Shown: piece after piece, positions 1 through 64,000 of the stretch
How positions within the stretch are numbered: position 1 is the first letter of the stretch
Layout of the letters: the number at the start of each line of letters is the position of its first letter
Source of the DNA: Alkalicoccus sp.
GTDB lineage: Bacteria > Bacillota > Bacilli > Bacillales > Salisediminibacteriaceae
Assembly: GCA_007692495.1 (NCBI GenBank)
Contig: REBZ01000152.1
Location: 16,626 to 80,625 of the forward strand
Length of the DNA stretch: 64,000 nt
Reading direction: 5' to 3'
Program-made: the position numbers and the translations under genes
The notes under the pieces: generated by a model
Databases searched by the model: none
Seen by the model: only the letters and a program-made list of their open reading frames with translations
Told to the model about the DNA's origin: nothing

Positions 1-2
1 AT

Positions 3-1070
3 ATGGAAGCTTCACTGAAATTAAAAGAGATTATTAGAGAAGCGGTGGCATTGAAAGCCTCGGATGTACATCTGCTTCCTGATGAAGAAAGTGTAAGGGT
101 TAGATTTCGTCTGGACGGTCAGCTGATCGATGTGGAAAAAGTAGCTCTGCCGGCAGGGCGGAAGCTGATTTCCCACATGAAATTCATTGCCGGAATGGAC
201 ATCGGCGAAAGGCGTCGTCCGCAGAACAAACGTATTGAAATAGTCATGGAACAGCGTACTATCTTTGTCAGACTCTCAACATTCCCCTCCTCCCTTATGG
301 AAACACTAGTACTGCGTATCTTTCCATACGAAAAATCAGATACTCTTCGAGAGCTTGCTTTATTCCCGGATCAAGTAGCATACCTTCAGAAACTTATACA
401 TAGCCCCCATGGATTAATCCTTCTATGCGGCCCGACCGGAGCCGGCAAAACAACTACCCTTTATTCACTGCTTCAGGACAGAATGAGCAGCGCAAACGAA
501 AATATAATGACATTGGAAGACCCTGTGGAAAGACGGGAGAATGGTCTTCTGCAGATGGAGATCAACGAAAAAGCAGGAGTAACCTATGCATCAGGACTTA
601 GAAGCCTGCTCAGGCATGATCCTGATTTGATTGTAATAGGAGAAATAAGGGATGAAGAAACTGCTGCTATTGCGGTCAAAGCAGCGATGAGCGGCCACCT
701 TGTTATATCAAGCCTTCACAGCAGTTCCACTGCCGGAGCTCTCAGAAGGCTTAAAGATCTTGGCATTGACGAGGCAGATCTTCAGGAAGTTCTATGCGGA
801 GTGGCTGCCCAGCGTCTTGTAGATGTGAAATGTCCGTACTGCACAGAGGAGTGTTCTATTCACTGCCGAAGAAGAAGATCTGTCCGGCGGAAAGCGATCT
901 ACGAAATATTAATGGAGGAAGAGCTACAGGAGGCATTTAGTGAACTGAAAAAGAGGAGCGGGAAAAAGTTACCCCGTATCGATCTTAGAACTCTTATGAA
1001 AAAAGGAATAGCTGTCGGATATATTGCGGAAGAGGAGTGGAAACGTTTTGGAAAAGGAGCTTACTTGTGA
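3..1070 (+). CDS. comGA: Competence pilus assembly ATPase ComGA
   Basis: PilB/GspE ATPase motifs GPTGAGKTTT, TLEDPVE, LRHDPD..GEIRD; first gene of the comG cluster. Confidence 0.95.
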   Translation: MEASLKLKEIIREAVALKASDVHLLPDEESVRVRFRLDGQLIDVEKVALPAGRKLISHMKFIAGMDIGERRRPQNKRIEIVMEQRTIFVRLSTFPSSLMETLVLRIFPYEKSDTLRELALFPDQVAYLQKLIHSPHGLILLCGPTGAGKTTTLYSLLQDRMSSANENIMTLEDPVERRENGLLQMEINEKAGVTYASGLRSLLRHDPDLIVIGEIRDEETAAIAVKAAMSGHLVISSLHSSSTAGALRRLKDLGIDEADLQEVLCGVAAQRLVDVKCPYCTEECSIHCRRRRSVRRKAIYEILMEEELQEAFSELKKRSGKKLPRIDLRTLMKKGIAVGYIAEEEWKRFGKGAYL

Positions 1071-2092
1071 AGAAGCTTTTTAAAAATGATTATGAAAGAG
1101 GAAAACTGCTCGTAGATATATCTGTTCTTCTGGAAGAAGGTTATAACATCAGTGAAGCGATTGAACTGTACGCTGCTTTTTTGATGGAGGATAAAAGAGA
1201 ATGGCTTCTTCACGTGTATAAGGAGATGGAAAAAGGAGATACTTTTGCAGATCAGCTTTTTGAAGCAGGATTCACAAAAGAAATTATTAACTTTATTCGA
1301 ATGCTGGAAACATACGGATCTTTTCAAAAAGCACTTTCTCAATCCGGATATTTGCTGCTCAAAAGGTATGAATTGAAAAAGCAGATGCAGTCCGTCCTGC
1401 ACTATCCATTGGCGCTTTCTATTGGAGTAATTATTCTGGGGATGGTTTTAATGGAGGGAATACTTCCCCAGTTTCAGCAGTTTTTTGAGGCGATGGATCA
1501 TGAACTTCCGGCTGTTACAAAGAGTATGCTGTTTTTTATCGATTGGTTCAGACTGCCTCTATTTCTGACTGTTCTTGTATGCGGAATTATGCTTGTGCTC
1601 TGGGTACGCAGAAAACCAGCGGCTGAACAGGTGAAGTTTATGATGAGAATTCCACTGGTTCATAAATATATTCGTCAGTTGATATCTTATTACTTTACAG
1701 CTCAGCTTGCTCCTATGCTTCAGGGGGGGCTTTCTCTCCAGCAGGCGCTTAATGCGATGAAAGAAGAATCGATGCTTACATTTTTTCGTATAGAGGCTGG
1801 GAACTTCATTGAGAAACTCGAAGGAGGAGACTCTTTTACAGAAGTACTGTACAGCAGTCCATATTTTATTTCACAAATAGCTGCTGTCTGGTCTTTTGGG
1901 GAATCCCGCGGGGCAGCAGCTCAGGAACTGGATTCGTTTTCCGCTTATTTGTTTCAGCAGATGTATGACCATACAAATAAAGCTATCCGGATGGTCCAGC
2001 CGCTCGTATTCTGTTTTATCGGAGCCATTGTTATCTTATTGTTTGTTTCAATGATGATGCCGGTATTTTCAATTATTGATTCCTTTGCCTGA
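1067..2092 (+). CDS. comGB: Competence pilus platform membrane protein ComGB (PilC/GspF family)
   Basis: GTG at 1067 after AAAGGAG, overlapping the comGA stop; three hydrophobic segments; YP..L and QP motifs. Confidence 0.9.
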   Translation: MKKLFKNDYERGKLLVDISVLLEEGYNISEAIELYAAFLMEDKREWLLHVYKEMEKGDTFADQLFEAGFTKEIINFIRMLETYGSFQKALSQSGYLLLKRYELKKQMQSVLHYPLALSIGVIILGMVLMEGILPQFQQFFEAMDHELPAVTKSMLFFIDWFRLPLFLTVLVCGIMLVLWVRRKPAAEQVKFMMRIPLVHKYIRQLISYYFTAQLAPMLQGGLSLQQALNAMKEESMLTFFRIEAGNFIEKLEGGDSFTEVLYSSPYFISQIAAVWSFGESRGAAAQELDSFSAYLFQQMYDHTNKAIRMVQPLVFCFIGAIVILLFVSMMMPVFSIIDSFA

Positions 2093-2332
2093 TTTTTTCT
2101 GCAGTTTACTGCGCGAAGAAAAATGCAGTTTCGGTAGAAGCTGTTGGTAAAGTAGTTAAACAAACGCCGGATAGTTTCTGCCTGCAGGCGGGCTCCTTGA
2201 CAGACTTCCGTTGGGCGCAGGAGGGGAGTGTAAGTCAGGGCACATTATTCCTTGTTAAGCAGTACAGCAGTAGAATACCTCTGCTGGAAAAGCAAGTCCG
2301 GCAGGCAAATTCAAATAAAAGGATGATGAAAA

Positions 2333-2656
2333 ATGAAAAAAATTTTGGGAGTAATTAAATCCAAAAAAGGATTCACCCTCATAGAAGTTATGGTAGTGCT
2401 CGTAATTATTTCAATTCTCCTCCTCGTTTTTATCCCGAACCTGACAAAAAATCAGTCAGTAGCTAATTCCAAGAGCTGCGAGGCGTCTCTTGAGCTTGTT
2501 GAAGCGCAGATCATGGCCTATCAGATGGATAATAACGGACAGTCCCCCGCTTCAGCTTCAGCATTGAAAGAAGGGGGCTATATAGACAGGGATACATGTC
2601 CGGACGGAACTTCGATCGTTATAGAAGGGATGAAAGCCCGCGCAGGAAATGAGTAA
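2333..2656 (+). CDS. comGC: Major competence pseudopilin ComGC
   Basis: Class III signal KKGFTLIEVMVVL, IPNL, two Cys. Confidence 0.92.
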   Translation: MKKILGVIKSKKGFTLIEVMVVLVIISILLLVFIPNLTKNQSVANSKSCEASLELVEAQIMAYQMDNNGQSPASASALKEGGYIDRDTCPDGTSIVIEGMKARAGNE

Positions 2657-3080
2657 CAGAGGATTCAGTCTGCCGGAAGTAATGCTTTCGCTGCTGATAA
2701 TCTCTGCTGTCAGTATGGCTGCCTTACTGCCAGTTTCTGAAATATCCCGTCAAATGCAGGCAGAATATTTATTGAATGAACTGCAGCGTGATCTTCATTC
2801 AATGCAGCTTGAGGCAATGAAAACAGGAAAAGAAGTAAGTTTCCGTTTTTATGCCTCCGGCCAATACCGGGCGGTTTCTGAAGGGATCGTTCTCCTGGAC
2901 CGCCGTCCGGTTTATCCTCTTGCATTTGAAGAGCTGTCACTTAAACTGAATCAGGTTCAGTTTAATCCGAATGGTAATGTAAGACATTTCGGACAGCTCC
3001 GGATAACAGCAGCCACAAAACAGTACAATCTCGTTTTTCAAATAGGAAGGGGGAGATTTTATTTTCAGGAAATTGAATAA
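2649..3080 (+). CDS. comGD: Minor pseudopilin ComGD
   Basis: RGFSLPE prepilin motif; C-terminal FQIGRGRF; gene order. Confidence 0.85.
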   Translation: MSNRGFSLPEVMLSLLIISAVSMAALLPVSEISRQMQAEYLLNELQRDLHSMQLEAMKTGKEVSFRFYASGQYRAVSEGIVLLDRRPVYPLAFEELSLKLNQVQFNPNGNVRHFGQLRITAATKQYNLVFQIGRGRFYFQEIE

Positions 3081-3384
3081 TAAAGGGTATATCCTTCTTG
3101 AAATGTCAGCGTCACTGCTGCTGTTAACTGCAGGATGCAGTAGCTTTGCAGTGCTGATTGGGTTTCTGCACCATGAATTTTATTTGATGGAAGCCGAGAG
3201 GGAAGCAGGACAGCTTCTATTTGAACTCATACAGGAGGAGGCTTCGGTGACCGGTTTGTTTCAGGGGGAAACCGCTTCTTTTTCCGGGAGTGTGCGTTAC
3301 CTTGAGAATGGAAAAGAATACTGCCTGAAAGCCGAAGGAGAATTCAGGAGGCAGCCGGCAGTATGCCTACCAGGGTATGACTAA
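3073..3384 (+). CDS. comGE: Minor pseudopilin ComGE
   Basis: KGYILLE prepilin motif; position in cluster. Confidence 0.7.
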   Translation: MNNKGYILLEMSASLLLLTAGCSSFAVLIGFLHHEFYLMEAEREAGQLLFELIQEEASVTGLFQGETASFSGSVRYLENGKEYCLKAEGEFRRQPAVCLPGYD

Positions 3385-3856
3385 TGAAAGAGGTTTCACA
3401 CTTGTGGGTGTTTTGGCAGGGTTATTTCTGCTGACGCTAATTCTGCCTTTATTTATATCAGGATATCATTACTGGCTGAGTCAAAAACCGGAAATCAATC
3501 AATTTTCCATGCATGAATTCTATGTTTTTACCAAACAGCTGGAAAAAGAGTTTCAGCAGAGCGAAAGTTATGCAGTCACTGCGTCGAATGACCGGCTGTT
3601 GATGAGTGTGGAGGGAAAAACTATCTCTTATGAAAGATATGAAGATAAAATCCGCAGGAGGGTAATGTCCCAGGGGCATGAAGTGACGTTACAGCATATT
3701 ACGGATTATGGTTTTCGGAAGCATCCTTTCGGTCTGGAAATTTGGGTGACAGCCGGAAAAAAGACTAGAACCCGTTATCTGCTGCACCCTGCTGAATGGG
3801 CAGAGCAGAAATATAACTATTTTGAAGGACGGAATGAGTATGTATTACCTGGATAA
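3377..3856 (+). CDS. comGF: Minor pseudopilin ComGF
   Basis: RGFTLV prepilin motif; IRRRV..GHE motif. Confidence 0.8.
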   Translation: MTNERGFTLVGVLAGLFLLTLILPLFISGYHYWLSQKPEINQFSMHEFYVFTKQLEKEFQQSESYAVTASNDRLLMSVEGKTISYERYEDKIRRRVMSQGHEVTLQHITDYGFRKHPFGLEIWVTAGKKTRTRYLLHPAEWAEQKYNYFEGRNEYVLPG

Positions 3857-4226
3857 TAAAAAGGGTTTTATGCTTTTGTATACAATGGTTTTTATCCTTT
3901 GTATAAGTGGATTTTCCATGTATTTGGTTCATCACTATGAAATGGAAAGAAAGCTGCTTGCCCACGAGCTGGAGGATATGTATACACAGCAGCTTGTTCT
4001 GACTGCTTCTGACTACTTGATAGATGCTGCAGGTGTCAGTAACAGCCTGGAGGAAGAGCTGATTTTTACAGGAAGTTTCGAAAAAGGAAAGGTCACCGGA
4101 ACAGCAGATAATCAAGGGCAGCACTGGCAAGTGGAAATAGAAGCGGAATCCGGAGTTTACCGGCGGAAAGTACAGTTTATTTACGAGCATGGCGCAGGAA
4201 TATTCCATTGGGAGGAAGAATCGTAA
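3834..4226 (+). CDS. comGG: Minor pseudopilin ComGG
   Basis: KKGFML prepilin-like motif; last gene of cluster; start uncertain (3822/3834/3840). Confidence 0.7.
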   Translation: MSMYYLDNKKGFMLLYTMVFILCISGFSMYLVHHYEMERKLLAHELEDMYTQQLVLTASDYLIDAAGVSNSLEEELIFTGSFEKGKVTGTADNQGQHWQVEIEAESGVYRRKVQFIYEHGAGIFHWEEES

Positions 4227-4278
4227 AAAACAAAATGCTTTTAAGAGTTTCCCGTGTCCGTTTATAGAGAATAAATAC

Positions 4279-4308
4279 TTGCCTGAAAAAAGAGAATAGT
4301 GGTACGAT
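4279..4308 (+). promoter_or_regulatory. Putative SigA promoter of the gcv operon
   Basis: TTGCCT-N18-TACGAT with a TG extension, upstream of the riboswitch. Confidence 0.5.
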
Positions 4309-4340
4309 AAACTTGCTTCATATACGTTAATTAAAAACCC

Positions 4341-4568
4341 GGCGAATGACAGCAGGGGGAGAGAACGGCCAAGGCCGTCGCCGAAGGAGCAAGCGCATCT
4401 GCGTGAATCTCTCAGGCAAAGCAGACTCCTGCTTGACGCATCTCTGGAAAGATCCATATAAGGGTCACCGATGGGGAAACCTCCCGATTTCTGCAGCTGG
4501 AGGAGAAAACTCTCAGGTACACAGACAGAGGCGTTCTGACTACAATCAGGGCGTTTCTGTCTTTTTTG
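4341..4568 (+). ncRNA. Tandem glycine riboswitch with terminator-type expression platform
   Basis: Two aptamers (GGGAGAG..CGCCGAAGGAGCAA..CTCTCAGG and CTCTGGAAAG..CACCGATGGGG..CTCTCAGGTA), then a hairpin and T-run before gcvT. Confidence 0.92.
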
Positions 4569-4615
4569 TTGTCAAAGTAAAACAGCATTACATAATCAGG
4601 TGGAGGTGCATTACA

Positions 4616-5704
4616 GTGGGAAATAAAACACCGCTTTATGAAGTTTACAGCGAATATGGAGGAAAAACGATAGACTTTGGCGGCTGGGATCTGCCCGTGC
4701 AGTTTACTTCAATAAAAGAAGAGCATGCCGCAGTGAGAGAAAGAGCAGGACTTTTTGATGTTTCACACATGGGAGAGCTTAAAGTTACCGGTCCGGATAC
4801 TGTTCCATTTCTGCAGAAGATGCTTACGAATGATCTGGACAAAGCGAAAAGTGGACAGTGCCAGTATACAGCTATGTGCTATGAAGACGGGGGGACAGTT
4901 GACGACCTTGTTCTATACAAATTTTCGGAACAGGAAGTACTGCTCGTAGTAAATGCGGCCAACATCGAGAAAGATTTTGACTGGCTTCAGTCCCACGTAG
5001 AGCAGGAAGACGTCACTGTAGCCAATGTATCCGAAGGCTATGCTCAGCTTGCACTTCAGGGACCAGACGCTGAAAAGATAGCTCAGAAACTTACTGCTGA
5101 AGATCTGAGCGGAATTTCTTTCTTTCGGTTTCAGGATAATATTGAAATTGACAGCTGGAACGTCCTCGTTTCCAGAACCGGCTACACCGGGGAGGATGGA
5201 TTCGAAATATACTGTGCGCCTGAAGCGGCCGTCCCGATCTGGAAAAAAATTATTGAAGGCGGTGCTGAACCTATTGGACTCGGTGCAAGGGACACCCTCC
5301 GTTTTGAAGCAAAGCTTGCGCTTTATGGCCAGGAGCTTTCAAAAGATATTACACCTATAGAAGCAGGAATAGGGTTTGCTGTTAAGCCTGATAAGCCTGT
5401 TCCATTTATTGGACAGAAAATATTAAAAGAGCAGAAAGAAAATGGTCCGGAACGCCGGATGGTTGGTCTGGAAATGATCGACAAAGGTATCCCGAGAACC
5501 GGATATGCAGTTCTCGACGGAGATAAAGAAATAGGATTTATTACGACGGGAACCCAGTCTCCGACACTTGGGAAAAATGTTGGCCTGGCCATTGTGGACA
5601 GTAAGTATAAAGAACTTGGTACAGAGGTCAGTGTGCAGGTCCGCAAAAGAACTTTGAAAGCCGAAGTAGTGAAGACGCCTTTTTACGTAAGAAATAAATC
5701 TTAA
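4616..5704 (+). CDS. gcvT: Glycine cleavage system aminomethyltransferase T
   Basis: GTG at 4616 after GGAGGTG; motifs [32 protein letters not shown]. Confidence 0.97.
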
Positions 5705-5723
5705 ACAGAAAGGGTGGAAAATA

Positions 5724-7070
5724 ATGAACGATTTCCGCTATTTACCAATGACAGACCGGGATCAGAAGGAAATGCTGGAAACAATTGGAGTAGAGAGCCT
5801 CGATGAGCTTTTTGAGGATGTCCCGGACAGAGTGAAGTTTGACGGCGCACTGGACATTGAACCGGCGCTGCACGAAACAGCACTCATAAAAGAAATGCAG
5901 AGGCTCGCAGGCAGGAACACAAATATTAAAGACTATCCTTCCTTCCTCGGAGCCGGCGTATACGAACATTATATTCCTTCAGTAGTAAATCACATGCTTC
6001 TCCGATCGGAATTTTTTACTGCCTACACACCGTATCAGCCGGAAATATCGCAGGGAGAACTTCAGGGAATTTTCGAATTTCAGACGATGATCTGTGAGCT
6101 TACGGGAATGGACCTTGCCAATTCATCCATGTACGATGGACCGACAGCTCTGACTGAAGCAGCAATGATGAGCTGCGGCCAGACGAAGAAAAAAGAAATT
6201 CTCGTCTCTAAAACAGTGCATCCGGAAGCTCTGGAAGTACTTAAAACAAATGCTGCAGGACAAAATCTTACAGTGGTAGAAATTGAAGAAAAAGACGGCC
6301 GGACGAATATGGAAGACCTGGAGCAGAAATATACCAGCAGCACAGCCTGTGTAATTGTGCAGTATCCTAACTTTTTCGGTCAGATAGAAGACCTTCAGAA
6401 AGTAGAAGAAATTGCCCACAGTGATAAAAGTCATATGATTGTATCATCCAATCCACTCAGTCTCGGGATGCTTAAGCCGCCTGGAGAATTTGGTGCCGAT
6501 GTAGTAGTAGGGGATGCTCAGCCATTTGGTATTCCAACACAGCTTGGGGGACCTCACTGCGGCTATTTCGCTGTTACAAAAAAGCTTATGCGCAAAGTAC
6601 CCGGCAGACTCGTCGGCCAGACAACGGATGACAGCGGACAGCGTGGATTCGTATTAACACTGCAGGCACGGGAACAGCATATCCGCAGAGATAAAGCGAC
6701 GAGTAATATCTGCTCCAATCAGGCCCTTAATGCTCTCGGAGCAGCAATTGCCATGAGCGCTATCGGCAAATACGGTCTCAAAGAAATGGCTGAGCAGAAT
6801 ATGCAGAAAGCTCACTATGCCAAAAAAACGCTTGAAGATAAAGGATTTCATGCTGTCTTTACAGGTCCTTTCTTTAATGAGTTTGTTATTGAGTTTACTA
6901 AAGAAGTATCTCAAATCAACGAGCGGCTTTTCGAAAAAGGTATTATCGGCGGTCTTGACCTTGGTCGTTTTTATAAAGGCAGGGAAAAACAGATGCTTCT
7001 TGCGGTAACCGAACTGCGTACAAAAGAAGAAATCGATGCCCTGGCATCAGCACTGGAGGGAGCAGAATGA
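5724..7070 (+). CDS. gcvPA: Glycine dehydrogenase subunit 1
   Basis: [32 protein letters not shown]. Confidence 0.97.
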
Positions 7071-8530
7071 CTACAGAAAATCAGGCATTAATATTTGAAA
7101 TGAGTAAAGAGGGACGGATTGGCCATAGTCTTCCGGAACTCGATGTTGACAGAGTAGACCTCGATGAGCTGATCCCTTCTTCTTTTCAGCGGGAGAAGGC
7201 TGCGGATCTGCCCCAGGTTTCTGAACTTCAGCTCGTCCGGCACTATACTGCTCTTTCGAGAAGAAATCACGGTGTAGATTCCGGGTTTTATCCTCTCGGC
7301 TCCTGTACGATGAAATACAACCCGAAAATAAATGAAGATGTAGCCCGTTACCCGGGGTTTGCCCACCTGCATCCATACCAGCCGGAAAACCAGATACAGG
7401 GTGCGATGGAGCTCATGTACAATCTGCAGAACTCTCTTGAGGAAGTGACCGGTATGGATCAGGTTACGCTTCAGCCTGCAGCGGGTGCCCACGGGGAATG
7501 GACCGGACTGATGCTGATTCGTGCCTACCATGAAGGAAGAGGAGATCATCAGCGTACGAAGGTGATTGTGCCGGATTCGGCTCACGGGACGAATCCGGCG
7601 TCAGCTGTAGTTGCCGGATTTGAAGCTCTCACTGTCCGTTCGACAGATGAAGGGCTGGTAGACCTCGATCACCTCAGAGAGCTTACAGGAGAGGATACAG
7701 CAGCTCTTATGCTGACAAATCCAAATACTCTCGGGCTTTTTGAAAGACAGATTTCTGAAATGGCTGAAATTATTCATGAAGCAGGAGGAAAACTGTATTA
7801 TGATGGGGCAAATTCCAATGCTATTCTCGGTATAACCCGGCCGGGGGATATGGGTTTCGATGTTGTACATCTAAACCTTCACAAAACCTTTACTACCCCG
7901 CACGGTGGAGGAGGACCGGGATCCGGACCGGTAGGAGTGAAAAACGATCTCGTTCCTTATCTTCCTGCACCAATAATTGTTAAAGAAGGGGAAAACTACA
8001 CGTTTTCCTACGATTTTCCGGATACGATCGGCCGTGTGAAACCATATTATGGGAATTTCGGCATTAATGTCAGAGCATATACGTACATCCGGACGATGGG
8101 GCCGGAAGGGTTGAAGCAGGTTTCTCTTCAGGCCGTACTGAATGCGAACTACATGCTGCGACGGCTCCAGCCCTATTTCGACACGCCGTACGAGCAGCAC
8201 TGTAAGCATGAGTTTGTTCTTTCCGGTAAAAGACAAAAGAAACTGGGCGTCCGTACGCTGGATATGGCAAAACGTCTTCTGGATTTCGGGTACCACCCAC
8301 CGACGATTTACTTCCCGATTAATGTGGAAGAATGTCTGATGGTGGAACCGACAGAAACAGAATCCAAGGAAACACTGGATGAGTTCTGCGATGCAATGAT
8401 TCAAATAGCAGAGGAAGCTGAAAACACTCCGGAAGTAGTTCAGGAAGCGCCGCACAGCACTGTAATAGGGCGTCTTGATGAAACTACAGCGGCGAGAAAG
8501 CCGGTGCTGAAATACAGCCGGGAAGCATAA
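7067..8530 (+). CDS. gcvPB: Glycine dehydrogenase subunit 2
   Basis: [11 protein letters not shown]; PLP-lysine motif HLNLHKTF; PHGGGGPG. Confidence 0.97.
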
Positions 8531-8580
8531 TCTTTCAGCAGGAAGCTGTTTATTTGGTGAGATGTTATTGAAAAAACACA

Positions 8581-8620
8581 AAAAAGATCCCGGAAGCCAT
8601 ACGGCTTCCGGGTCCTTTTT
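8581..8620. terminator. Bidirectional intrinsic terminator between gcvPB and yqhL
   Basis: CCCGGAAGCC-ATAC-GGCTTCCGGG flanked by A- and T-runs. Confidence 0.8.
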
Positions 8621-8993
8621 ATTTTTTAATTTTTCCGGTCCATTTTTTGAAACCGCCTTTAAGCATGTAAAGATCTTCCGTTCCACGCTTTTTTTTCAGC
8701 AGTTTTGCCGCCTGAATCGACCGCGAACCGTTTTGGTCATAAAGGTATACCGGCTTATCAGGCCGGATTTCTCCGGACCGCATGCGCAGCTGGGAGAGAG
8801 GGATATTTCTGGCACCAAGAATATGTCCGGTTTTAAATTCCCTTTCCTCACGTACATCAATCAGCTGTGCTTTCCGGTAATTTTTAGTAAACTCCTCCTG
8901 CGTCAAAGCAGTCAGAAAATTAGGCTTTTTCATACGGTAAAGCAGAAAACCTACTAAAATAAGCGTTATAATAATCAAAATCCACCAGTCCAT
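8619..8993 (-). CDS. yqhL: Membrane-anchored rhodanese-domain protein (YqhL-like)
   Basis: N-terminal TM helix; LIDVRE..EF..GHILGARNIP; ATG at 8993 after AAAGGAG. Confidence 0.85.
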   Translation of the reverse strand: MDWWILIIITLILVGFLLYRMKKPNFLTALTQEEFTKNYRKAQLIDVREEREFKTGHILGARNIPLSQLRMRSGEIRPDKPVYLYDQNGSRSIQAAKLLKKKRGTEDLYMLKGGFKKWTGKIKK

Positions 8994-9130
8994 TTTGCCA
9001 CTCCTTTGATGATTTACAAGTATCTTCATAAATGATATACCTTAATAATGAATTGTGCAATCCTTGTAGAATTCTTTTTGTAACCCGATGTTTTTTTAGG
9101 TATGATAATAGAGGCAGGAGGAATATCAAC

Positions 9131-9961
9131 GTGGAAACTTGGCTTTACATAGATTCAGGAAAACAAACCCCGGACTTTAATATGGCGCTTGATGAAAAAC
9201 TTATGGACTGGCACCGGGAAGGGAGGATTCCCCCGGTAGTCCGGTTTTATGAATGGAAGCCGGCAGGACTCTCCCTCGGGTATTTTCAACGTATCCGTAA
9301 AGATATAAACATAGAAATGGTTACGGCTCACGGAGCAGGACTGGTTCGCCGGCCTACCGGAGGGAGGGCGGTTCTGCATGATGACGAACTGACCTACAGT
9401 TTTATAGCTCAAGAATCCCACCCGCTTATGCCTGCCTCCGTTACGGAAGCTTACCGGGTTATTTCGCAGGGGCTTTTAAACGGCTTTCGCAGTCTCGGGC
9501 TGGATGCTCAATTTTCGATACCGGATACTGAAAAAGAAAAAGCAGAATTGCGCAACCCGCGGTCGGCGGTCTGCTTTGACGCGCCATCATGGTACGAAAT
9601 GGTTGTGAGCGGAAGGAAAATAGCTGGCAGTGCCCAGACCCGTCAACGCGGTATTATTCTTCAGCACGGATCGATTATACGTACGTTCGACGAAGAGAAA
9701 CTTTTTGACATGTTTAATTTTTCCAGTGAGCGTCTTCGCAGGCGTATGCAGGAGGGATTCAAGTCAAAAGCCGCGCCACTGTCGGAACTGATGGAACAGC
9801 TCGCAACGATAGAAGAACTGAAAGATGCTTTCCGTAAGGGTTTCGAAGAAGCTCTGGATATCAAGCTGGAAAAATACGAACTCACAAGTACACAGCTGGA
9901 AGAAGTAGGAATTCTGGCTGAAGAAAAATATGCATCAGAAAAATGGACGTATAAGTACTAA
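9131..9961 (+). CDS. lipM: Octanoyltransferase LipM (lipoate-protein ligase family)
   Basis: [34 protein letters not shown]; yqhM position; GTG at 9131 after GGAGG. Confidence 0.9.
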
Positions 9962-10067
9962 ATTTTTAATGTGACTATGGAAGGATTTTTACAGCTGGTT
10001 ACTTGACGCAGAGCTGATTTCAGCCGTGCGGAAGGTAAGTACACCCTGACAGGAAAAGAAAATAAGA

Positions 10068-10097
10068 GTTTACAACAACGGATCCAGGGTATAGAAT
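10068..10097 (+). promoter_or_regulatory. Overlapping SigA-like and SigB-like promoters of nrdJ
   Basis: TTTACA-N17-TAGAAT (10069-10097) and GTTTAC-N13-GGGTAT (10068-10092). Confidence 0.5.
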
Positions 10098-10107
10098 TAC
10101 ACTAGAT

Positions 10108-10155
10108 ATCCTATATATTGTGCTGTCTTTTAGTGAAGGGCACAATATATAGCGT
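10108..10155. promoter_or_regulatory. Tandem NrdR boxes
   Basis: atccTATATATTGTGc (10108-10123) and gCACAATATATAGcgt (10140-10155), starts 32 bp apart, upstream of an RNR gene. Confidence 0.8.
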
Positions 10156-10246
10156 TTTGTAACCTCAGCTGAAAAGAAGCCTTTTCCGCAGGGCTTCCTT
10201 TCTTTTTGAAGAGCCGAGGATTTTAAAGTTAAAAGGAGCGAGGCCT

Positions 10247-12814
10247 GTGACTACCTTTATGTCAGAAAAACGAATTGATGTGGACCAGCTGAACAAAGAT
10301 ATTGAGCAGTTTCCACAGGTGTTTCCTGTAACACCGGAGATGCACCGCAGGCAGAGCGGCGTGTCAAAACTTGTTATGCTGGACCGTTATACATTCAAGG
10401 ACACGGAGAAAAAAACACTGAAGCCGGGGGATTTTGTCGTTCTGACCGTTAAATCGGATCCTAAATTTCCGGCGCGGGGTTATGGTTTCGTAACGGAAGT
10501 GGACTGGAAGAACGGCACAGCAAAAATTGCTGTGGATGAAGAGTTTCTTTCTGTTCTCGACGAACCCGAAGAAAAAAAGACCGGAATCGTGGAGCGGCCG
10601 CTGGCCACAATCGAAAAACCGCTGGAAGTATATTACGAGCAAATTGCAAAACGAAACGCCAGAGGGCTTTCTTCTGTAGAAACGTCGGAAGAAAAGAAAC
10701 AGGAATGGTTTACCCGTTTTTATGAAGAGCTAGTAAACATGAATTTTGTCCCGGCTGGCCGTGTTCTTTACGGTGCCGGGGCAGATACGGATGTTACCTA
10801 CTTTAACTGTTACGTTATGCCTTTTGTTGCAGATTCCAGAGAAGGTATCTCCGATCACCGGAAGCAGGTAATGGAAATCATGAGCCGGGGCGGCGGTGTC
10901 GGGACAAATGGATCCACACTTCGTCCACGAAACACGCTGGCACGGGGAGTTAACGGAAAGTCCTCCGGATCGGTCTCATGGCTTGATGACATTGCCAAAC
11001 TGACTCATCTTGTTGAACAGGGAGGCTCGCGGCGCGGGGCTCAGATGATCATGCTTTCGGACTGGCATCCGGACGTTCTCGAATTTATTATTTCGAAAAT
11101 GCAGAACCCGCGGATACTCCGTTACCTGCTGGAAAATACGAGTGATGAGCAGATTAAAGAACTTATAAAAGATAAATTAAAATTCACGCCGTTCACAGAA
11201 CTCGAAGAAGCAATGTATCAGAGCATAGTTAATTATAAGCATATAGAAGGACAGGGAGGTTTCGATCCTAAAGTTATCCGTGACGCAGAAAATAAGCTGC
11301 GGGACGGTGGTACCTACGAAGTGAATAATCCTGAGTTTTTAACCGGAGCGAATATATCCGTATGTATTACGAAAGAATTTATGGATGCTGTCGAAAGGGA
11401 TGAGGATTATGAACTCCGTTTCCCGGATGTCGAAAATTATAATGAAGCAGAAATGGAAGCCTATAATCGGGAGTGGCAGGAATACGGAGATGTGCGCGAA
11501 TGGAAAGAGCTCGGCTTTGGCATTCGTACTTATCGTACAATAGCAGCAAAAGAGCTGTGGAATTTAATTAACGTCTGTGCCACGTACTCGGCAGAACCTG
11601 GTATTTTCTTTATCGATAATGCAAATGAAATGACAAACGCCAGTGCCTACGGACAGAAAGTAGTTGCGACGAACCCATGCGGCGAACAGCCGCTCGCTCC
11701 ATATTCTGTGTGCAACCTTGCAGCGGTCAACCTGGCTGAGATGGCAGATCCGGCTTCGAAAAAAGTAGATTTCGAAAAACTGGCAGGTACAGTGGCAACT
11801 GGTGTGAGAATGCAGGATAATGTTATTGACGCCACTCCTTATTTCCTGGAAGAAAACACTAAACAGGCTTTGGGAGAGAGGCGCGTTGGTCTTGGAGTCA
11901 TGGGTCTGCACGATCTGTTGATTGAAACAGAAACGACCTATGGTTCTGAAGAAGGAAACGCGCTTGTGGATAAAATTTTCGAAACAATAGCTGTTACAGC
12001 CTACCGGACATCGATTGCGCTTGCAGAGGAAAAAGGAAGCTTTCCTTATCTGGAGGGGGACAGTCCCGAAGAGTCGGATTATCTCCGGACACGTTTTACA
12101 GAAACAGGCTACATGAGAAAAATGCCTGAAGATATTCTTGAAGGGGTCCGTAATTACGGCATTCGTAATTCCCACCTGCTTACAGTGGCCCCTACAGGTT
12201 CTACCGGCACAATGGTAGGTGTTTCAACAGGACTTGAGCCGTACTTCTCCTTCTCGTACTTCCGAAGCGGCCGGCTCGGAAAATTTATCGAAGTGAAAGC
12301 GGCTATTCTTCAGCGCTACCTTGATAAACATCCGGAGCAGGATCCGGACAATCTTCCGGAATGGTTCGTATCCAGTATGGACCTGCCGCCGGAAGCTCAT
12401 GCGGATGTCCAGTGTGTTATTCAGAAGTGGGTCGACAGTTCATTGAGTAAAACAGTAAACGCACCAAAAGGATACACAGTCGATCAGGTAAAAGGCGTTT
12501 ATGAACGTCTCTATAAGGGTGGAGCCAAAGGTGGAACGGTATATGTGGACGGAAGCCGTGATTCCCAGGTTCTTACTCTGAAAGCCGAGGAAAACGATAA
12601 TTACGCAGTCGATCTTACCGGCGGGGAAGAACGTGGCGAAACGAACAAACCGGTCGTCCTCGTTGATACGATTGCCGACCTCCGCTCAACTTCTGTCAAT
12701 TACGGAAGTGAAGTCGGTGACACGTGTCCTGTCTGCCGCCAGGGAACAGTAGAGGATATTGGGGGGTGCAATACGTGCACCAACTGCAGTGCTCAGCTGA
12801 AATGCGGTCTGTAA
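10247..12814 (+). CDS. nrdJ: Class II (adenosylcobalamin-dependent) ribonucleotide reductase
   Basis: PAGRVL, FNCYV, ATNPCGEQPL, APTGS; C-terminal CPVC..C..C..C tail; no adjacent beta-subunit gene. Confidence 0.9.
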   Translation: MTTFMSEKRIDVDQLNKDIEQFPQVFPVTPEMHRRQSGVSKLVMLDRYTFKDTEKKTLKPGDFVVLTVKSDPKFPARGYGFVTEVDWKNGTAKIAVDEEFLSVLDEPEEKKTGIVERPLATIEKPLEVYYEQIAKRNARGLSSVETSEEKKQEWFTRFYEELVNMNFVPAGRVLYGAGADTDVTYFNCYVMPFVADSREGISDHRKQVMEIMSRGGGVGTNGSTLRPRNTLARGVNGKSSGSVSWLDDIAKLTHLVEQGGSRRGAQMIMLSDWHPDVLEFIISKMQNPRILRYLLENTSDEQIKELIKDKLKFTPFTELEEAMYQSIVNYKHIEGQGGFDPKVIRDAENKLRDGGTYEVNNPEFLTGANISVCITKEFMDAVERDEDYELRFPDVENYNEAEMEAYNREWQEYGDVREWKELGFGIRTYRTIAAKELWNLINVCATYSAEPGIFFIDNANEMTNASAYGQKVVATNPCGEQPLAPYSVCNLAAVNLAEMADPASKKVDFEKLAGTVATGVRMQDNVIDATPYFLEENTKQALGERRVGLGVMGLHDLLIETETTYGSEEGNALVDKIFETIAVTAYRTSIALAEEKGSFPYLEGDSPEESDYLRTRFTETGYMRKMPEDILEGVRNYGIRNSHLLTVAPTGSTGTMVGVSTGLEPYFSFSYFRSGRLGKFIEVKAAILQRYLDKHPEQDPDNLPEWFVSSMDLPPEAHADVQCVIQKWVDSSLSKTVNAPKGYTVDQVKGVYERLYKGGAKGGTVYVDGSRDSQVLTLKAEENDNYAVDLTGGEERGETNKPVVLVDTIADLRSTSVNYGSEVGDTCPVCRQGTVEDIGGCNTCTNCSAQLKCGL

Positions 12815-12918
12815 AAGGAACCTGTTATTTTGGTTGTTTTTTAAGCTCTCTGAAAGACGATTGTCTATGTGAAAAAGTAAGTTTTTAAAACGCGGCGGAG
12901 CTGCCAGAAAAATTATCG

Positions 12919-12950
12919 AGAGGCCGGAACCTGCAGGTTCCGGCCTCTTT
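12919..12950 (+). terminator. Perfect 30-bp palindrome, probable nrdJ terminator
   Basis: AGAGGCCGGAACCTG|CAGGTTCCGGCCTCT followed by Ts. Confidence 0.6.
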
Positions 12951-13149
12951 GCGGGATAAGTAGTTTACAGGATTTTATACGAGTGCAGTTCAGCTTCATA
13001 TTGTTTAAGCCCGAATTGACTTTTGCCCCGCCTGGTTATTTATCATGCGGGACCGGCACTGCATAGAAATACTTAATTCATTATGCTAAAATAAAAGTGC
13101 ATATTACAGTTTCTGCACTTTATAAGCGGAAACGTCTGGAGGATGCCCT

Positions 13150-13584
13150 ATGCCGACACCAAGTATGGAAGATTACTTAGAACGAATATACCAGTTGATT
13201 GATGAAAAAGGATATGCCCGAGTTTCAGATATAGCAGAGGCATTAGCTGTACATCCTTCTTCTGTTACTAAAATGGTACAGAAATTAGACGCAAATGATT
13301 ACCTGGTTTACGAAAAATACCGTGGACTTGTACTTACTTCCAAAGGTCGAAAGATAGGAAAGAGACTCGTTTACCGGCATGAACTGCTGGAAGAGTTTAT
13401 GCGTATTATTGGAGTCGATGAATCAAGAATTTATAAGGACGTCGAAGGTATTGAACATCACCTGAGCTGGGAAGCAATAGACAGGGTGGGGGATCTTGTC
13501 CAATATTTTGAAGAAGAACCGGAAAGAGTGGAATCTCTTCGTAAAGTGCAGGAAAAAAATGAGGAAGCAGTAAAAGATAATTGA
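13150..13584 (+). CDS. mntR: Mn2+-dependent DtxR-family regulator MntR
   Basis: [28 protein letters not shown]. Confidence 0.95.
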
Positions 13585-13612
13585 CTGGAATTTAAAAAAT
13601 AAACGAGTAAAG

Positions 13613-13651
13613 ACAGAAAAAGGCTGCCCGTGAAGGACAGCCTTTTTCTGT
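13613..13651. terminator. Bidirectional terminator downstream of mntR
   Basis: ACAGAAAAAGGCTG...CAGCCTTTTTCTGT inverted repeat. Confidence 0.75.
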
Positions 13652-13740
13652 ACTGTTGATAAAATAGTTTTATGGATTTTTACCTCGTTCTGAGCCCTGC
13701 GGACCTGGGCTGCGGATTTATTAAGGACAGTCTTTACTTA

Positions 13741-14538
13741 CTACCGGACAATCTGCTCAGCACTTCCGTGTCTTTCGTATAAATTAGCAACGAGCAGAAG
13801 AAAAGGAAGAATAAGTGTTATCCATAACCCTATAAAAACACCGGTTACGAGTTCTCCGGTCATAAATACACTGAACACCGGTCTTACAGCGGACAGTAGA
13901 AAAACAATTCCTGCCGAACCGATAATAAAAGCGATAACCTTACTTTTCCTCGGGGTAGCTTCCACGTGCAGTCTGATTTTGTACTGTTCCATGGAAGCAC
14001 CGACGCCAATACCAAGAAGGATTCCCGGAAGAAGAAGAAAGTAGGCCTCTGGATAAATCAATGCGGAAATAAATATCGGCATAATGATGGAAAAGGTAAA
14101 CAGGTAGGCATCAGGCATGGAGCCGAGCCATTCGTGACTTCGATAAAGGGTGTAGCTGATAAACCCCCCAATAATAATACCGCCTGTAATAGAAAAAACA
14201 GAAACACCCTCCAGCAGATAACCGAGGCTTACTGCCAGGGGAACAGCCATACACAATGCCACCTCATATTTTCTTTTGCAGAGAGGCAGGAGAAAAGCAA
14301 ACAGGGTAACCGTCGTCTGAACGTGCGGATGGGTAACGAGCGCCTGCTGATTATTTAATTGTATATAAGGAAAATACATAATAATAATATAGCCGACAGC
14401 CAGCGAAAGAATAGTAAGGTAAAGCAGCTGAAAACCGGCGCGTTTGTCCAGCCCCCAATACACAGTACCGGCAGTGATGAGCCAGCCTATAAAAAGCAGC
14501 TGCGAATATATATTCACAAAAAATTCAGGAGCCGACAT
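13741..14538 (-). CDS. Multi-pass membrane protein, degenerate PAP2-like
   Basis: About 8-9 hydrophobic segments; YWGLDKRAG resembles membrane PAP2 N-termini; catalytic motifs absent. Confidence 0.65.
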   Translation of the reverse strand: MSAPEFFVNIYSQLLFIGWLITAGTVYWGLDKRAGFQLLYLTILSLAVGYIIIMYFPYIQLNNQQALVTHPHVQTTVTLFAFLLPLCKRKYEVALCMAVPLAVSLGYLLEGVSVFSITGGIIIGGFISYTLYRSHEWLGSMPDAYLFTFSIIMPIFISALIYPEAYFLLLPGILLGIGVGASMEQYKIRLHVEATPRKSKVIAFIIGSAGIVFLLSAVRPVFSVFMTGELVTGVFIGLWITLILPFLLLVANLYERHGSAEQIVR

Positions 14539-14595
14539 AAAAAAACCTCCCAAAAAGCAAAATCACTCATAAACTATAGAAAAAGAGCCAAGCGG

Positions 14596-15006
14596 TTAAA
14601 ACAAAGCCCGGCTCTTTTTCTTGGTGTTCTTTTTCCCTTCGATAACGGTAAGTTTCACATCCGACTGTTTTTTAATCAAGGGCCGCGTTCCCCGTTTTTC
14701 ATGTTTTACAGTTTTTAGAGCGGTATTTCCGCGGCGGGGTTTCGCACGGCTTTTACCTCTGTGGGCCTGGGAGGCAGCAGGTTCCGGCTTTCCATTTTTA
14801 ACAGGTACCTGAAATCCGGATTGACGCTGCATGAGCCGGGGCTGAATATAACGCCGGAAGACGAGTATAAGCAGCGTAACAACTCCTACCGTTACAAATA
14901 TGTTTCTTATAAAACCGCCCGGATCCTGAATCAGGTGTCCGCCGATTCCTAAAACCGCGAGTCCGACGACAAGAAGAAGGACAGGGGGCAGACTTTTAAA
15001 AGACAT
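14596..15006 (-). CDS. yqhP: YqhP/SA1362-family membrane protein
   Basis: Two N-terminal TM helices; basic tail ending LTVIEGKKNTKKKSRALF; synteny. Confidence 0.75.
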   Translation of the reverse strand: MSFKSLPPVLLLVVGLAVLGIGGHLIQDPGGFIRNIFVTVGVVTLLILVFRRYIQPRLMQRQSGFQVPVKNGKPEPAASQAHRGKSRAKPRRGNTALKTVKHEKRGTRPLIKKQSDVKLTVIEGKKNTKKKSRALF

Positions 15007-15488
15007 ATGCTCACACCTCCAGGGAAGTTTAGCTGCAGGCAGCTCGGGGCAGGTATCAGAGATATTATTAATTATAATTCTACACTATTGTTTCAAATAC
15101 CTCCATTAAATCTGTGTATTTCTATTCCCTCTCTTCGAATATATTACACCTCTCTTTCACCGGACCGGCGGGGCAAGCTATTCAAGAAGGGAGCCTTATG
15201 ATAAAATACCATTGGGGAGAAGGTGAAATGACCTTCATCCGCTTGTTTCGATAAAAAAAATAAACAACTGTGGGGCTATTCACATTAGAAAAACGCCAAA
15301 AACAGTTTCACAGGGAGAACTACTCATTCTCCATGCTGATTGTGGAGCGCAGCCGGCTCCTTCATATCCGCCTCCTGCCTGGAGATAAGCTTTTTTCACA
15401 TAGCAGCAGCCAGTTTTAAGCAGGGGCTGAAGTTTAAAAAAGCAGAGTCGGGGAAGCAGAAAGCCAAAATATGTATAGGAGGAAGCCA

Positions 15489-16550
15489 TTGAATAAATTA
15501 GAAGAAATCCGTTCGAGGATGAAAGAAACCGAAATTGATGGGATTATTATAACAAGTACATACAACCGGAGATATATTACAGGATTTACAGGGACAGCAG
15601 GGGCAGCGGTTATATCGAATACAGAAGCAAAGCTTATTACGGATTTTCGCTATACAGACCAGGCTGAAAATCAAGCCGGGGAATTTGAGGTTATTGAACA
15701 CAAAGTTCCCCTTATCGAAGAAGCGTCCTCCCAGCTTAAAAAAATGGGAATTAACCGGCTGGGCTTTGAAAAAAACCATGTGACGTTTGGTGAATATGAA
15801 GCATACAGCGAAAAACTAGGTGTAGAACTCGTGCCGGTGGAGGGCCTTGTAGAACAACTTCGTCTCTGTAAAACCGAAGAAGAACTTAAGGTCATTCAGA
15901 AGGCAGTGGATATTGCCGACGAAGCTTTCACCCATATTCAAAGTTTTATAAAACCTGGAGTAAAAGAAATCGACGTATCAAATGAACTGGAATTTTTCAT
16001 GCGGAGGAAAGGCGCGGACTCTTCTTCGTTCGATATTATCGTTGCATCCGGATATCGGTCGGCTCTGCCGCATGGAGTCGCCAGTCATAAAGAAATTGAA
16101 TCGGGAGAACTTGTCACTCTTGATTTCGGAGCTTATTACAAAGGATATTGCTCAGATATTACAAGGACAGTGGCGGTAGGAGAACCTGCAGATAAACTGA
16201 GGGAAATTCATGACACAGTACTTCAAGCGCAGATCCGAGGAGTAGAAGGACTAAAGCCCGGGATGACAGGCAGAGAAGCAGATGCTCTCACACGGGATTA
16301 CATTAAAGAAAAAGGATACGGTGAATTTTTCGGTCATTCCACAGGTCACGGAATGGGACTGGAAGTGCATGAAGGACCAGGACTGTCCTTTAGAAGCAGT
16401 CAGAAACTGGAACCGGGGATGGTAGTAACAGTGGAACCGGGAATTTATGTATCGGGCACGGGTGGCACGAGAATTGAGGACGACGTAGTTATTACAGAGG
16501 AAGGATGCCGTATTCTTTCAAAGTCTCCGAAAGAACTAATCGTTTTGTAG
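15489..16550 (+). CDS. papA: Xaa-Pro aminopeptidase (M24; YqhT/PapA)
   Basis: TTG after AGGAGG; DFGAYYKGYCSDITRT, HSTGHGMGLEVHE, EPGIY; lies upstream of efp. Confidence 0.92.
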   Translation: MNKLEEIRSRMKETEIDGIIITSTYNRRYITGFTGTAGAAVISNTEAKLITDFRYTDQAENQAGEFEVIEHKVPLIEEASSQLKKMGINRLGFEKNHVTFGEYEAYSEKLGVELVPVEGLVEQLRLCKTEEELKVIQKAVDIADEAFTHIQSFIKPGVKEIDVSNELEFFMRRKGADSSSFDIIVASGYRSALPHGVASHKEIESGELVTLDFGAYYKGYCSDITRTVAVGEPADKLREIHDTVLQAQIRGVEGLKPGMTGREADALTRDYIKEKGYGEFFGHSTGHGMGLEVHEGPGLSFRSSQKLEPGMVVTVEPGIYVSGTGGTRIEDDVVITEEGCRILSKSPKELIVL

Positions 16551-16614
16551 CTGCTGTGGGTTATAAAAAGTACGGTCTGATTCATCAGGATATTTAATAA
16601 AGGAGGAACAAAAT

Positions 16615-17172
16615 ATGATTTCAGTAAACGATTTTAAAACAGGACTGACAATTGAAACAGATAATGATATTTGGCAGGTACTTGAATTTCAACACGTTAA
16701 ACCGGGAAAAGGTGCGGCATTTGTTCGTTCAAAACTGCGGAGTCTCCGGACAGGAAACACCCAGGAAAAAACATTCCGGGCCGGTGAAAAAGTTGAGAAG
16801 GCACACATCGAAAACAAAACGATGCAGTATCTGTATTCCAGCGGGGATGACCATGCATTTATGGATACTTCCTCCTATGAACAAATTGACCTTCAAACCG
16901 GCCAGATTAAACGCCAGCTTAAATTTTTAAAAGAGAATATGGAAGTCAGTATACTCATGTACGGCAATGAAATTCTCGGTGTCGAACCTCCTCAGTCCGT
17001 GGAACTGGAAGTAACAGAGACGGAACCCGGTATCAAGGGAGACACAGCATCCGGAGGTACGAAACCGGCAACGCTGGAAACAGGTCTTACTGTACAGGTT
17101 CCTTTCTTTGTCAATCAGGGGGACAAACTCATTATTGATACACGGGAAGGGAAGTACGTATCCCGGGCCTAA
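16615..17172 (+). CDS. efp: Elongation factor P
   Basis: [29 protein letters not shown]. Confidence 0.98.
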
Positions 17173-17211
17173 TAAAAACACCGGCAGAGCCGGCATGCAG
17201 GAGGTAATAGT

Positions 17212-17547
17212 ATGGAGTGGTCAGATTTAACGGAAGGCGCTAAAGCAGTTCTGGAGCAGACGCGCAACATCAAAAACGACAAAATACAAATTGTGGAGTT
17301 TCAAGTGGGGTTTGAACAGGAGGCGGAGGAAGCTGAAGGGGCACCCGTCTCCATTCAGGAAAAAGATTACGAAAGCCTGAAACAATATACGAAAGAAAAT
17401 GGATATGGAGAAAAGTACCATATGGCAAGAAACAGGGACATGGTCAAGATTATACTGCTGGAAGATGGTAAAATACCAGATAACCTTTCAGATTTCCCTG
17501 TATTTAGAGAGTATAAGAACACCCCTAAGACGGAAGAAGAAGTGTAA
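17212..17547 (+). CDS. Hypothetical acidic protein (111 aa)
   Basis: Strong RBS AGGAGGT, clean ORF followed by a terminator; no recognisable motif. Confidence 0.7.
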   Translation: MEWSDLTEGAKAVLEQTRNIKNDKIQIVEFQVGFEQEAEEAEGAPVSIQEKDYESLKQYTKENGYGEKYHMARNRDMVKIILLEDGKIPDNLSDFPVFREYKNTPKTEEEV

Positions 17548-17591
17548 AAAGAGGGGGCGGGGCCTTACAGTGACGGCCTGCCCCCCTTTTA
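17548..17591 (+). terminator. Intrinsic terminator
   Basis: GGGGGCGGGGCC...GGCCTGCCCCCC-TTTT. Confidence 0.7.
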
Positions 17592-17633
17592 TAGCAATAA
17601 GCCGGTTTCAGATCCGAAATTCCTGCGTGTTAT

Positions 17634-17647
17634 TGTAAGCGTTACCA
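17634..17647. promoter_or_regulatory. Putative cre (CcpA) site upstream of accBC
   Basis: TGTAAGCGTTACCA matches TGWAARCGYTWNCW. Confidence 0.5.
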
Positions 17648-17892
17648 CCTGATAAGATCTAATACATTGCAGATATATTTTATAGTACGGCAGTTTTTGT
17701 AAAAAAGGTTTTCAATCCGGTTGATTTAAGGTAGCATAAATCTTATATAGACAGTCTGGCATAGAGTACATAATAAGCTCAGTCTGTGCCGGGGGTGCTC
17801 ATATAGAAATAGAGTGGCTGCAGAGCTCTGTTTCTTACTGTTCCAATAAAAATGCTTCAGCTGAAGCTAAAACAAAAACAGGAGTGAAAACT

Positions 17893-18390
17893 ATGTTGAA
17901 AATTCAGGAAATACGAGAGTTGATTAAATTAGTTGATGATTCCACCATTAGTGAATTTAAATATGAGCAGAATGGTGCCAAGGTTCTTTTAAGGAAAAAC
18001 AGCTCTTCAGGGGAGACTGCTCAAATCTCCCAGCCGGAGAAGACATCTTCGGAAGCGCCAGCTGCTCCGCCAGCTGCTCCAGTACAGCAGGAAGCTTCTA
18101 AACCGGCGGTTGAAGAACAACCGCAAAAAGAAACTTCCGAGTCGGAAAATCTTCACAAAATTTTCTCTCCTATGGTCGGAACGTTTTATTCGTCACCTTC
18201 CCCGGATGCTGATCCTTACGTTAAAAAGGGTGATAAAGTAAAAAATGAAAGTGTTGTATGTATTGTCGAAGCAATGAAGCTTATGAATGAAATAGAAGCA
18301 GAAATTGATGGAGAAATTGTGGAAGTACTTGCAGAAAACGGCCAGCTGGTGGAATACGGCCAGGAACTATTTCTTGTGAAGCCGGAATAG
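17893..18390 (+). CDS. accB: Acetyl-CoA carboxylase biotin carboxyl carrier protein
   Basis: EAMKLMN biotinylation motif; Ala/Pro-rich linker. Confidence 0.97.
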
Positions 18391-18399
18391 AGGGATATT

Positions 18400-19758
18400 A
18401 TGCTGAAAAAAATTCTAATAGCTAATCGTGGGGAAATCGCGGTAAGAATAATCAGAGCTTGTAAAGAAATGGGTATTAAAACAGTAGCTGTGTATTCCAC
18501 AGCCGATCATGATGCTCTGCATGTGAAACTTGCGGATGAATCCTACTGCATCGGTCCGGTCTCAAGTGCAGACAGTTATTTGAATTTCACAAATATCATG
18601 AGTGCTGCAACACTGACGGAATCCGATGGAATTCATCCGGGATATGGCTTTCTTTCAGAAAACCCTGATTTTGCAGAAATCTGTGGAGCCTGCAACATTA
18701 CGTTCATAGGCCCGAGCCCCTACGCAATCAGTCAGATGGGAACTAAAGATGTCGCCAGAAAAACGATGGAGGAAGCGGGAGTTCCCGTTGTTCCCGGCTC
18801 GGACGGACTTGTTAAATCTCCGGATGACGGCGTAAGAGTAGCCGAAGAAATCGGCTATCCCGTTATTATCAAAGCAACGGCCGGCGGCGGAGGTAAGGGT
18901 ATCCGTGTGGCGAAAACCGAAGAGGAACTCCGAAAAGGAATTTCCGTAACCCAGAAAGAGGCAAAAGCCAATTTTGGTAACGAAGGCGTTTACCTTGAAA
19001 AATTCATTGAAGATTTCCGTCATGTGGAAATTCAGGTGATGGCTGATAACTATGGGAATGTTGTTCATCTTGGAGAGAGGGACTGTACTATTCAGCGCCG
19101 TCTTCAGAAGCTTGTGGAAGAAACACCTTCACCGGCTATTTCGCCGGAAATAAGGGAAGAGATGGGTCAGGCAGCTGTGAGAGCAGCTAAAGCTGTCGAA
19201 TATACAGGTGCCGGTACTATTGAATTTATTTTCGACCATACGGAAAACCGGTTTTATTTTATGGAAATGAATACGCGGATACAGGTGGAGCATCCTGTTA
19301 CGGAAATGGTGACGGGAGTGGATCTGATCAAAGAAATGATTCATGTGGCATCCGGAAAAGAGCTTTCGGTAAAACAGGAGGATATTGTTTTCAACGGATG
19401 GTCAATTGAATGCCGGATTAATGCAGAAGATCCGTTTAAAAACTTTATGCCTTCTCCCGGAAGAATTACGTATTATCTTCCACCGGGAGGACCGGGGGTG
19501 AGAGTCGACAGCGCTGTTTATACAGGCTATATGATCAGCCCTTATTATGATTCCATGGTTGCGAAATTAATTGTTTATGGAGCAGACCGTGAAGAAGCCG
19601 TTGCCAAAATGGAAAGGGCACTGGATGAGTTTATGGTGGAAGGTGTTAAAACGACAATTCCATTCCATCAGCAGCTTTTTGCCCACGAGGTTTTCCGCAG
19701 CGGGGATTTTAACACTAAGTTCCTGGAGACATATCCGATTAAACCGAGGGAGGAATAA
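18400..19758 (+). CDS. accC: Biotin carboxylase
   Basis: [25 protein letters not shown]. Confidence 0.97.
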
Positions 19759-19760
19759 GG

Positions 19761-20171
19761 ATGGCTGAATATCAGATGATCCAGCTTCCGGGACATAAAA
19801 ATGATTTAGGTAAAGTGGAAATATCACCGGACGTAATTGAAATAATAGCCGGGCTGGCTGCTTCAGAGATCGATGGAGTGGACCACCTCCAGGGAAATTT
19901 TGCATCCGGAGTGGCGGAACGACTCGGAAGAAGAAGCTCCCACAGTAAAGGCGTAAGAGCTGAAGTGAGTGAAGAAGGTTTCACTCTTGACGTTTATATC
20001 GTTGCTAAATATGGGCATTCCATTCCTGAAACTGGAAAAAAAGTACAGGAAAACATCGTACTGACTTTAAAAACAATGACATCCATTGAAGTTTTATCTG
20101 TAAACATTCATATTACAGGCATTCAGTTTGAATCAAAAAACGATGAGGAAACTGTTCTGGCAGATTCCTGA
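19761..20171 (+). CDS. yqhY: Asp23/Gls24 family protein YqhY
   Basis: GKVEISPDVIEIIAGLAA; accC-nusB synteny. Confidence 0.9.
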   Translation: MAEYQMIQLPGHKNDLGKVEISPDVIEIIAGLAASEIDGVDHLQGNFASGVAERLGRRSSHSKGVRAEVSEEGFTLDVYIVAKYGHSIPETGKKVQENIVLTLKTMTSIEVLSVNIHITGIQFESKNDEETVLADS

Positions 20172-20378
20172 ACGTACTATGCAGAGCCGTCCCGGGTTAC
20201 CCTGGGGCGGCTTTAAGTTTGCTTATTAAATTTTCCGCCCTTTCCAGCGGAAGGTCTGTTAAATTCTCCGATATGCAGAGCGTTACGTTTTAAGACATCT
20301 TCGTGCAAGGGGCCCCTTTTCTATGCTATTATGAGTAAGTATTGAAATGACCTGTTAGCAGAAAAGGAGAAAGATAAA

Positions 20379-20780
20379 ATGAATCGACGAGTGGCACGGA
20401 TCAAATCCGTCCAGGCGCTGTACCAGGTCGAAATGACCGGGGTTTCAGCCGAAGAAGCAATTGAAGCAACGCTGGAAAAAGAAGAAGAAGAAAACGATTT
20501 TCTTCTTGACCTGGTAAAAGGAACACTGGAGAACCGGAAAGAAATAGACGGCCTTCTGGACAGTGTGCTGGAGCACTGGACGCTGTCACGTCTCTCCAGA
20601 GTGGACAGAGCGATACTCCGTCTATGTGTCTACGAAATGAAATACGTAGAAGATGTTCCTGTGAACGTAAGTATCAACGAAGCAATTGATCTGGCGAAAG
20701 GCTTTAATGCAGAGGAGGAAGCCGGGAAATTTGTAAACGGTGTTGCCTCCAAAATAGCTTCTATGCTCGAAAAAGAGTAA
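20379..20780 (+). CDS. nusB: Transcription antitermination factor NusB
   Basis: MNRRVAR..VQALYQ, DRAILR, INEAI.LAK, FVNGV. Confidence 0.95.
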   Translation: MNRRVARIKSVQALYQVEMTGVSAEEAIEATLEKEEEENDFLLDLVKGTLENRKEIDGLLDSVLEHWTLSRLSRVDRAILRLCVYEMKYVEDVPVNVSINEAIDLAKGFNAEEEAGKFVNGVASKIASMLEKE

Positions 20781-20811
20781 TGATAATTATCTGAAGGGGA
20801 GTTGTTTATCA

Positions 20812-21675
20812 ATGAGTGCAGAGCTTATTTCAGGCAAGGAAATAGCAGCAGTAACACGTCGGGAGCTTAAAGAAAAAGCAGAACGGCTTGGTGAGGAAGG
20901 AACTGTTCCGGGACTTGCGGTCATTCTCGTAGGAGATGACCCTGCCTCTGCTTCCTATGTAAGGGGAAAAGAGAAGGCGTGCCGGGAAGCCGGTATTTAT
21001 TCTGAAGTGGATCGTACAGAAGATACTATATCCGAAAAGGATCTTCTTCAAAAGATTGACAAGCTGAACAATAAAGATAATATTCATGGCATTCTTGTGC
21101 AGCTGCCTCTTCCTTCCCACATTTCTGAGGAGAAGATTATTGAAGCCATTTCACCGGAGAAAGATGTTGATGGTTTCCATCCAGTGAATATAGGAAGAAT
21201 GATGATAGGGAAAGATGCCTTCCTTCCCTGCACTCCCTTCGGAATCATACATATGTTAAAAATGAAAAATATACCTATAGAAGGCAGGCATGCCGTAGTC
21301 GTCGGCCGGAGCAATATAGTGGGAAAGCCTGTCGGCCAGCTTCTGCTTAACGAAAATGCTACTGTCACCTACTGCCATTCCCGGACGAAAGATATCCGTG
21401 AGTTGACAAAGCAGGCCGATATTATAGTGGTTGCTATAGGACGGGCCGGTTTTTTGGATAAGTCCTATATTAAAGACGGTGCGGTAATCATTGATGTCGG
21501 CATTAACCGTACGGAAGAGGGGAAGCTGACAGGAGACGTCGATTTTGAATCGGTAAAAGACAAAGCATCCTATGTGACCCCGGTACCGGGAGGCGTGGGC
21601 CCTATGACGATTACAATGCTCATGTATAATACTCTCAAAGCAGCGGAGCGTGCAGCCGGTAGAAAGAAGGGATAG
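20812..21675 (+). CDS. folD: Methylenetetrahydrofolate dehydrogenase/cyclohydrolase
   Basis: KDVDGFHP, PCTP, GRSNIVGKP, TPVPGGVGPMT. Confidence 0.97.
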   Translation: MSAELISGKEIAAVTRRELKEKAERLGEEGTVPGLAVILVGDDPASASYVRGKEKACREAGIYSEVDRTEDTISEKDLLQKIDKLNNKDNIHGILVQLPLPSHISEEKIIEAISPEKDVDGFHPVNIGRMMIGKDAFLPCTPFGIIHMLKMKNIPIEGRHAVVVGRSNIVGKPVGQLLLNENATVTYCHSRTKDIRELTKQADIIVVAIGRAGFLDKSYIKDGAVIIDVGINRTEEGKLTGDVDFESVKDKASYVTPVPGGVGPMTITMLMYNTLKAAERAAGRKKG

Positions 21676-21676
21676 T

Positions 21677-23032
21677 GTGAACGGCCAGTTTTTGTCTGTA
21701 TACGATGTGACTGTCAAAATCAAAAAACTGCTTGATACTTCCGCTGCGCTTCAGAACGTGTGGGTCCGTGCTGAAATATCCAATTTTAAAAAGCACAGCC
21801 GGGGACACATGTACTTCACCCTCAAAGATGACCGTTCCCGTCTGCAGTCTGTCATGTTTGCCGGCAGCAATAAATCTCTCCGCTTTACACCTGAAAACGG
21901 GATGGGTGTACTTGTCCGAGGCGATATATCGGTTTATGAACCGTTCGGACAGTATCAGTTTTACGTAAAAGAAATGCAGCCTGACGGTATTGGTGACCTG
22001 TATCTTGCGTTCGAACAACTGAAGAAAAAACTGGAGGCAGCAGGATACTTTGAAGAAAGCCGTAAAAAAACGCTTCCGAGAATTCCGGAACGTATCGCAG
22101 TCGTAACGTCACCTACAGGGGCGGCTGTGAGAGATATTGTTACAACTCTTCGAAGGCGGTACCCGCTTGCAAAAGTCACGCTTCTTCCGGTTCTCGTGCA
22201 GGGGCCTCATGCTTCCGGATCAATTTCCCGTGCTGTCCGCCAGGCGGATGAGGCGGGAATCTTTGACGTTATGATTATCGGTCGTGGCGGCGGATCCCTC
22301 GAAGAGTTATGGGCATTTAATGAAGAAGAGGTGGCAAAAGCTGTATTTGAATCGCAGACCCCTGTAGTTTCTGCTGTAGGTCACGAAACGGATGTAACGA
22401 TAAGTGACTTCACGGCTGATCTCAGAGCTCCGACACCCACAGCTGCAGCGGAAATGGTCGTCCCGGATATACAGGAAATGAGGGCATTTACAGCAGAGCG
22501 TCATGCACGTCTCCAACGAATCATGATTCAATATACGAAGCAGGCAGGAGATCAACTAAAGAGACTGGAAAATTCCTATGCTTTCAAATATCCGAAGAAA
22601 CTTCTCGAAGAAAAAGAGCAGCAGCTGGATATGATGCAGGAAAGACTGAAACGAAGTCTTAAGCAGGCAAGTCAGGAACAGCAGCAGCGCCTGCAGTCAT
22701 GGCACGAAAGGCTGAAAAATGTTCATCCTGAAAAACAGGCGGCTGCTCACAGGGAAAAAGCAGAGCAGCTTGAAAAAAGTCTGGTGCGCACTATGGAACT
22801 GCTCATTCAAAATAAAAATCAGCAGCTATCCCTGCAGGTTTCCAAACTCGATCTTCTCAGTCCGCTCCACCTTATGAAAAAAGGATACAGTCTTGTGTAC
22901 AATGAAGAAAAAAGTTTAATCAAATCGATTGAAGATACTTCCGAAGGTGGTGCAGTGACCATCCGTCTCCAGGACGGATCCCTGGACTGCATGGTGAAAA
23001 AACAAGTTAAAGAAGAAAGGAAGGGATTATAA
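21677..23032 (+). CDS. xseA: Exodeoxyribonuclease VII large subunit
   Basis: [36 protein letters not shown]; GTG at 21677. Confidence 0.95.
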
Positions 23033-23262
23033 TGGGGGAAGAAAAAAAGGCTTCTTTTGAAACATCAATGCGGGAACTGGAAGAAATCGTCCAGAAACTC
23101 GAGCAGGGAGATGTCCCTCTTGAAGAAGCGATAGATATGTTTCAGGAGGGCATGAAACTTTCGAAAGATTGTCACGATCGGCTTCATAAAGTGGAAAAGC
23201 AGATGACGGAAGTTCTGTCTGAAGACGGTTCCTTATCGAGTCTTCCTGAGGAGGAATTGTAG
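23032..23262 (+). CDS. xseB: Exodeoxyribonuclease VII small subunit
   Basis: [20 protein letters not shown]. Confidence 0.95.
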
Positions 23263-23263
23263 C

Positions 23264-24151
23264 GTGAATAAACCCCTTCTCGATACGTTTATTGACAGCC
23301 ATAAAGCCAGGGTGGAAAGCTTCTTTGAAGAGATAACTTCTTCTCTTGAAGCTCCCCGTCAGCTTCAGGAGGCTATGCTTTATTCTCTTCAGGCCGGGGG
23401 GAAGCGCATACGTCCAATGCTTCTCTATGCCGTGCTTGAAAGCTATGACAGGGACAAAACGGCAGGAGACAGCACTGCCTGTGCGCTGGAAATGATACAC
23501 ACATACTCCTTGATTCATGATGATCTTCCTGCAATGGATAACGATGATTTTCGAAGAGGTAAACCGACAAATCATAAAATATTCGGTGAAGCAACAGCTA
23601 TACTCGCAGGAGATGCACTGCTGACGCATGCTTTTCAACTTATCTCCAGGGACGACCGGCTTGCTCCTGAAAAAAGGCTGGAAAACGTACGTCTTCTTTC
23701 CCGTGCAGCCGGGCCGGACGGAATGGTGGGCGGTCAGACGGCTGATATGCTTGCGGAGGAAAAAGAAGTTACTGTAGAGGAAATGGAAAGTATTCATAAC
23801 CGTAAAACCGGAGATCTGCTGGCCGTAGCGCTCCAGATGGGAGCTTCCATTGCAGGTGCGGGAAAGAAAGAGCAGGAAGCGCTTCACCGGTTTGGCATTC
23901 ATATCGGACTGGCCTTTCAAATCAAAGATGACCTGCTTGATGTTGAAGGAGATGAGCAGCTGCTCGGAAAACCGGTAGGAAGTGATGAAGGAAATCATAA
24001 AAAAACATACGTCAGTCTGCTCGGTCTGGAAAAAGCAAAAGAGCGTCTGAAATTCCACACAGGTGCGGCTCTTTCCGAGCTGGAGGAGCTTTCTGTTCCG
24101 AGTCACATACTGCAGGAGCTGGCTGTTTATATTGCAGAACGTGATCAGTAG
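23264..24151 (+). CDS. ispA: Farnesyl diphosphate synthase
   Basis: GGKRIRP, HDDLPAMDNDDFRRG, FQIKDD. Confidence 0.95.
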   Translation: MNKPLLDTFIDSHKARVESFFEEITSSLEAPRQLQEAMLYSLQAGGKRIRPMLLYAVLESYDRDKTAGDSTACALEMIHTYSLIHDDLPAMDNDDFRRGKPTNHKIFGEATAILAGDALLTHAFQLISRDDRLAPEKRLENVRLLSRAAGPDGMVGGQTADMLAEEKEVTVEEMESIHNRKTGDLLAVALQMGASIAGAGKKEQEALHRFGIHIGLAFQIKDDLLDVEGDEQLLGKPVGSDEGNHKKTYVSLLGLEKAKERLKFHTGAALSELEELSVPSHILQELAVYIAERDQ

Positions 24152-24159
24152 CCATTTAA

Positions 24160-24189
24160 TTGTCCGTACCTCTTATTTCATGATATAAT
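24160..24189 (+). promoter_or_regulatory. SigA promoter of the ole RNA
   Basis: TTGTCC-N18 then extended -10 TGaTATAAT, ending 6 nt before the RNA closing stem. Confidence 0.75.
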
Positions 24190-24195
24190 AATAAA

Positions 24196-24754
24196 GGTGA
24201 GTGGTGCAGTATTCTAGTCGGTTCTACAGCCTCGAAAGCGGGCCTAAAAATCCGCTAAAGGGCACATCGATGAAGTTCCTAGTCTTGGCTTGAGGCGCCC
24301 AGCCTTGGGTCCTGACTGGGAGTAAAGGCTGTAGGGCGATCCACAAAGGCATGTGGGCGATGACCCTGCAGCCGCGGAGGCCTGTAAGTATGGCGTCAGA
24401 CCCACTGATGCTGTGCTTGCAGGTATGAACCTGCCTTGCGAGTCAGGGAACGAGCGGGCAGCGTAGCCTGCCTTGAGTGGAGTCTGAGGGGATTATGGTA
24501 GCCAACCATATGAAATCAGCTCTGCAAAAGAGGATAGAGGTTGATTTGAACTGCCGGGGAAAACCCCTAGACTGTTCCACAGGACATTAAAAGAGGATTA
24601 TAGTGCGTACTGAGTGGTAATCCAGTCTGGCGTCTGGCGACAGCGTCAAGCCGGGTTTAAAGGGAAACCACCGTGGCGGCGACGCTGCGGTACCCGGCTG
24701 GGAAAACCTACTGGACCTAAGGCGCAGTCTTTACTCCTTTAATGACCACTCACC
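24196..24754 (+). ncRNA. ole: OLE RNA (ornate, large, extremophilic RNA)
   Basis: Perfect closing stem GGTGAGTGGT (24196-24205)/ACCACTCACC (24745-24754); many nested helices and GCGA tetraloops; OLE-type blocks GTGCAGTATTCTAGTC, GCGGGCCTAAAAATCCGCTAAAGGGCACATCGATGAAGTTCCT, GTAGCCTGCCTTGAGTG, AAAGGGAAACC; ispA-ole-oapA-dxs context; no long ORF. Confidence 0.93.
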
Positions 24755-24800
24755 ATTTACATAATAAGTATGTACTGCCCAAGGGAGACGGGATTTATAA

Positions 24801-25409
24801 ATGAAGGAATCAATGAAACAATCTTTAAGATGGAGCTGGATGATCGCCGTTATCACACTCGTGTTAGCGGCTATTTTTTCTGTCATTTCCACAGCGATAT
24901 TAAGCGGGGTAGCCTGGGCAGTAGGTATGATGATTGTGTTTCTCATCGTCCTTCTGGGGGTAATATCTGATACTATAGGGGTTGCTGCGACTGCAGCCCG
25001 TGAAAAGCCGTTTCATGCGATGGCTGCGGAAAAGCTTCCCGGGGCCAGGCAGGCGGTTCAAATTACCCGCAACGCAGATAAATTTTCTAATTTTACAAAT
25101 GATGTTATTGGGGATATTGCAGGGGTAATAAGTGGTACAGCTTCTGCCTATGTCGTGCTGCAGCTTGCTTCCCAGCTTGGGCATGAAGAAGGTTCCACCA
25201 CCCAGTTTGCTATATCAGTATTATTTACAAGCATCGTGGCAGCACTGACCGTAGGTGGAAAGTCAGTGGGTAAAACCCTTGCGATTCAATATTCTACAGA
25301 GATCATTTACCGTGTGGGTAGATTATTTTATGTGATAGAGGTAAAATTAAAAATAACAATTTTTAAGAAGAAAAAGAAAAAACGAAAGAATTTAAAAGGA
25401 AGAAAGTGA
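24801..25409 (+). CDS. oapA: OLE-associated membrane protein OapA (DUF21/CNNM-like TM domain)
   Basis: Directly downstream of ole; hydrophobic helices; PFHAMAA..K..GA and NDVIGDIAG (D101/D105); LTVGGK; Lys-rich tail. Confidence 0.88.
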   Translation: MKESMKQSLRWSWMIAVITLVLAAIFSVISTAILSGVAWAVGMMIVFLIVLLGVISDTIGVAATAAREKPFHAMAAEKLPGARQAVQITRNADKFSNFTNDVIGDIAGVISGTASAYVVLQLASQLGHEEGSTTQFAISVLFTSIVAALTVGGKSVGKTLAIQYSTEIIYRVGRLFYVIEVKLKITIFKKKKKKRKNLKGRK

Positions 25410-25418
25410 GGGTTTCTT

Positions 25419-27308
25419 TTGGATGTATTAGAGATGAAGGACCCGGCTTTTTTAAAAGAGCTGGATGACAGGCAGCTTCGGAGTGTAGCTGAAGATATAA
25501 GGGAATTTTTGATCAGCAAACTTTCAGTTACAGGAGGCCATCTCGGGCCTAATCTAGGGGTGGTGGAACTGACTCTCGTACTGCATCAGCTGTATGAGAG
25601 CCCAAAAGACAAATTTCTATTCGATGTAGGCCATCAGGCATACGTGCATAAAATTTTAACCGGCAGGGCCGGCCAGTTTGATACTCTGCGGCAGCATAAA
25701 GGACTCTGCGGATTTCCTAAGCGTTCCGAATCGATCCATGACTGCTGGGAAACGGGGCACAGCTCCACATCGCTTTCCGGAGCAATGGGCATGACACTTG
25801 CACGTGATTTAAAAGGATCGGATGAGCATATCGTTCCAATAATAGGAGACGGCGCTTTGACCGGAGGCATGGCGTTGGAAGCGCTTAACCATATTGGTCA
25901 TGAGCAGCGGGACATGACAGTGATTTTGAATGATAATGAAATGTCAATTGCACCGAACGTCGGCGCACTTCATAATATGCTTGGAAGAATGCGTACAGCC
26001 GGAAAGTATACACGGGCGAAAGAAGATCTTGAAATGCTCATTAAAAAAGTACCAGCATTCGGTGGGCGTATTGCTGCTACAGCGGAACGTCTGAAAGACA
26101 GCCTCAAGTATATGTTTGTATCGGGCATGTTTTTTGAAGAACTCGGATTTACGTATCTCGGACCTGTGGACGGACATGATATAAATGATCTTCGTTCCAA
26201 TATCCAGTACGCTAAAAAAACTAAAGGGCCGGTGCTGATCCACGTTGTCACAAAAAAAGGGAAAGGCTATGCACCTGCCGAGAACGATGCCAAAGGTACT
26301 TGGCACGGTCTTGGCCCGTACAAAATTGAATCCGGGGAGGTTGTTAAAAAACCGGGGCCTCCAAGTTACAGCGGCGTCTTTGCAGAAACGATGAAAAAAA
26401 TTGCAAGAACCGATGAAAAGCTCGTCACGGTTACTCCTGCCATGCCGAATGGAAGCGGACTCGATAAATTCGCCCAGGAATTCCCGGAAAGAATGTTTGA
26501 TGTCGGAATAGCAGAGCAGCATGCAACTACGATGTCAGCAGGACTTGCGGCACAGGGTATGAAGCCTGTACTTGCGATTTATTCCACGTTTCTTCAGCGT
26601 GGATATGATCAGCTTGTCCATGACGTATGCCGTCAAAATTTAAATGTAGCCTTTGCTATTGACCGAGCCGGACTCGTTGGGGCGGATGGAGAAACTCATC
26701 AGGGCGTATTCGATATCTCCTATATGCGTCATCTGCCTAATATGAAACTTATGGCGCCGAAGGACGAAAATGAATTTCAGCATATGCTTTACACAGCTGT
26801 ACAGTATGAAAATGGTCCTGTTGCAGTAAGGTATCCACGAGGAAGCGGAATTGGTGTGGAGATGGACGAAACCCTGCAGGAAATTACTTTGGGACAGTGG
26901 GAAGTGCTTAAACAAGGTGAGGATGCAGCTATACTCGCTTTCGGTACGATGGTTCCTGTAGCTGAAGCGGCGGCAGAGCTTCTCGCTCAAAAAGGCATAT
27001 ATACAGAAGTTATAAATGCCCGTTCAATCAAGCCTCTCGATCATGAAAAGCTTTTCGAATTAAATAAAAAACAGAAACCGATTCTCACAATGGAAGAACA
27101 TGTTCTTCAAGGCGGATTCGGGAGTGCAGTACTGGAATTTTATCACGAACAGGGGATCCATTCCGCAGTAGTAGAGCGAATGGGTATCGAGGACTGCTAC
27201 ATCGAACACGGAGGCGTGCCGGATCTTCTTAAAGAGGTAGGGCTTACAGACGAAAATGCAGCAGCACGTGTTGTGGAAATGCTTCCCCCTAAAAAACAGC
27301 GGGCCTGA
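25419..27308 (+). CDS. dxs: 1-deoxy-D-xylulose-5-phosphate synthase
   Basis: [34 protein letters not shown]. Confidence 0.97.
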
Positions 27309-27310
27309 CA

Positions 27311-28117
27311 ATGAAAAAAGAAAGAATTGATGTACTGCTCGTGGAACAGGGATTAATGGACTCAAGAGAAAAAGCGAAACGTACGATAATGGCAGGTCTC
27401 GTTCTGGCTGATGGGGAAAGAGTGGATAAGGCCGGCACAAAAGTGCCGGTGGACGCTGTTCTGACCCTCAAAGGGGAGATCAGTCCCTACGTCAGCAGGG
27501 GTGGACTGAAGCTGAAAAAGGCTGTGGAGACGTTTCACTTAAACCTGGAAGATAAAATTGTTCTCGATATAGGAGCCTCTACGGGAGGATTTACAGACTG
27601 TGCTCTTCAGGAAGGAGCGCGGCTCGTTTATTCACTTGACGTAGGCTACAATCAGCTTGCCTGGAAACTCCGTCAGCATAAACAGGTGGTAGTAATGGAA
27701 AGAACAAACTTCCGGTACTGTACACCGGCAGATTTTGACAAGGGAGAGCCGGACTTTGCGACTATTGACGTTTCGTTTATTTCCCTGAGGCTGATTCTTC
27801 CAGCGCTGAAAGATATATTATCCGCTGCGGGAGAAGTGTCCGCTCTTATAAAACCTCAGTTTGAAGCTGGACGGGACGAGGTTGGAAAAAAAGGAATTGT
27901 ACGGGATCCTGCCGTTCATGAAAAAGTTCTAAAGAGAACAGCTGAAATTGCTGAGGAAGCAGGCTTCGCCGTAATTAATATTGTTCCTTCCCCGATCAGG
28001 GGTGGAGAAGGAAACATTGAATTTCTGATGCATCTGAGGGCATCCGGAAAATCGGAGTACGGAGAAGGTGAAATCAGCCGCACGGTGAAAGAAGCCCACG
28101 TAAAACCACCGCAATAA
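27311..28117 (+). CDS. tlyA: TlyA-family rRNA 2'-O-methyltransferase (YqxC)
   Basis: S4 domain, [25 protein letters not shown]. Confidence 0.93.
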
Positions 28118-28142
28118 ACTGAATTTTTGGAGGAACTCTTCT

Positions 28143-28592
28143 ATGAATAAAGGTCAGCGACATATAAAAATCAGGGATATCATCGGAAATAATGACGTCG
28201 AAACTCAGGATGAACTGGTTGATCAGCTGAGAAACGCCGGTTTTAATGTAACTCAGGCGACCGTCAGCCGGGATATTAAAGAGCTTCATCTTGTAAAAGT
28301 ACCGATGATGGACGGACGATACAAATACAGTCTGCCCTCAGACCAGCGGTTCAATCCATTGCAGAAGCTTAAGAGAGCACTGGTCGACAGCTTTGTTTCC
28401 ATAGATTATACGTCCAATATGATCGTCATTAAAACGCTTCCCGGTAATGCAAATGCTGTAGGGGCACTTATTGACAATCTTGACTGGACAGAAATTATGG
28501 GAACTATATGCGGGGATGACACCATTCTTATCATCTGCCGCTCGGAAGAGGATCCGGGAAAGATGACCGAAAAATTTCTGGAAATGCTTTAA
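28143..28592 (+). CDS. ahrC: Arginine repressor AhrC/ArgR
   Basis: [20 protein letters not shown]. Confidence 0.97.
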
Positions 28593-28990
28593 CTCGGCAT
28601 GAGGAAGGTCAACATCCTTCGTTGCTTTTTTAATTAATGAAACCGGCGGCTGTACTTTTTATATTGGGGATGAATGGAAATAATAACCACCTCCAGAAGA
28701 CGTGCAGAATTTTGCGGTGCTGTTTTCTCTGCATAGTGGGTCTTATGTAAACAGAGTTATAAAGAAAAAGGCTGACCTGGTACAAAGCAGGATTCAGCCT
28801 TTTTTTATAATTAATGGCCCGGGAAGTTAATATCAGGAAGACCGCTTGGCTGTAAAACGTTACAGAAACAGAAAATAGTCCGGGCTAAATAATACGAGAC
28901 TGTTAGACTTTCCATCCGGTTTAATTTATATAGTATTTGAAAAATGTTTACATAGTTTCTGTTTATCAATCTGAGAGGAGCTGATCAGCT

Positions 28991-30715
28991 GTGCTGATGG
29001 AAATTTCAATTCGAAACTTTGCCATTATTGAAGAATTGACAGTATCATTTGAAGAGGGTCTGACAGTTTTAACTGGAGAAACCGGTGCAGGAAAATCGAT
29101 TATTATTGATGCTATCGGACTGCTTATAGGCGGACGGGGATCTGTAGAGTTCGTCAGGCACGGCAGCAAACGGGCAGAGATCGAAGGTTTATACACTGTG
29201 GAGGAGCCTCTTCCGGCAGAAACAGCTGCATTATTCCAGGATCTTGGAATTAAACTTGATGAAGAAGAAACAGTAGTTTTAAAGAGGGAAATTACTAAAC
29301 AGGGAAAAAGTGTGTGCCGGGTGAACGGCCGCCTGACCACACTCGGCATTCTGCGTCAGATCGGCCAGCAGCTTGTTGACATACACGGGCAGCACGAGCA
29401 TCAGCAGCTTCTGCAGACCGATAAGCACGGCATGTTTCTTGACCGCTTTGCAGAGGAAGAACTGAAAGAAGCTAAAAAAGAATATTCCTCTCTTTACGAC
29501 AGGTTTGACAAAAAACTTAAACAACTGAAGCAGCTTTCCGACAATGAACAGCAGATGGCTCAGCGCCTGGACCTGATTCAGTATCAATTTGAAGAAATTC
29601 AACAGGCTCAGCTTCAGCCGCAGGAAGACGTACTTTTGATAGAAGAAAAGAGAAAGCTGAACAACAGTGAAGGACTTTACAGAACGATCCATGGCGCATA
29701 CGAAAGTCTTTACGGAGACAGCAAAGGGCTGGAGTGGGTCATGGCTGCAAAAAACCAGGTGGAGGAAGCAGCTGAAATGGACCCGGAAATCGGAAAGTTA
29801 AAGGAAACAGTGGAAGAAGGGTATTATATGCTGGAAGAAGCTGCATTTTCTTTAAGGGATTACTATGAATCCATCGAATTTGATCCGGAAAGACTTCATG
29901 AAATCGAAGCCCGACTGAGTGAAATCAGCCAGCTGAAACGTAAGTACGGAGAAAGTGTGGAAGAAATTCTGGAATATTGTGCTTCAATCGAAGAAGAGCT
30001 GGATACACTTACCAATCGGGAGCAGCGGCTGGGAGAATGGCAGCAGGAACTGGAGGCTGCAGCTGCAGATCTTTATGTGGAGGGAATGCACATAAGCGAT
30101 ATCAGAAAAAAGGCAGCCGGTAAACTGAAGGAGGCAATTCAGCAGCAGCTGAAAGATTTATATATGCCTCATACGGAGTTTGAAGTACTCGTTCAGACAG
30201 CTCCTCAGGAAGAATTCACGGCGGACCAGCTGTTGAAAAAGCACCCGTTCCAACGGTCGGGTATCGACTCCATAGAATTTCAGGTAGCTACAAATAAAGG
30301 AGAACCGCTGAAATCACTCGCGAAAGTAGCTTCCGGGGGAGAGATTTCCAGGATGATACTGGCACTTAAATCCATTCTCGCCCGTCATGAAGGTGTAACT
30401 TCCCTTATATTTGATGAAGTTGATACAGGAGTAAGCGGGAGAGTGGCCCAGGCAATTGCGTCAAAAATTCACCGGCTCGCAGAAGGCTCCCAGGTTTTAT
30501 GTATTACTCACCTGCCTCAGGTAGCAGCCATGGCCGACACGCATTTATTCATTTCGAAACAGGAAAAAAATGAACGGACTATAACCAGTGTCCATCCATT
30601 AAGCAGTGAAGAGCAGATTGAAGAAGTAGGGCGTATGATGTCCGGAACCGATATTACAGATGTGACGAAGCAGCATGCCCGGGAGCTTATTTCTCAGGCA
30701 TCTGACCGGAAGTAA
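28991..30715 (+). CDS. recN: DNA repair protein RecN
   Basis: TGETGAGKS, coiled coil, ASGGEISR, FDEVDTGVSG. Confidence 0.97.
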   Translation: MLMEISIRNFAIIEELTVSFEEGLTVLTGETGAGKSIIIDAIGLLIGGRGSVEFVRHGSKRAEIEGLYTVEEPLPAETAALFQDLGIKLDEEETVVLKREITKQGKSVCRVNGRLTTLGILRQIGQQLVDIHGQHEHQQLLQTDKHGMFLDRFAEEELKEAKKEYSSLYDRFDKKLKQLKQLSDNEQQMAQRLDLIQYQFEEIQQAQLQPQEDVLLIEEKRKLNNSEGLYRTIHGAYESLYGDSKGLEWVMAAKNQVEEAAEMDPEIGKLKETVEEGYYMLEEAAFSLRDYYESIEFDPERLHEIEARLSEISQLKRKYGESVEEILEYCASIEEELDTLTNREQRLGEWQQELEAAAADLYVEGMHISDIRKKAAGKLKEAIQQQLKDLYMPHTEFEVLVQTAPQEEFTADQLLKKHPFQRSGIDSIEFQVATNKGEPLKSLAKVASGGEISRMILALKSILARHEGVTSLIFDEVDTGVSGRVAQAIASKIHRLAEGSQVLCITHLPQVAAMADTHLFISKQEKNERTITSVHPLSSEEQIEEVGRMMSGTDITDVTKQHARELISQASDRK

Positions 30716-31018
30716 CCCATGGTGAGCTGATTTCACATTTTCTTTTACCTTATTCGAAAAAAATATATAAAATATTCCTTTGTAAGAATATGTATCTGCT
30801 CTGTGCAGTTCCCTCAATCATGAAAAGTCCCACTGCTGCCGACATTACAGAAGATAATAGATGCCCTCCCTGTTTAATAATAAGCTCTGCTCGTGTTGAG
30901 AGTTGTCGTTAATCGAGCCTGAACCTGCTTTAAACGTCCACTTTCACTATGCTATACTTGGAGAATCATAAACTGCAGGAAAAACAGTATCAGGCAGAGA
31001 GGTAAGGGGGACGCGGGT

Positions 31019-31798
31019 ATGAACAAGATAAAAGTTTGTGTAGCTGATGATAACAAAGAACTTGTTGGTCTGCTGGAAGAATACCTGAACGATACGGATG
31101 ATATAACGGTTATTGGGAAAGCTTACAACGGGCAGGAGTGCCTGGAAATTATAAAAACAGAACAGCCGGATGTTATTATTCTTGATATTATAATGCCTCA
31201 TTTGGACGGGCTCGCAGTACTGGAAAAATTAAACGAAACACCGCTTGATAAAAAACCAAGTATTATTATGCTTACAGCTTTCGGCCAGGAGGAAGTGACA
31301 AAAAAAGCAGGGGAACTGGGAGCATCGTATTATGTGCTTAAGCCATTTGACATGGATATGCTCGTCGATAAAGTAAGGGAGGTAGCCTCTGCGGAACAGT
31401 CTGGAAAAGAACGGAGTCAGGGTAACTCCCGCCAGACCTTTACTCCGATGAATCTTGATGCCAGTATTACCAGCATTATTCATGAAATAGGAGTGCCTGC
31501 TCACATTAAAGGCTATATGTATCTGCGGGAAGCAATAACCCTCGTTTATTATGATATCGACCTGCTCGGTTCGGTGACGAAGGTCCTTTACCCCGATATT
31601 GCCGATAAATTCAATACGACGCCGAGCCGGGTTGAACGGGCTATAAGGCATGCGATCGAAGTAGCCTGGGGACGGGGAAATGTCGATTCTATTTCCAAAA
31701 TGTTCGGATATACAGTGAACAGTGCAAAGTCGAAGCCGACTAATTCTGAATTTATTGCGATGGTAGCTGATAAACTGAGAGTAGAGCATGGAAAATAA
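31019..31798 (+). CDS. spo0A: Response regulator Spo0A
   Basis: Receiver domain ([14 protein letters not shown]) plus effector domain [30 protein letters not shown]. Confidence 0.97.
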
Positions 31799-31836
31799 AA
31801 AAACCTGGAAGTCGTTTAGACTTCCAGGTTTTTTTT
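31797..31836. terminator. Bidirectional terminator between spo0A and the DUF2627-like gene
   Basis: AAAAAACCTGGAAGTC...GACTTCCAGGTTTTTTTT. Confidence 0.8.
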
Positions 31837-32085
31837 GGCAGGCTGCCGTTTTTGAAAACGGGGTGCTACCTTGTTATTCTTCCGGTCCCTGTGGAGGATA
31901 AAGCCCCCGATAAACCAGACGCCGACAGCAAGACAGATCATACCTGCGAGAAATTGAAGATAATGGGAAGGGAAAGGAGCGTTTAAAATCTGAAATAGAG
32001 TATCTCTCATAAGTTTTATGCCATATCCTGCTGTAACGATAGGGATAAGCAGAATAACTAAAGCGGCAAATCGCTGGATCGTCAT
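31816..32085 (-). CDS. Small membrane protein (DUF2627/YqzF-like)
   Basis: Two TM helices; GIKLMRD, GGFILHRDRK..KV; divergent from bkdR. Confidence 0.8.
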   Translation of the reverse strand: MTIQRFAALVILLIPIVTAGYGIKLMRDTLFQILNAPFPSHYLQFLAGMICLAVGVWFIGGFILHRDRKNNKVAPRFQKRQPAKKNLEV

Positions 32086-32244
32086 TGTATTCCCTCATTT
32101 CAAACCGTAATCTCAGCCTTATTCTAAAGGATTACGGCAGAAAAGTCGAGTAGCCTGCAAAGCCAGTATTTTGTATAGTAGAGAGTAACATGCTAAAAAC
32201 AGTATTCCCCTGGTGCGAAGCAGGGTGGAAAGGGCAGATGAAAG

Positions 32245-34215
32245 ATGGATATACTTCTGAACGGTACAAAGAGAGAAATAGAGCATTTTCTGAATGATAC
32301 CCCCATCCCCGAACCTTTCAATATATGCGGTATTGTTATTACTACGAACGAAAAAACAGATTTTAAGATCCCCGAATACAATTCATTGAAAGAAGCGGAA
32401 AAAGCAGTTCCGCATGCGCTCATAATAGGAGAAAAAGCAGAAATAAGTTTTCAGTCAGGACGCGGTCTGATAAAACGGCTGCACGAAAACTACAGAGAGC
32501 TTCAAGTGGTAAGGCGCCGGAACAAAAAGCTTCATAAAATTGTTAACAGTACGCATGATGGAATGATCGCCATAGACGGCGAGGAAAAAATCACCCTCAT
32601 TAATAGACGGGCTGAAGAAATGACAGGGTTATCAGCAGAGAGCTCGATAGGTAAATATATTCAAAAAGAAATGCCGAGCAGCAGACTTCCGCGCGTATTA
32701 AAAACAAAGAAAACAGAATTTAACCGTAAACAGCAGATTGGTGAAAACAGGACAATTATTACTACAAGAGTACCTATGTACGATGAAGGGGCAATAATAG
32801 GTGTTCTTGCTGTATTTCGTGACATAACAGAAATAGAAAATATGGCAGAAGAAGTCACCAACCTGAAAAGCATACGTACGATGCTGGAAGCGATAATTGA
32901 ATCATCCAATGATGCCATATCAGTTGTGGATAATGAAGGGCACGGCTTATTAATTAATCCTGCCTATACCCGGCTTACCGGCCTTACTAAAGGAGAAGTT
33001 ATAGGAAAACCTGCAGCCACCGACATTTCTGAGGGAGAAAGCATACATATGAAGGTACTGCAGAGTGGATCATCAGTGAGAGGAGCCAGAATGAAAGTGG
33101 GCCCCTCAAGACGTGACGTCGTCGTCAATGCGGCACCTCTGATTGTGGACGAAGCTGTCCAGGGAAGTGTCGGTGTTATTCACGATGTATCTGAAATGGA
33201 AGCTCTTACAACCGAACTGGAACAGGCACGGCGGATTATCAGGACTTTAGAGGCGAAATACGAATTTGCTGATATTGCAGGAAACTCCTCTGAACTTCAA
33301 ATGGCCGTTGATCAGGCGAAAGCAGCAGCAAAGACGCCGGCAGCTATTCTTCTCCGGGGGGAATCAGGTACTGGAAAAGAACTTTTTGCCCACGCGGTTC
33401 ATAACGAAAGCCGTAGAAAATACAACAGGTTTGTCCGGGTGAATTGCGCCGCACTTTCCGAAACGCTTTTGGAAAGTGAGCTTTTCGGTTACGTGGAAGG
33501 CGCTTTTTCCGGAGCAAGGCGGGGAGGAAAAAAGGGGCTGTTTGAAGAAGCCGATAAAGGAAGTATATTTCTTGATGAAATTGGTGAACTTTCTGCAAAA
33601 ATGCAGGCTAAACTGCTCCGTGTTCTTCAGGAAGGAGAAATTGTAAAAGTCGGGGGAACGAAATCCGAAGAAGTAGATGTGCGTATTATTGCAGCTACAA
33701 ACGTAGATATTGAAAAGAAAATCGAAAGTGGTGAGTTTCGTCAGGATCTATATTACCGGCTGAACAGGGTACCGATCTACATTCCGGCTCTGCGTGAACG
33801 AAGCGAGGATATCCCCGTAATCTCCACATACCTCCTCGAAAAGCTCAATCAGGAATATGGACGGTTTGTTCAGGAAATCTCTGAAGAGGCCCTCCTGAAG
33901 CTGCAGCAGTATCAGTGGCCGGGGAACGTAAGAGAACTGGAAAATGTACTCGGCAGAGCAATAATACACATGTCCCAGAGTGCGCGTATTATACAGGTTT
34001 CCGACTTGTTTCCCGAAGAAGAAAAAACAGGTATGCTGCTTGAAAAAACAGGAACTTCTCAAAAAATCCCTTTGGCAGATCAGATAGAAAAAGCAGAAAA
34101 AAAAGCTCTTCAGCAGGCGCTGATTGAGGAGAATGGAAACAAAACCAAAACAGCCCGCCGTCTGCACATCAGCCTCCGCAGTTTATATTATAAAATGGAG
34201 AAACATAACCTTTAA
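32245..34215 (+). CDS. bkdR: Sigma-54-dependent activator BkdR
   Basis: Two PAS domains, [15 protein letters not shown]-terminal HTH; upstream of the bkd operon. Confidence 0.9.
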
Positions 34216-34263
34216 TGCAAATAAATGCATGCAATAAATTGCATGGCATGAATATTATTGCAT
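34215..34263. promoter_or_regulatory. Three tandem ATGCA-N6-TGCAT palindromes, putative BkdR UAS
   Basis: atgcaaataaatgcat, atgcaataaattgcat, atgaatattattgcat. Confidence 0.6.
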
Positions 34264-34304
34264 GGTTTAGTGAGTATTACTTGTGTAAAATAAGGTGTTG
34301 AACT

Positions 34305-34320
34305 TGGCATCATTCTTGCA
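34305..34320 (+). promoter_or_regulatory. Sigma-54 (SigL) -24/-12 promoter
   Basis: TGGCAT-CATTC-TTGCA with GG and GC 12 bp apart. Confidence 0.85.
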
Positions 34321-34360
34321 AATTAATTAAAGTACAGCATTTTTAAAAGGAGTGTAGGCA

Positions 34361-35266
34361 ATGGATTTCGAGTCTTTAAAATTGACGGTTCTTCAAAGCC
34401 GGTCCCGGACGGTTATTGCCGTAGCGCATGCTGTGGATCCTTCAATATTCCGCGCGGCACGGTCGGCGATAGAGCAGTCTCTTGCTGATTTTCATTTTAT
34501 CGGTCCGTTCCAGGAGATGACAGATGCCATGAAAGAAGCAGATTTTGAAGAAGTGAAAGGAGTAACATCTTTTACTGACTGCACGGATGAAAAAGAAGCA
34601 GCCGAAAAAGCTGTTCGTCTCGTTTCCAATGGAGAAGCAGATGTGCTTATGAAAGGAATGGTATCAACTTCCGTCCTGTTAAAGTCAGTGCTGCATAAAG
34701 AGTATGGCCTTAGGACAGGTAATGTACTTTCCCACATTGCCGGGTTTGACATGCCTGGAAGAGAGAAAGTTTTATTTTTGACGGATGCAGCTATGAATAT
34801 TGCTCCGGATCTTAAAGAAAAAGTACAGATCGTCGAGAATGCTGTGTCAGCACTTCATCAAATGGGCATAAAAGAACCTAAAGCAGCTTTACTTGCTGCT
34901 GTCGAAACAGTAAACCCTGCAATGCCGGCCACTCTCGATGCAGCAGCAATCACGCAGATGAACAGGCGGGGGCAGATAGGCGGATGCATAGTGGATGGGC
35001 CGCTTGGATTTGATAATGCTGTATCAGCTGAAGCAGCTGCCCGCAAAAAAATTATGTCCCCGGTGGCAGGAGCCGCTGATCTTATCGTATCTCCGGAGAT
35101 TGAAACAGGAAATTCCCTTTATAAATCATTTACTTATATCGGGAAGGCTACAGCTGGAGGAATGATTGTCGGAGCCCGTGCGCCAATTGTACTTACTTCA
35201 AGAACTGATACTGAAAAAAGCAGATTATTATCGATAGTTATGGCTGCTGCCTCCAGAAAAGTCTAA
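34361..35266 (+). CDS. ptb: Phosphate butyryltransferase
   Basis: ADVLMKG, TDAAMNIAP, VDGPLGFDNA, LTSR. Confidence 0.88.
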   Translation: MDFESLKLTVLQSRSRTVIAVAHAVDPSIFRAARSAIEQSLADFHFIGPFQEMTDAMKEADFEEVKGVTSFTDCTDEKEAAEKAVRLVSNGEADVLMKGMVSTSVLLKSVLHKEYGLRTGNVLSHIAGFDMPGREKVLFLTDAAMNIAPDLKEKVQIVENAVSALHQMGIKEPKAALLAAVETVNPAMPATLDAAAITQMNRRGQIGGCIVDGPLGFDNAVSAEAAARKKIMSPVAGAADLIVSPEIETGNSLYKSFTYIGKATAGGMIVGARAPIVLTSRTDTEKSRLLSIVMAAASRKV

Positions 35267-35401
35267 ATAAAGACCTGCTTCATCCGAAATAAGATAAATA
35301 TTTTCCGCATATTTCTGCGTCGGACAGCAGCGTGGTTTTATCAATAACAAAGAATTTCAATACACAAAAAAACACAGATAGATTTATAGGAGGAATCAAT
35401 T

Positions 35402-36499
35402 ATGAAATTGTTTACACATATGGAAGAATATGATTATGAACAGGTCGTAGTGTGCCAGGATAAAGAATCCGGCCTGAAAGCAATAATTGCTATTCACGAC
35501 ACGACGCTCGGACCAGCACTCGGGGGGACAAGAATGTGGACTTACGATACGGAGGAAAAAGCTTTTGAAGATGCTCTTCGTCTCGCCCGGGGAATGACTT
35601 ATAAAAACGCTGCGGCAGGGCTGAATCTCGGTGGAGGAAAAACAGTTATTATAGGCGACCCGAAAAAAGATAAGAACGAAGCGATGTTCCGTGCTTTCGG
35701 ACGGTTTATCCAAGGTCTTAACGGCAGGTATATTACCGCTGAAGATGTTGGTACAACGGTAGAAGATATGGACCTTGTGTATTCAGAGACAGATCATGTG
35801 ACAGGAGTGTCTCCTGCCTTTGGATCCTCAGGAAATCCGTCACCTGTGACCGGGTATGGAGTATACGTAGGAATGAAAGCTGCTGCCAGAGAGGCATTTG
35901 GTTCAGATTCTCTCGAAGGGAAAAAAGTAGCGGTTCAGGGCATTGGTAACGTAGCCTTCAGTATGTGCAGATACCTCCATGAGGAGGGGGCTGAACTGAT
36001 TGTAACTGACATAAACAAAGAAGCTGTTAACCGGGCAGTGGAGGAATTCGGAGCAAAACCTGTAGATATTGACGATATTTACAGTATAGACTGCGATATT
36101 TATTCGCCATGTGCTTTAGGTGCGACAATTAACGATAATACTATTCCGAAACTGAAAGCGAAAGTGGTGGCAGGCGCAGCCAACAATCAGCTTCTGGAGA
36201 ACCGTCACGGGGATATTCTGCAGGAAAAGGGGATAGTTTACGCACCGGATTATGTCATCAATTCGGGTGGAGTAATAAATGTTTCCGACGAACTCCTGGG
36301 CTACAACCGGGAGCGGGCTATGAAAAAAGTGGAAACAATATACGACAGTATAGAAAAGATATTTGAAATATCCAAAAGAGATAATATTCCAACCTATGCA
36401 GCTGCGAACCGACTGGCCGAAGAGAGGATTGAAACGATGAGAAAATCCCGGCGGCAGTTTCTGCAGAACGGAATGAATATTTTATCCCGCGGCAGGTAA
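35402..36499 (+). CDS. bcd: Leucine (branched-chain amino acid) dehydrogenase
   Basis: [26 protein letters not shown]. Confidence 0.95.
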
Positions 36500-36513
36500 T
36501 TAAGGAGGAAAAT

Positions 36514-37620
36514 GTGGAGAAGCAATATAGAATACTAGCATTGAATCCGGGGTCTACTTCCACGAAAATAGGGATTTACGATAATGAACACGAAATTCTC
36601 GAGAAAACTATCCGTCACGAGAGAAGTGACCTGGCGTCCTGTCCCACCATCATTGATCAGTACTCCTTCCGGAAAAAAATGATTCTGCAGACACTTGATC
36701 AGTCAGGAATCAATTTATCCAAACTGTCGGCTGTTGTAGGCAGGGGCGGCCTGCTGAGACCAATAGAGGGAGGCACTTACACAGTCAGTGAAGACATGCT
36801 CACAGATCTGAAGGAAGGTTATGCAGGGGAACATGCGTCCAACCTTGGTGGGATCATTGCGTTTGAAATAGCAGAACAGCTTAACATTTCCGCCTTCATA
36901 GTAGATCCCGTTGTCGTCGATGAACTAATGCCGGAAGCCAGAATTTCAGGCTTTGCCGATATTGAACGAAAAAGTATTTTTCACGCACTCAATCAAAAAG
37001 CTGCCGCACGGCAGGCTGCAGAAAAAATGGATAAGAGCTATGAAGATATCCGGCTCATCGTAACGCACATGGGCGGCGGTATAACTGTAGGAGCCCATTG
37101 CTTCGGGCGGGTTATTGATGTGAACAATGGTCTGCACGGAGAAGGACCGTTTTCGCCGGAGCGGGCAGGAACAGTGCCGGCCGGGGATCTTGTAGCTATG
37201 TGCTACTCAGGAGAATACTATTCGGATGAGGTCATGAAAAAAATAGTAGGCGGCGGTGGACTCGTCGGTTATCTCGGGACGAATGATGCTGTAGAAGTGG
37301 AAAATAGAATCTCCAGGGGAGATGAAAAGGCTGAATCTATTTATAATGCTATGGCACTTCAGATAAGTAAGGAAATTGCAGCAAGTGCAGCCGTTCTGGA
37401 AGGAAGGGTGGATGCGATTGTCCTTACTGGAGGTCTTGCGCACGGTGAAGAATTTATCCAAAAAATCTGTTCCCGGATTGAATGGATTGCAGATATAATT
37501 GTAATGCCCGGTGAAAATGAACTGGAGGCACTCAGTGCAGGAGCTCTCCGGGTTCTGCGGGGGCAGGAAAGACCGAAAACATATGTTATACCTGAAGCAG
37601 ATAAAATAAAGGAGAGATAA
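36514..37620 (+). CDS. buk: Butyrate/branched-chain fatty acid kinase
   Basis: [24 protein letters not shown]. Confidence 0.95.
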
Positions 37621-37622
37621 GT

Positions 37623-39050
37623 ATGGCAGAAAAATATGATCTGGTCATATTAGGAGCTGGTACCGGCGGGTATGTTGCAGCTATTAAAGCAGCTCAGCTG
37701 AATTTGAATGTAGCAGTAGTAGAAAAAGCAAAACTCGGAGGAACATGCCTTCATCAGGGCTGCATTCCAAGTAAAGCTCTTCTGCGGAGTGCAGAAGTTT
37801 TTAAGACGGTTAAGCAGGCGGAGACATTCGGTGTAGAAACAAAGGAGACCGCTTTGAATTTTCCGAAAGTAATGGAAAGAAAACAGCAGATCGTTGATCA
37901 GCTTTATAATGGTGTGCAGTCTCTCATGAAGAAAGGGAAAATTGATGTTTACAAAGGGTTGGGGAGAATTCTCGGTCCGTCCATCTTTTCGCCGACTCCG
38001 GGGACGATCTCGGTTGAATATGAAGAAGAAGACCGGGAAAATGATATGCTTATACCTTCCAATGTTATCGTTGCCACCGGAAGCAGGCCGAGAACACTTC
38101 CCGGTCTTGAGCTCGATGAAAAAAATATCCTTTCTTCCAATGGGGCTCTCGCGATGGAAGAACTTCCTTCTTCTATATCGATTATAGGAGGAGGAGTTAT
38201 CGGTGTTGAATGGGCTTCCATGTTCGCTGATTTTGGGGTGGCAGTAAACGTCTTTGAATATACGAACCGGCTTCTTCCGACAGAAGACAAAGAAATTTCA
38301 AAAGAAATGGAAAAAGCTCTGGCTGCAAGAGGTGTAGTTATACACACCGGAGCAAAGGTCGATGCTTCCGGGGTGAAAACAGTGGAGGATGGAGTTGTGG
38401 TCCCGTATACATCAGAAAGTGGGCTGAAAGAAGTTAAAACTGATAAAGTACTTGTCTCCGTGGGCAGAGAGCCGAATGTAAAAAACATCGGTCTCGAAAA
38501 TACTGATATTATCGTGGAAAACGGCTTTATTAAAGTAAATAAACATTATCAGACCAAAGAAAGTCACATATATGCAGTGGGAGACGTTATTGGGGGAATG
38601 CAGCTTGCCCATGTAGCTTCCCACGAAGGAATTGCGGCCGTCGAACATATATCAGGTGGGAACCCTCATCCGGTGGATCCACAGATGACTGCAAGATGTA
38701 CTTATTCTTCCCCTGAGGCGGCAAGTGTCGGATTGACAGAAGATGAAGCAGCAGAAAAAGGTTATAACGTAAAAACGGGGAAATTTCCTTTCCAGGCTGT
38801 CGGTAAAGCACTAGTCCACGGAGACACTTCCGGTTTCGTAAAGTTCGTAACAGATAAAGATACAGACGATCTTCTCGGCGTTCATATGATCGGACCGCAT
38901 GTTACTGATATGATTTCTGAAGCAGCACTGGCAAAGCTTCTCGATGCCACTCACTGGGAAGTAGCTTCTTCCATCCATCCTCATCCGAGCCTTTCTGAAG
39001 CAATAGGGGAAGCAGCACTCGCTGTCGATGGTAAACAGATACATGGGTAA
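37623..39050 (+). CDS. lpdV: Dihydrolipoamide dehydrogenase (BCKDH E3)
   Basis: GGTCLHQGCIPSK, HPHPSLSE. Confidence 0.93.
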   Translation: MAEKYDLVILGAGTGGYVAAIKAAQLNLNVAVVEKAKLGGTCLHQGCIPSKALLRSAEVFKTVKQAETFGVETKETALNFPKVMERKQQIVDQLYNGVQSLMKKGKIDVYKGLGRILGPSIFSPTPGTISVEYEEEDRENDMLIPSNVIVATGSRPRTLPGLELDEKNILSSNGALAMEELPSSISIIGGGVIGVEWASMFADFGVAVNVFEYTNRLLPTEDKEISKEMEKALAARGVVIHTGAKVDASGVKTVEDGVVVPYTSESGLKEVKTDKVLVSVGREPNVKNIGLENTDIIVENGFIKVNKHYQTKESHIYAVGDVIGGMQLAHVASHEGIAAVEHISGGNPHPVDPQMTARCTYSSPEAASVGLTEDEAAEKGYNVKTGKFPFQAVGKALVHGDTSGFVKFVTDKDTDDLLGVHMIGPHVTDMISEAALAKLLDATHWEVASSIHPHPSLSEAIGEAALAVDGKQIHG

Positions 39051-39072
39051 TGAATTTAAGGAGGTTTCAACT

Positions 39073-40068
39073 ATGGAAAAAAATCGTCATGAAGCTCTCG
39101 GCCTGAGCAGTGAAGATGTTCTGAAGATGTATACAACAATGGTGGAAGCGCGCATGATTGATGAGCGGATGTGGCTGCTGAACCGCGCCGGGAAAATTCC
39201 GTTTGTGATTTCCTGTCAGGGGCAGGAGGCAGCTCAGGTAGGTGCTGCCATGGCACTTGATAATACGGCAGACTACGTCCTTCCGTACTACCGGGATATG
39301 GGGGTAGTCCTCCATTTTGGAATGACTGCAAAAGAATTAATGCTTTCCGGATTTGCCAAAGCGGAAGATCCCAACTCCGGCGGCCGGCAGATGCCGGGGC
39401 ATTTCGGATACAAAGCTAAGCGGATTGTGACCGGGTCTTCTCCTGTAACTACCCAGGTGCCTCACGCTGTAGGATTTGGACTGGCAGCAAAAATGAAAAA
39501 CCAGGAATTCGTAGCTTTTACCACGTTTGGTGAAGGGTCCTCCAACCAGGGAGACTTCCATGAAGGAATTAACTTTGCAAGCGTGCATGATCTTCCAGTA
39601 ATTTTTATGTGTGAAAACAATAAATATGCTATCTCTGTCCCTCTGGACAAACAGTTGAACATTGAGCATGTGTCAGACCGTGCACACGGTTACGGTATTC
39701 ACGGAGAATCGGTTGACGGGAACGACCCGCTGGCAGTTTACGAAGCAGTTGCAGCAGCGAGGGAAAGAGCATTAAAAGGGGAGGGACCGTCACTCATTGA
39801 AACTGTTTCCTACAGACTGACCCCCCATTCCAGTGATGACGATGACAGCACGTACAGGTCAAAAGAAGAAGTGGCAGAAGCTAAAAAGATAGATTCTATC
39901 CACACATTCGGCCAGTACCTGCGGGAAGCAGGCATTTTGACAGACGAGCTGGAAAACGATATACGAGCAAAGCTCCGCCGTGAAATCGATGAAGCGACGG
40001 ACTACGCGGAAGAGGCTGATTATGCCGATGTCAGTACATTAGCGCACTACGTTTACGAGGAGGAATGA
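39073..40068 (+). CDS. bkdAA: Branched-chain 2-oxoacid dehydrogenase E1 alpha
   Basis: GEGSSNQGDFHE, PHSSDDDD; ATG at 39073 after AAGGAGG. Confidence 0.95.
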   Translation: MEKNRHEALGLSSEDVLKMYTTMVEARMIDERMWLLNRAGKIPFVISCQGQEAAQVGAAMALDNTADYVLPYYRDMGVVLHFGMTAKELMLSGFAKAEDPNSGGRQMPGHFGYKAKRIVTGSSPVTTQVPHAVGFGLAAKMKNQEFVAFTTFGEGSSNQGDFHEGINFASVHDLPVIFMCENNKYAISVPLDKQLNIEHVSDRAHGYGIHGESVDGNDPLAVYEAVAAARERALKGEGPSLIETVSYRLTPHSSDDDDSTYRSKEEVAEAKKIDSIHTFGQYLREAGILTDELENDIRAKLRREIDEATDYAEEADYADVSTLAHYVYEEE

Positions 40069-40072
40069 TAAG

Positions 40073-41056
40073 ATGCCAGTTTTAACATATATCGAAGCAA
40101 TAACGCAGGCTATGAAGGAAGAAATGGCCAGAGATGAAAATGTGTTCGTACTCGGTGAAGACGTAGGAAAAAGAGGCGGCGTATTCCGCGCTACGGACGG
40201 TCTGTATGATGAATTCGGGGAAGAACGTGTAATAGACACTCCGCTTGCCGAATCGGCTATCGCAGGGGTCGGTATTGGTGCGGCGATGTTTGGACTGCGT
40301 CCGGTAGCGGAAATGCAGTTCGCAGATTTTATTATGCCGGCGGTGAACCAGATTGTATCAGAAGCGGCTAAAATACGTTACCGCTCCAATAATGACTGGA
40401 CATGCCCTATCACTATCCGGGCACCTTTTGGAGGTGGTGTGCACGGAGCGCTGTACCATTCCCAGTCGGTGGAAGCCCTTTTTGCCAATACGCCGGGTCT
40501 TAAAATTGTTATTCCGTCGTCTCCCTATGATGCGAAAGGCCTTTTAAAAGCTGCTATCCGCTCGAACGATCCTGTACTGTTTTTTGAACATAAACGTGCG
40601 TACCGTCTTTTGAAGGAAGAAGTACCGGAAGAGGACTACACTGTCCCTATTGGAAAAGCGGCAGCAGTCCGGGAGGGAGATGACATTACGGTCATTACTT
40701 ACGGGCTGTGCATCCAGTTTGCGAAGCAGGCAGCTGAACAGATGGCTGAAGACGGGTATGAAGCTCATATCCTTGATCTTCGTACCGTATATCCTCTGGA
40801 TAAAGAAGCAATTATTGAAGCGGCAAAAAAGACGGGTAAAGTTCTTCTTGTAACAGAAGATAACGAAGAAGGAAGTGTCATGAGTGAAGTTTCAGCTATT
40901 ATAGCAGAAAACTGTCTTTTTGAACTGGATGCCCCGGTAAAAAGGCTCGCCGGACCGAACGTTCCTGCAATGCCGTATACCCCGGCTCTTGAAAAAAAAT
41001 TCATGGTAAATGCGGATAAAGTGGAAGAAGCAATGCGGGAGCTTGCGGAATTTTAG
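40073..41056 (+). CDS. bkdAB: Branched-chain 2-oxoacid dehydrogenase E1 beta
   Basis: DTPLAES, EMQFADF, HGALYHSQS. Confidence 0.95.
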   Translation: MPVLTYIEAITQAMKEEMARDENVFVLGEDVGKRGGVFRATDGLYDEFGEERVIDTPLAESAIAGVGIGAAMFGLRPVAEMQFADFIMPAVNQIVSEAAKIRYRSNNDWTCPITIRAPFGGGVHGALYHSQSVEALFANTPGLKIVIPSSPYDAKGLLKAAIRSNDPVLFFEHKRAYRLLKEEVPEEDYTVPIGKAAAVREGDDITVITYGLCIQFAKQAAEQMAEDGYEAHILDLRTVYPLDKEAIIEAAKKTGKVLLVTEDNEEGSVMSEVSAIIAENCLFELDAPVKRLAGPNVPAMPYTPALEKKFMVNADKVEEAMRELAEF

Positions 41057-41083
41057 TATGAACATATAAAGGAGGCCTTTACG

Positions 41084-42355
41084 ATGGCAACAGAAATTAC
41101 CATGCCCCAGCTTGGTGAAAGTGTGACGGAGGGAACCATCACAAAATGGCTAGTTCAGCCTGGTGATAAAGTGAATAAATACGATCCCCTTGCGGAAGTT
41201 ATGACCGACAAAGTGAATGCAGAAGTGCCTTCTTCCTACACGGGAACTATCGGGGAACTCATTGCAGCAGAAGACGAAAAAGTGGAAGTCGGCCAGGTAA
41301 TCTGTACGATGGAAGTCGAAGGAGCTGCAAAAAGTAAAAGTACGGAATCAGCTCCCGGGAAACAATCACAAAAACCGGACAGTCCGGAAGATACAAAAAA
41401 GGCTGAAGATAAATCTTCAGCAGGACGTTATTCCCCGGCGGTGCTGAAACTAGCCCAGGAAAACGACATAGACCTTACTGGACTGGATGGCTCAGGCCGT
41501 GGAGGCAGAATTACAAGAAAAGATATTCTCGCAGCAATAGAAGATGGTGCAGGTGCAAAAAGTGAAACTCCTCAAACAGAAGCTTCAGCCGACAGACCGA
41601 AACCTGCAGACATGCCGGTTCAGAGCCAGGGAAGAGCTTCTGTACCGACAGGACGGACCGAAGAGATTCCAGTAACCGGAGTCCGTAAAGCTATTGCTCA
41701 GAACATGACTGCTTCCAAAAGGGAAGCTCCGCATGCCTGGATGATGGTGGAAGTGGACGTTACCGATCTTGTAAGACTTCGTGACAAGAAAAAAGCTGAT
41801 TTTCAAAAACAGGAAGGATTTAAGCTTACCTATCTTCCATTTTTTATGCAGGCTGTCGTCGACGCATTAAAAGTTTATCCGCAGGTAAATTCCAAGTGGG
41901 ACGGAGATAAAATTATACGCTATAAAGACGTCCACCTTTCCATGGCAGTTGCTACGGAAGAAGAACTTTTCGTGCCGGTAATTAAAAATGCAGACGAAAA
42001 AAATATTAAAGGTCTCGCCCGTTCATTAAATGAGATAGCAGGGAAAGTGCGCAGCCGTTCCCTGTCTTCCGAAGATATGCAGGGAGGAACGTTTACTCTC
42101 AACAACACCGGGTCTTTCGGTTCAGTACAGTCCCAGCCGATCATCAACACTCCGCAGGCCGCCATTCTATCAGTGGAATCGATAGTGAAGCGTCCGGTCG
42201 TACTTGATAACGATGCTATCGCAGTAAGGCATATAGTTAATCTCTGTATGTCCCTCGATCACAGAGTGCTTGATGGATATATCTGCGGAAAATTTATGAA
42301 TCATATTAAAACATCGCTTGAAAATATGAACGAAAGCTCAGTATCCATATATTAA
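41084..42355 (+). CDS. bkdB: Branched-chain 2-oxoacid dehydrogenase E2
   Basis: Lipoyl motif TDKV, E3-binding domain, DHRVLDG. Confidence 0.95.
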   Translation: MATEITMPQLGESVTEGTITKWLVQPGDKVNKYDPLAEVMTDKVNAEVPSSYTGTIGELIAAEDEKVEVGQVICTMEVEGAAKSKSTESAPGKQSQKPDSPEDTKKAEDKSSAGRYSPAVLKLAQENDIDLTGLDGSGRGGRITRKDILAAIEDGAGAKSETPQTEASADRPKPADMPVQSQGRASVPTGRTEEIPVTGVRKAIAQNMTASKREAPHAWMMVEVDVTDLVRLRDKKKADFQKQEGFKLTYLPFFMQAVVDALKVYPQVNSKWDGDKIIRYKDVHLSMAVATEEELFVPVIKNADEKNIKGLARSLNEIAGKVRSRSLSSEDMQGGTFTLNNTGSFGSVQSQPIINTPQAAILSVESIVKRPVVLDNDAIAVRHIVNLCMSLDHRVLDGYICGKFMNHIKTSLENMNESSVSIY

Positions 42356-42467
42356 ACAGAAAAAGTATCTTGCCCTAACCTTCTTTATATACGTCCTGTT
42401 TTCAGGCTGTAAATTTCTGTGCCGCGCCGGGGTTGGAAAATTCCCTGTAAAATTTTCATAATTTTAA

Positions 42468-42691
42468 AGCTATATTAAAGTTCGCTGTTGATGGATGGAG
42501 AAAAAGAAAAGTTCTACTTTTCATGAACCCTGTTCTTTATTCCGCAAAACTGATGCCAAGGCAGAGACGTCTGCGGAAAAAGAAAGGGGGGAAGATCCTC
42601 CCGGACAAAAGGACAGCCGCATGCTTTCTCCGTGGCAGGTGAAAAGAGCCGCAGGCGACTTTCAAAAACAACACGGAGCTTTAACAGAGTC
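42468..42691. mobile_element. Decayed MITE-like element with imperfect terminal inverted repeats
   Basis: agctatattaaagttcgctgttg (42468-42490) vs reverse complement of 42669-42691 (gactctgttaaagctccgtgttg): 16/23 identical; no transposase. Confidence 0.5.
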
Positions 42692-42784
42692 AATTATAAA
42701 AGAGCGTAGTGCGATAATCTTTGGAAAATCTTCTTATAACGTGTAAAATAAGAATGGAAATAAAGAAGAAAGGGTGAAAGACAC

Positions 42785-43213
42785 ATGGAATTTCAAATGT
42801 TTATGAACGATGTGGTACAGGCCGCTCGTCAGGATATGGATCAGGCTGGATATGATCAGCTGCAGTCAGCGGAGGAAGTAGAAGAAACACTGAATAAATC
42901 GGGAACTACTTTCGTCGTCATTAATTCTGTCTGTGGATGTGCAGGAGGTATTGCCCGTCCATCAGCTGCTTATATGAAAAATTACGAAGTGCAGCCGGAT
43001 CGTTTCGTTACCGTATTTGCAGGTCAGGATAAAGAAGCAACAGAAAAGGCCCGTTCCTATTTTACAGGATACCCGCCATCCTCACCTTCTTTTGCATTGC
43101 TTAAAGACGGCGAGCTGAAAGCGATGGTTGAACGCCATGAAATTGAAGGACACGAGCCGATCGAAGTTGTTAATAAACTCGAATCATATTTTGATGAGCA
43201 TTTCAAAAAATAA
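42785..43213 (+). CDS. brxB: Bacilliredoxin BrxB (YqiW)
   Basis: NSVCGCAGG, VFAGQDKEAT, PPSSPS; position after the bkd operon. Confidence 0.9.
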   Translation: MEFQMFMNDVVQAARQDMDQAGYDQLQSAEEVEETLNKSGTTFVVINSVCGCAGGIARPSAAYMKNYEVQPDRFVTVFAGQDKEATEKARSYFTGYPPSSPSFALLKDGELKAMVERHEIEGHEPIEVVNKLESYFDEHFKK

Positions 43214-43393
43214 TATTGTTTTACGATGATTTAATACCGGGAGCCGCATAATTAGTGCCGGCCCCGGTTATTTTTCTCCCGTGAAGCCTCCGGAAAGAAG
43301 AATCGGCCGGCAGTCTATGCAATAGAGAGTGGATATGCTATAATTTTAAACCGTGAGCATAAGTGCCGGAAATCATTTAGGAGTGGTGAACGA

Positions 43394-43759
43394 ATGCAGG
43401 AGCTTTATAAAGAAGTACATACTTATTTAAATCAGGAAGAAGAAATTCCGTTTAAAACTTTTGATAATTATTATAAGCGTGTTATTAAGTACTTTAACGA
43501 TCATGCAGATGAATTCGAAGAAGAAGATATCTGGAAGGCACTGTTCATAGCAGAAAACGTTATGTCCAACGCCGACGGCAGATCGAAAGAAGTCAGTGAT
43601 CAGAAAGAATCAAAAAAATATAAGAAGATGTCAAAGCGTCTTACTCTCTGGGCTCAAAATTTTGCTGCACGCCTGGCAAGAAAAGGTTATAATGAGGAAC
43701 AGATGAACGAGCGTTTCGAAAAAATGTTCGAAGACTACGAAAAATTTAAAAATGAATAA
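43394..43759 (+). CDS. Hypothetical charged helical protein (121 aa)
   Basis: RBS AGGAG, upstream TGcTATAAT, clean ORF; no recognisable motif. Confidence 0.75.
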   Translation: MQELYKEVHTYLNQEEEIPFKTFDNYYKRVIKYFNDHADEFEEEDIWKALFIAENVMSNADGRSKEVSDQKESKKYKKMSKRLTLWAQNFAARLARKGYNEEQMNERFEKMFEDYEKFKNE

Positions 43760-43764
43760 ATAGC

Positions 43765-43793
43765 TTGCATCTGTAAAATTATACTGCTATAAT
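43765..43793 (+). promoter_or_regulatory. SigA promoter of the tRNA gene
   Basis: TTGCAT-N17-TATAAT with a TG extension. Confidence 0.8.
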
Positions 43794-43828
43794 AATGAGG
43801 TGTCGGTGGGAGATCACCGCACTGCTCT

Positions 43829-43903
43829 GCGCCCGTGGTGAAATGGATATCATACGAGATTTCGGCTCTCGCGTTCCGGGTTCGAATCCTGGCGGGCGCG
43901 CCA
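43829..43903 (+). tRNA. tRNA-Arg (anticodon TCG)
   Basis: Acceptor stem GCGCCCG/CGGGCGC, D-loop GGA with A20, anticodon arm CGAGA-TT TCG GC-TCTCG, T-loop TTCGAAT, encoded CCA. Confidence 0.95.
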
Positions 43904-43924
43904 CTTTAAATTAATTCATTTAAC

Positions 43925-43954
43925 AAACCTCCAGTATTATCTGGAGGTTTTTTT
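43925..43954 (+). terminator. Intrinsic terminator after the tRNA
   Basis: AAACCTCCAG-TATTAT-CTGGAGGTTTTTTT. Confidence 0.85.
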
Positions 43955-44424
43955 ATTAGATTCTATGAAACACCTGCTTTGCACTGAGTAAAATATTATT
44001 CCTCCGGTGAAGTAACTCACTTCGCCTTCGAAGGGCTGAAAAAGAGGTGCCGGAAGGATAGCGGCACTTTGTTATGGAAGTAATATTTTAATGAACGACC
44101 TGTAAAAATGTATTTTAAGGTTTTGTTAATACTTGCCGCTGATATGTGTGAAATGTCTCTCCTTTTGTTGTGGAGGAGCTTAATGCCTGTCGTTCAGACT
44201 TTCAGGATTTCCAGTCTGGTTCAGGAACTGCAGGTATCCCTTTTATTAACAGTGAATACTAACAGAACGTTTATAAAAGGATAAATTTCAGCATCTCAGA
44301 TTTTACAGGCACTGCATGCCTTAAAATGCTCTGGAAGAAGCATTGCTGTCAGCGCAGGATTTTTCCTTAGCTATATGCAGTAGATTGTCGGGTTTACCAT
44401 ACTAATAGAAAGTAGCGGTACATT

Positions 44425-45402
44425 ATGCGAGGACTTGGATATAGAACGTTGAAAACAGCAGTCGGAGCTGCACTTGCTGTTTTAATTGCACAGACTCTGC
44501 AGCTGGACTTTTACGCTTCGGCAGGAATACTCACTATTCTTTGTATTCAGAGAACGAGAAAAAAATCCTATCTTTCAGCCTGGGAAAGATTTTCTGCCTG
44601 TATTATAGGGCTTGTCACTGCAGCATTCATTTTTGAGGCAGTGGGGTACCATTTCTTCAGCATTGCGCTTGTAATACTTGTATTTATTCCTATTGCTGTA
44701 CGATTAAAAATCACTTCGGGAATTGTAACGAGCATGGTAATTATTTTTCACCTGTACACAGTAGGTACGGTCAGTGGAGAAGTTATAATCAACGAACTGA
44801 TTTTAATAGTAATCGGTGTCGGGATGGCACTCGTAATGAATTTTTATATGCCGAGCAGCGAGGCGGAGCTTAACAAACTTCAGAACCGTCTGGAAGAAAA
44901 TTATGCAGTGATTTTTCATGAGTTTGCCGCCTATATTCGCCGCGGTGACTCCGACTGGAGCGGAAGTGAAATTGTGGAAGCCGGAAAGCTTATCCAGGAA
45001 GCCAAAAACATGGCTGTGCAGAACCTGGAAAATCATATTCTCCGCTATGAGGATACGTACTATCATTATTTTAAAATGAGGGAAAAGCAGCTCGATATTA
45101 TCGAAAGGATGATGCCGCTTTTGACTTCTATAGATTATCATGTAATTCAGGCAGATATGCTGGCAGGGTTTATGGATGATCTGGCAGAAGGCGTCCACTC
45201 CAAAAACACTGCTTATCTGTTCATAGATAAGCTCGAGGAGCTTCGGGAATCTTTTAAGGAAATGGAACTTCCAAAAACGAGGGAAGAATTCGAAGCAAGA
45301 GCAGCACTTGCCCATCTTGTGAAAGAACTGGAGCAGTATCTTGCCATTAAGAAGCAGTTTCGCCCGGTGCAGGAATATGGAATATTTGAATCAAAAGCAT
45401 AA
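44425..45402 (+). CDS. yqjA: Aromatic acid exporter family protein (YqjA-like)
   Basis: GYRTLKTAVG, SAGILTILCIQ.T, YF.MREKQ, LPKTREEFEARA. Confidence 0.85.
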   Translation: MRGLGYRTLKTAVGAALAVLIAQTLQLDFYASAGILTILCIQRTRKKSYLSAWERFSACIIGLVTAAFIFEAVGYHFFSIALVILVFIPIAVRLKITSGIVTSMVIIFHLYTVGTVSGEVIINELILIVIGVGMALVMNFYMPSSEAELNKLQNRLEENYAVIFHEFAAYIRRGDSDWSGSEIVEAGKLIQEAKNMAVQNLENHILRYEDTYYHYFKMREKQLDIIERMMPLLTSIDYHVIQADMLAGFMDDLAEGVHSKNTAYLFIDKLEELRESFKEMELPKTREEFEARAALAHLVKELEQYLAIKKQFRPVQEYGIFESKA

Positions 45403-45487
45403 CGAAAAAAGTTTTATGTGGCGAGCTTCCTCTGGGGCAGGCGCCCTTCTATCAACACAGAACTTTAACACAACCAGACAAAAAAGA

Positions 45488-45530
45488 GGCTTCCCGGTCA
45501 CATGTATCAACCGGGAAGCCGTTTGTTTTG
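45488..45530. terminator. Bidirectional terminator between yqjA and prli42
   Basis: GGCTTCCCGGT...ACCGGGAAGCC flanked by A- and T-rich runs. Confidence 0.7.
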
Positions 45531-45533
45531 TTA

Positions 45534-45623
45534 TTAAAACGCAGAAACTCCCATAAGTGCAGTTCCAACAAACATTACGATAATCATCATATAAACGATC
45601 GCTTTACGAAACTTACGAGGCAT
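45534..45623 (-). CDS. prli42: 29-aa membrane miniprotein, Prli42-like (stressosome-associated)
   Basis: Manual translation MPRKFRKAIVYMMIIVMFVGTALMGVSAF; RBS GAGGAGG; basic N-terminus plus TM helix; position next to yqjA/mce. Confidence 0.75.
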   Translation of the reverse strand: MPRKFRKAIVYMMIIVMFVGTALMGVSAF

Positions 45624-45751
45624 ACTTTTCCCTCCTCAAAACTTTTGCTACTTCTATTTTAGCCGGAAAAAAACGAGTTTTCAAGGGGATGGGAAGACTT
45701 AACAACTCTATGTTATAATAAGACCATATTCAAGAGTTGAAGGAGGCGCCC

Positions 45752-47395
45752 ATGGAAGATTATAAAGAAGCATATGCAGCATGGCAGCAAGAAGTGAAGG
45801 ATCAGCTGAAAAAACGGCCGGAAAGGAAAGATACTTTTCGTACCGGCTCGCGTCTGGATGTGGAAAGAGCTTATTTTCCGGGAAAAATTGATAACGCTTA
45901 CATAGAAAAGCTCGGTTTTCCTGGCCAGTATCCCTATACACGGGGTATCCGCAGTACGATGTACCGCGGTCAGCTCTGGACGATGAGGCAGTATGCAGGC
46001 TTTGGCTCTGCGAAGGAAACAAATGAACGGTTCCGCTACCTCCTGGATCAAGGACAGACTGGTTTATCGGTTGCTTTTGATCTTCCTACACAGATCGGCT
46101 ACGATTCCGATGATGCGATGTCTATGGGGGAAGTTGGCAAAGTTGGGGTAGCCATCGATTCCCTGGAGGACATGGAACTTTTATTTGATCAAATTTCACT
46201 TGGTGATGTCAGTACCTCTATGACAATAAATGCGCCGGCTGCCGTACTGCTTGCAATGTATATAGCAGTAGCAGAAAAGCAGGGGGTTGAACCGGAAAAA
46301 ATCCGGGGCACCATTCAAAACGATATTTTAAAGGAATATATTGCACGGGGAACATATATTTATCCGCCTAAACCTTCAATGAAGCTTATTACGGACATCT
46401 TTGAATTTTGCAGCAGGGAAGCTCCGGCTTTCAATACTATCAGTATCAGCGGATATCATATTCGGGAAGCAGGATCCACCGCAGTACAGGAGCTTGCTTT
46501 CACGCTCGCCAATGCCGCTGCATATGTGGAAGCAGCGATGGAGGCCGGACTCGATGTGGATGAATTCGCCCCGCGGCTTGCCTTTTTCTTTAATGGGCAT
46601 AATGATTTTTTCGAAGAAACGGCAAAATTCCGTGCCGCCAGAAGAATGTGGGCTAAGATGATGCGGGAGCGATTCGGAGCAAAGAAAGAAAAAAGCGAAC
46701 AGCTCCGCTTTCATACCCAGGTTGCAGGCTCTACGCTTACTGCCCAGCAGCCGGAGAATAATGTTGTAAGAGTCGCGCTTCAGGCTATGGCCGCAGTTCT
46801 TGGAGGCACGCAGAGTCTGCACACGAATGCTAAAGACGAGGCGCTTTCTCTTCCAACTGAAGACAGTGCCAGAATTGCGCTGCGTACGCAGCAGATCATT
46901 GCTCATGAAACCGGAGTGACAAATACCATTGATCCGCTCGGCGGCTCCTATTTTATTGAAGAACTAACCGACAGGCTTGAAGAAGAAGCTTTCCGTTATA
47001 TTGAACGAATTGATGACCTGGGGGGTGCGGTGCAGGCGGTGGAAAGCCAGTATATGCAGAGAGAAATTCACCGCGCTGCGTATGATGCACAGAAACGTCT
47101 TGAAAAAGAAGAAGATATAGTTGTGGGCGTAAACAAATTTCAGGCCGGTGAAGAACAGGCGCCTGACTTAATGGCCGTGGATGACGCTTTTGTTAAAGAG
47201 CAGCTTCACAGACTGAAAACACTTAGAGAACGCAGGGACAATGAAAAAGTGGAAGCTGTGCTGGAAGAACTTAAAGCAGCTGCCGAAAACGGGGAAAATA
47301 TGATGGATGTTATCGTAAAAGCGGTTAAAGTTTACGCAACAGTAGGAGAAATATGTCATACACTCCGGAATGTATTTGGAGAATATACGTCGTAG
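45752..47395 (+). CDS. Methylmalonyl-CoA mutase, substrate-binding (large) subunit
   Basis: YPYTRG, RQYAGF (Tyr), [13 protein letters not shown] (Arg), [12 protein letters not shown]; lacks the B12 domain; ATG at 45752 after AAGGAGG. Confidence 0.92.
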
Positions 47396-47409
47396 AGGAG
47401 GCGCCATTT

Positions 47410-48255
47410 ATGGATAGAATTAGAGTACTTATAGCAAAGCCGGGACTGGACGGACATGACCGGGGGGCGCTCGTGATTTCACAGGCTCTAAGAGATGCGG
47501 GTATGGAAGTAATATATACAGGACTCCGGCAGTCCCCGGAACAGATCGTGCGGGCTGCAGTTCAGGAGGACGTTGACGTTATAGGTCTTTCCAGTTTGTC
47601 AGGAGCTCATAACGTATTATTTCCTGCGGTTGTAAAACAGCTGAAAGAAGAGGAGGCAGAAGACATTCTCGTTATTGGCGGAGGTGTTATTCCTGTGTAT
47701 GACATTGCCAGACTTGAGGAAGCAGGAGTGGAAAAGATTTTCACTCCGGGTACGCCGACAGGTCTGATAGCTTCATATATTGAAGAATCCGTAAAAGCGA
47801 GACGAGGGGAAGAAACACGGCTTTTCCAAAAGCCGCGGGGCGTGGATCACATTGGTATAGCAGTAACATCTATTGATGAGGCAGCCTCTTTTTACCGCTC
47901 CCATTTTCAGCTTGATATACAGGATGTAGTGGAAGTTCCGGAACAGGGAGTGAGGGTAGCATTTCTCCCACTCGGCTCAGTAACACTGGAGCTTCTCGAG
48001 CCTCTCGGCAAGGACAGTCCCGTACAAAAATTTATTGATAAAAAAGGTCCGGGACTTCACCATCTGGCAATAGCCGTAGAAGATCTTCAGGACAGACTCA
48101 CACAAATGAAGCGTTCCGGTGTGCAGCTCATTGATGAAGAACCTAAAACGGGAGCTCAGGGACATCCTATAGCTTTTCTTCACCCTAAATCCACGCACGG
48201 AAGCTTACTGGAACTAGTAGAGAGAAAGGATGAATCAGCAGATGGACATGTATGA
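47410..48255 (+). CDS. Fusion of mutase B12-binding subunit and methylmalonyl-CoA epimerase
   Basis: N-terminal [10 protein letters not shown] and FTPGT; C-terminal VOC domain [30 protein letters not shown]; continuous frame. Confidence 0.88.
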
Positions 48256-49789
48256 AAAACTGAATGAACTTTATGATAAAAGAAGAAAAGTGGAGATGGG
48301 AGGAGGCGACAAACGCCGGGAGAAGCAGCATGAAAAAGGTAAATTAACGGCGAGAGAAAGAATAGAACTGCTCGTGGATAAAAATACATTTGTCGAACTT
48401 CAGCCGTTTATCGAACACCGGTTTGACGAAGAAGGAATGGAAAAAGGATCAGCTCCCGGGGAGGGGGTTATCACCGGTTACGGGTACGTTAACGGCAGGA
48501 AAATTTTCCTGTTTGCTCAGGACTTTACGGTCTATGGAGGAGCTCTCGGGGAAATGCATGCAAAAAAGATAGCAAACGTAATGGATCTTGCTGTGAAAAA
48601 TAAGGCGCCGTTTGTCGGTTTAAACGACTCCGGCGGCGCGAGAATACAGGAGGGAGTTCTCTCTTTAGACGGGTATGGACATGTTTTTTACAGGAATGCA
48701 ATTTATTCCGGTGTTATTCCCCAGATTTCTGTCATTATGGGTCCGTGTGCCGGAGGGGCAGTTTATTCACCGGCAATAACTGACTTTGTATTTATGGTGG
48801 AAAAAACAAGCCAGATGTTTATTACAGGTCCAAAAGTAATAGAGACGGTCACCGGAGAAAAAATATCCTCCGAAGCTCTTGGAGGAGCAAAAGTCCACGG
48901 ATCAAAAAGCGGCAATGCCCACTTCTCCTGTAAAGATGAGGAAGAAGCTCTGCGTCAGGTAAGAGATCTTCTGTCCTACCTTCCCCAGCATCAGGAAGAG
49001 GAGCCGCCGATTCAGAGCTATGAGGAGAAAGACGAGTTTCTATATGATCTGCTGGACCATGTTCCATCAGATCCGTCCAGATCGTATGATGTACGGGAAG
49101 TAATCCGGGAGACAGCGGATAAAGAATCGTTTATGGAAGTGCAGAAGGACTTCGCAAAAAATGCGGTTATCGGCTTCGCCAGGGTGGGAGGACGGCCGCT
49201 TGGAATCATTGCGAATCAGCCGAAAGTAATGGCAGGGGGGCTCGATATTGACTCCTCAGATAAAATCGCCCGCTTTATCCGCTTTTGTGACAGTTTCCGT
49301 CTTCCGATTGTTACATTTGAAGATGTAACGGGATTTCTTCCGGGTGTCCAGCAGGAACATGGCGGCATTATTCGTCACGGGGCAAAGATACTTTACGCTT
49401 ATTCAGAAGCAACCGTACCAAAAATTACAGTAATCACCCGAAAAGCTTATGGAGGTGCCTACGTTGCTTTAAACAGTAAATCCATAGGAGCGGATATAGT
49501 TTATGCCTGGCCGAATGCTGAAATAGCGGTAATGGGTCCTCATGGTGCTGCAAATGTTATTTTTGCAAGAGAAATTCAGGAGAGCGAGAACCCTGAAAAA
49601 ACTAGAGCAGAAAAAATTGAACTGTACCGTGAAAAATTTGCTAATCCATATATTGCTGCAGCAAATGGAATGGTTGATGATGTTATCGATCCGAGGGAAA
49701 CGAGACAAAAAATTATGGAAAGTCTGAAAATGCTGCAGGACAAAACTGAACAGCGCCCGGCGAAGAGGCACGGTAATATCCCGCTCTAA
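48230..49789 (+). CDS. Propionyl-CoA carboxylase beta-type carboxyltransferase (YqjD/PccB)
   Basis: [38 protein letters not shown]; start could be 48230, 48242 or 48248. Confidence 0.9.
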
Positions 49790-49844
49790 ACTGTATTTAT
49801 GGTACAATCGTCTCCGTACATAATTATTGAGGAGGCATATCCTA

Positions 49845-50957
49845 ATGAATGAAGAACGGCTGCTGAACGAATTCCTTGAACTCGTTCAAATTGATTCAGA
49901 AACTAAATATGAACGGGAAATAGCTGACAGACTGATTGAAAAATTCACCGCTCTCGGCCTCTCTGTGAAGGAAGACGATTCCATGGAACGGACAGGACAC
50001 GGAGCTGGTAATCTTGTAATAACGTGGGAAGGAAATGGAGAGTGGGACACCATTTACTTTACTTCTCACATGGATACGGTAGTGCCGGGACTCGGTGTTT
50101 CTCCTGAGGTGAGGGATGGGTATATTTATTCTGATGGAACAACCGTTCTTGGTGCAGATGATAAAGCGGGCATAGCTGCTATGATAGAAGCGGTACGAAC
50201 AGTTCAGGAAACAGGCACGGAACATGGAACGGTACAGTTTGTTATTACTGTCGGAGAAGAGTCCGGTCTCGCAGGGGCAAGGAAACTGGATATGAATCTA
50301 GTAAAAGCAGACTATGGTTATGCTCTGGACAGTGACGGTCCGGTAGGGGATCTTGTAACAGCAGCGCCCAATCAGTCAAAAGTGTACGCTGCGATACATG
50401 GAAAAAAAGCTCACGCAGGTGTAGCACCGGAAAAAGGAATCTCGGCTATAACAGCTGCTTCAAGAGCCGTAGCTTCGATGCCTTTGGGAAGAATTGATGA
50501 AGAAACTACAGCTAACATAGGACGCATGGAAGGCGGCAGCCAGACAAATGTCGTCTGCGACAGAGTTGACATTACGGCAGAAGCCCGGTCGCTTGTAAAA
50601 GAAAAAATGGAAAAACAGACGGCTGCAATGAAACAGGCATTTGAAGAGGCTGCAGAAGAAATGGGTGCGTCTGCAGTCGTGGAGATTCAGGTGGTTTATC
50701 CAGGTTTCAAGCAGAAGCCGGATGACAAAGTAGTTATAAAAGCAAGCCGTGCTGCAGAAAAAATCGGCCGGACCCCGAGACTGAAGCATAGTGGTGGCGG
50801 AAGTGATGCAAATATTATTGCAGGGCACGGAATTCCTACGATCAACCTTGGAGTAGGCTATGAAGACATTCACACTACGAACGAACGGATGTCTGTGGAA
50901 GAGCTTAACTGCCTCACCCGTCTTGTTGTGCAAATTATAAAAGAAGCAAAAGGATAA
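49845..50957 (+). CDS. yqjE: M20 peptidase T-like protein (YqjE)
   Basis: SHMDTV, GADDKAG, GEESGL, GGGSDAN, IHT. Confidence 0.88.
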   Translation: MNEERLLNEFLELVQIDSETKYEREIADRLIEKFTALGLSVKEDDSMERTGHGAGNLVITWEGNGEWDTIYFTSHMDTVVPGLGVSPEVRDGYIYSDGTTVLGADDKAGIAAMIEAVRTVQETGTEHGTVQFVITVGEESGLAGARKLDMNLVKADYGYALDSDGPVGDLVTAAPNQSKVYAAIHGKKAHAGVAPEKGISAITAASRAVASMPLGRIDEETTANIGRMEGGSQTNVVCDRVDITAEARSLVKEKMEKQTAAMKQAFEEAAEEMGASAVVEIQVVYPGFKQKPDDKVVIKASRAAEKIGRTPRLKHSGGGSDANIIAGHGIPTINLGVGYEDIHTTNERMSVEELNCLTRLVVQIIKEAKG

Positions 50958-50981
50958 CAAGTCCTTCGTAAAGAACGCAAT

Positions 50982-51013
50982 AAAAAACACACCGTCAATA
51001 CGGTGTGTTTTTT
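50982..51013. terminator. Bidirectional terminator
   Basis: AAAAAACACACCGT-CAAT-ACGGTGTGTTTTTT. Confidence 0.8.
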
Positions 51014-51146
51014 CAGGCATCTTAAAGAAATGGTTTCGGTGTTAGATTGAATAATCCATTAGAAAAGCGGTATTGAACCCTCAGGGTCCGTCTGAGTATT
51101 CTTGTCTATTGTATTCGCAGGAACGTTCTTTGACCCGAAACCCCTA

Positions 51147-51341
51147 TTAGTGAATAAGGGATTTCGGACCGATGCTTCCAAATTCAAGTGATTCCAGAAT
51201 CTTTTCTTCGGAATGACCTGTTTTTGCAGCAAGCTGCTGAATCGTAGGTGATGGTCTCTCATGTCTGGCGTAATCGTTCAAAACTTCGATTACCAGAAAA
51301 AAAACGGACTGATAGTTAGAAGTAGTGTAAGAAGCATCCAT
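51147..51341 (-). CDS. Small protein resembling an isolated sigma-70 region 3 HTH
   Basis: RBS AAAGGTGG; SPTIQQLAAKTGHSEEKILESLEFG resembles SigB/SigF domain 3. Confidence 0.6.
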   Translation of the reverse strand: MDASYTTSNYQSVFFLVIEVLNDYARHERPSPTIQQLAAKTGHSEEKILESLEFGSIGPKSLIH

Positions 51342-51530
51342 CTATTTACCGACCACCTTTCTTTGACAACTTAATTCTAACATACACGTATTGGAATTGG
51401 CGAGAGTATGTAAGACTTTTCTAGTAAAGTGATTATAAAGAAAGGTGTCTGCCAAGGTTCATATGTTGTCCTGTGGTAAAATAAATGAAGTGTAAAAATA
51501 ATCTTACCATGGTGAAAGGAGCCTGATGAT

Positions 51531-52718
51531 ATGGCTGGCCGTGTTATCTTCCATGTGGATATGAACAGTTTTTATGCATCAGTGGAAACGGCTGATCATC
51601 CCGAATTAAAAGGAAAACCTCTCGCTATTGCAGGTAACGCAAAAAAACGGAAAGGGATCGTTGTAACGGCCAGTTACGAAGCCAGAGCAAGAGGTGTGAA
51701 GCCGCCTGTTCCTCTATGGGAAGCGAGAAGGGCGTGCCGGGATCTTGTTGTGAGGGAACCCCGTTTTGACAGGTACAGGGAAAAATCGCGTCAAATGTTT
51801 GAAATACTTAATGAGTATACAGAAATGGTCGAACCGGTTTCGATCGACGAAGGATATATGGATGTATCGGACTGTATTCCGGAAGGAGCACATGCACTCG
51901 CAGAAGAAATTCAGCAGCGGCTGTTGCTGGAGCTGGGTCTGCCGAGCAGCATCGGGATAGCTCCTAATAAATTTCTTGCAAAAACGGCAAGCGATATGAA
52001 AAAACCGATGGGTATAACTGTCCTCCGTAAACGTGAAATCCCGGAAAAGCTTTGGACTATGCCGGCTGCAATGATGCACGGAGTTGGGGACCGAACAGCT
52101 GAAAAGCTTGCCGGCCACGACATATTCACAATAGGGGACATAGCATCAGCTGAAGCTGCAGAGTTTATTATTAACTTTGGTGAAGGAGGCAGAAAAATTT
52201 ATGAAAGGGCATGGGGAAAGGACACCCGGCCGGTAGACCCGGAAGCTGCAAAGCAGTTTAAGAGCATCGGTCATTCCCGGACTCTTGCCCAGGATGCAGA
52301 AAGTCTTACAGCAGTCCGTCCTGTGCTTTCTGAGATGGCCGATTCCGTTTCCCACCGTCTGAAGCGGAAGGCCGTTTATGCTTCAGGTTTACAGCTGACA
52401 ATCCGTTACAGCAGCTGGGATACAATTCAGCGTTCGACCCGGCTGCCTGCTCCGCTTGATAAAACGGAAGAACTGCTCCATTATGCGGTGAAGCTTTGGG
52501 AAGAAAGCTGGAATGGAAGTCCTGTGCGTCTTGTCGGTATAACTGGAACAGACTTAATCAGACATGGGGAAGCTCATAAACAGCTGAATTTATTTTCTTA
52601 TGAAAAAGATAAGGCAGACTGGGAAAAAGATATGCTTTTGAGAGATATTAATGAAAAATTCGGTGAAAATAAATTAAGAAGAGGGTTCGGGGACAGTTCA
52701 CCAGGAAAGTTTTCCTGA
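51531..52718 (+). CDS. dinB: Y-family DNA polymerase IV (DinB/PolY1)
   Basis: HVDMNSFYASVE, ASYEARARG, SIDEGY, NKFLAK.ASD..KP. Confidence 0.93.
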   Translation: MAGRVIFHVDMNSFYASVETADHPELKGKPLAIAGNAKKRKGIVVTASYEARARGVKPPVPLWEARRACRDLVVREPRFDRYREKSRQMFEILNEYTEMVEPVSIDEGYMDVSDCIPEGAHALAEEIQQRLLLELGLPSSIGIAPNKFLAKTASDMKKPMGITVLRKREIPEKLWTMPAAMMHGVGDRTAEKLAGHDIFTIGDIASAEAAEFIINFGEGGRKIYERAWGKDTRPVDPEAAKQFKSIGHSRTLAQDAESLTAVRPVLSEMADSVSHRLKRKAVYASGLQLTIRYSSWDTIQRSTRLPAPLDKTEELLHYAVKLWEESWNGSPVRLVGITGTDLIRHGEAHKQLNLFSYEKDKADWEKDMLLRDINEKFGENKLRRGFGDSSPGKFS

Positions 52719-52862
52719 TTGTAAAGCAGGTTATGCAGGGATTTAACGCCGCTGTAAAGAAAAAGTAAAAAGGGTGTTTCGTTTAAAAAAAGATGGAACA
52801 GCTTCCGGAAGGTAACGGAAGCCCGGAAATCAGGCATGTCCATACAAAAAGGGGAGGATACG

Positions 52863-53291
52863 ATGTTTAAAGGAACATTTCATTACCGCACTAAAATGAA
52901 CAAACCGCTTTCTGATGTCTGGAGTTTCTTTCAATACAACAGGAATCTTGCAGCGATAACTTCGTTCCCAAAACTCACACTCCAGGGGGATGAAAAAGTA
53001 TTTGAAGGTGCTGTAATCCACCTGAAAATGAATTTTTTTATTATCCGTCTTTCGTGGGAAAGTAAAATTTCACAGGTTCAGCCTCTCCGGTATTTTATAG
53101 ATGAAGGGGAAAAACTACCGTTTCCTTTTACAAAATGGCAGCATAAACATGAATTTATTGAGCTTCGTCCCGGCTGGACTCTCATGACAGATCAAGTCAG
53201 GTTCACCTCGCTTGTTCCGGCAGTCTTCATTAAAATTATGCTGTATGGAATGTTTTCAGATCGTAAAAGAAAGCTGGAAAAGACATTGTAA
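52863..53291 (+). CDS. SRPBCC-family protein
   Basis: VWSFF...NL..IT, WES.I, F.D....PF..W.H.H.F; ATG after GGGGAGG. Confidence 0.7.
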   Translation: MFKGTFHYRTKMNKPLSDVWSFFQYNRNLAAITSFPKLTLQGDEKVFEGAVIHLKMNFFIIRLSWESKISQVQPLRYFIDEGEKLPFPFTKWQHKHEFIELRPGWTLMTDQVRFTSLVPAVFIKIMLYGMFSDRKRKLEKTL

Positions 53292-53346
53292 TGTATCGGC
53301 TGAGCTGTAACGGATAAATCGGTGCCGGAATTTTTTCAATATTGAT

Positions 53347-53387
53347 AAAAACCCTTCGGCTGCAAATTTTGCAGCCGAAGGGTTTTT
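53347..53387. terminator. Bidirectional terminator with 20-bp perfect arms
   Basis: AAAAACCCTTCGGCTGCAAA-T-TTTGCAGCCGAAGGGTTTTT. Confidence 0.8.
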
Positions 53388-53499
53388 AAAAATTCCGTTG
53401 CTTATTTTAGAATGATATTCCCTTGTTTACGATTTCGTCGTTCCTCGTGATTAAATGTATTCTGTCACATCTAAGAAACTGCTGACGAAGAGGGTGGGA

Positions 53500-53946
53500 T
53501 TATGATTTCTTTCGAAGGTCGTGGAGGTATCCGTTCAAATAGGCGAGAATCTTGCTTCTTGGAATAAGACCTACAAATTCCCCCTGCATATTTTCTACGC
53601 ACACAAACGGATGCTGAATGGACTGCTGCATTACTTTTTCAAAAGTTGTATTTTCCTGAACTGTAATGTAACTCGAAGTCATCATATCATTAACAAGGCA
53701 GTCCGTCAGTTTTTCCGGTTCCAGTCTTTCAATACCCAGAATGGAATCAAGAATCTGTGCTTTACTTATAATCCCGTTAAGTCTGCTGTTGAGATCAAGA
53801 ACTGGAATAGCAGTATATCCGGATTTTACAAGCACGAGCAGAGCGTGCTCAAGAGAGTTATCCGGCTGTACATGAGCGACTTCTTCTGCAGGGATAATAA
53901 ACGATGTGATTTTTTCATTCAACAGATCCCTTTGAGTATCAGGCAT
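53500..53946 (-). CDS. darB: Tandem-CBS c-di-AMP receptor (DarB/CbpB, YkuL)
   Basis: VAHVQ..N.LEHALLVL.KSGYTAIPVLD, ILGIERLE, FVCV. Confidence 0.85.
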   Translation of the reverse strand: MPDTQRDLLNEKITSFIIPAEEVAHVQPDNSLEHALLVLVKSGYTAIPVLDLNSRLNGIISKAQILDSILGIERLEPEKLTDCLVNDMMTSSYITVQENTTFEKVMQQSIQHPFVCVENMQGEFVGLIPRSKILAYLNGYLHDLRKKS

Positions 53947-54166
53947 GATCTATGCACACTTTCTATCAGTAGATTTAGAGAGAAATTGTTTCTCCAAGCA
54001 TTATATTATCCGGATTGGGGAAGAATGTCAATCGCCCCGGCAGAAGAAAGAATCCTTCCAGACCGGGGCGGTAAAATACAGCTATAGATATAAACCGGTA
54101 GCCAGAAGGAGACAGTAAAGATCTGCAATTACTCCTGACACATTGCATCCGGGGGATTACGTAAAG

Positions 54167-54472
54167 CTATTTGCGCATTTTAAAAGCAGCGTTCAGCTGG
54201 CCGCGGAGCATTTTATTTCTTACATCAGACTGCTTCAGCTCTTCTTTACGAATTTCGAAGGTCTGCATGCCGTCCTCCATTTTATTCGCAATATCCACAA
54301 GGCGCTCAACATCTTCAAAAGAATATTTTCTCGTTCCGCCTTTGCTCCGGTCGGGCTGTATCAGCTTTCTTTCTTCATAGTAGCGTATCTGCCTTTCAGA
54401 CAGCCCGGTCAGTTCGCTGGTAATACCGATACCAATTACTTTTTTGTTTTTATAGGAGGTAGAAACTGCCAA
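54167..54472 (-). CDS. tnrA: Nitrogen regulator TnrA (MerR family)
   Basis: [29 protein letters not shown] and C-terminal ML.GQLNA.F; probable TTG start at 54472. Confidence 0.9.
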
Positions 54473-54548
54473 AGAAACCCCATCCTTCCCGTTAATGTGT
54501 GGCATTTTTTATTACTATACCATGACTGGAAAAAACGTCGGGGAAAAA

Positions 54549-54565
54549 TGTGAGATTATCTGACA
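54549..54565. promoter_or_regulatory. TnrA/GlnR box upstream of tnrA
   Basis: TGTGA-GATTATC-TGACA matches TGTNA-N7-TNACA. Confidence 0.75.
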
Positions 54566-54572
54566 TCGATAG

Positions 54573-55382
54573 TCATCGGTTATACTGCTCGTTTAAAATA
54601 TCTTTCAATTCTTTTATTTCAGTTCTCAGCTGTTTCAGTTCTTCTTTTGTATCATCTTCAGAGGTGTCTTCTTCTTTTTCGCTTTTTTCCACGTTGCTTA
54701 CGATGACACCGATAAAAAGATTGAAAATCACAAAAGTACCAACGAGAATAAAGCCTATAAAATAAATCCATGACCACCACAGCTCTTCGAATATCGGCCT
54801 CATTACCTGCGAAGCCCATGATTCGAGTGTCACCACCTGAAACAAAGTAAGCAGAGAAAGCTGCAGGTTGCCGAAATATTCCGGGGCAGTCGATTGAAAC
54901 AGCATAGTACCGATTACGGCAAAAATATAAAAAATAATTCCCATCAGCAGAAGGATATTACCAAGCGACGGTATTGTTCTCATTAAAGCATCGACGAGAC
55001 GACGAAGGGAGGGAATGATGGAGACGGCACGAAAAACTCTCAGCACGCGGAGGACCCTGAGCACAGTCACAAAATGAGCTCCAGCAAAAATGTGTCCTGC
55101 AGCTACGATAAGAAAGTCAAACCAATTCCACCCACTCTTGAAAAAATACCGCAGGGAAGGAGTTGCCAGAAGCCTTATAATAATTTCAACAGTGAAAATC
55201 CAGAGCAGCACCCGGTCCAGAGTGAAAAACAGCATTTGATTTCCCTGATAAATATGCTCGTAGGTCTCAACGCCAACTATGACGGCGTTAATCATAATAA
55301 GCGTAATAATGACAGGAGTAAACAGACGGTTATTTGTTATTTTTTGAAAAAAAAGTTTCCATTTACGTTTTTCTGATCCCAT
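54573..55382 (-). CDS. Bacterial voltage-gated sodium channel (NaChBac/NavBP type)
   Basis: Six TM segments, S4 LRVLRVLRVFR, selectivity filter TLESWAS, C-terminal coiled coil. Confidence 0.92.
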   Translation of the reverse strand: MGSEKRKWKLFFQKITNNRLFTPVIITLIMINAVIVGVETYEHIYQGNQMLFFTLDRVLLWIFTVEIIIRLLATPSLRYFFKSGWNWFDFLIVAAGHIFAGAHFVTVLRVLRVLRVFRAVSIIPSLRRLVDALMRTIPSLGNILLLMGIIFYIFAVIGTMLFQSTAPEYFGNLQLSLLTLFQVVTLESWASQVMRPIFEELWWSWIYFIGFILVGTFVIFNLFIGVIVSNVEKSEKEEDTSEDDTKEELKQLRTEIKELKDILNEQYNR

Positions 55383-55671
55383 TTTTACCTCGTCCTCTGC
55401 TGAAAAAATATGTAAGACATGCTGTTTATTCTACTAAAAAAGAAGCGGTGCAGAAAGGGAAGTATTTCAGAAGGCGGAGAATACTTGTAATAGTGGTTGA
55501 CGGTTTTGAGATTAACACTGGGTCTCAGTCACTCATATAATACGGAACCACCCTGAAAATACAAAGAGATAGAAACGAAGCTGTGCTTCTGCTGCAGAGT
55601 AAGCTTTCACCGTGAAAAAGAGGCCTCCTTAAAAATCAGAAGGCCTGTACCGCCGGGACAGTACAAGAAAA

Positions 55672-56502
55672 TTAATTTTCTGACCGGCTGGAGAGCTTTT
55701 TCTTTTTACCGAGTTCCTGGGATCTCTCGTAAGCACCGGCAATGCAGTCTATAAGGGCCTCCTGGACACCACGGTTTTTCAGCACATCAAATCCGGCTTC
55801 TGTCGTGCCGCCGGGGCTCATAATCTGTTCATATAGTTCCTTGGGAGATGATTCCTCCTGCTGAACCCGCCGGCTTGCACCTATGAGTGTCTGGGCCACG
55901 AGTTCCCGGCCAATATGCTCCGGCACGCCAATATTAGCAGCAGCCTTTTCCATTGATTCCATCAAATAGTAAATATAGGCAGGTCCGGTCCCGGTGAGAG
56001 CGGTTACTGCGTCCATCATTGTTTCTTCCACTACAGCAGTTTCTCCAACTTCCTGGAAAAGCTCAACAGCCAGACTCGACTGCTCGTCTGTACAGGAAGA
56101 ACCAAAAGAAAGAGAAGTCATAGATGCACGTACAGCAGCCGACGTATTCGGCATTGTCCGGATAACAGCTCTGCCTGGCACAACTTCTTCCATCGAAGCT
56201 GTTGTTACACCAGCCATCACTGAAACTATAGCTGTATGTTCTTCCAGATGCGGCAGAAGAGGTTCCAGAGCTTCCTCCCAGTCTTTTGGTTTACAGGAAA
56301 GAAGGATAAAATCCGTGTTTTCTGTCAATATTTCAGGATCCCGTGTGACAGTTACGCTGTATGTTTGAGCCAGGGTATCAAGCCGTTCATCATTTGAGCG
56401 GTTAGTTACGAATATATGGGAAGCGGCAGGATAAACACCGTCCGTCCAGCCGGCTATTAGTGCTTCAGCCATAGACCCTCCGCCAATTATTGTTATTTTC
56501 AT
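55672..56502 (-). CDS. proC: Pyrroline-5-carboxylate reductase
   Basis: IGGGSMA, RTMPNT, TGTGPAY, SPGGTT. Confidence 0.93.
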   Translation of the reverse strand: MKITIIGGGSMAEALIAGWTDGVYPAASHIFVTNRSNDERLDTLAQTYSVTVTRDPEILTENTDFILLSCKPKDWEEALEPLLPHLEEHTAIVSVMAGVTTASMEEVVPGRAVIRTMPNTSAAVRASMTSLSFGSSCTDEQSSLAVELFQEVGETAVVEETMMDAVTALTGTGPAYIYYLMESMEKAAANIGVPEHIGRELVAQTLIGASRRVQQEESSPKELYEQIMSPGGTTEAGFDVLKNRGVQEALIDCIAGAYERSQELGKKKKLSSRSEN

Positions 56503-56644
56503 TTAAAAAACTCCTTTTAGACTCTGAATAGAAAATTATTCTTATTATCTATTGGATCGTCATTGGATGTCAATATTGAAAACACAATCATTCGCCAGAA
56601 GAAAATAAAAAAGTTATACTGTTTATTGGAAAGGATGATTTTGT

Positions 56645-57433
56645 ATGCAAAGGAATTTACAGAAGAAAGTAATCGTTATAACCGGCGGATCAAGCGGAAT
56701 TGGTGCTGAAATAGCAGCTGAAACAGCCCGTAAAGGTGCTCTGCCTGTTCTCATTGCCCGTTCTGAAGATAAAATGCATGCAGTTTCACAGCAGATAAAG
56801 AAAGAAACAGGTATTCTGCCACTTGTGTTTAAAGGCGACGTTACAGACACAGAACGTATGGAGGAAATATTTGACGCCGTGGAAACGGAAGCGGGGACAG
56901 TGGACGTTCTCGTAAACAATGCCGGATTTGGCATATTTGATTATGTGGCCGACATTGATATGAAAGAAGCTGAGGAAATGTTCCGAGTTAACGTGCTCGG
57001 GACAATTGCCTGTACAAAAACTGTTATTCCAAGAATGAAAGCAGGCAGTCATATTTTATTTGTATCATCGCTCGCTGGTAAAATTGCTACACCTAAGTCG
57101 AGTGTTTATTCGGCTACAAAGCACGCCGTAAATGGTTTTGCAAATGCCTGCAGAATGGAGCTTCGTAACTCAGGCATTCATGTCAGCACGATTAATCCAG
57201 GCCCTGTAGAAACAGGCTTTTTCGACATAGCTGACAAAGAAGGGACATACCGGAATAATGTAGCATCAGTTATGATGGAAGCTCCAAAAGTAGCTGAAAA
57301 AACAGTGCGTATCCTTTTTCGCGGGAAACGCGAACTGAATCTCCCATGGTGGATGGGTGCAGCAGCCAAAATGTACCAGCTGGCTCCGTCCCTGCTGGAA
57401 CGAATTGCCGGCAGCCGTCTTAGTAAAAAATAA
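56645..57433 (+). CDS. Short-chain dehydrogenase/reductase (YqjQ-like)
   Basis: TGGSSGIG, NNAGFG, YSATK. Confidence 0.88.
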   Translation: MQRNLQKKVIVITGGSSGIGAEIAAETARKGALPVLIARSEDKMHAVSQQIKKETGILPLVFKGDVTDTERMEEIFDAVETEAGTVDVLVNNAGFGIFDYVADIDMKEAEEMFRVNVLGTIACTKTVIPRMKAGSHILFVSSLAGKIATPKSSVYSATKHAVNGFANACRMELRNSGIHVSTINPGPVETGFFDIADKEGTYRNNVASVMMEAPKVAEKTVRILFRGKRELNLPWWMGAAAKMYQLAPSLLERIAGSRLSKK

Positions 57434-57455
57434 TTGTAAGGAAGGTGTAAATTTT

Positions 57456-57923
57456 ATGATACGGGTCGTATTTATCTGCCTCGGTAATATTTGCAGATCT
57501 CCTATGGCAGAAGCAATTTTCAGGAAGAAAGTGGAGGAGGCGGGCCTTTCCCACCTTATTCATATTGATTCCGCGGGAACCGGCGGCTGGCACGCGGGGA
57601 GTCAGCCTCATTCAGGAACAAAAAATATTCTGGCACGGGAGAACATCCCCGATGGAGGGATGACTGCCCGCGAGATCAATCCGGGAGATCTTGAGGCGGA
57701 TTATGTTGCTGCGATGGATGCTTCCAACCTCGGTTTTATCCACCGGATGGCGGGCTATGAAAAAAAAATTAATGCATTCCGGCTGATGGATCTTCTTCCG
57801 GAAAACAGAGAACCTGATGTTCCAGATCCTTATATGACAGGGGATTTTAATGAAACTTACATACTAATTGATGAGGGGACGGATGCCCTCCTTTCCCACA
57901 TCAGGGAAAAGGAAAATATTTAA
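57456..57923 (+). CDS. Low-molecular-weight protein tyrosine phosphatase
   Basis: CLGNICRS P-loop, DSAGT, VPDPY; ATG at 57456. Confidence 0.92.
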   Translation: MIRVVFICLGNICRSPMAEAIFRKKVEEAGLSHLIHIDSAGTGGWHAGSQPHSGTKNILARENIPDGGMTAREINPGDLEADYVAAMDASNLGFIHRMAGYEKKINAFRLMDLLPENREPDVPDPYMTGDFNETYILIDEGTDALLSHIREKENI

Positions 57924-57940
57924 AATCCATCACCGGACTG

Positions 57941-57966
57941 GTTTATAGAGGAATATGACAGGGAAT
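57941..57966 (+). promoter_or_regulatory. SigB-like promoter of the methyltransferase gene
   Basis: GTTTAT-N14-GGGAAT. Confidence 0.55.
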
Positions 57967-58057
57967 AGGGCTTACAACCCATAACGACAGGCTGTTTTTG
58001 TGCAGACCTCCGTCGGTCATATTATAAGCATTCCCAACTAAAGTTAAAGAAAAGAAG

Positions 58058-59056
58058 GTGGACGATGTGAGTGAACTTCAGCGAATGATTCAGGCACGGA
58101 ACTGGATGAAAACGAACGAAAATTTTCTGGAAACATGGCATGCCCATGTAGGGTATGATTTGAATCTATTTGAAAGATTCGAAAATCCAGCTTCTGTTGA
58201 AGATACTGCCTCCCGGTTTAATCTGTCGAATGAGCTGCTTCAGCGGTGGGTGGATGTAGGACTGGAAGTAGGACATTTAAAAGAAACAGGCAGAGGGAAA
58301 TTTAAAGCAAACAAAAAAATGATTAAATATGCCTCCAAAGCGAGCAGTGAGTCGGTAGGCATTCTATTGAGTGAAATGATGGAACTTCACATACCTACCC
58401 TGCTGAAATATCCAGAGCTTCTCCAATCGGATGAGCGACTTACATATTTATCCGAAAAATTTTCAGAGATAGTTGCAGAAACTTCTACATTTCTTGAAAA
58501 GGCAGCGGTATCTCCGATTCTTAAGTGGGTTAAGAAAGAAAAACCTGCTGCGATAATTGATCTGGGATGCGGATACTGCGGTTACTTGAACTCCATTCAT
58601 GAAAAACACCCTGAAACAGAGCTGATTGGAGTGGAATTGAGCCCGGAAGTTGTTAAAAAAGCCAGGCAGAGAGTAAGCAGCGATATTGATATTCGTGAAG
58701 GAGACATTATTGACTTTCTTGAAACGTATGACGGCAAAGTAGATATGATTATGGCTCACAACCTGCTTTATTACTTTAAGGAGGAAGACAGAGCCGGTCT
58801 TTTCCACCGGTTTGCGAAAGTGCTTTCCAAAGGAGGTTCCGTTACTATTATCTGCCCTCTGGTGAAAGCGAAGCATGGGGCGTCTTTTACTGCAGCTTTT
58901 AATACATTTATGACAGCTCACGATAACCTGTATCCACTTCCTTCCCCGGACAGCATTAAAAAGGATGCTAAGGAAGCTGGTTTCCGCGTCGCAGATATGA
59001 AACCTTTAATCCGTGAAGGTGGATGGTATTTAATTACGCTGAAAAAGAAAAAATAA
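58058..59056 (+). CDS. Class I SAM-dependent methyltransferase with N-terminal dimerisation/wHTH-like domain
   Basis: IIDLGCGYCG, GVELS, HNLLYY; start could be GTG at 58067. Confidence 0.82.
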   Translation: MDDVSELQRMIQARNWMKTNENFLETWHAHVGYDLNLFERFENPASVEDTASRFNLSNELLQRWVDVGLEVGHLKETGRGKFKANKKMIKYASKASSESVGILLSEMMELHIPTLLKYPELLQSDERLTYLSEKFSEIVAETSTFLEKAAVSPILKWVKKEKPAAIIDLGCGYCGYLNSIHEKHPETELIGVELSPEVVKKARQRVSSDIDIREGDIIDFLETYDGKVDMIMAHNLLYYFKEEDRAGLFHRFAKVLSKGGSVTIICPLVKAKHGASFTAAFNTFMTAHDNLYPLPSPDSIKKDAKEAGFRVADMKPLIREGGWYLITLKKKK

Positions 59057-59066
59057 AGGATTATTT

Positions 59067-59103
59067 TCGGCTCTTCCGTCTATAGGTGAAAGAGCCGATT
59101 TTT
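59067..59103 (+). terminator. Intrinsic terminator
   Basis: TCGGCTCTT...AAGAGCCGA-TTTTT. Confidence 0.65.
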
Positions 59104-59114
59104 CAATTTTGGGG

Positions 59115-59163
59115 CGTACAAACATTGTGCAAATATTGTTTATCAGTTATAAAACAGGGGTAA
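59115..59163 (+). promoter_or_regulatory. crt operon control region: 11-bp-period repeats (CarH/LitR-like operator) overlapping a SigB-like promoter
   Basis: CGTACA (59115), TGTGCA (59126), TGTTTA (59137); GTTTAT-N14-GGGTAA at 59138-59163. Confidence 0.5.
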
Positions 59164-59206
59164 TAAAGGGATTATAAGGAAAGATTGAGGAAGAGGGTGG
59201 GTCAAA

Positions 59207-60697
59207 ATGACACAAGTGGCAGTTATCGGTGCCGGACCCGGAGGACTGGCTGCAGCTATGCTGCTTTCAGCTGAAGGGTACGACGTGGATATTTATGAAA
59301 AACAGAATTATATAGGTGGAAGAACTTCTTCTTTCACTAAAGAAGGATACACTTTTGACCTTGGTCCAACTTTTTTCAGTATGCCGCACATTCTGGAAAA
59401 TATTTTTCAGGACAGTGGGAAAAACCTTCATGATTATGTCGATTTAATCAGACTGGACCCGATGTATTCCCTTGTTTTTGACAGGATGAAAATCAGGGCA
59501 AGCAGTGATGAAGAAAAGATGTTTGCAGAAGTAGAAAAACATTTTCCCGGCAGCGGACCCGCCTACAAGAAATTTATGCGTGATACGAGAAAGAAACTTG
59601 CGGCCCTTTCACCCATTCTTCAGGAAAATCATGCTTCACTTCTCGATTATATGAGATGGCGGAGCATCAAAGCACTTCCGGAACTTGAGGTCGGAAAAAC
59701 ACTTCACGATGTTCTTTCCAAATATTTTGATGATGAACGCCTGAAGCTTTCTTTTACTTTTCAGTCCAAATATCTGGGAATGTCCCCCTGGGAATGCCCG
59801 GGAGCTTTCAGTATCCTTTCGTTTATGGAACATGAATACGGTATTTATCATCCGCGGGGCGGACTGAATCAACTGACTGTGGCAATGGCACAAGCAGCAG
59901 AAGAAAATGGAGCGCGTATTCATTTGCAGAGGGGCATAAAAAAGATTGAAGTTCACAATAAACGTGTCCACTCTCTTAAAATGGAAGATGGCTCAGTAAT
60001 ACGTCCAGACCATGTTGTTATGAATGCAGATTTTGCAAACAGCATGAAGCATTTAATTGAAGATAAACATAGGAACAAATATACAGATGCCAGACTGGAA
60101 AAGAAAAAATACTCCTGTTCCACGTTTATGATCTATGCAGGAATTAATAAAAAAGTAAATCTCGATCATCACACTATCTTTTTTTCCAAAGACTATAAAC
60201 AAAATGTTGAAGAAATTACGAAACTTGGGAAGCTTTCCAGGGATCCCTCTATCTATATTCATAATGCGTCTATTACAGATGACACTCTGGCACCGGAAGG
60301 AAAATCGGCGCTGTACATTCTGGCACCGGTTGCCAATAATTTCAGCGGTATAAACTGGGAGGAAAATAAAAAACGGTTCCGGGACCTGATTATGCAGGAA
60401 GTGGCTGCTAAAACGGGAATTCCGGACATAGAGGATTATATCGAAGTGGAAGAAATACTGACTCCCTACGAATGGGAATATGAAAAAGATATTTATCAGG
60501 GGGCAACTTTCAATCTTTCCCATAATCTTGGACAGATGATGTATTTCCGTCCCCATAATCAGTTTGAAGATGTCGGAGGTCTATGGCTTACAGGAGGAGG
60601 CACTCATCCGGGAAGCGGACTTCCCACCATTTTTGAATCTGCAAGAATCACTTCGAACCTGCTGATGCATGCAGACGGAAAGAAGGTTAAGTCATGA
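59207..60697 (+). CDS. crtN: Phytoene desaturase family, probable 4,4'-diapophytoene desaturase (CrtN/CrtNa)
   Basis: GAGPGG FAD motif, FDLGPT, FQSKYLGMSPWECP, GGGTHPGSGLP; operon with crtM. Confidence 0.8.
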   Translation: MTQVAVIGAGPGGLAAAMLLSAEGYDVDIYEKQNYIGGRTSSFTKEGYTFDLGPTFFSMPHILENIFQDSGKNLHDYVDLIRLDPMYSLVFDRMKIRASSDEEKMFAEVEKHFPGSGPAYKKFMRDTRKKLAALSPILQENHASLLDYMRWRSIKALPELEVGKTLHDVLSKYFDDERLKLSFTFQSKYLGMSPWECPGAFSILSFMEHEYGIYHPRGGLNQLTVAMAQAAEENGARIHLQRGIKKIEVHNKRVHSLKMEDGSVIRPDHVVMNADFANSMKHLIEDKHRNKYTDARLEKKKYSCSTFMIYAGINKKVNLDHHTIFFSKDYKQNVEEITKLGKLSRDPSIYIHNASITDDTLAPEGKSALYILAPVANNFSGINWEENKKRFRDLIMQEVAAKTGIPDIEDYIEVEEILTPYEWEYEKDIYQGATFNLSHNLGQMMYFRPHNQFEDVGGLWLTGGGTHPGSGLPTIFESARITSNLLMHADGKKVKS

Positions 60698-62151
60698 AAA
60701 CAATTATAGCAGGCGGAGGAATAGGCGGTATGATTACCGCCCTTTACGAAAATAAATCAGGCAATGAAGTTATATTATTCGAAAAAAAATCGAGCACCGG
60801 TGGAAGGCTTGCCTATCACCGGCACGGAGAGTACAAGGTGGATGAAGGACCGACCGTAGTTCTTCTGCCGGATATGATTAAAGACATTCTCGAAGAACTC
60901 GGTTTGCAAAGCAGGGTGGAGATGCAGCGGATAGATCCGCTTTACCCACTGCATTTTCCTGATGGCACAACGTTTTTGAAATGGAGCAGTACGGAAAAGC
61001 AGAAAGAAGAAATAAGCCGGCTGTTTCCAGGTGAAGAAAAAAATTTCGATAAATATATGGCCGACATGGAAACAAGGTTCACAGAAGGAAAAGAGGCTTT
61101 TCTTACGAAAGCTTTTCTGACACGCCGCTCCTTCTGGACGCCGAAAAACGTTAAAACATTGTGGAAACTCCGGGCTTATCAGTCGGTGCGTAAGCAGGCG
61201 GCTGCTTATTTCCGGCATCCTAAGCTGCAGGATGCTTTTTCTCTGCAGACACTTTATATCGGAGGTTCTCCTTCCGAAACACCAGCCATTTACTCGCTCG
61301 TTTCTTTCAGCGAGCATGCACACGGCATATGGTATGTTAAAGGAGGATACGCAGGTCTTGCAGAAGTACTTACAGAGGCGATGGAGGAAAGAGGCATTAC
61401 AGTCCGCACAAATTCAGAAGTAGAGGCTCTCGTAACAGATGGTACACGCTGCACGGGAGTGAAAGTCGATGAAGCTGTTGAAAACGCGGACAGGGTAGTT
61501 TTGAATGGTGAATTCCCGCTTGCAGAAAAACTCGTAAGAGAGCCATCCCGTTCCTATAAAAGTTCGTCCGGCTGTCTGCTGTTTTATTTCGGGCTGAATG
61601 AACCGCTGGATACAGAGCACGTGCATAACTTTTATATGGGAGAAAATCTGGATAATCATATGAACGATGTATTTAAAAAATACCGTCTGAACCGGGATCC
61701 TTCTTTTTATGTTTTCAATCCATCTTTAATTGATTCATCGCTGGCACCGGAGGGGCACGGGGTAGCCTATGTTCTTGTTCCTGTCCCGGCTGGACGACAT
61801 ATTACGAGAAAAGAGTACCAGGATTATGCTACACTTATTAAAAGGAAATTAATAGAAAAAGTTGACATAAACCTGGAATTGAAAACCGTATGGGAACACG
61901 TCCGCAGCCCGTATGAAGCAAAAATTGACGGCCTTTTCTCCGGAGGCAGCTTCGGACTCGCTCCATCGATGAGCCAGTCTGGAATATTCAGGCCCCAAGT
62001 TAAGCCTTTTGCATACAATAATGTTTACGCTGTCGGAGCTTCCGTACACCCGGGAGGAGGAATCCCCGTAGTGATGCAGGGAGCAAAGATTTTATCCCAA
62101 GTGCTTAAAGAAGATGCCGCTGAACAGGCTGCGTTCCAAAGAGATGTTTAA
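60694..62151 (+). CDS. Second phytoene desaturase family oxidoreductase (CrtNc-like or CrtN paralogue)
   Basis: GGGIGG, GPTVVLLP, QTLYIG, GASVHPGGG.P; exact activity uncertain. Confidence 0.75.
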   Translation: MKTIIAGGGIGGMITALYENKSGNEVILFEKKSSTGGRLAYHRHGEYKVDEGPTVVLLPDMIKDILEELGLQSRVEMQRIDPLYPLHFPDGTTFLKWSSTEKQKEEISRLFPGEEKNFDKYMADMETRFTEGKEAFLTKAFLTRRSFWTPKNVKTLWKLRAYQSVRKQAAAYFRHPKLQDAFSLQTLYIGGSPSETPAIYSLVSFSEHAHGIWYVKGGYAGLAEVLTEAMEERGITVRTNSEVEALVTDGTRCTGVKVDEAVENADRVVLNGEFPLAEKLVREPSRSYKSSSGCLLFYFGLNEPLDTEHVHNFYMGENLDNHMNDVFKKYRLNRDPSFYVFNPSLIDSSLAPEGHGVAYVLVPVPAGRHITRKEYQDYATLIKRKLIEKVDINLELKTVWEHVRSPYEAKIDGLFSGGSFGLAPSMSQSGIFRPQVKPFAYNNVYAVGASVHPGGGIPVVMQGAKILSQVLKEDAAEQAAFQRDV

Positions 62152-62210
62152 AATAAGCGAACAGCCTCCGGACTTCAAAAAAAGGCTTTCAAATGAGAGG
62201 AGAGGACCAA

Positions 62211-63053
62211 ATGGAAGTACGTCAGGCGTACGATTACTGCAGAAAAATAATTGAAAACAACTCGAAAACATTTGCAAAAGCTTTTCAGCATCTTCCTAAA
62301 GACAGGCGCAGGGCGGTCTGGGCGGTTTATGCTTTCTGCAGAACAGCGGATGATATCGTTGATGAAGGTATAAATAAAGAAAGAGAACTCCAGAGATTTA
62401 AAAAGGACCTGGATCGCTTTGCAGCTGGAGATATTCCTGACAGCAGTCCACTCTGGACAGCACTTAATCATACGTTTCATCTCTTCTCGTTTGACCTCAA
62501 GCCTTTTTACGAAATGATCTCCGGACAGGAAATGGACTTATACGGACACAGCTTCCAAAGCTTTGAAGATGTACTCGATTATTCCTACCGAGTTGCAGGT
62601 ACTGTCGGATTAATGCTCCTGCCCGTGCTTGCGCCGGATACAAAGGAGGAGTTAAAACCGAGTGCCGTAAAGCTTGGTTATGCGATGCAGATAACAAATA
62701 TTTTAAGGGATGTAGGGGAAGACTGGGAAAAAGGAAGAAAGTATCTTCCTGAGGAACTGATGGTCAAATTCGGCTATACAGAAAAAATGCTTGCAGCAGG
62801 TGAAGTCAACGATGCCTTCATCGGTCTTTGGGAGGAAATGGCTTCAGAAGCAGAGGCATATTACGAAGAAAGTCTTAAATTTATTCATCTTTACCCTGTT
62901 TCATCCAGACTCCCTGTACAGGCGGCAGCACATTTCTACAGGAAAATAATTCAGACGGCCAGGGAAAATAAATATGATGTCTTTCGTCGGAGAGCTGTGG
63001 TGAGCCAGGAAGAGAAAAGCAATATACTGAATGGACTTGCGGCTACAAAGTGA
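62211..63053 (+). CDS. crtM: Diapophytoene/phytoene synthase (CrtM/CrtB)
   Basis: SKTF, YAFCRTADDIVD, YRVAGTVG, MQITNILRDVGED. Confidence 0.88.
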   Translation: MEVRQAYDYCRKIIENNSKTFAKAFQHLPKDRRRAVWAVYAFCRTADDIVDEGINKERELQRFKKDLDRFAAGDIPDSSPLWTALNHTFHLFSFDLKPFYEMISGQEMDLYGHSFQSFEDVLDYSYRVAGTVGLMLLPVLAPDTKEELKPSAVKLGYAMQITNILRDVGEDWEKGRKYLPEELMVKFGYTEKMLAAGEVNDAFIGLWEEMASEAEAYYEESLKFIHLYPVSSRLPVQAAAHFYRKIIQTARENKYDVFRRRAVVSQEEKSNILNGLAATK

Positions 63054-63123
63054 AACTTCTTTAAACCGGCGGCCGTCTTTATTTCCAGCCGATCAAATTC
63101 ATATTATGAAAAATAACAGTATA

Positions 63124-63159
63124 AAAAAAGACTCAGCTGCGGGACTGGGTCTTTTTTTT
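63124..63159. terminator. Bidirectional terminator between the convergent crt genes
   Basis: AAAAAAGACTCAG...CTGGGTCTTTTTTT. Confidence 0.65.
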
Positions 63160-63360
63160 GAGGGCTTCTTTTTATTTCCGGATTATCAGCCTGTCTGTGT
63201 GGTGAAAAAAATTACGGAGAATTGTTTTCATCACGGCAGAAGCCGGATTTAACCGAATAACAATTAAAAGTCCGGCTATTCTGCATAGATAAAACTATTT
63301 GTGTAAAAATGAAGTTATTGGCATGTATAACTTTATTATGGCGATTTCGCGCAGGAGCTA

Positions 63361-64000
63361 TTAATTTAAGTGATGTTTAATAATCAGTTCGGCTACGTTC
63401 TGCCCACTTAAAGTGACCATGGGAGATCCGCCTCCCGGATGAGTGCTTCCCCCTGAGAAATAAAGATTGTTAAGATCGGCTGCTTTATTGAAAGGACGAA
63501 GGAAAGTGTTTTTCTTTTTGTTTGAAGACAGGCCGTAAAGTGCGCCCCGGTATGCATTGAACCTTTTTTCAATAACTGCGGGAGATACTTCCATAGAGTC
63601 AGTAATGGAAGAAGAAAGGTCCAGTCCAAACCTGCGGAGTTTTTCGAATACAATTTCTTTGGAAAATTTATGCGTTGAAGCCCCGTTGGAGAGCGGAGGG
63701 GCATTTACGAGTATAAATAAATTGTCGCCGTCAGGAGAGCGGGAAGGTTCTGTTTTGGAAGAAGTACATATATATACAGTAGGATCACTGCTGTACTGGC
63801 CTTTATTAAAAATATCTTCAAATTCTTTTTTAGGATTCCGGCTGAAAAAAACATGGTGATGGTTGAGGGGATGACGCTTATTTGAAGCGGCCATAAGCAC
63901 ATAAGCGGAAACGGACGGATCAGATGAAGCAGCTTTTTTATCAGAGAACGATGGTCGGTGCTCTGAGGCAACAAGACGGGGATACTGGCTCAAAAGATCT
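63361..64000 (-). CDS. C-terminal part of a CrtP/CrtNb-like carotenoid oxidase, truncated by the window edge
   Basis: HHHVFFS, DPTVYIC, LFILVNAP, GALYG, GGSTHPGGGSPMVTLSG. Confidence 0.78.
   Translation of the reverse strand, partial: DLLSQYPRLVASEHRPSFSDKKAASSDPSVSAYVLMAASNKRHPLNHHHVFFSRNPKKEFEDIFNKGQYSSDPTVYICTSSKTEPSRSPDGDNLFILVNAPPLSNGASTHKFSKEIVFEKLRRFGLDLSSSITDSMEVSPAVIEKRFNAYRGALYGLSSNKKKNTFLRPFNKAADLNNLYFSGGSTHPGGGSPMVTLSGQNVAELIIKHHLN

Follow-up and report, generated by a model that had tools for sequence, protein, structure and literature searches.

The window analysed here is a 64,000-nt stretch of contig REBZ01000152.1 of an Alkalicoccus species, in which NCBIfam matches and open reading frames give the gene order nusB-folD-xseA-xseB-ispA-(RNA)-oapA-dxs-tlyA-ahrC-recN, followed by spo0A (Table 1). 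The run from nusB to recN had been named in a preliminary description made from the letters alone, and its order is confirmed. The gap between the end of ispA and the start of oapA measures 649 bp, in keeping with the 650 bp reported there, and is overlapped on both strands by short ORFs of 53-71 aa, none of them long. The Rfam covariance model of OLE RNA (RF01071) matches this gap over its whole length (model positions 1-616) at 24185-24765 on the + strand, scoring 510.9 bits where the gathering score is 50 bits (E 6e-147); a full-length match had been expected near 24196-24754. The Rfam envelope covers 581 nt, and the RNA unit closed by helix P1 covers 559 nt, bounded as described by a perfect 10-bp stem between GGTGAGTGGT (24196-24205) and ACCACTCACC (24745-24754). 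This 559-mer has a folding z-score of -6.65, and none of 100 shuffles was as stable. The genome contains a single OLE match, and the same model matched none of 14 control genomes. It is virtually certain that the gap at 24160-24754 holds a genuine OLE RNA, a known membrane-associated class. The class has long been described, and the window copy is a modest natural variant of it. Elsewhere the window carries a glycine riboswitch aptamer (4346-4438, + strand, 66.3 bits) and a tRNA gene (43829-43900, + strand).

Table 1. Features of the OLE locus and of two sites bearing on sporulation (positions within the window).
Feature	Position	Strand	Details
spoIIIA operon site of sporulating relatives, empty here	17172..17212	.	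In genome G014, seven ORFs between efp and a conserved 106-aa ORF
ispA, upstream neighbour	23264..24151	+	NF045485, 404 bits
Sigma-A-type promoter	24160..24189	+	-35 TTGTCC 24160-65, 18 nt, extended -10 TGnTATAAT 24181-89; 10/12 matches
OLE RNA gene	24196..24754	+	About 559 nt; Rfam 510.9 bits, stranded reads, P1 closure
P3 and P3.1, 5' strands	24219..24233	+	P3 24219-24224 (pairs 24548-24553); P3.1 24227-24233 (pairs 24537-24543)
P4 hairpin, site of dimer bridge B1	24238..24255	+	A-rich loop CCUAAAAA; 588/590 cells canonical
J4a, P5/L5.1, P6/L6.1; bridge B2, k-turn/OapC and bS21 region	24256..24373	+	L5.1 GGCGCCCAG 24294-24302; L6.1 AAAGGCAUGU 24345-24354
Shortened P9	24480..24523	+	Base kept; cap hairpin UAUGGU-AGCCA-ACCAUA 24494-24510; P9.3 and GGCC loop absent (about 35 nt)
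OapB-binding junction	24621..24715	+	P12.2 24621-26/24710-15; P13 24628-24648; P14 24649-55/24693-99; P14.1 24671-24690
oapA	24801..25409	+	202-aa membrane protein, D101-x-x-x-D105, basic C-terminal tail
dxs, downstream neighbour	25419..27308	+	TIGR00204, 916 bits
recN-spo0A site	30715..31019	.	Absent here; 407-424 aa gene in sporulating relatives

The RNA had been credited with a promoter of its own, and the extended -10 element TGATATAAT is indeed present at 24181-24189. On sequence alone such motifs are no commoner than chance would give (2 found against 2.8 expected); the promoter is supported by a similar TTG.../TGnTA.. element, seen by eye at the same position in the 43 loci, out of 50, that were inspected, and by the furthest read 5' ends, which pile at 24196, 7 nt past the -10 (41 of a depth of 120 in run X10, 17 of 30 in run X11). 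In Halalkalibacterium (Bacillus) halodurans, a proximal promoter is reported to lift OLE expression more than 100-fold (PMC3413148).

To assess expression, about 6% of the raw reads of each of three metatranscriptomes, all from the same study, was examined (read length 50 nt, likeness cut-off 88); these runs are not independent, and a minority of the aligned reads comes from relatives. Mean depth over the OLE RNA was 34,247, 9,308 and 4,415, compared with 7.0, 2.2 and 1.2 over ispA and 28, 4.7 and 2.8 over oapA; the RNA is thus about 3,700-4,900 times deeper than ispA in these three runs. Aligned reads represented 1.6%, 0.44% and 0.22% of the records read. Between 82 and 91% of the aligned reads were at least 99% alike, and a minority carried relatives' letters. 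Contig-level RNA runs and run X3, in which nearly only the OLE interval was covered and relatives' OLE was included, were excluded from the assessment of level, ends and habitat. A soda-lake metatranscriptome with OLE reads is already in print (PMC6704655).

The OLE reads share their strand with those of the ispA and oapA mRNAs, which places the RNA on the + strand. They reach 24196 and their 3' ends pile at 24744, 24749 and 24753, as anticipated for an abundant, discrete RNA of about 560 nt. For most molecules the 5' end maps to 24206/24207, immediately after the first strand of P1, and not to 24196. A further accumulation of 3' ends inside the RNA, at 24482 in the base of P9, accounts for about 22-24% of local depth in all three runs. 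The ends at 24482 and 24206/24207 may reflect processing or a library artefact, and high stability of the RNA could contribute to its excess. By analogy with H. halodurans and Clostridium, transcription would start at the sigma-A promoter and run on into oapA. A search for an intrinsic terminator at the OLE 3' end was negative, and this end would accordingly be made by processing.

Conservation of the structure was evaluated in a MAFFT alignment of the window copy with 118 de-duplicated homologues, in which counts of canonical pairs are uncorrected for relatedness. Partial or split matches (L027, L041, L078) and the entry for the window's own copy (L001) were left out, and 8 of 127 sequences were dropped as duplicates; helix names were mapped from the text of PMC12265935. 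P1, P3, P3.1, P4, P6, the base of P9, P12.2, P14 and P14.1 are canonical in 88-100% of cells (P1, 1041/1180; P3, 666/708; P3.1, 765/825; P6, 1028/1173; P12.2, 708/708; P14, 814/826; P14.1, 796/899). At each of the 229 columns conserved in at least 95% of the homologues the window copy agrees with the consensus, which argues that it is not decaying. Its L4 loop is identical to that of 97 of the 118 homologues, and its J4a, L5.1 and L6.1 segments to those of 50, 98 and 50, respectively; J4a, the putative k-turn for OapC, is of the commonest sequence type.

All internal motifs listed in the preliminary description were recovered: GCGGG-CCTAAAAA-TCCGC at 24238, CCGTGGCG-GCGA-CGCTGCGG as P14.1, AGCCGGG (24649) with CCCGGCT (24693) as P14, and TCCAGT (24621) with ACTGGA (24710) as P12.2. 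The fold also gives P13 a single bulge and a GCGA tetraloop (24637-40). One of the proposed helices, pairing CTACAGCC at 24224 with GGCTGTAG at 24327, is probably incidental. Its pairing probability is 0.00, it is canonical in 654/943 cells over the 118 homologues, and its two central pairs are canonical in 31 and 34 of them; by chance, at least one perfect 8-bp inverted repeat appears in 81% of 500 mononucleotide shuffles. Both of its strands are moreover needed by the better-supported P3/P3.1 and P6, the latter (24327-36/24364-73) having a pairing probability of 1.0, and we rejected this helix.

P3 and P3.1 form a stalk for which membrane crossing has been proposed (PMC12265935). The cryo-EM argument of that paper would make OLE an integral membrane RNA, with P3 stalks crossing the bilayer and the RNA conducting ions or signals between wall and cytoplasm. 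The window copy retains the stalk: all 13 bp of P3 and P3.1 are intact, and the two helices covary strongly, with 344 both-side changes in P3.1. The crossing is, however, something that the authors infer; domain 2 is not resolved in the structures, the text of PMC12265935 available to us describes no experiment that probes topology directly, and burying RNA phosphates in lipid is costly. We regard an integral membrane RNA as unlikely.

The preliminary description had judged the RNA shorter than usual. With a 581-nt match, it ranks second shortest among 92 full-model matches in 151 genomes of the order (median 622 nt), and its shortness is a clean loss of distal P9: the Rfam alignment lacks 35 model positions, all of them there. 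The P9 segment is 44 nt long in the window, with a distal arm of 16 nt and the loop AGCCA. In genomes from outside the family, it measures 79-87 nt (arm 51-59 nt) with GGCC in 12 of 13, G055 being short. The long GGCC arm occurs in 72 of the 119 de-duplicated OLEs; 5 of the 119 were unmatched by the P9 pattern. The 37 genomes of the family comprise 13 with a short arm (P9 segment 42-50 nt; nine from genus g1, three from g6 and one from g7) and 24 with an intermediate arm (60-78 nt) without GGCC; two g1 genomes have GGCC at the stem edge only. The short arm is also seen in loci from named species, among them four of Alkalicoccus and Salisediminibacterium halotolerans.

The intermediate arms (32-50 nt; L123-L135, L091, L094, L097, L100-L104, L109, L111 and L112, from genera g2-g5 and g8) show recurring CTAG/GTTGTA, and 12 of the 24 contain a GTATAC palindrome, which might replace the GGCC kiss. 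The shortest full-model match of all, at 569 nt, is L136 of genome G055, from another family, where the distal P9 arm was lost apparently independently.

Cryo-EM structures published in 2025 describe three conserved bridges within the OLE dimer: B1 (L4), B2 (L5/L6/L7) and B3, a palindromic kissing loop in L9.3, usually GGCC (PMC12286853, PMC12265935, PMC12990946). The window copy possesses the A-rich L4 loop of B1 and the L5/L6 loops of B2. The B3 feature, a long P9.3 arm with a palindromic tetranucleotide loop, is missing, and the copy falls outside the canonical three-bridge subtype. Because the P9.3 arm is deleted, two dimer bridges are predicted instead of three. Judging from the sequence, we hold it quite probable that B1 and B2 form and that bridge B3 is unable to, and B3 is likely to be dispensable in OLE. 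As a counterpoint, the residual loop AGCCA keeps a self-complementary GC dinucleotide. B1 and B2 would keep the dimer together in the absence of the arch. There is also a slim chance that the arch-less OLE is a working particle without a stable RNA dimer, or one that is differently assembled; dimerisation and paired membrane-crossing stalks would then be unneeded for OLE function.

Compared with the OLE of H. halodurans, the window copy shares the full-length covariance model, the ispA-ole-oapA-dxs context, the proximal promoter, the very high abundance, the P13 GNRA loop with its bulge and all three partner genes. It differs in being some 35-40 nt shorter, a difference due to the missing P9.3 and GGCC loop, in having a P6 without the exact anti-Shine-Dalgarno mimic and in its host, which is without core sporulation genes; here the system is known from sequence and reads. 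The cryo-EM dimers of Clostridium acetobutylicum (PDB 9MCW) and C. botulinum (PDB 9LCR) have the B1 (L4) and B2 (L5/L6) loops in common with it (PMC12286853, PMC12990946), whereas the window copy lacks their arch, B3, formed by the palindromic kissing loop of L9.3, together with the arm that bears it. Variant OLEs have been described from the TANB77 and RF39 clades (variants 1 and 2), and variant 1, which occurs in many clades, has shorter P7, P8 and P9 and often lacks the OapB site (PMC11332333). The shortened P9 is shared with variant 1. By the text of that paper the window copy is nevertheless set apart, as its P7 and P8 are within 1-2 nt of the Rfam consensus and it keeps the OapB site, oapB and oapC; only P9 is short. 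In contrast to variants 1 and 2, the P9.3-only loss is found in free-living haloalkaliphiles of Bacillaceae type. These genomes were probably already inside the GTDB survey of PMC11332333. Across the open-access texts and supplements consulted, we found no account of an OLE losing P9.3 alone, nor of OLE itself in the asporogenous genera studied here. The locus adds an OLE that has naturally lost only P9.3, retains every partner gene, is expressed in situ and belongs to asporogenous hosts.

The host lineage bears on a further suggestion of the preliminary description, that OLE does not depend on sporulation. spoIVA and spoIIIAE scored above cut-off in 49 of 61 genomes, and the 12 without them (nine of genus g1, three of g6) are the same 12, out of 40 genomes of the family, that miss a full-length spoIIE. 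Completeness is 99% or more in ten of these asporogenous genomes, and three consist of a single contig. OLE is kept in all 12, as it is in all 8 genomes of the genus other than the window genome and in 36 of 36 across the family. Two of the losses lie within the window. At the spoIIIA site, genome G014 has seven ORFs, including a spoIIIAE match, between efp and its 106-aa ORF, none of which was matched in the window genome; the 407-424 aa gene found between recN and spo0A in sporulating relatives, which we take from its position to be spoIVB, is also absent. As both losses sit inside the window contig, incompleteness of the assembly is not their cause. OLE can thus be retained without sporulation, a result compatible with a side role in sporulators. 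Published profiling correlates OLE with sporulation proteins, and modest sporulation defects are cited as unpublished in the same paper (PMC11332333).

Several genes near these sites deserve mention. spo0A (31019-31798, + strand) is intact (TIGR02875, 406.7 bits) despite the missing spoIVA, spoIIIA and full-length spoIIE, a situation known from Bacillus selenitireducens (PMC3533761); convergent with it lies a gene for a small DUF2627 membrane protein (31816-32085, - strand). A 111-aa ORF (17212-17547, + strand), about 78-82% identical in three relatives and without a Pfam or NCBIfam match, sits between efp (or spoIIIA) and accB and is retained even where spoIIIA is lost. In genome G013, a two-piece reverse-transcriptase ORF (RVT_1, E 6e-40; L141:17499-18742, - strand), probably derived from a group II intron, is located upstream of accB.

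We also considered a tie between the loss of P9.3 and that of sporulation, and rejected it because the short arm occurs in two genomes, G014 and G055, that keep spoIVA and spoIIIAE. G014 belongs to the same family and is sister to the genus in a FastTree tree of OapA and IspA (50 genomes, support 1.00), and G055 belongs to another family; related genomes do not count as independent in this comparison of arm and sporulation. The same two genomes speak against regarding the shortened copy as a relic decaying after sporulation was lost, a reading to which the occurrence of the shortest arms in asporogenous genera lends some weight. The 229 matched columns, the conserved promoter, the very high expression and the intact partner genes likewise argue against decay. 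OLE might otherwise be an undiscovered ribozyme, since its size and conservation are ribozyme-like (PMC12265935); the fragment-end pile at 24482 may speak for this reading or for that of a relic. Splicing products were absent in H. halodurans (PMC3413148), however, and no well-supported splice-like joint was seen in the raw reads. A ribozyme or a relic is, in our estimation, very unlikely.

The protein partners of OLE are all encoded in the genome. Genes for OapB and OapC, sought as the preliminary description had proposed, were both found outside the window: oapB between map and infA (E 8.8e-28 to PDB 7k9b), and oapC/ybxF before rpsL (E 1.1e-20). OapB keeps G19, R20, R35, N54 and H57 of the residues named in PMC7936274, N56 being replaced by Q, and its reported binding site, P13/P12.2 (PMC7936274), is present at the sequence level in the RNA as the P13 GNRA loop and bulge. 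As in H. halodurans, OapB would clamp P13/P12.2 and OapC would bind the k-turn.

The downstream neighbour of the RNA was correctly named as oapA: OLE lies upstream in all 80 fetched loci with an oapA homologue. The protein has no NCBIfam match, is 81-89% identical to OapA of Alkalicoccus spp., the closest named species, and carries the DxxxD motif described in PMC11332333, whose two aspartates, D101 and D105, are invariant across all 35 sequences compared. Its Pfam CNNM score (18.6 bits, E 0.0016) is below the cut-off of 28.4, a search of PDB sequences with an OapA alignment gave no match at E up to 1, and Pfam detected no CBS, CorC or other further domain in its 202 aa. The predicted structure (pLDDT 90.4) aligns best with the transmembrane domains of CorB, over 126 residues (Z 13.2, rmsd 2.1), and of CorC (Z 12.0, rmsd 9.0). 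The Foldseek E for CorB is weak (0.012), and a Z of 13 is near the chance level of helical bundles, although it clearly exceeds that of the next unrelated row (8.6). On this model, OapA is a bare CNNM/CorB-type transmembrane domain. Its likeness to the Mg2+ transporters MpfA, CorB and CorC is one of fold and working only: unlike them, it has no CBS/CorC domains, carries DxxxD and stays under the CNNM Pfam cut-off. A separate CNNM/MpfA-type gene scored above cut-off in 7 of 8 genomes of the same genus, and OLE therefore need not replace MpfA; that it does so in this lineage is unsupported. In the window genome no MpfA-type gene was seen, an absence that carries no weight in an assembly that is 81% complete.

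Taken by analogy with H. halodurans, these elements suggest a membrane particle in which OapA would tether the abundant OLE RNA to the membrane and, together with OapB and OapC, the particle would likely balance Mg2+ and Mn2+ under stress. Because OapA appears to be a bare transmembrane domain, the RNA may stand in for the CBS/CorC regulatory domains and would scaffold further partners. Knockouts in H. halodurans are Mg2+-sensitive and Mn2+ rescues some of their phenotypes (PMC10898510, PMC12265935). Mn2+ fails to rescue the cold and ethanol phenotypes (PMC10898510), so metal balance cannot explain everything, and a direct assay of transport by OapA was not found in the parts of the cited OLE literature at hand. 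We give the complete chain, from the OapA/B/C particle and Mg2+/Mn2+ balance to the two-bridge dimer, about an even chance, and would put cation homeostasis as the primary biochemical job of OLE no higher or lower than that.

The same particle may instead be chiefly a hub for general stress ("bTOR"), where proteins at the membrane, among them bS21 and ArgR, are bound and released, with the metal phenotypes lying downstream. Knockout phenotypes are diverse and several protein partners are reported in H. halodurans (PMC12265935, PMC12054373), where bS21 binds P6 (PMC12054373). Here, rpsU, the gene for bS21, is present in the genome, ahrC/argR belongs to the same cluster, the G-C pairs of P6 are conserved, and the OLE RNA exceeds oapA mRNA more than 1000-fold. 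The exact CCUCCU anti-Shine-Dalgarno mimic of H. halodurans is missing, P6 reading CCCUGC, although mutants M1-M3 indicate that the mimic need not be exact (PMC12054373). Moreover, the only obligate partner, OapA, has in its model a cation-transporter fold with invariant aspartates. A stress hub is possible but clearly less probable to us than a particle whose first task is cation balance.

The window copy offers an OLE in which one bridge is naturally deleted while the rest is intact and highly expressed, so that swapping one RNA would directly test what the P9 arch and dimerisation contribute. If it works without a stable dimer, this short RNA with a complete set of OapA, OapB and OapC would be a natural minimal construct for finding the biochemical activity of OLE. 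In the 12 sampled asporogenous genomes of this family, OLE is also separated from sporulation, the very process with which published profiling had associated it.
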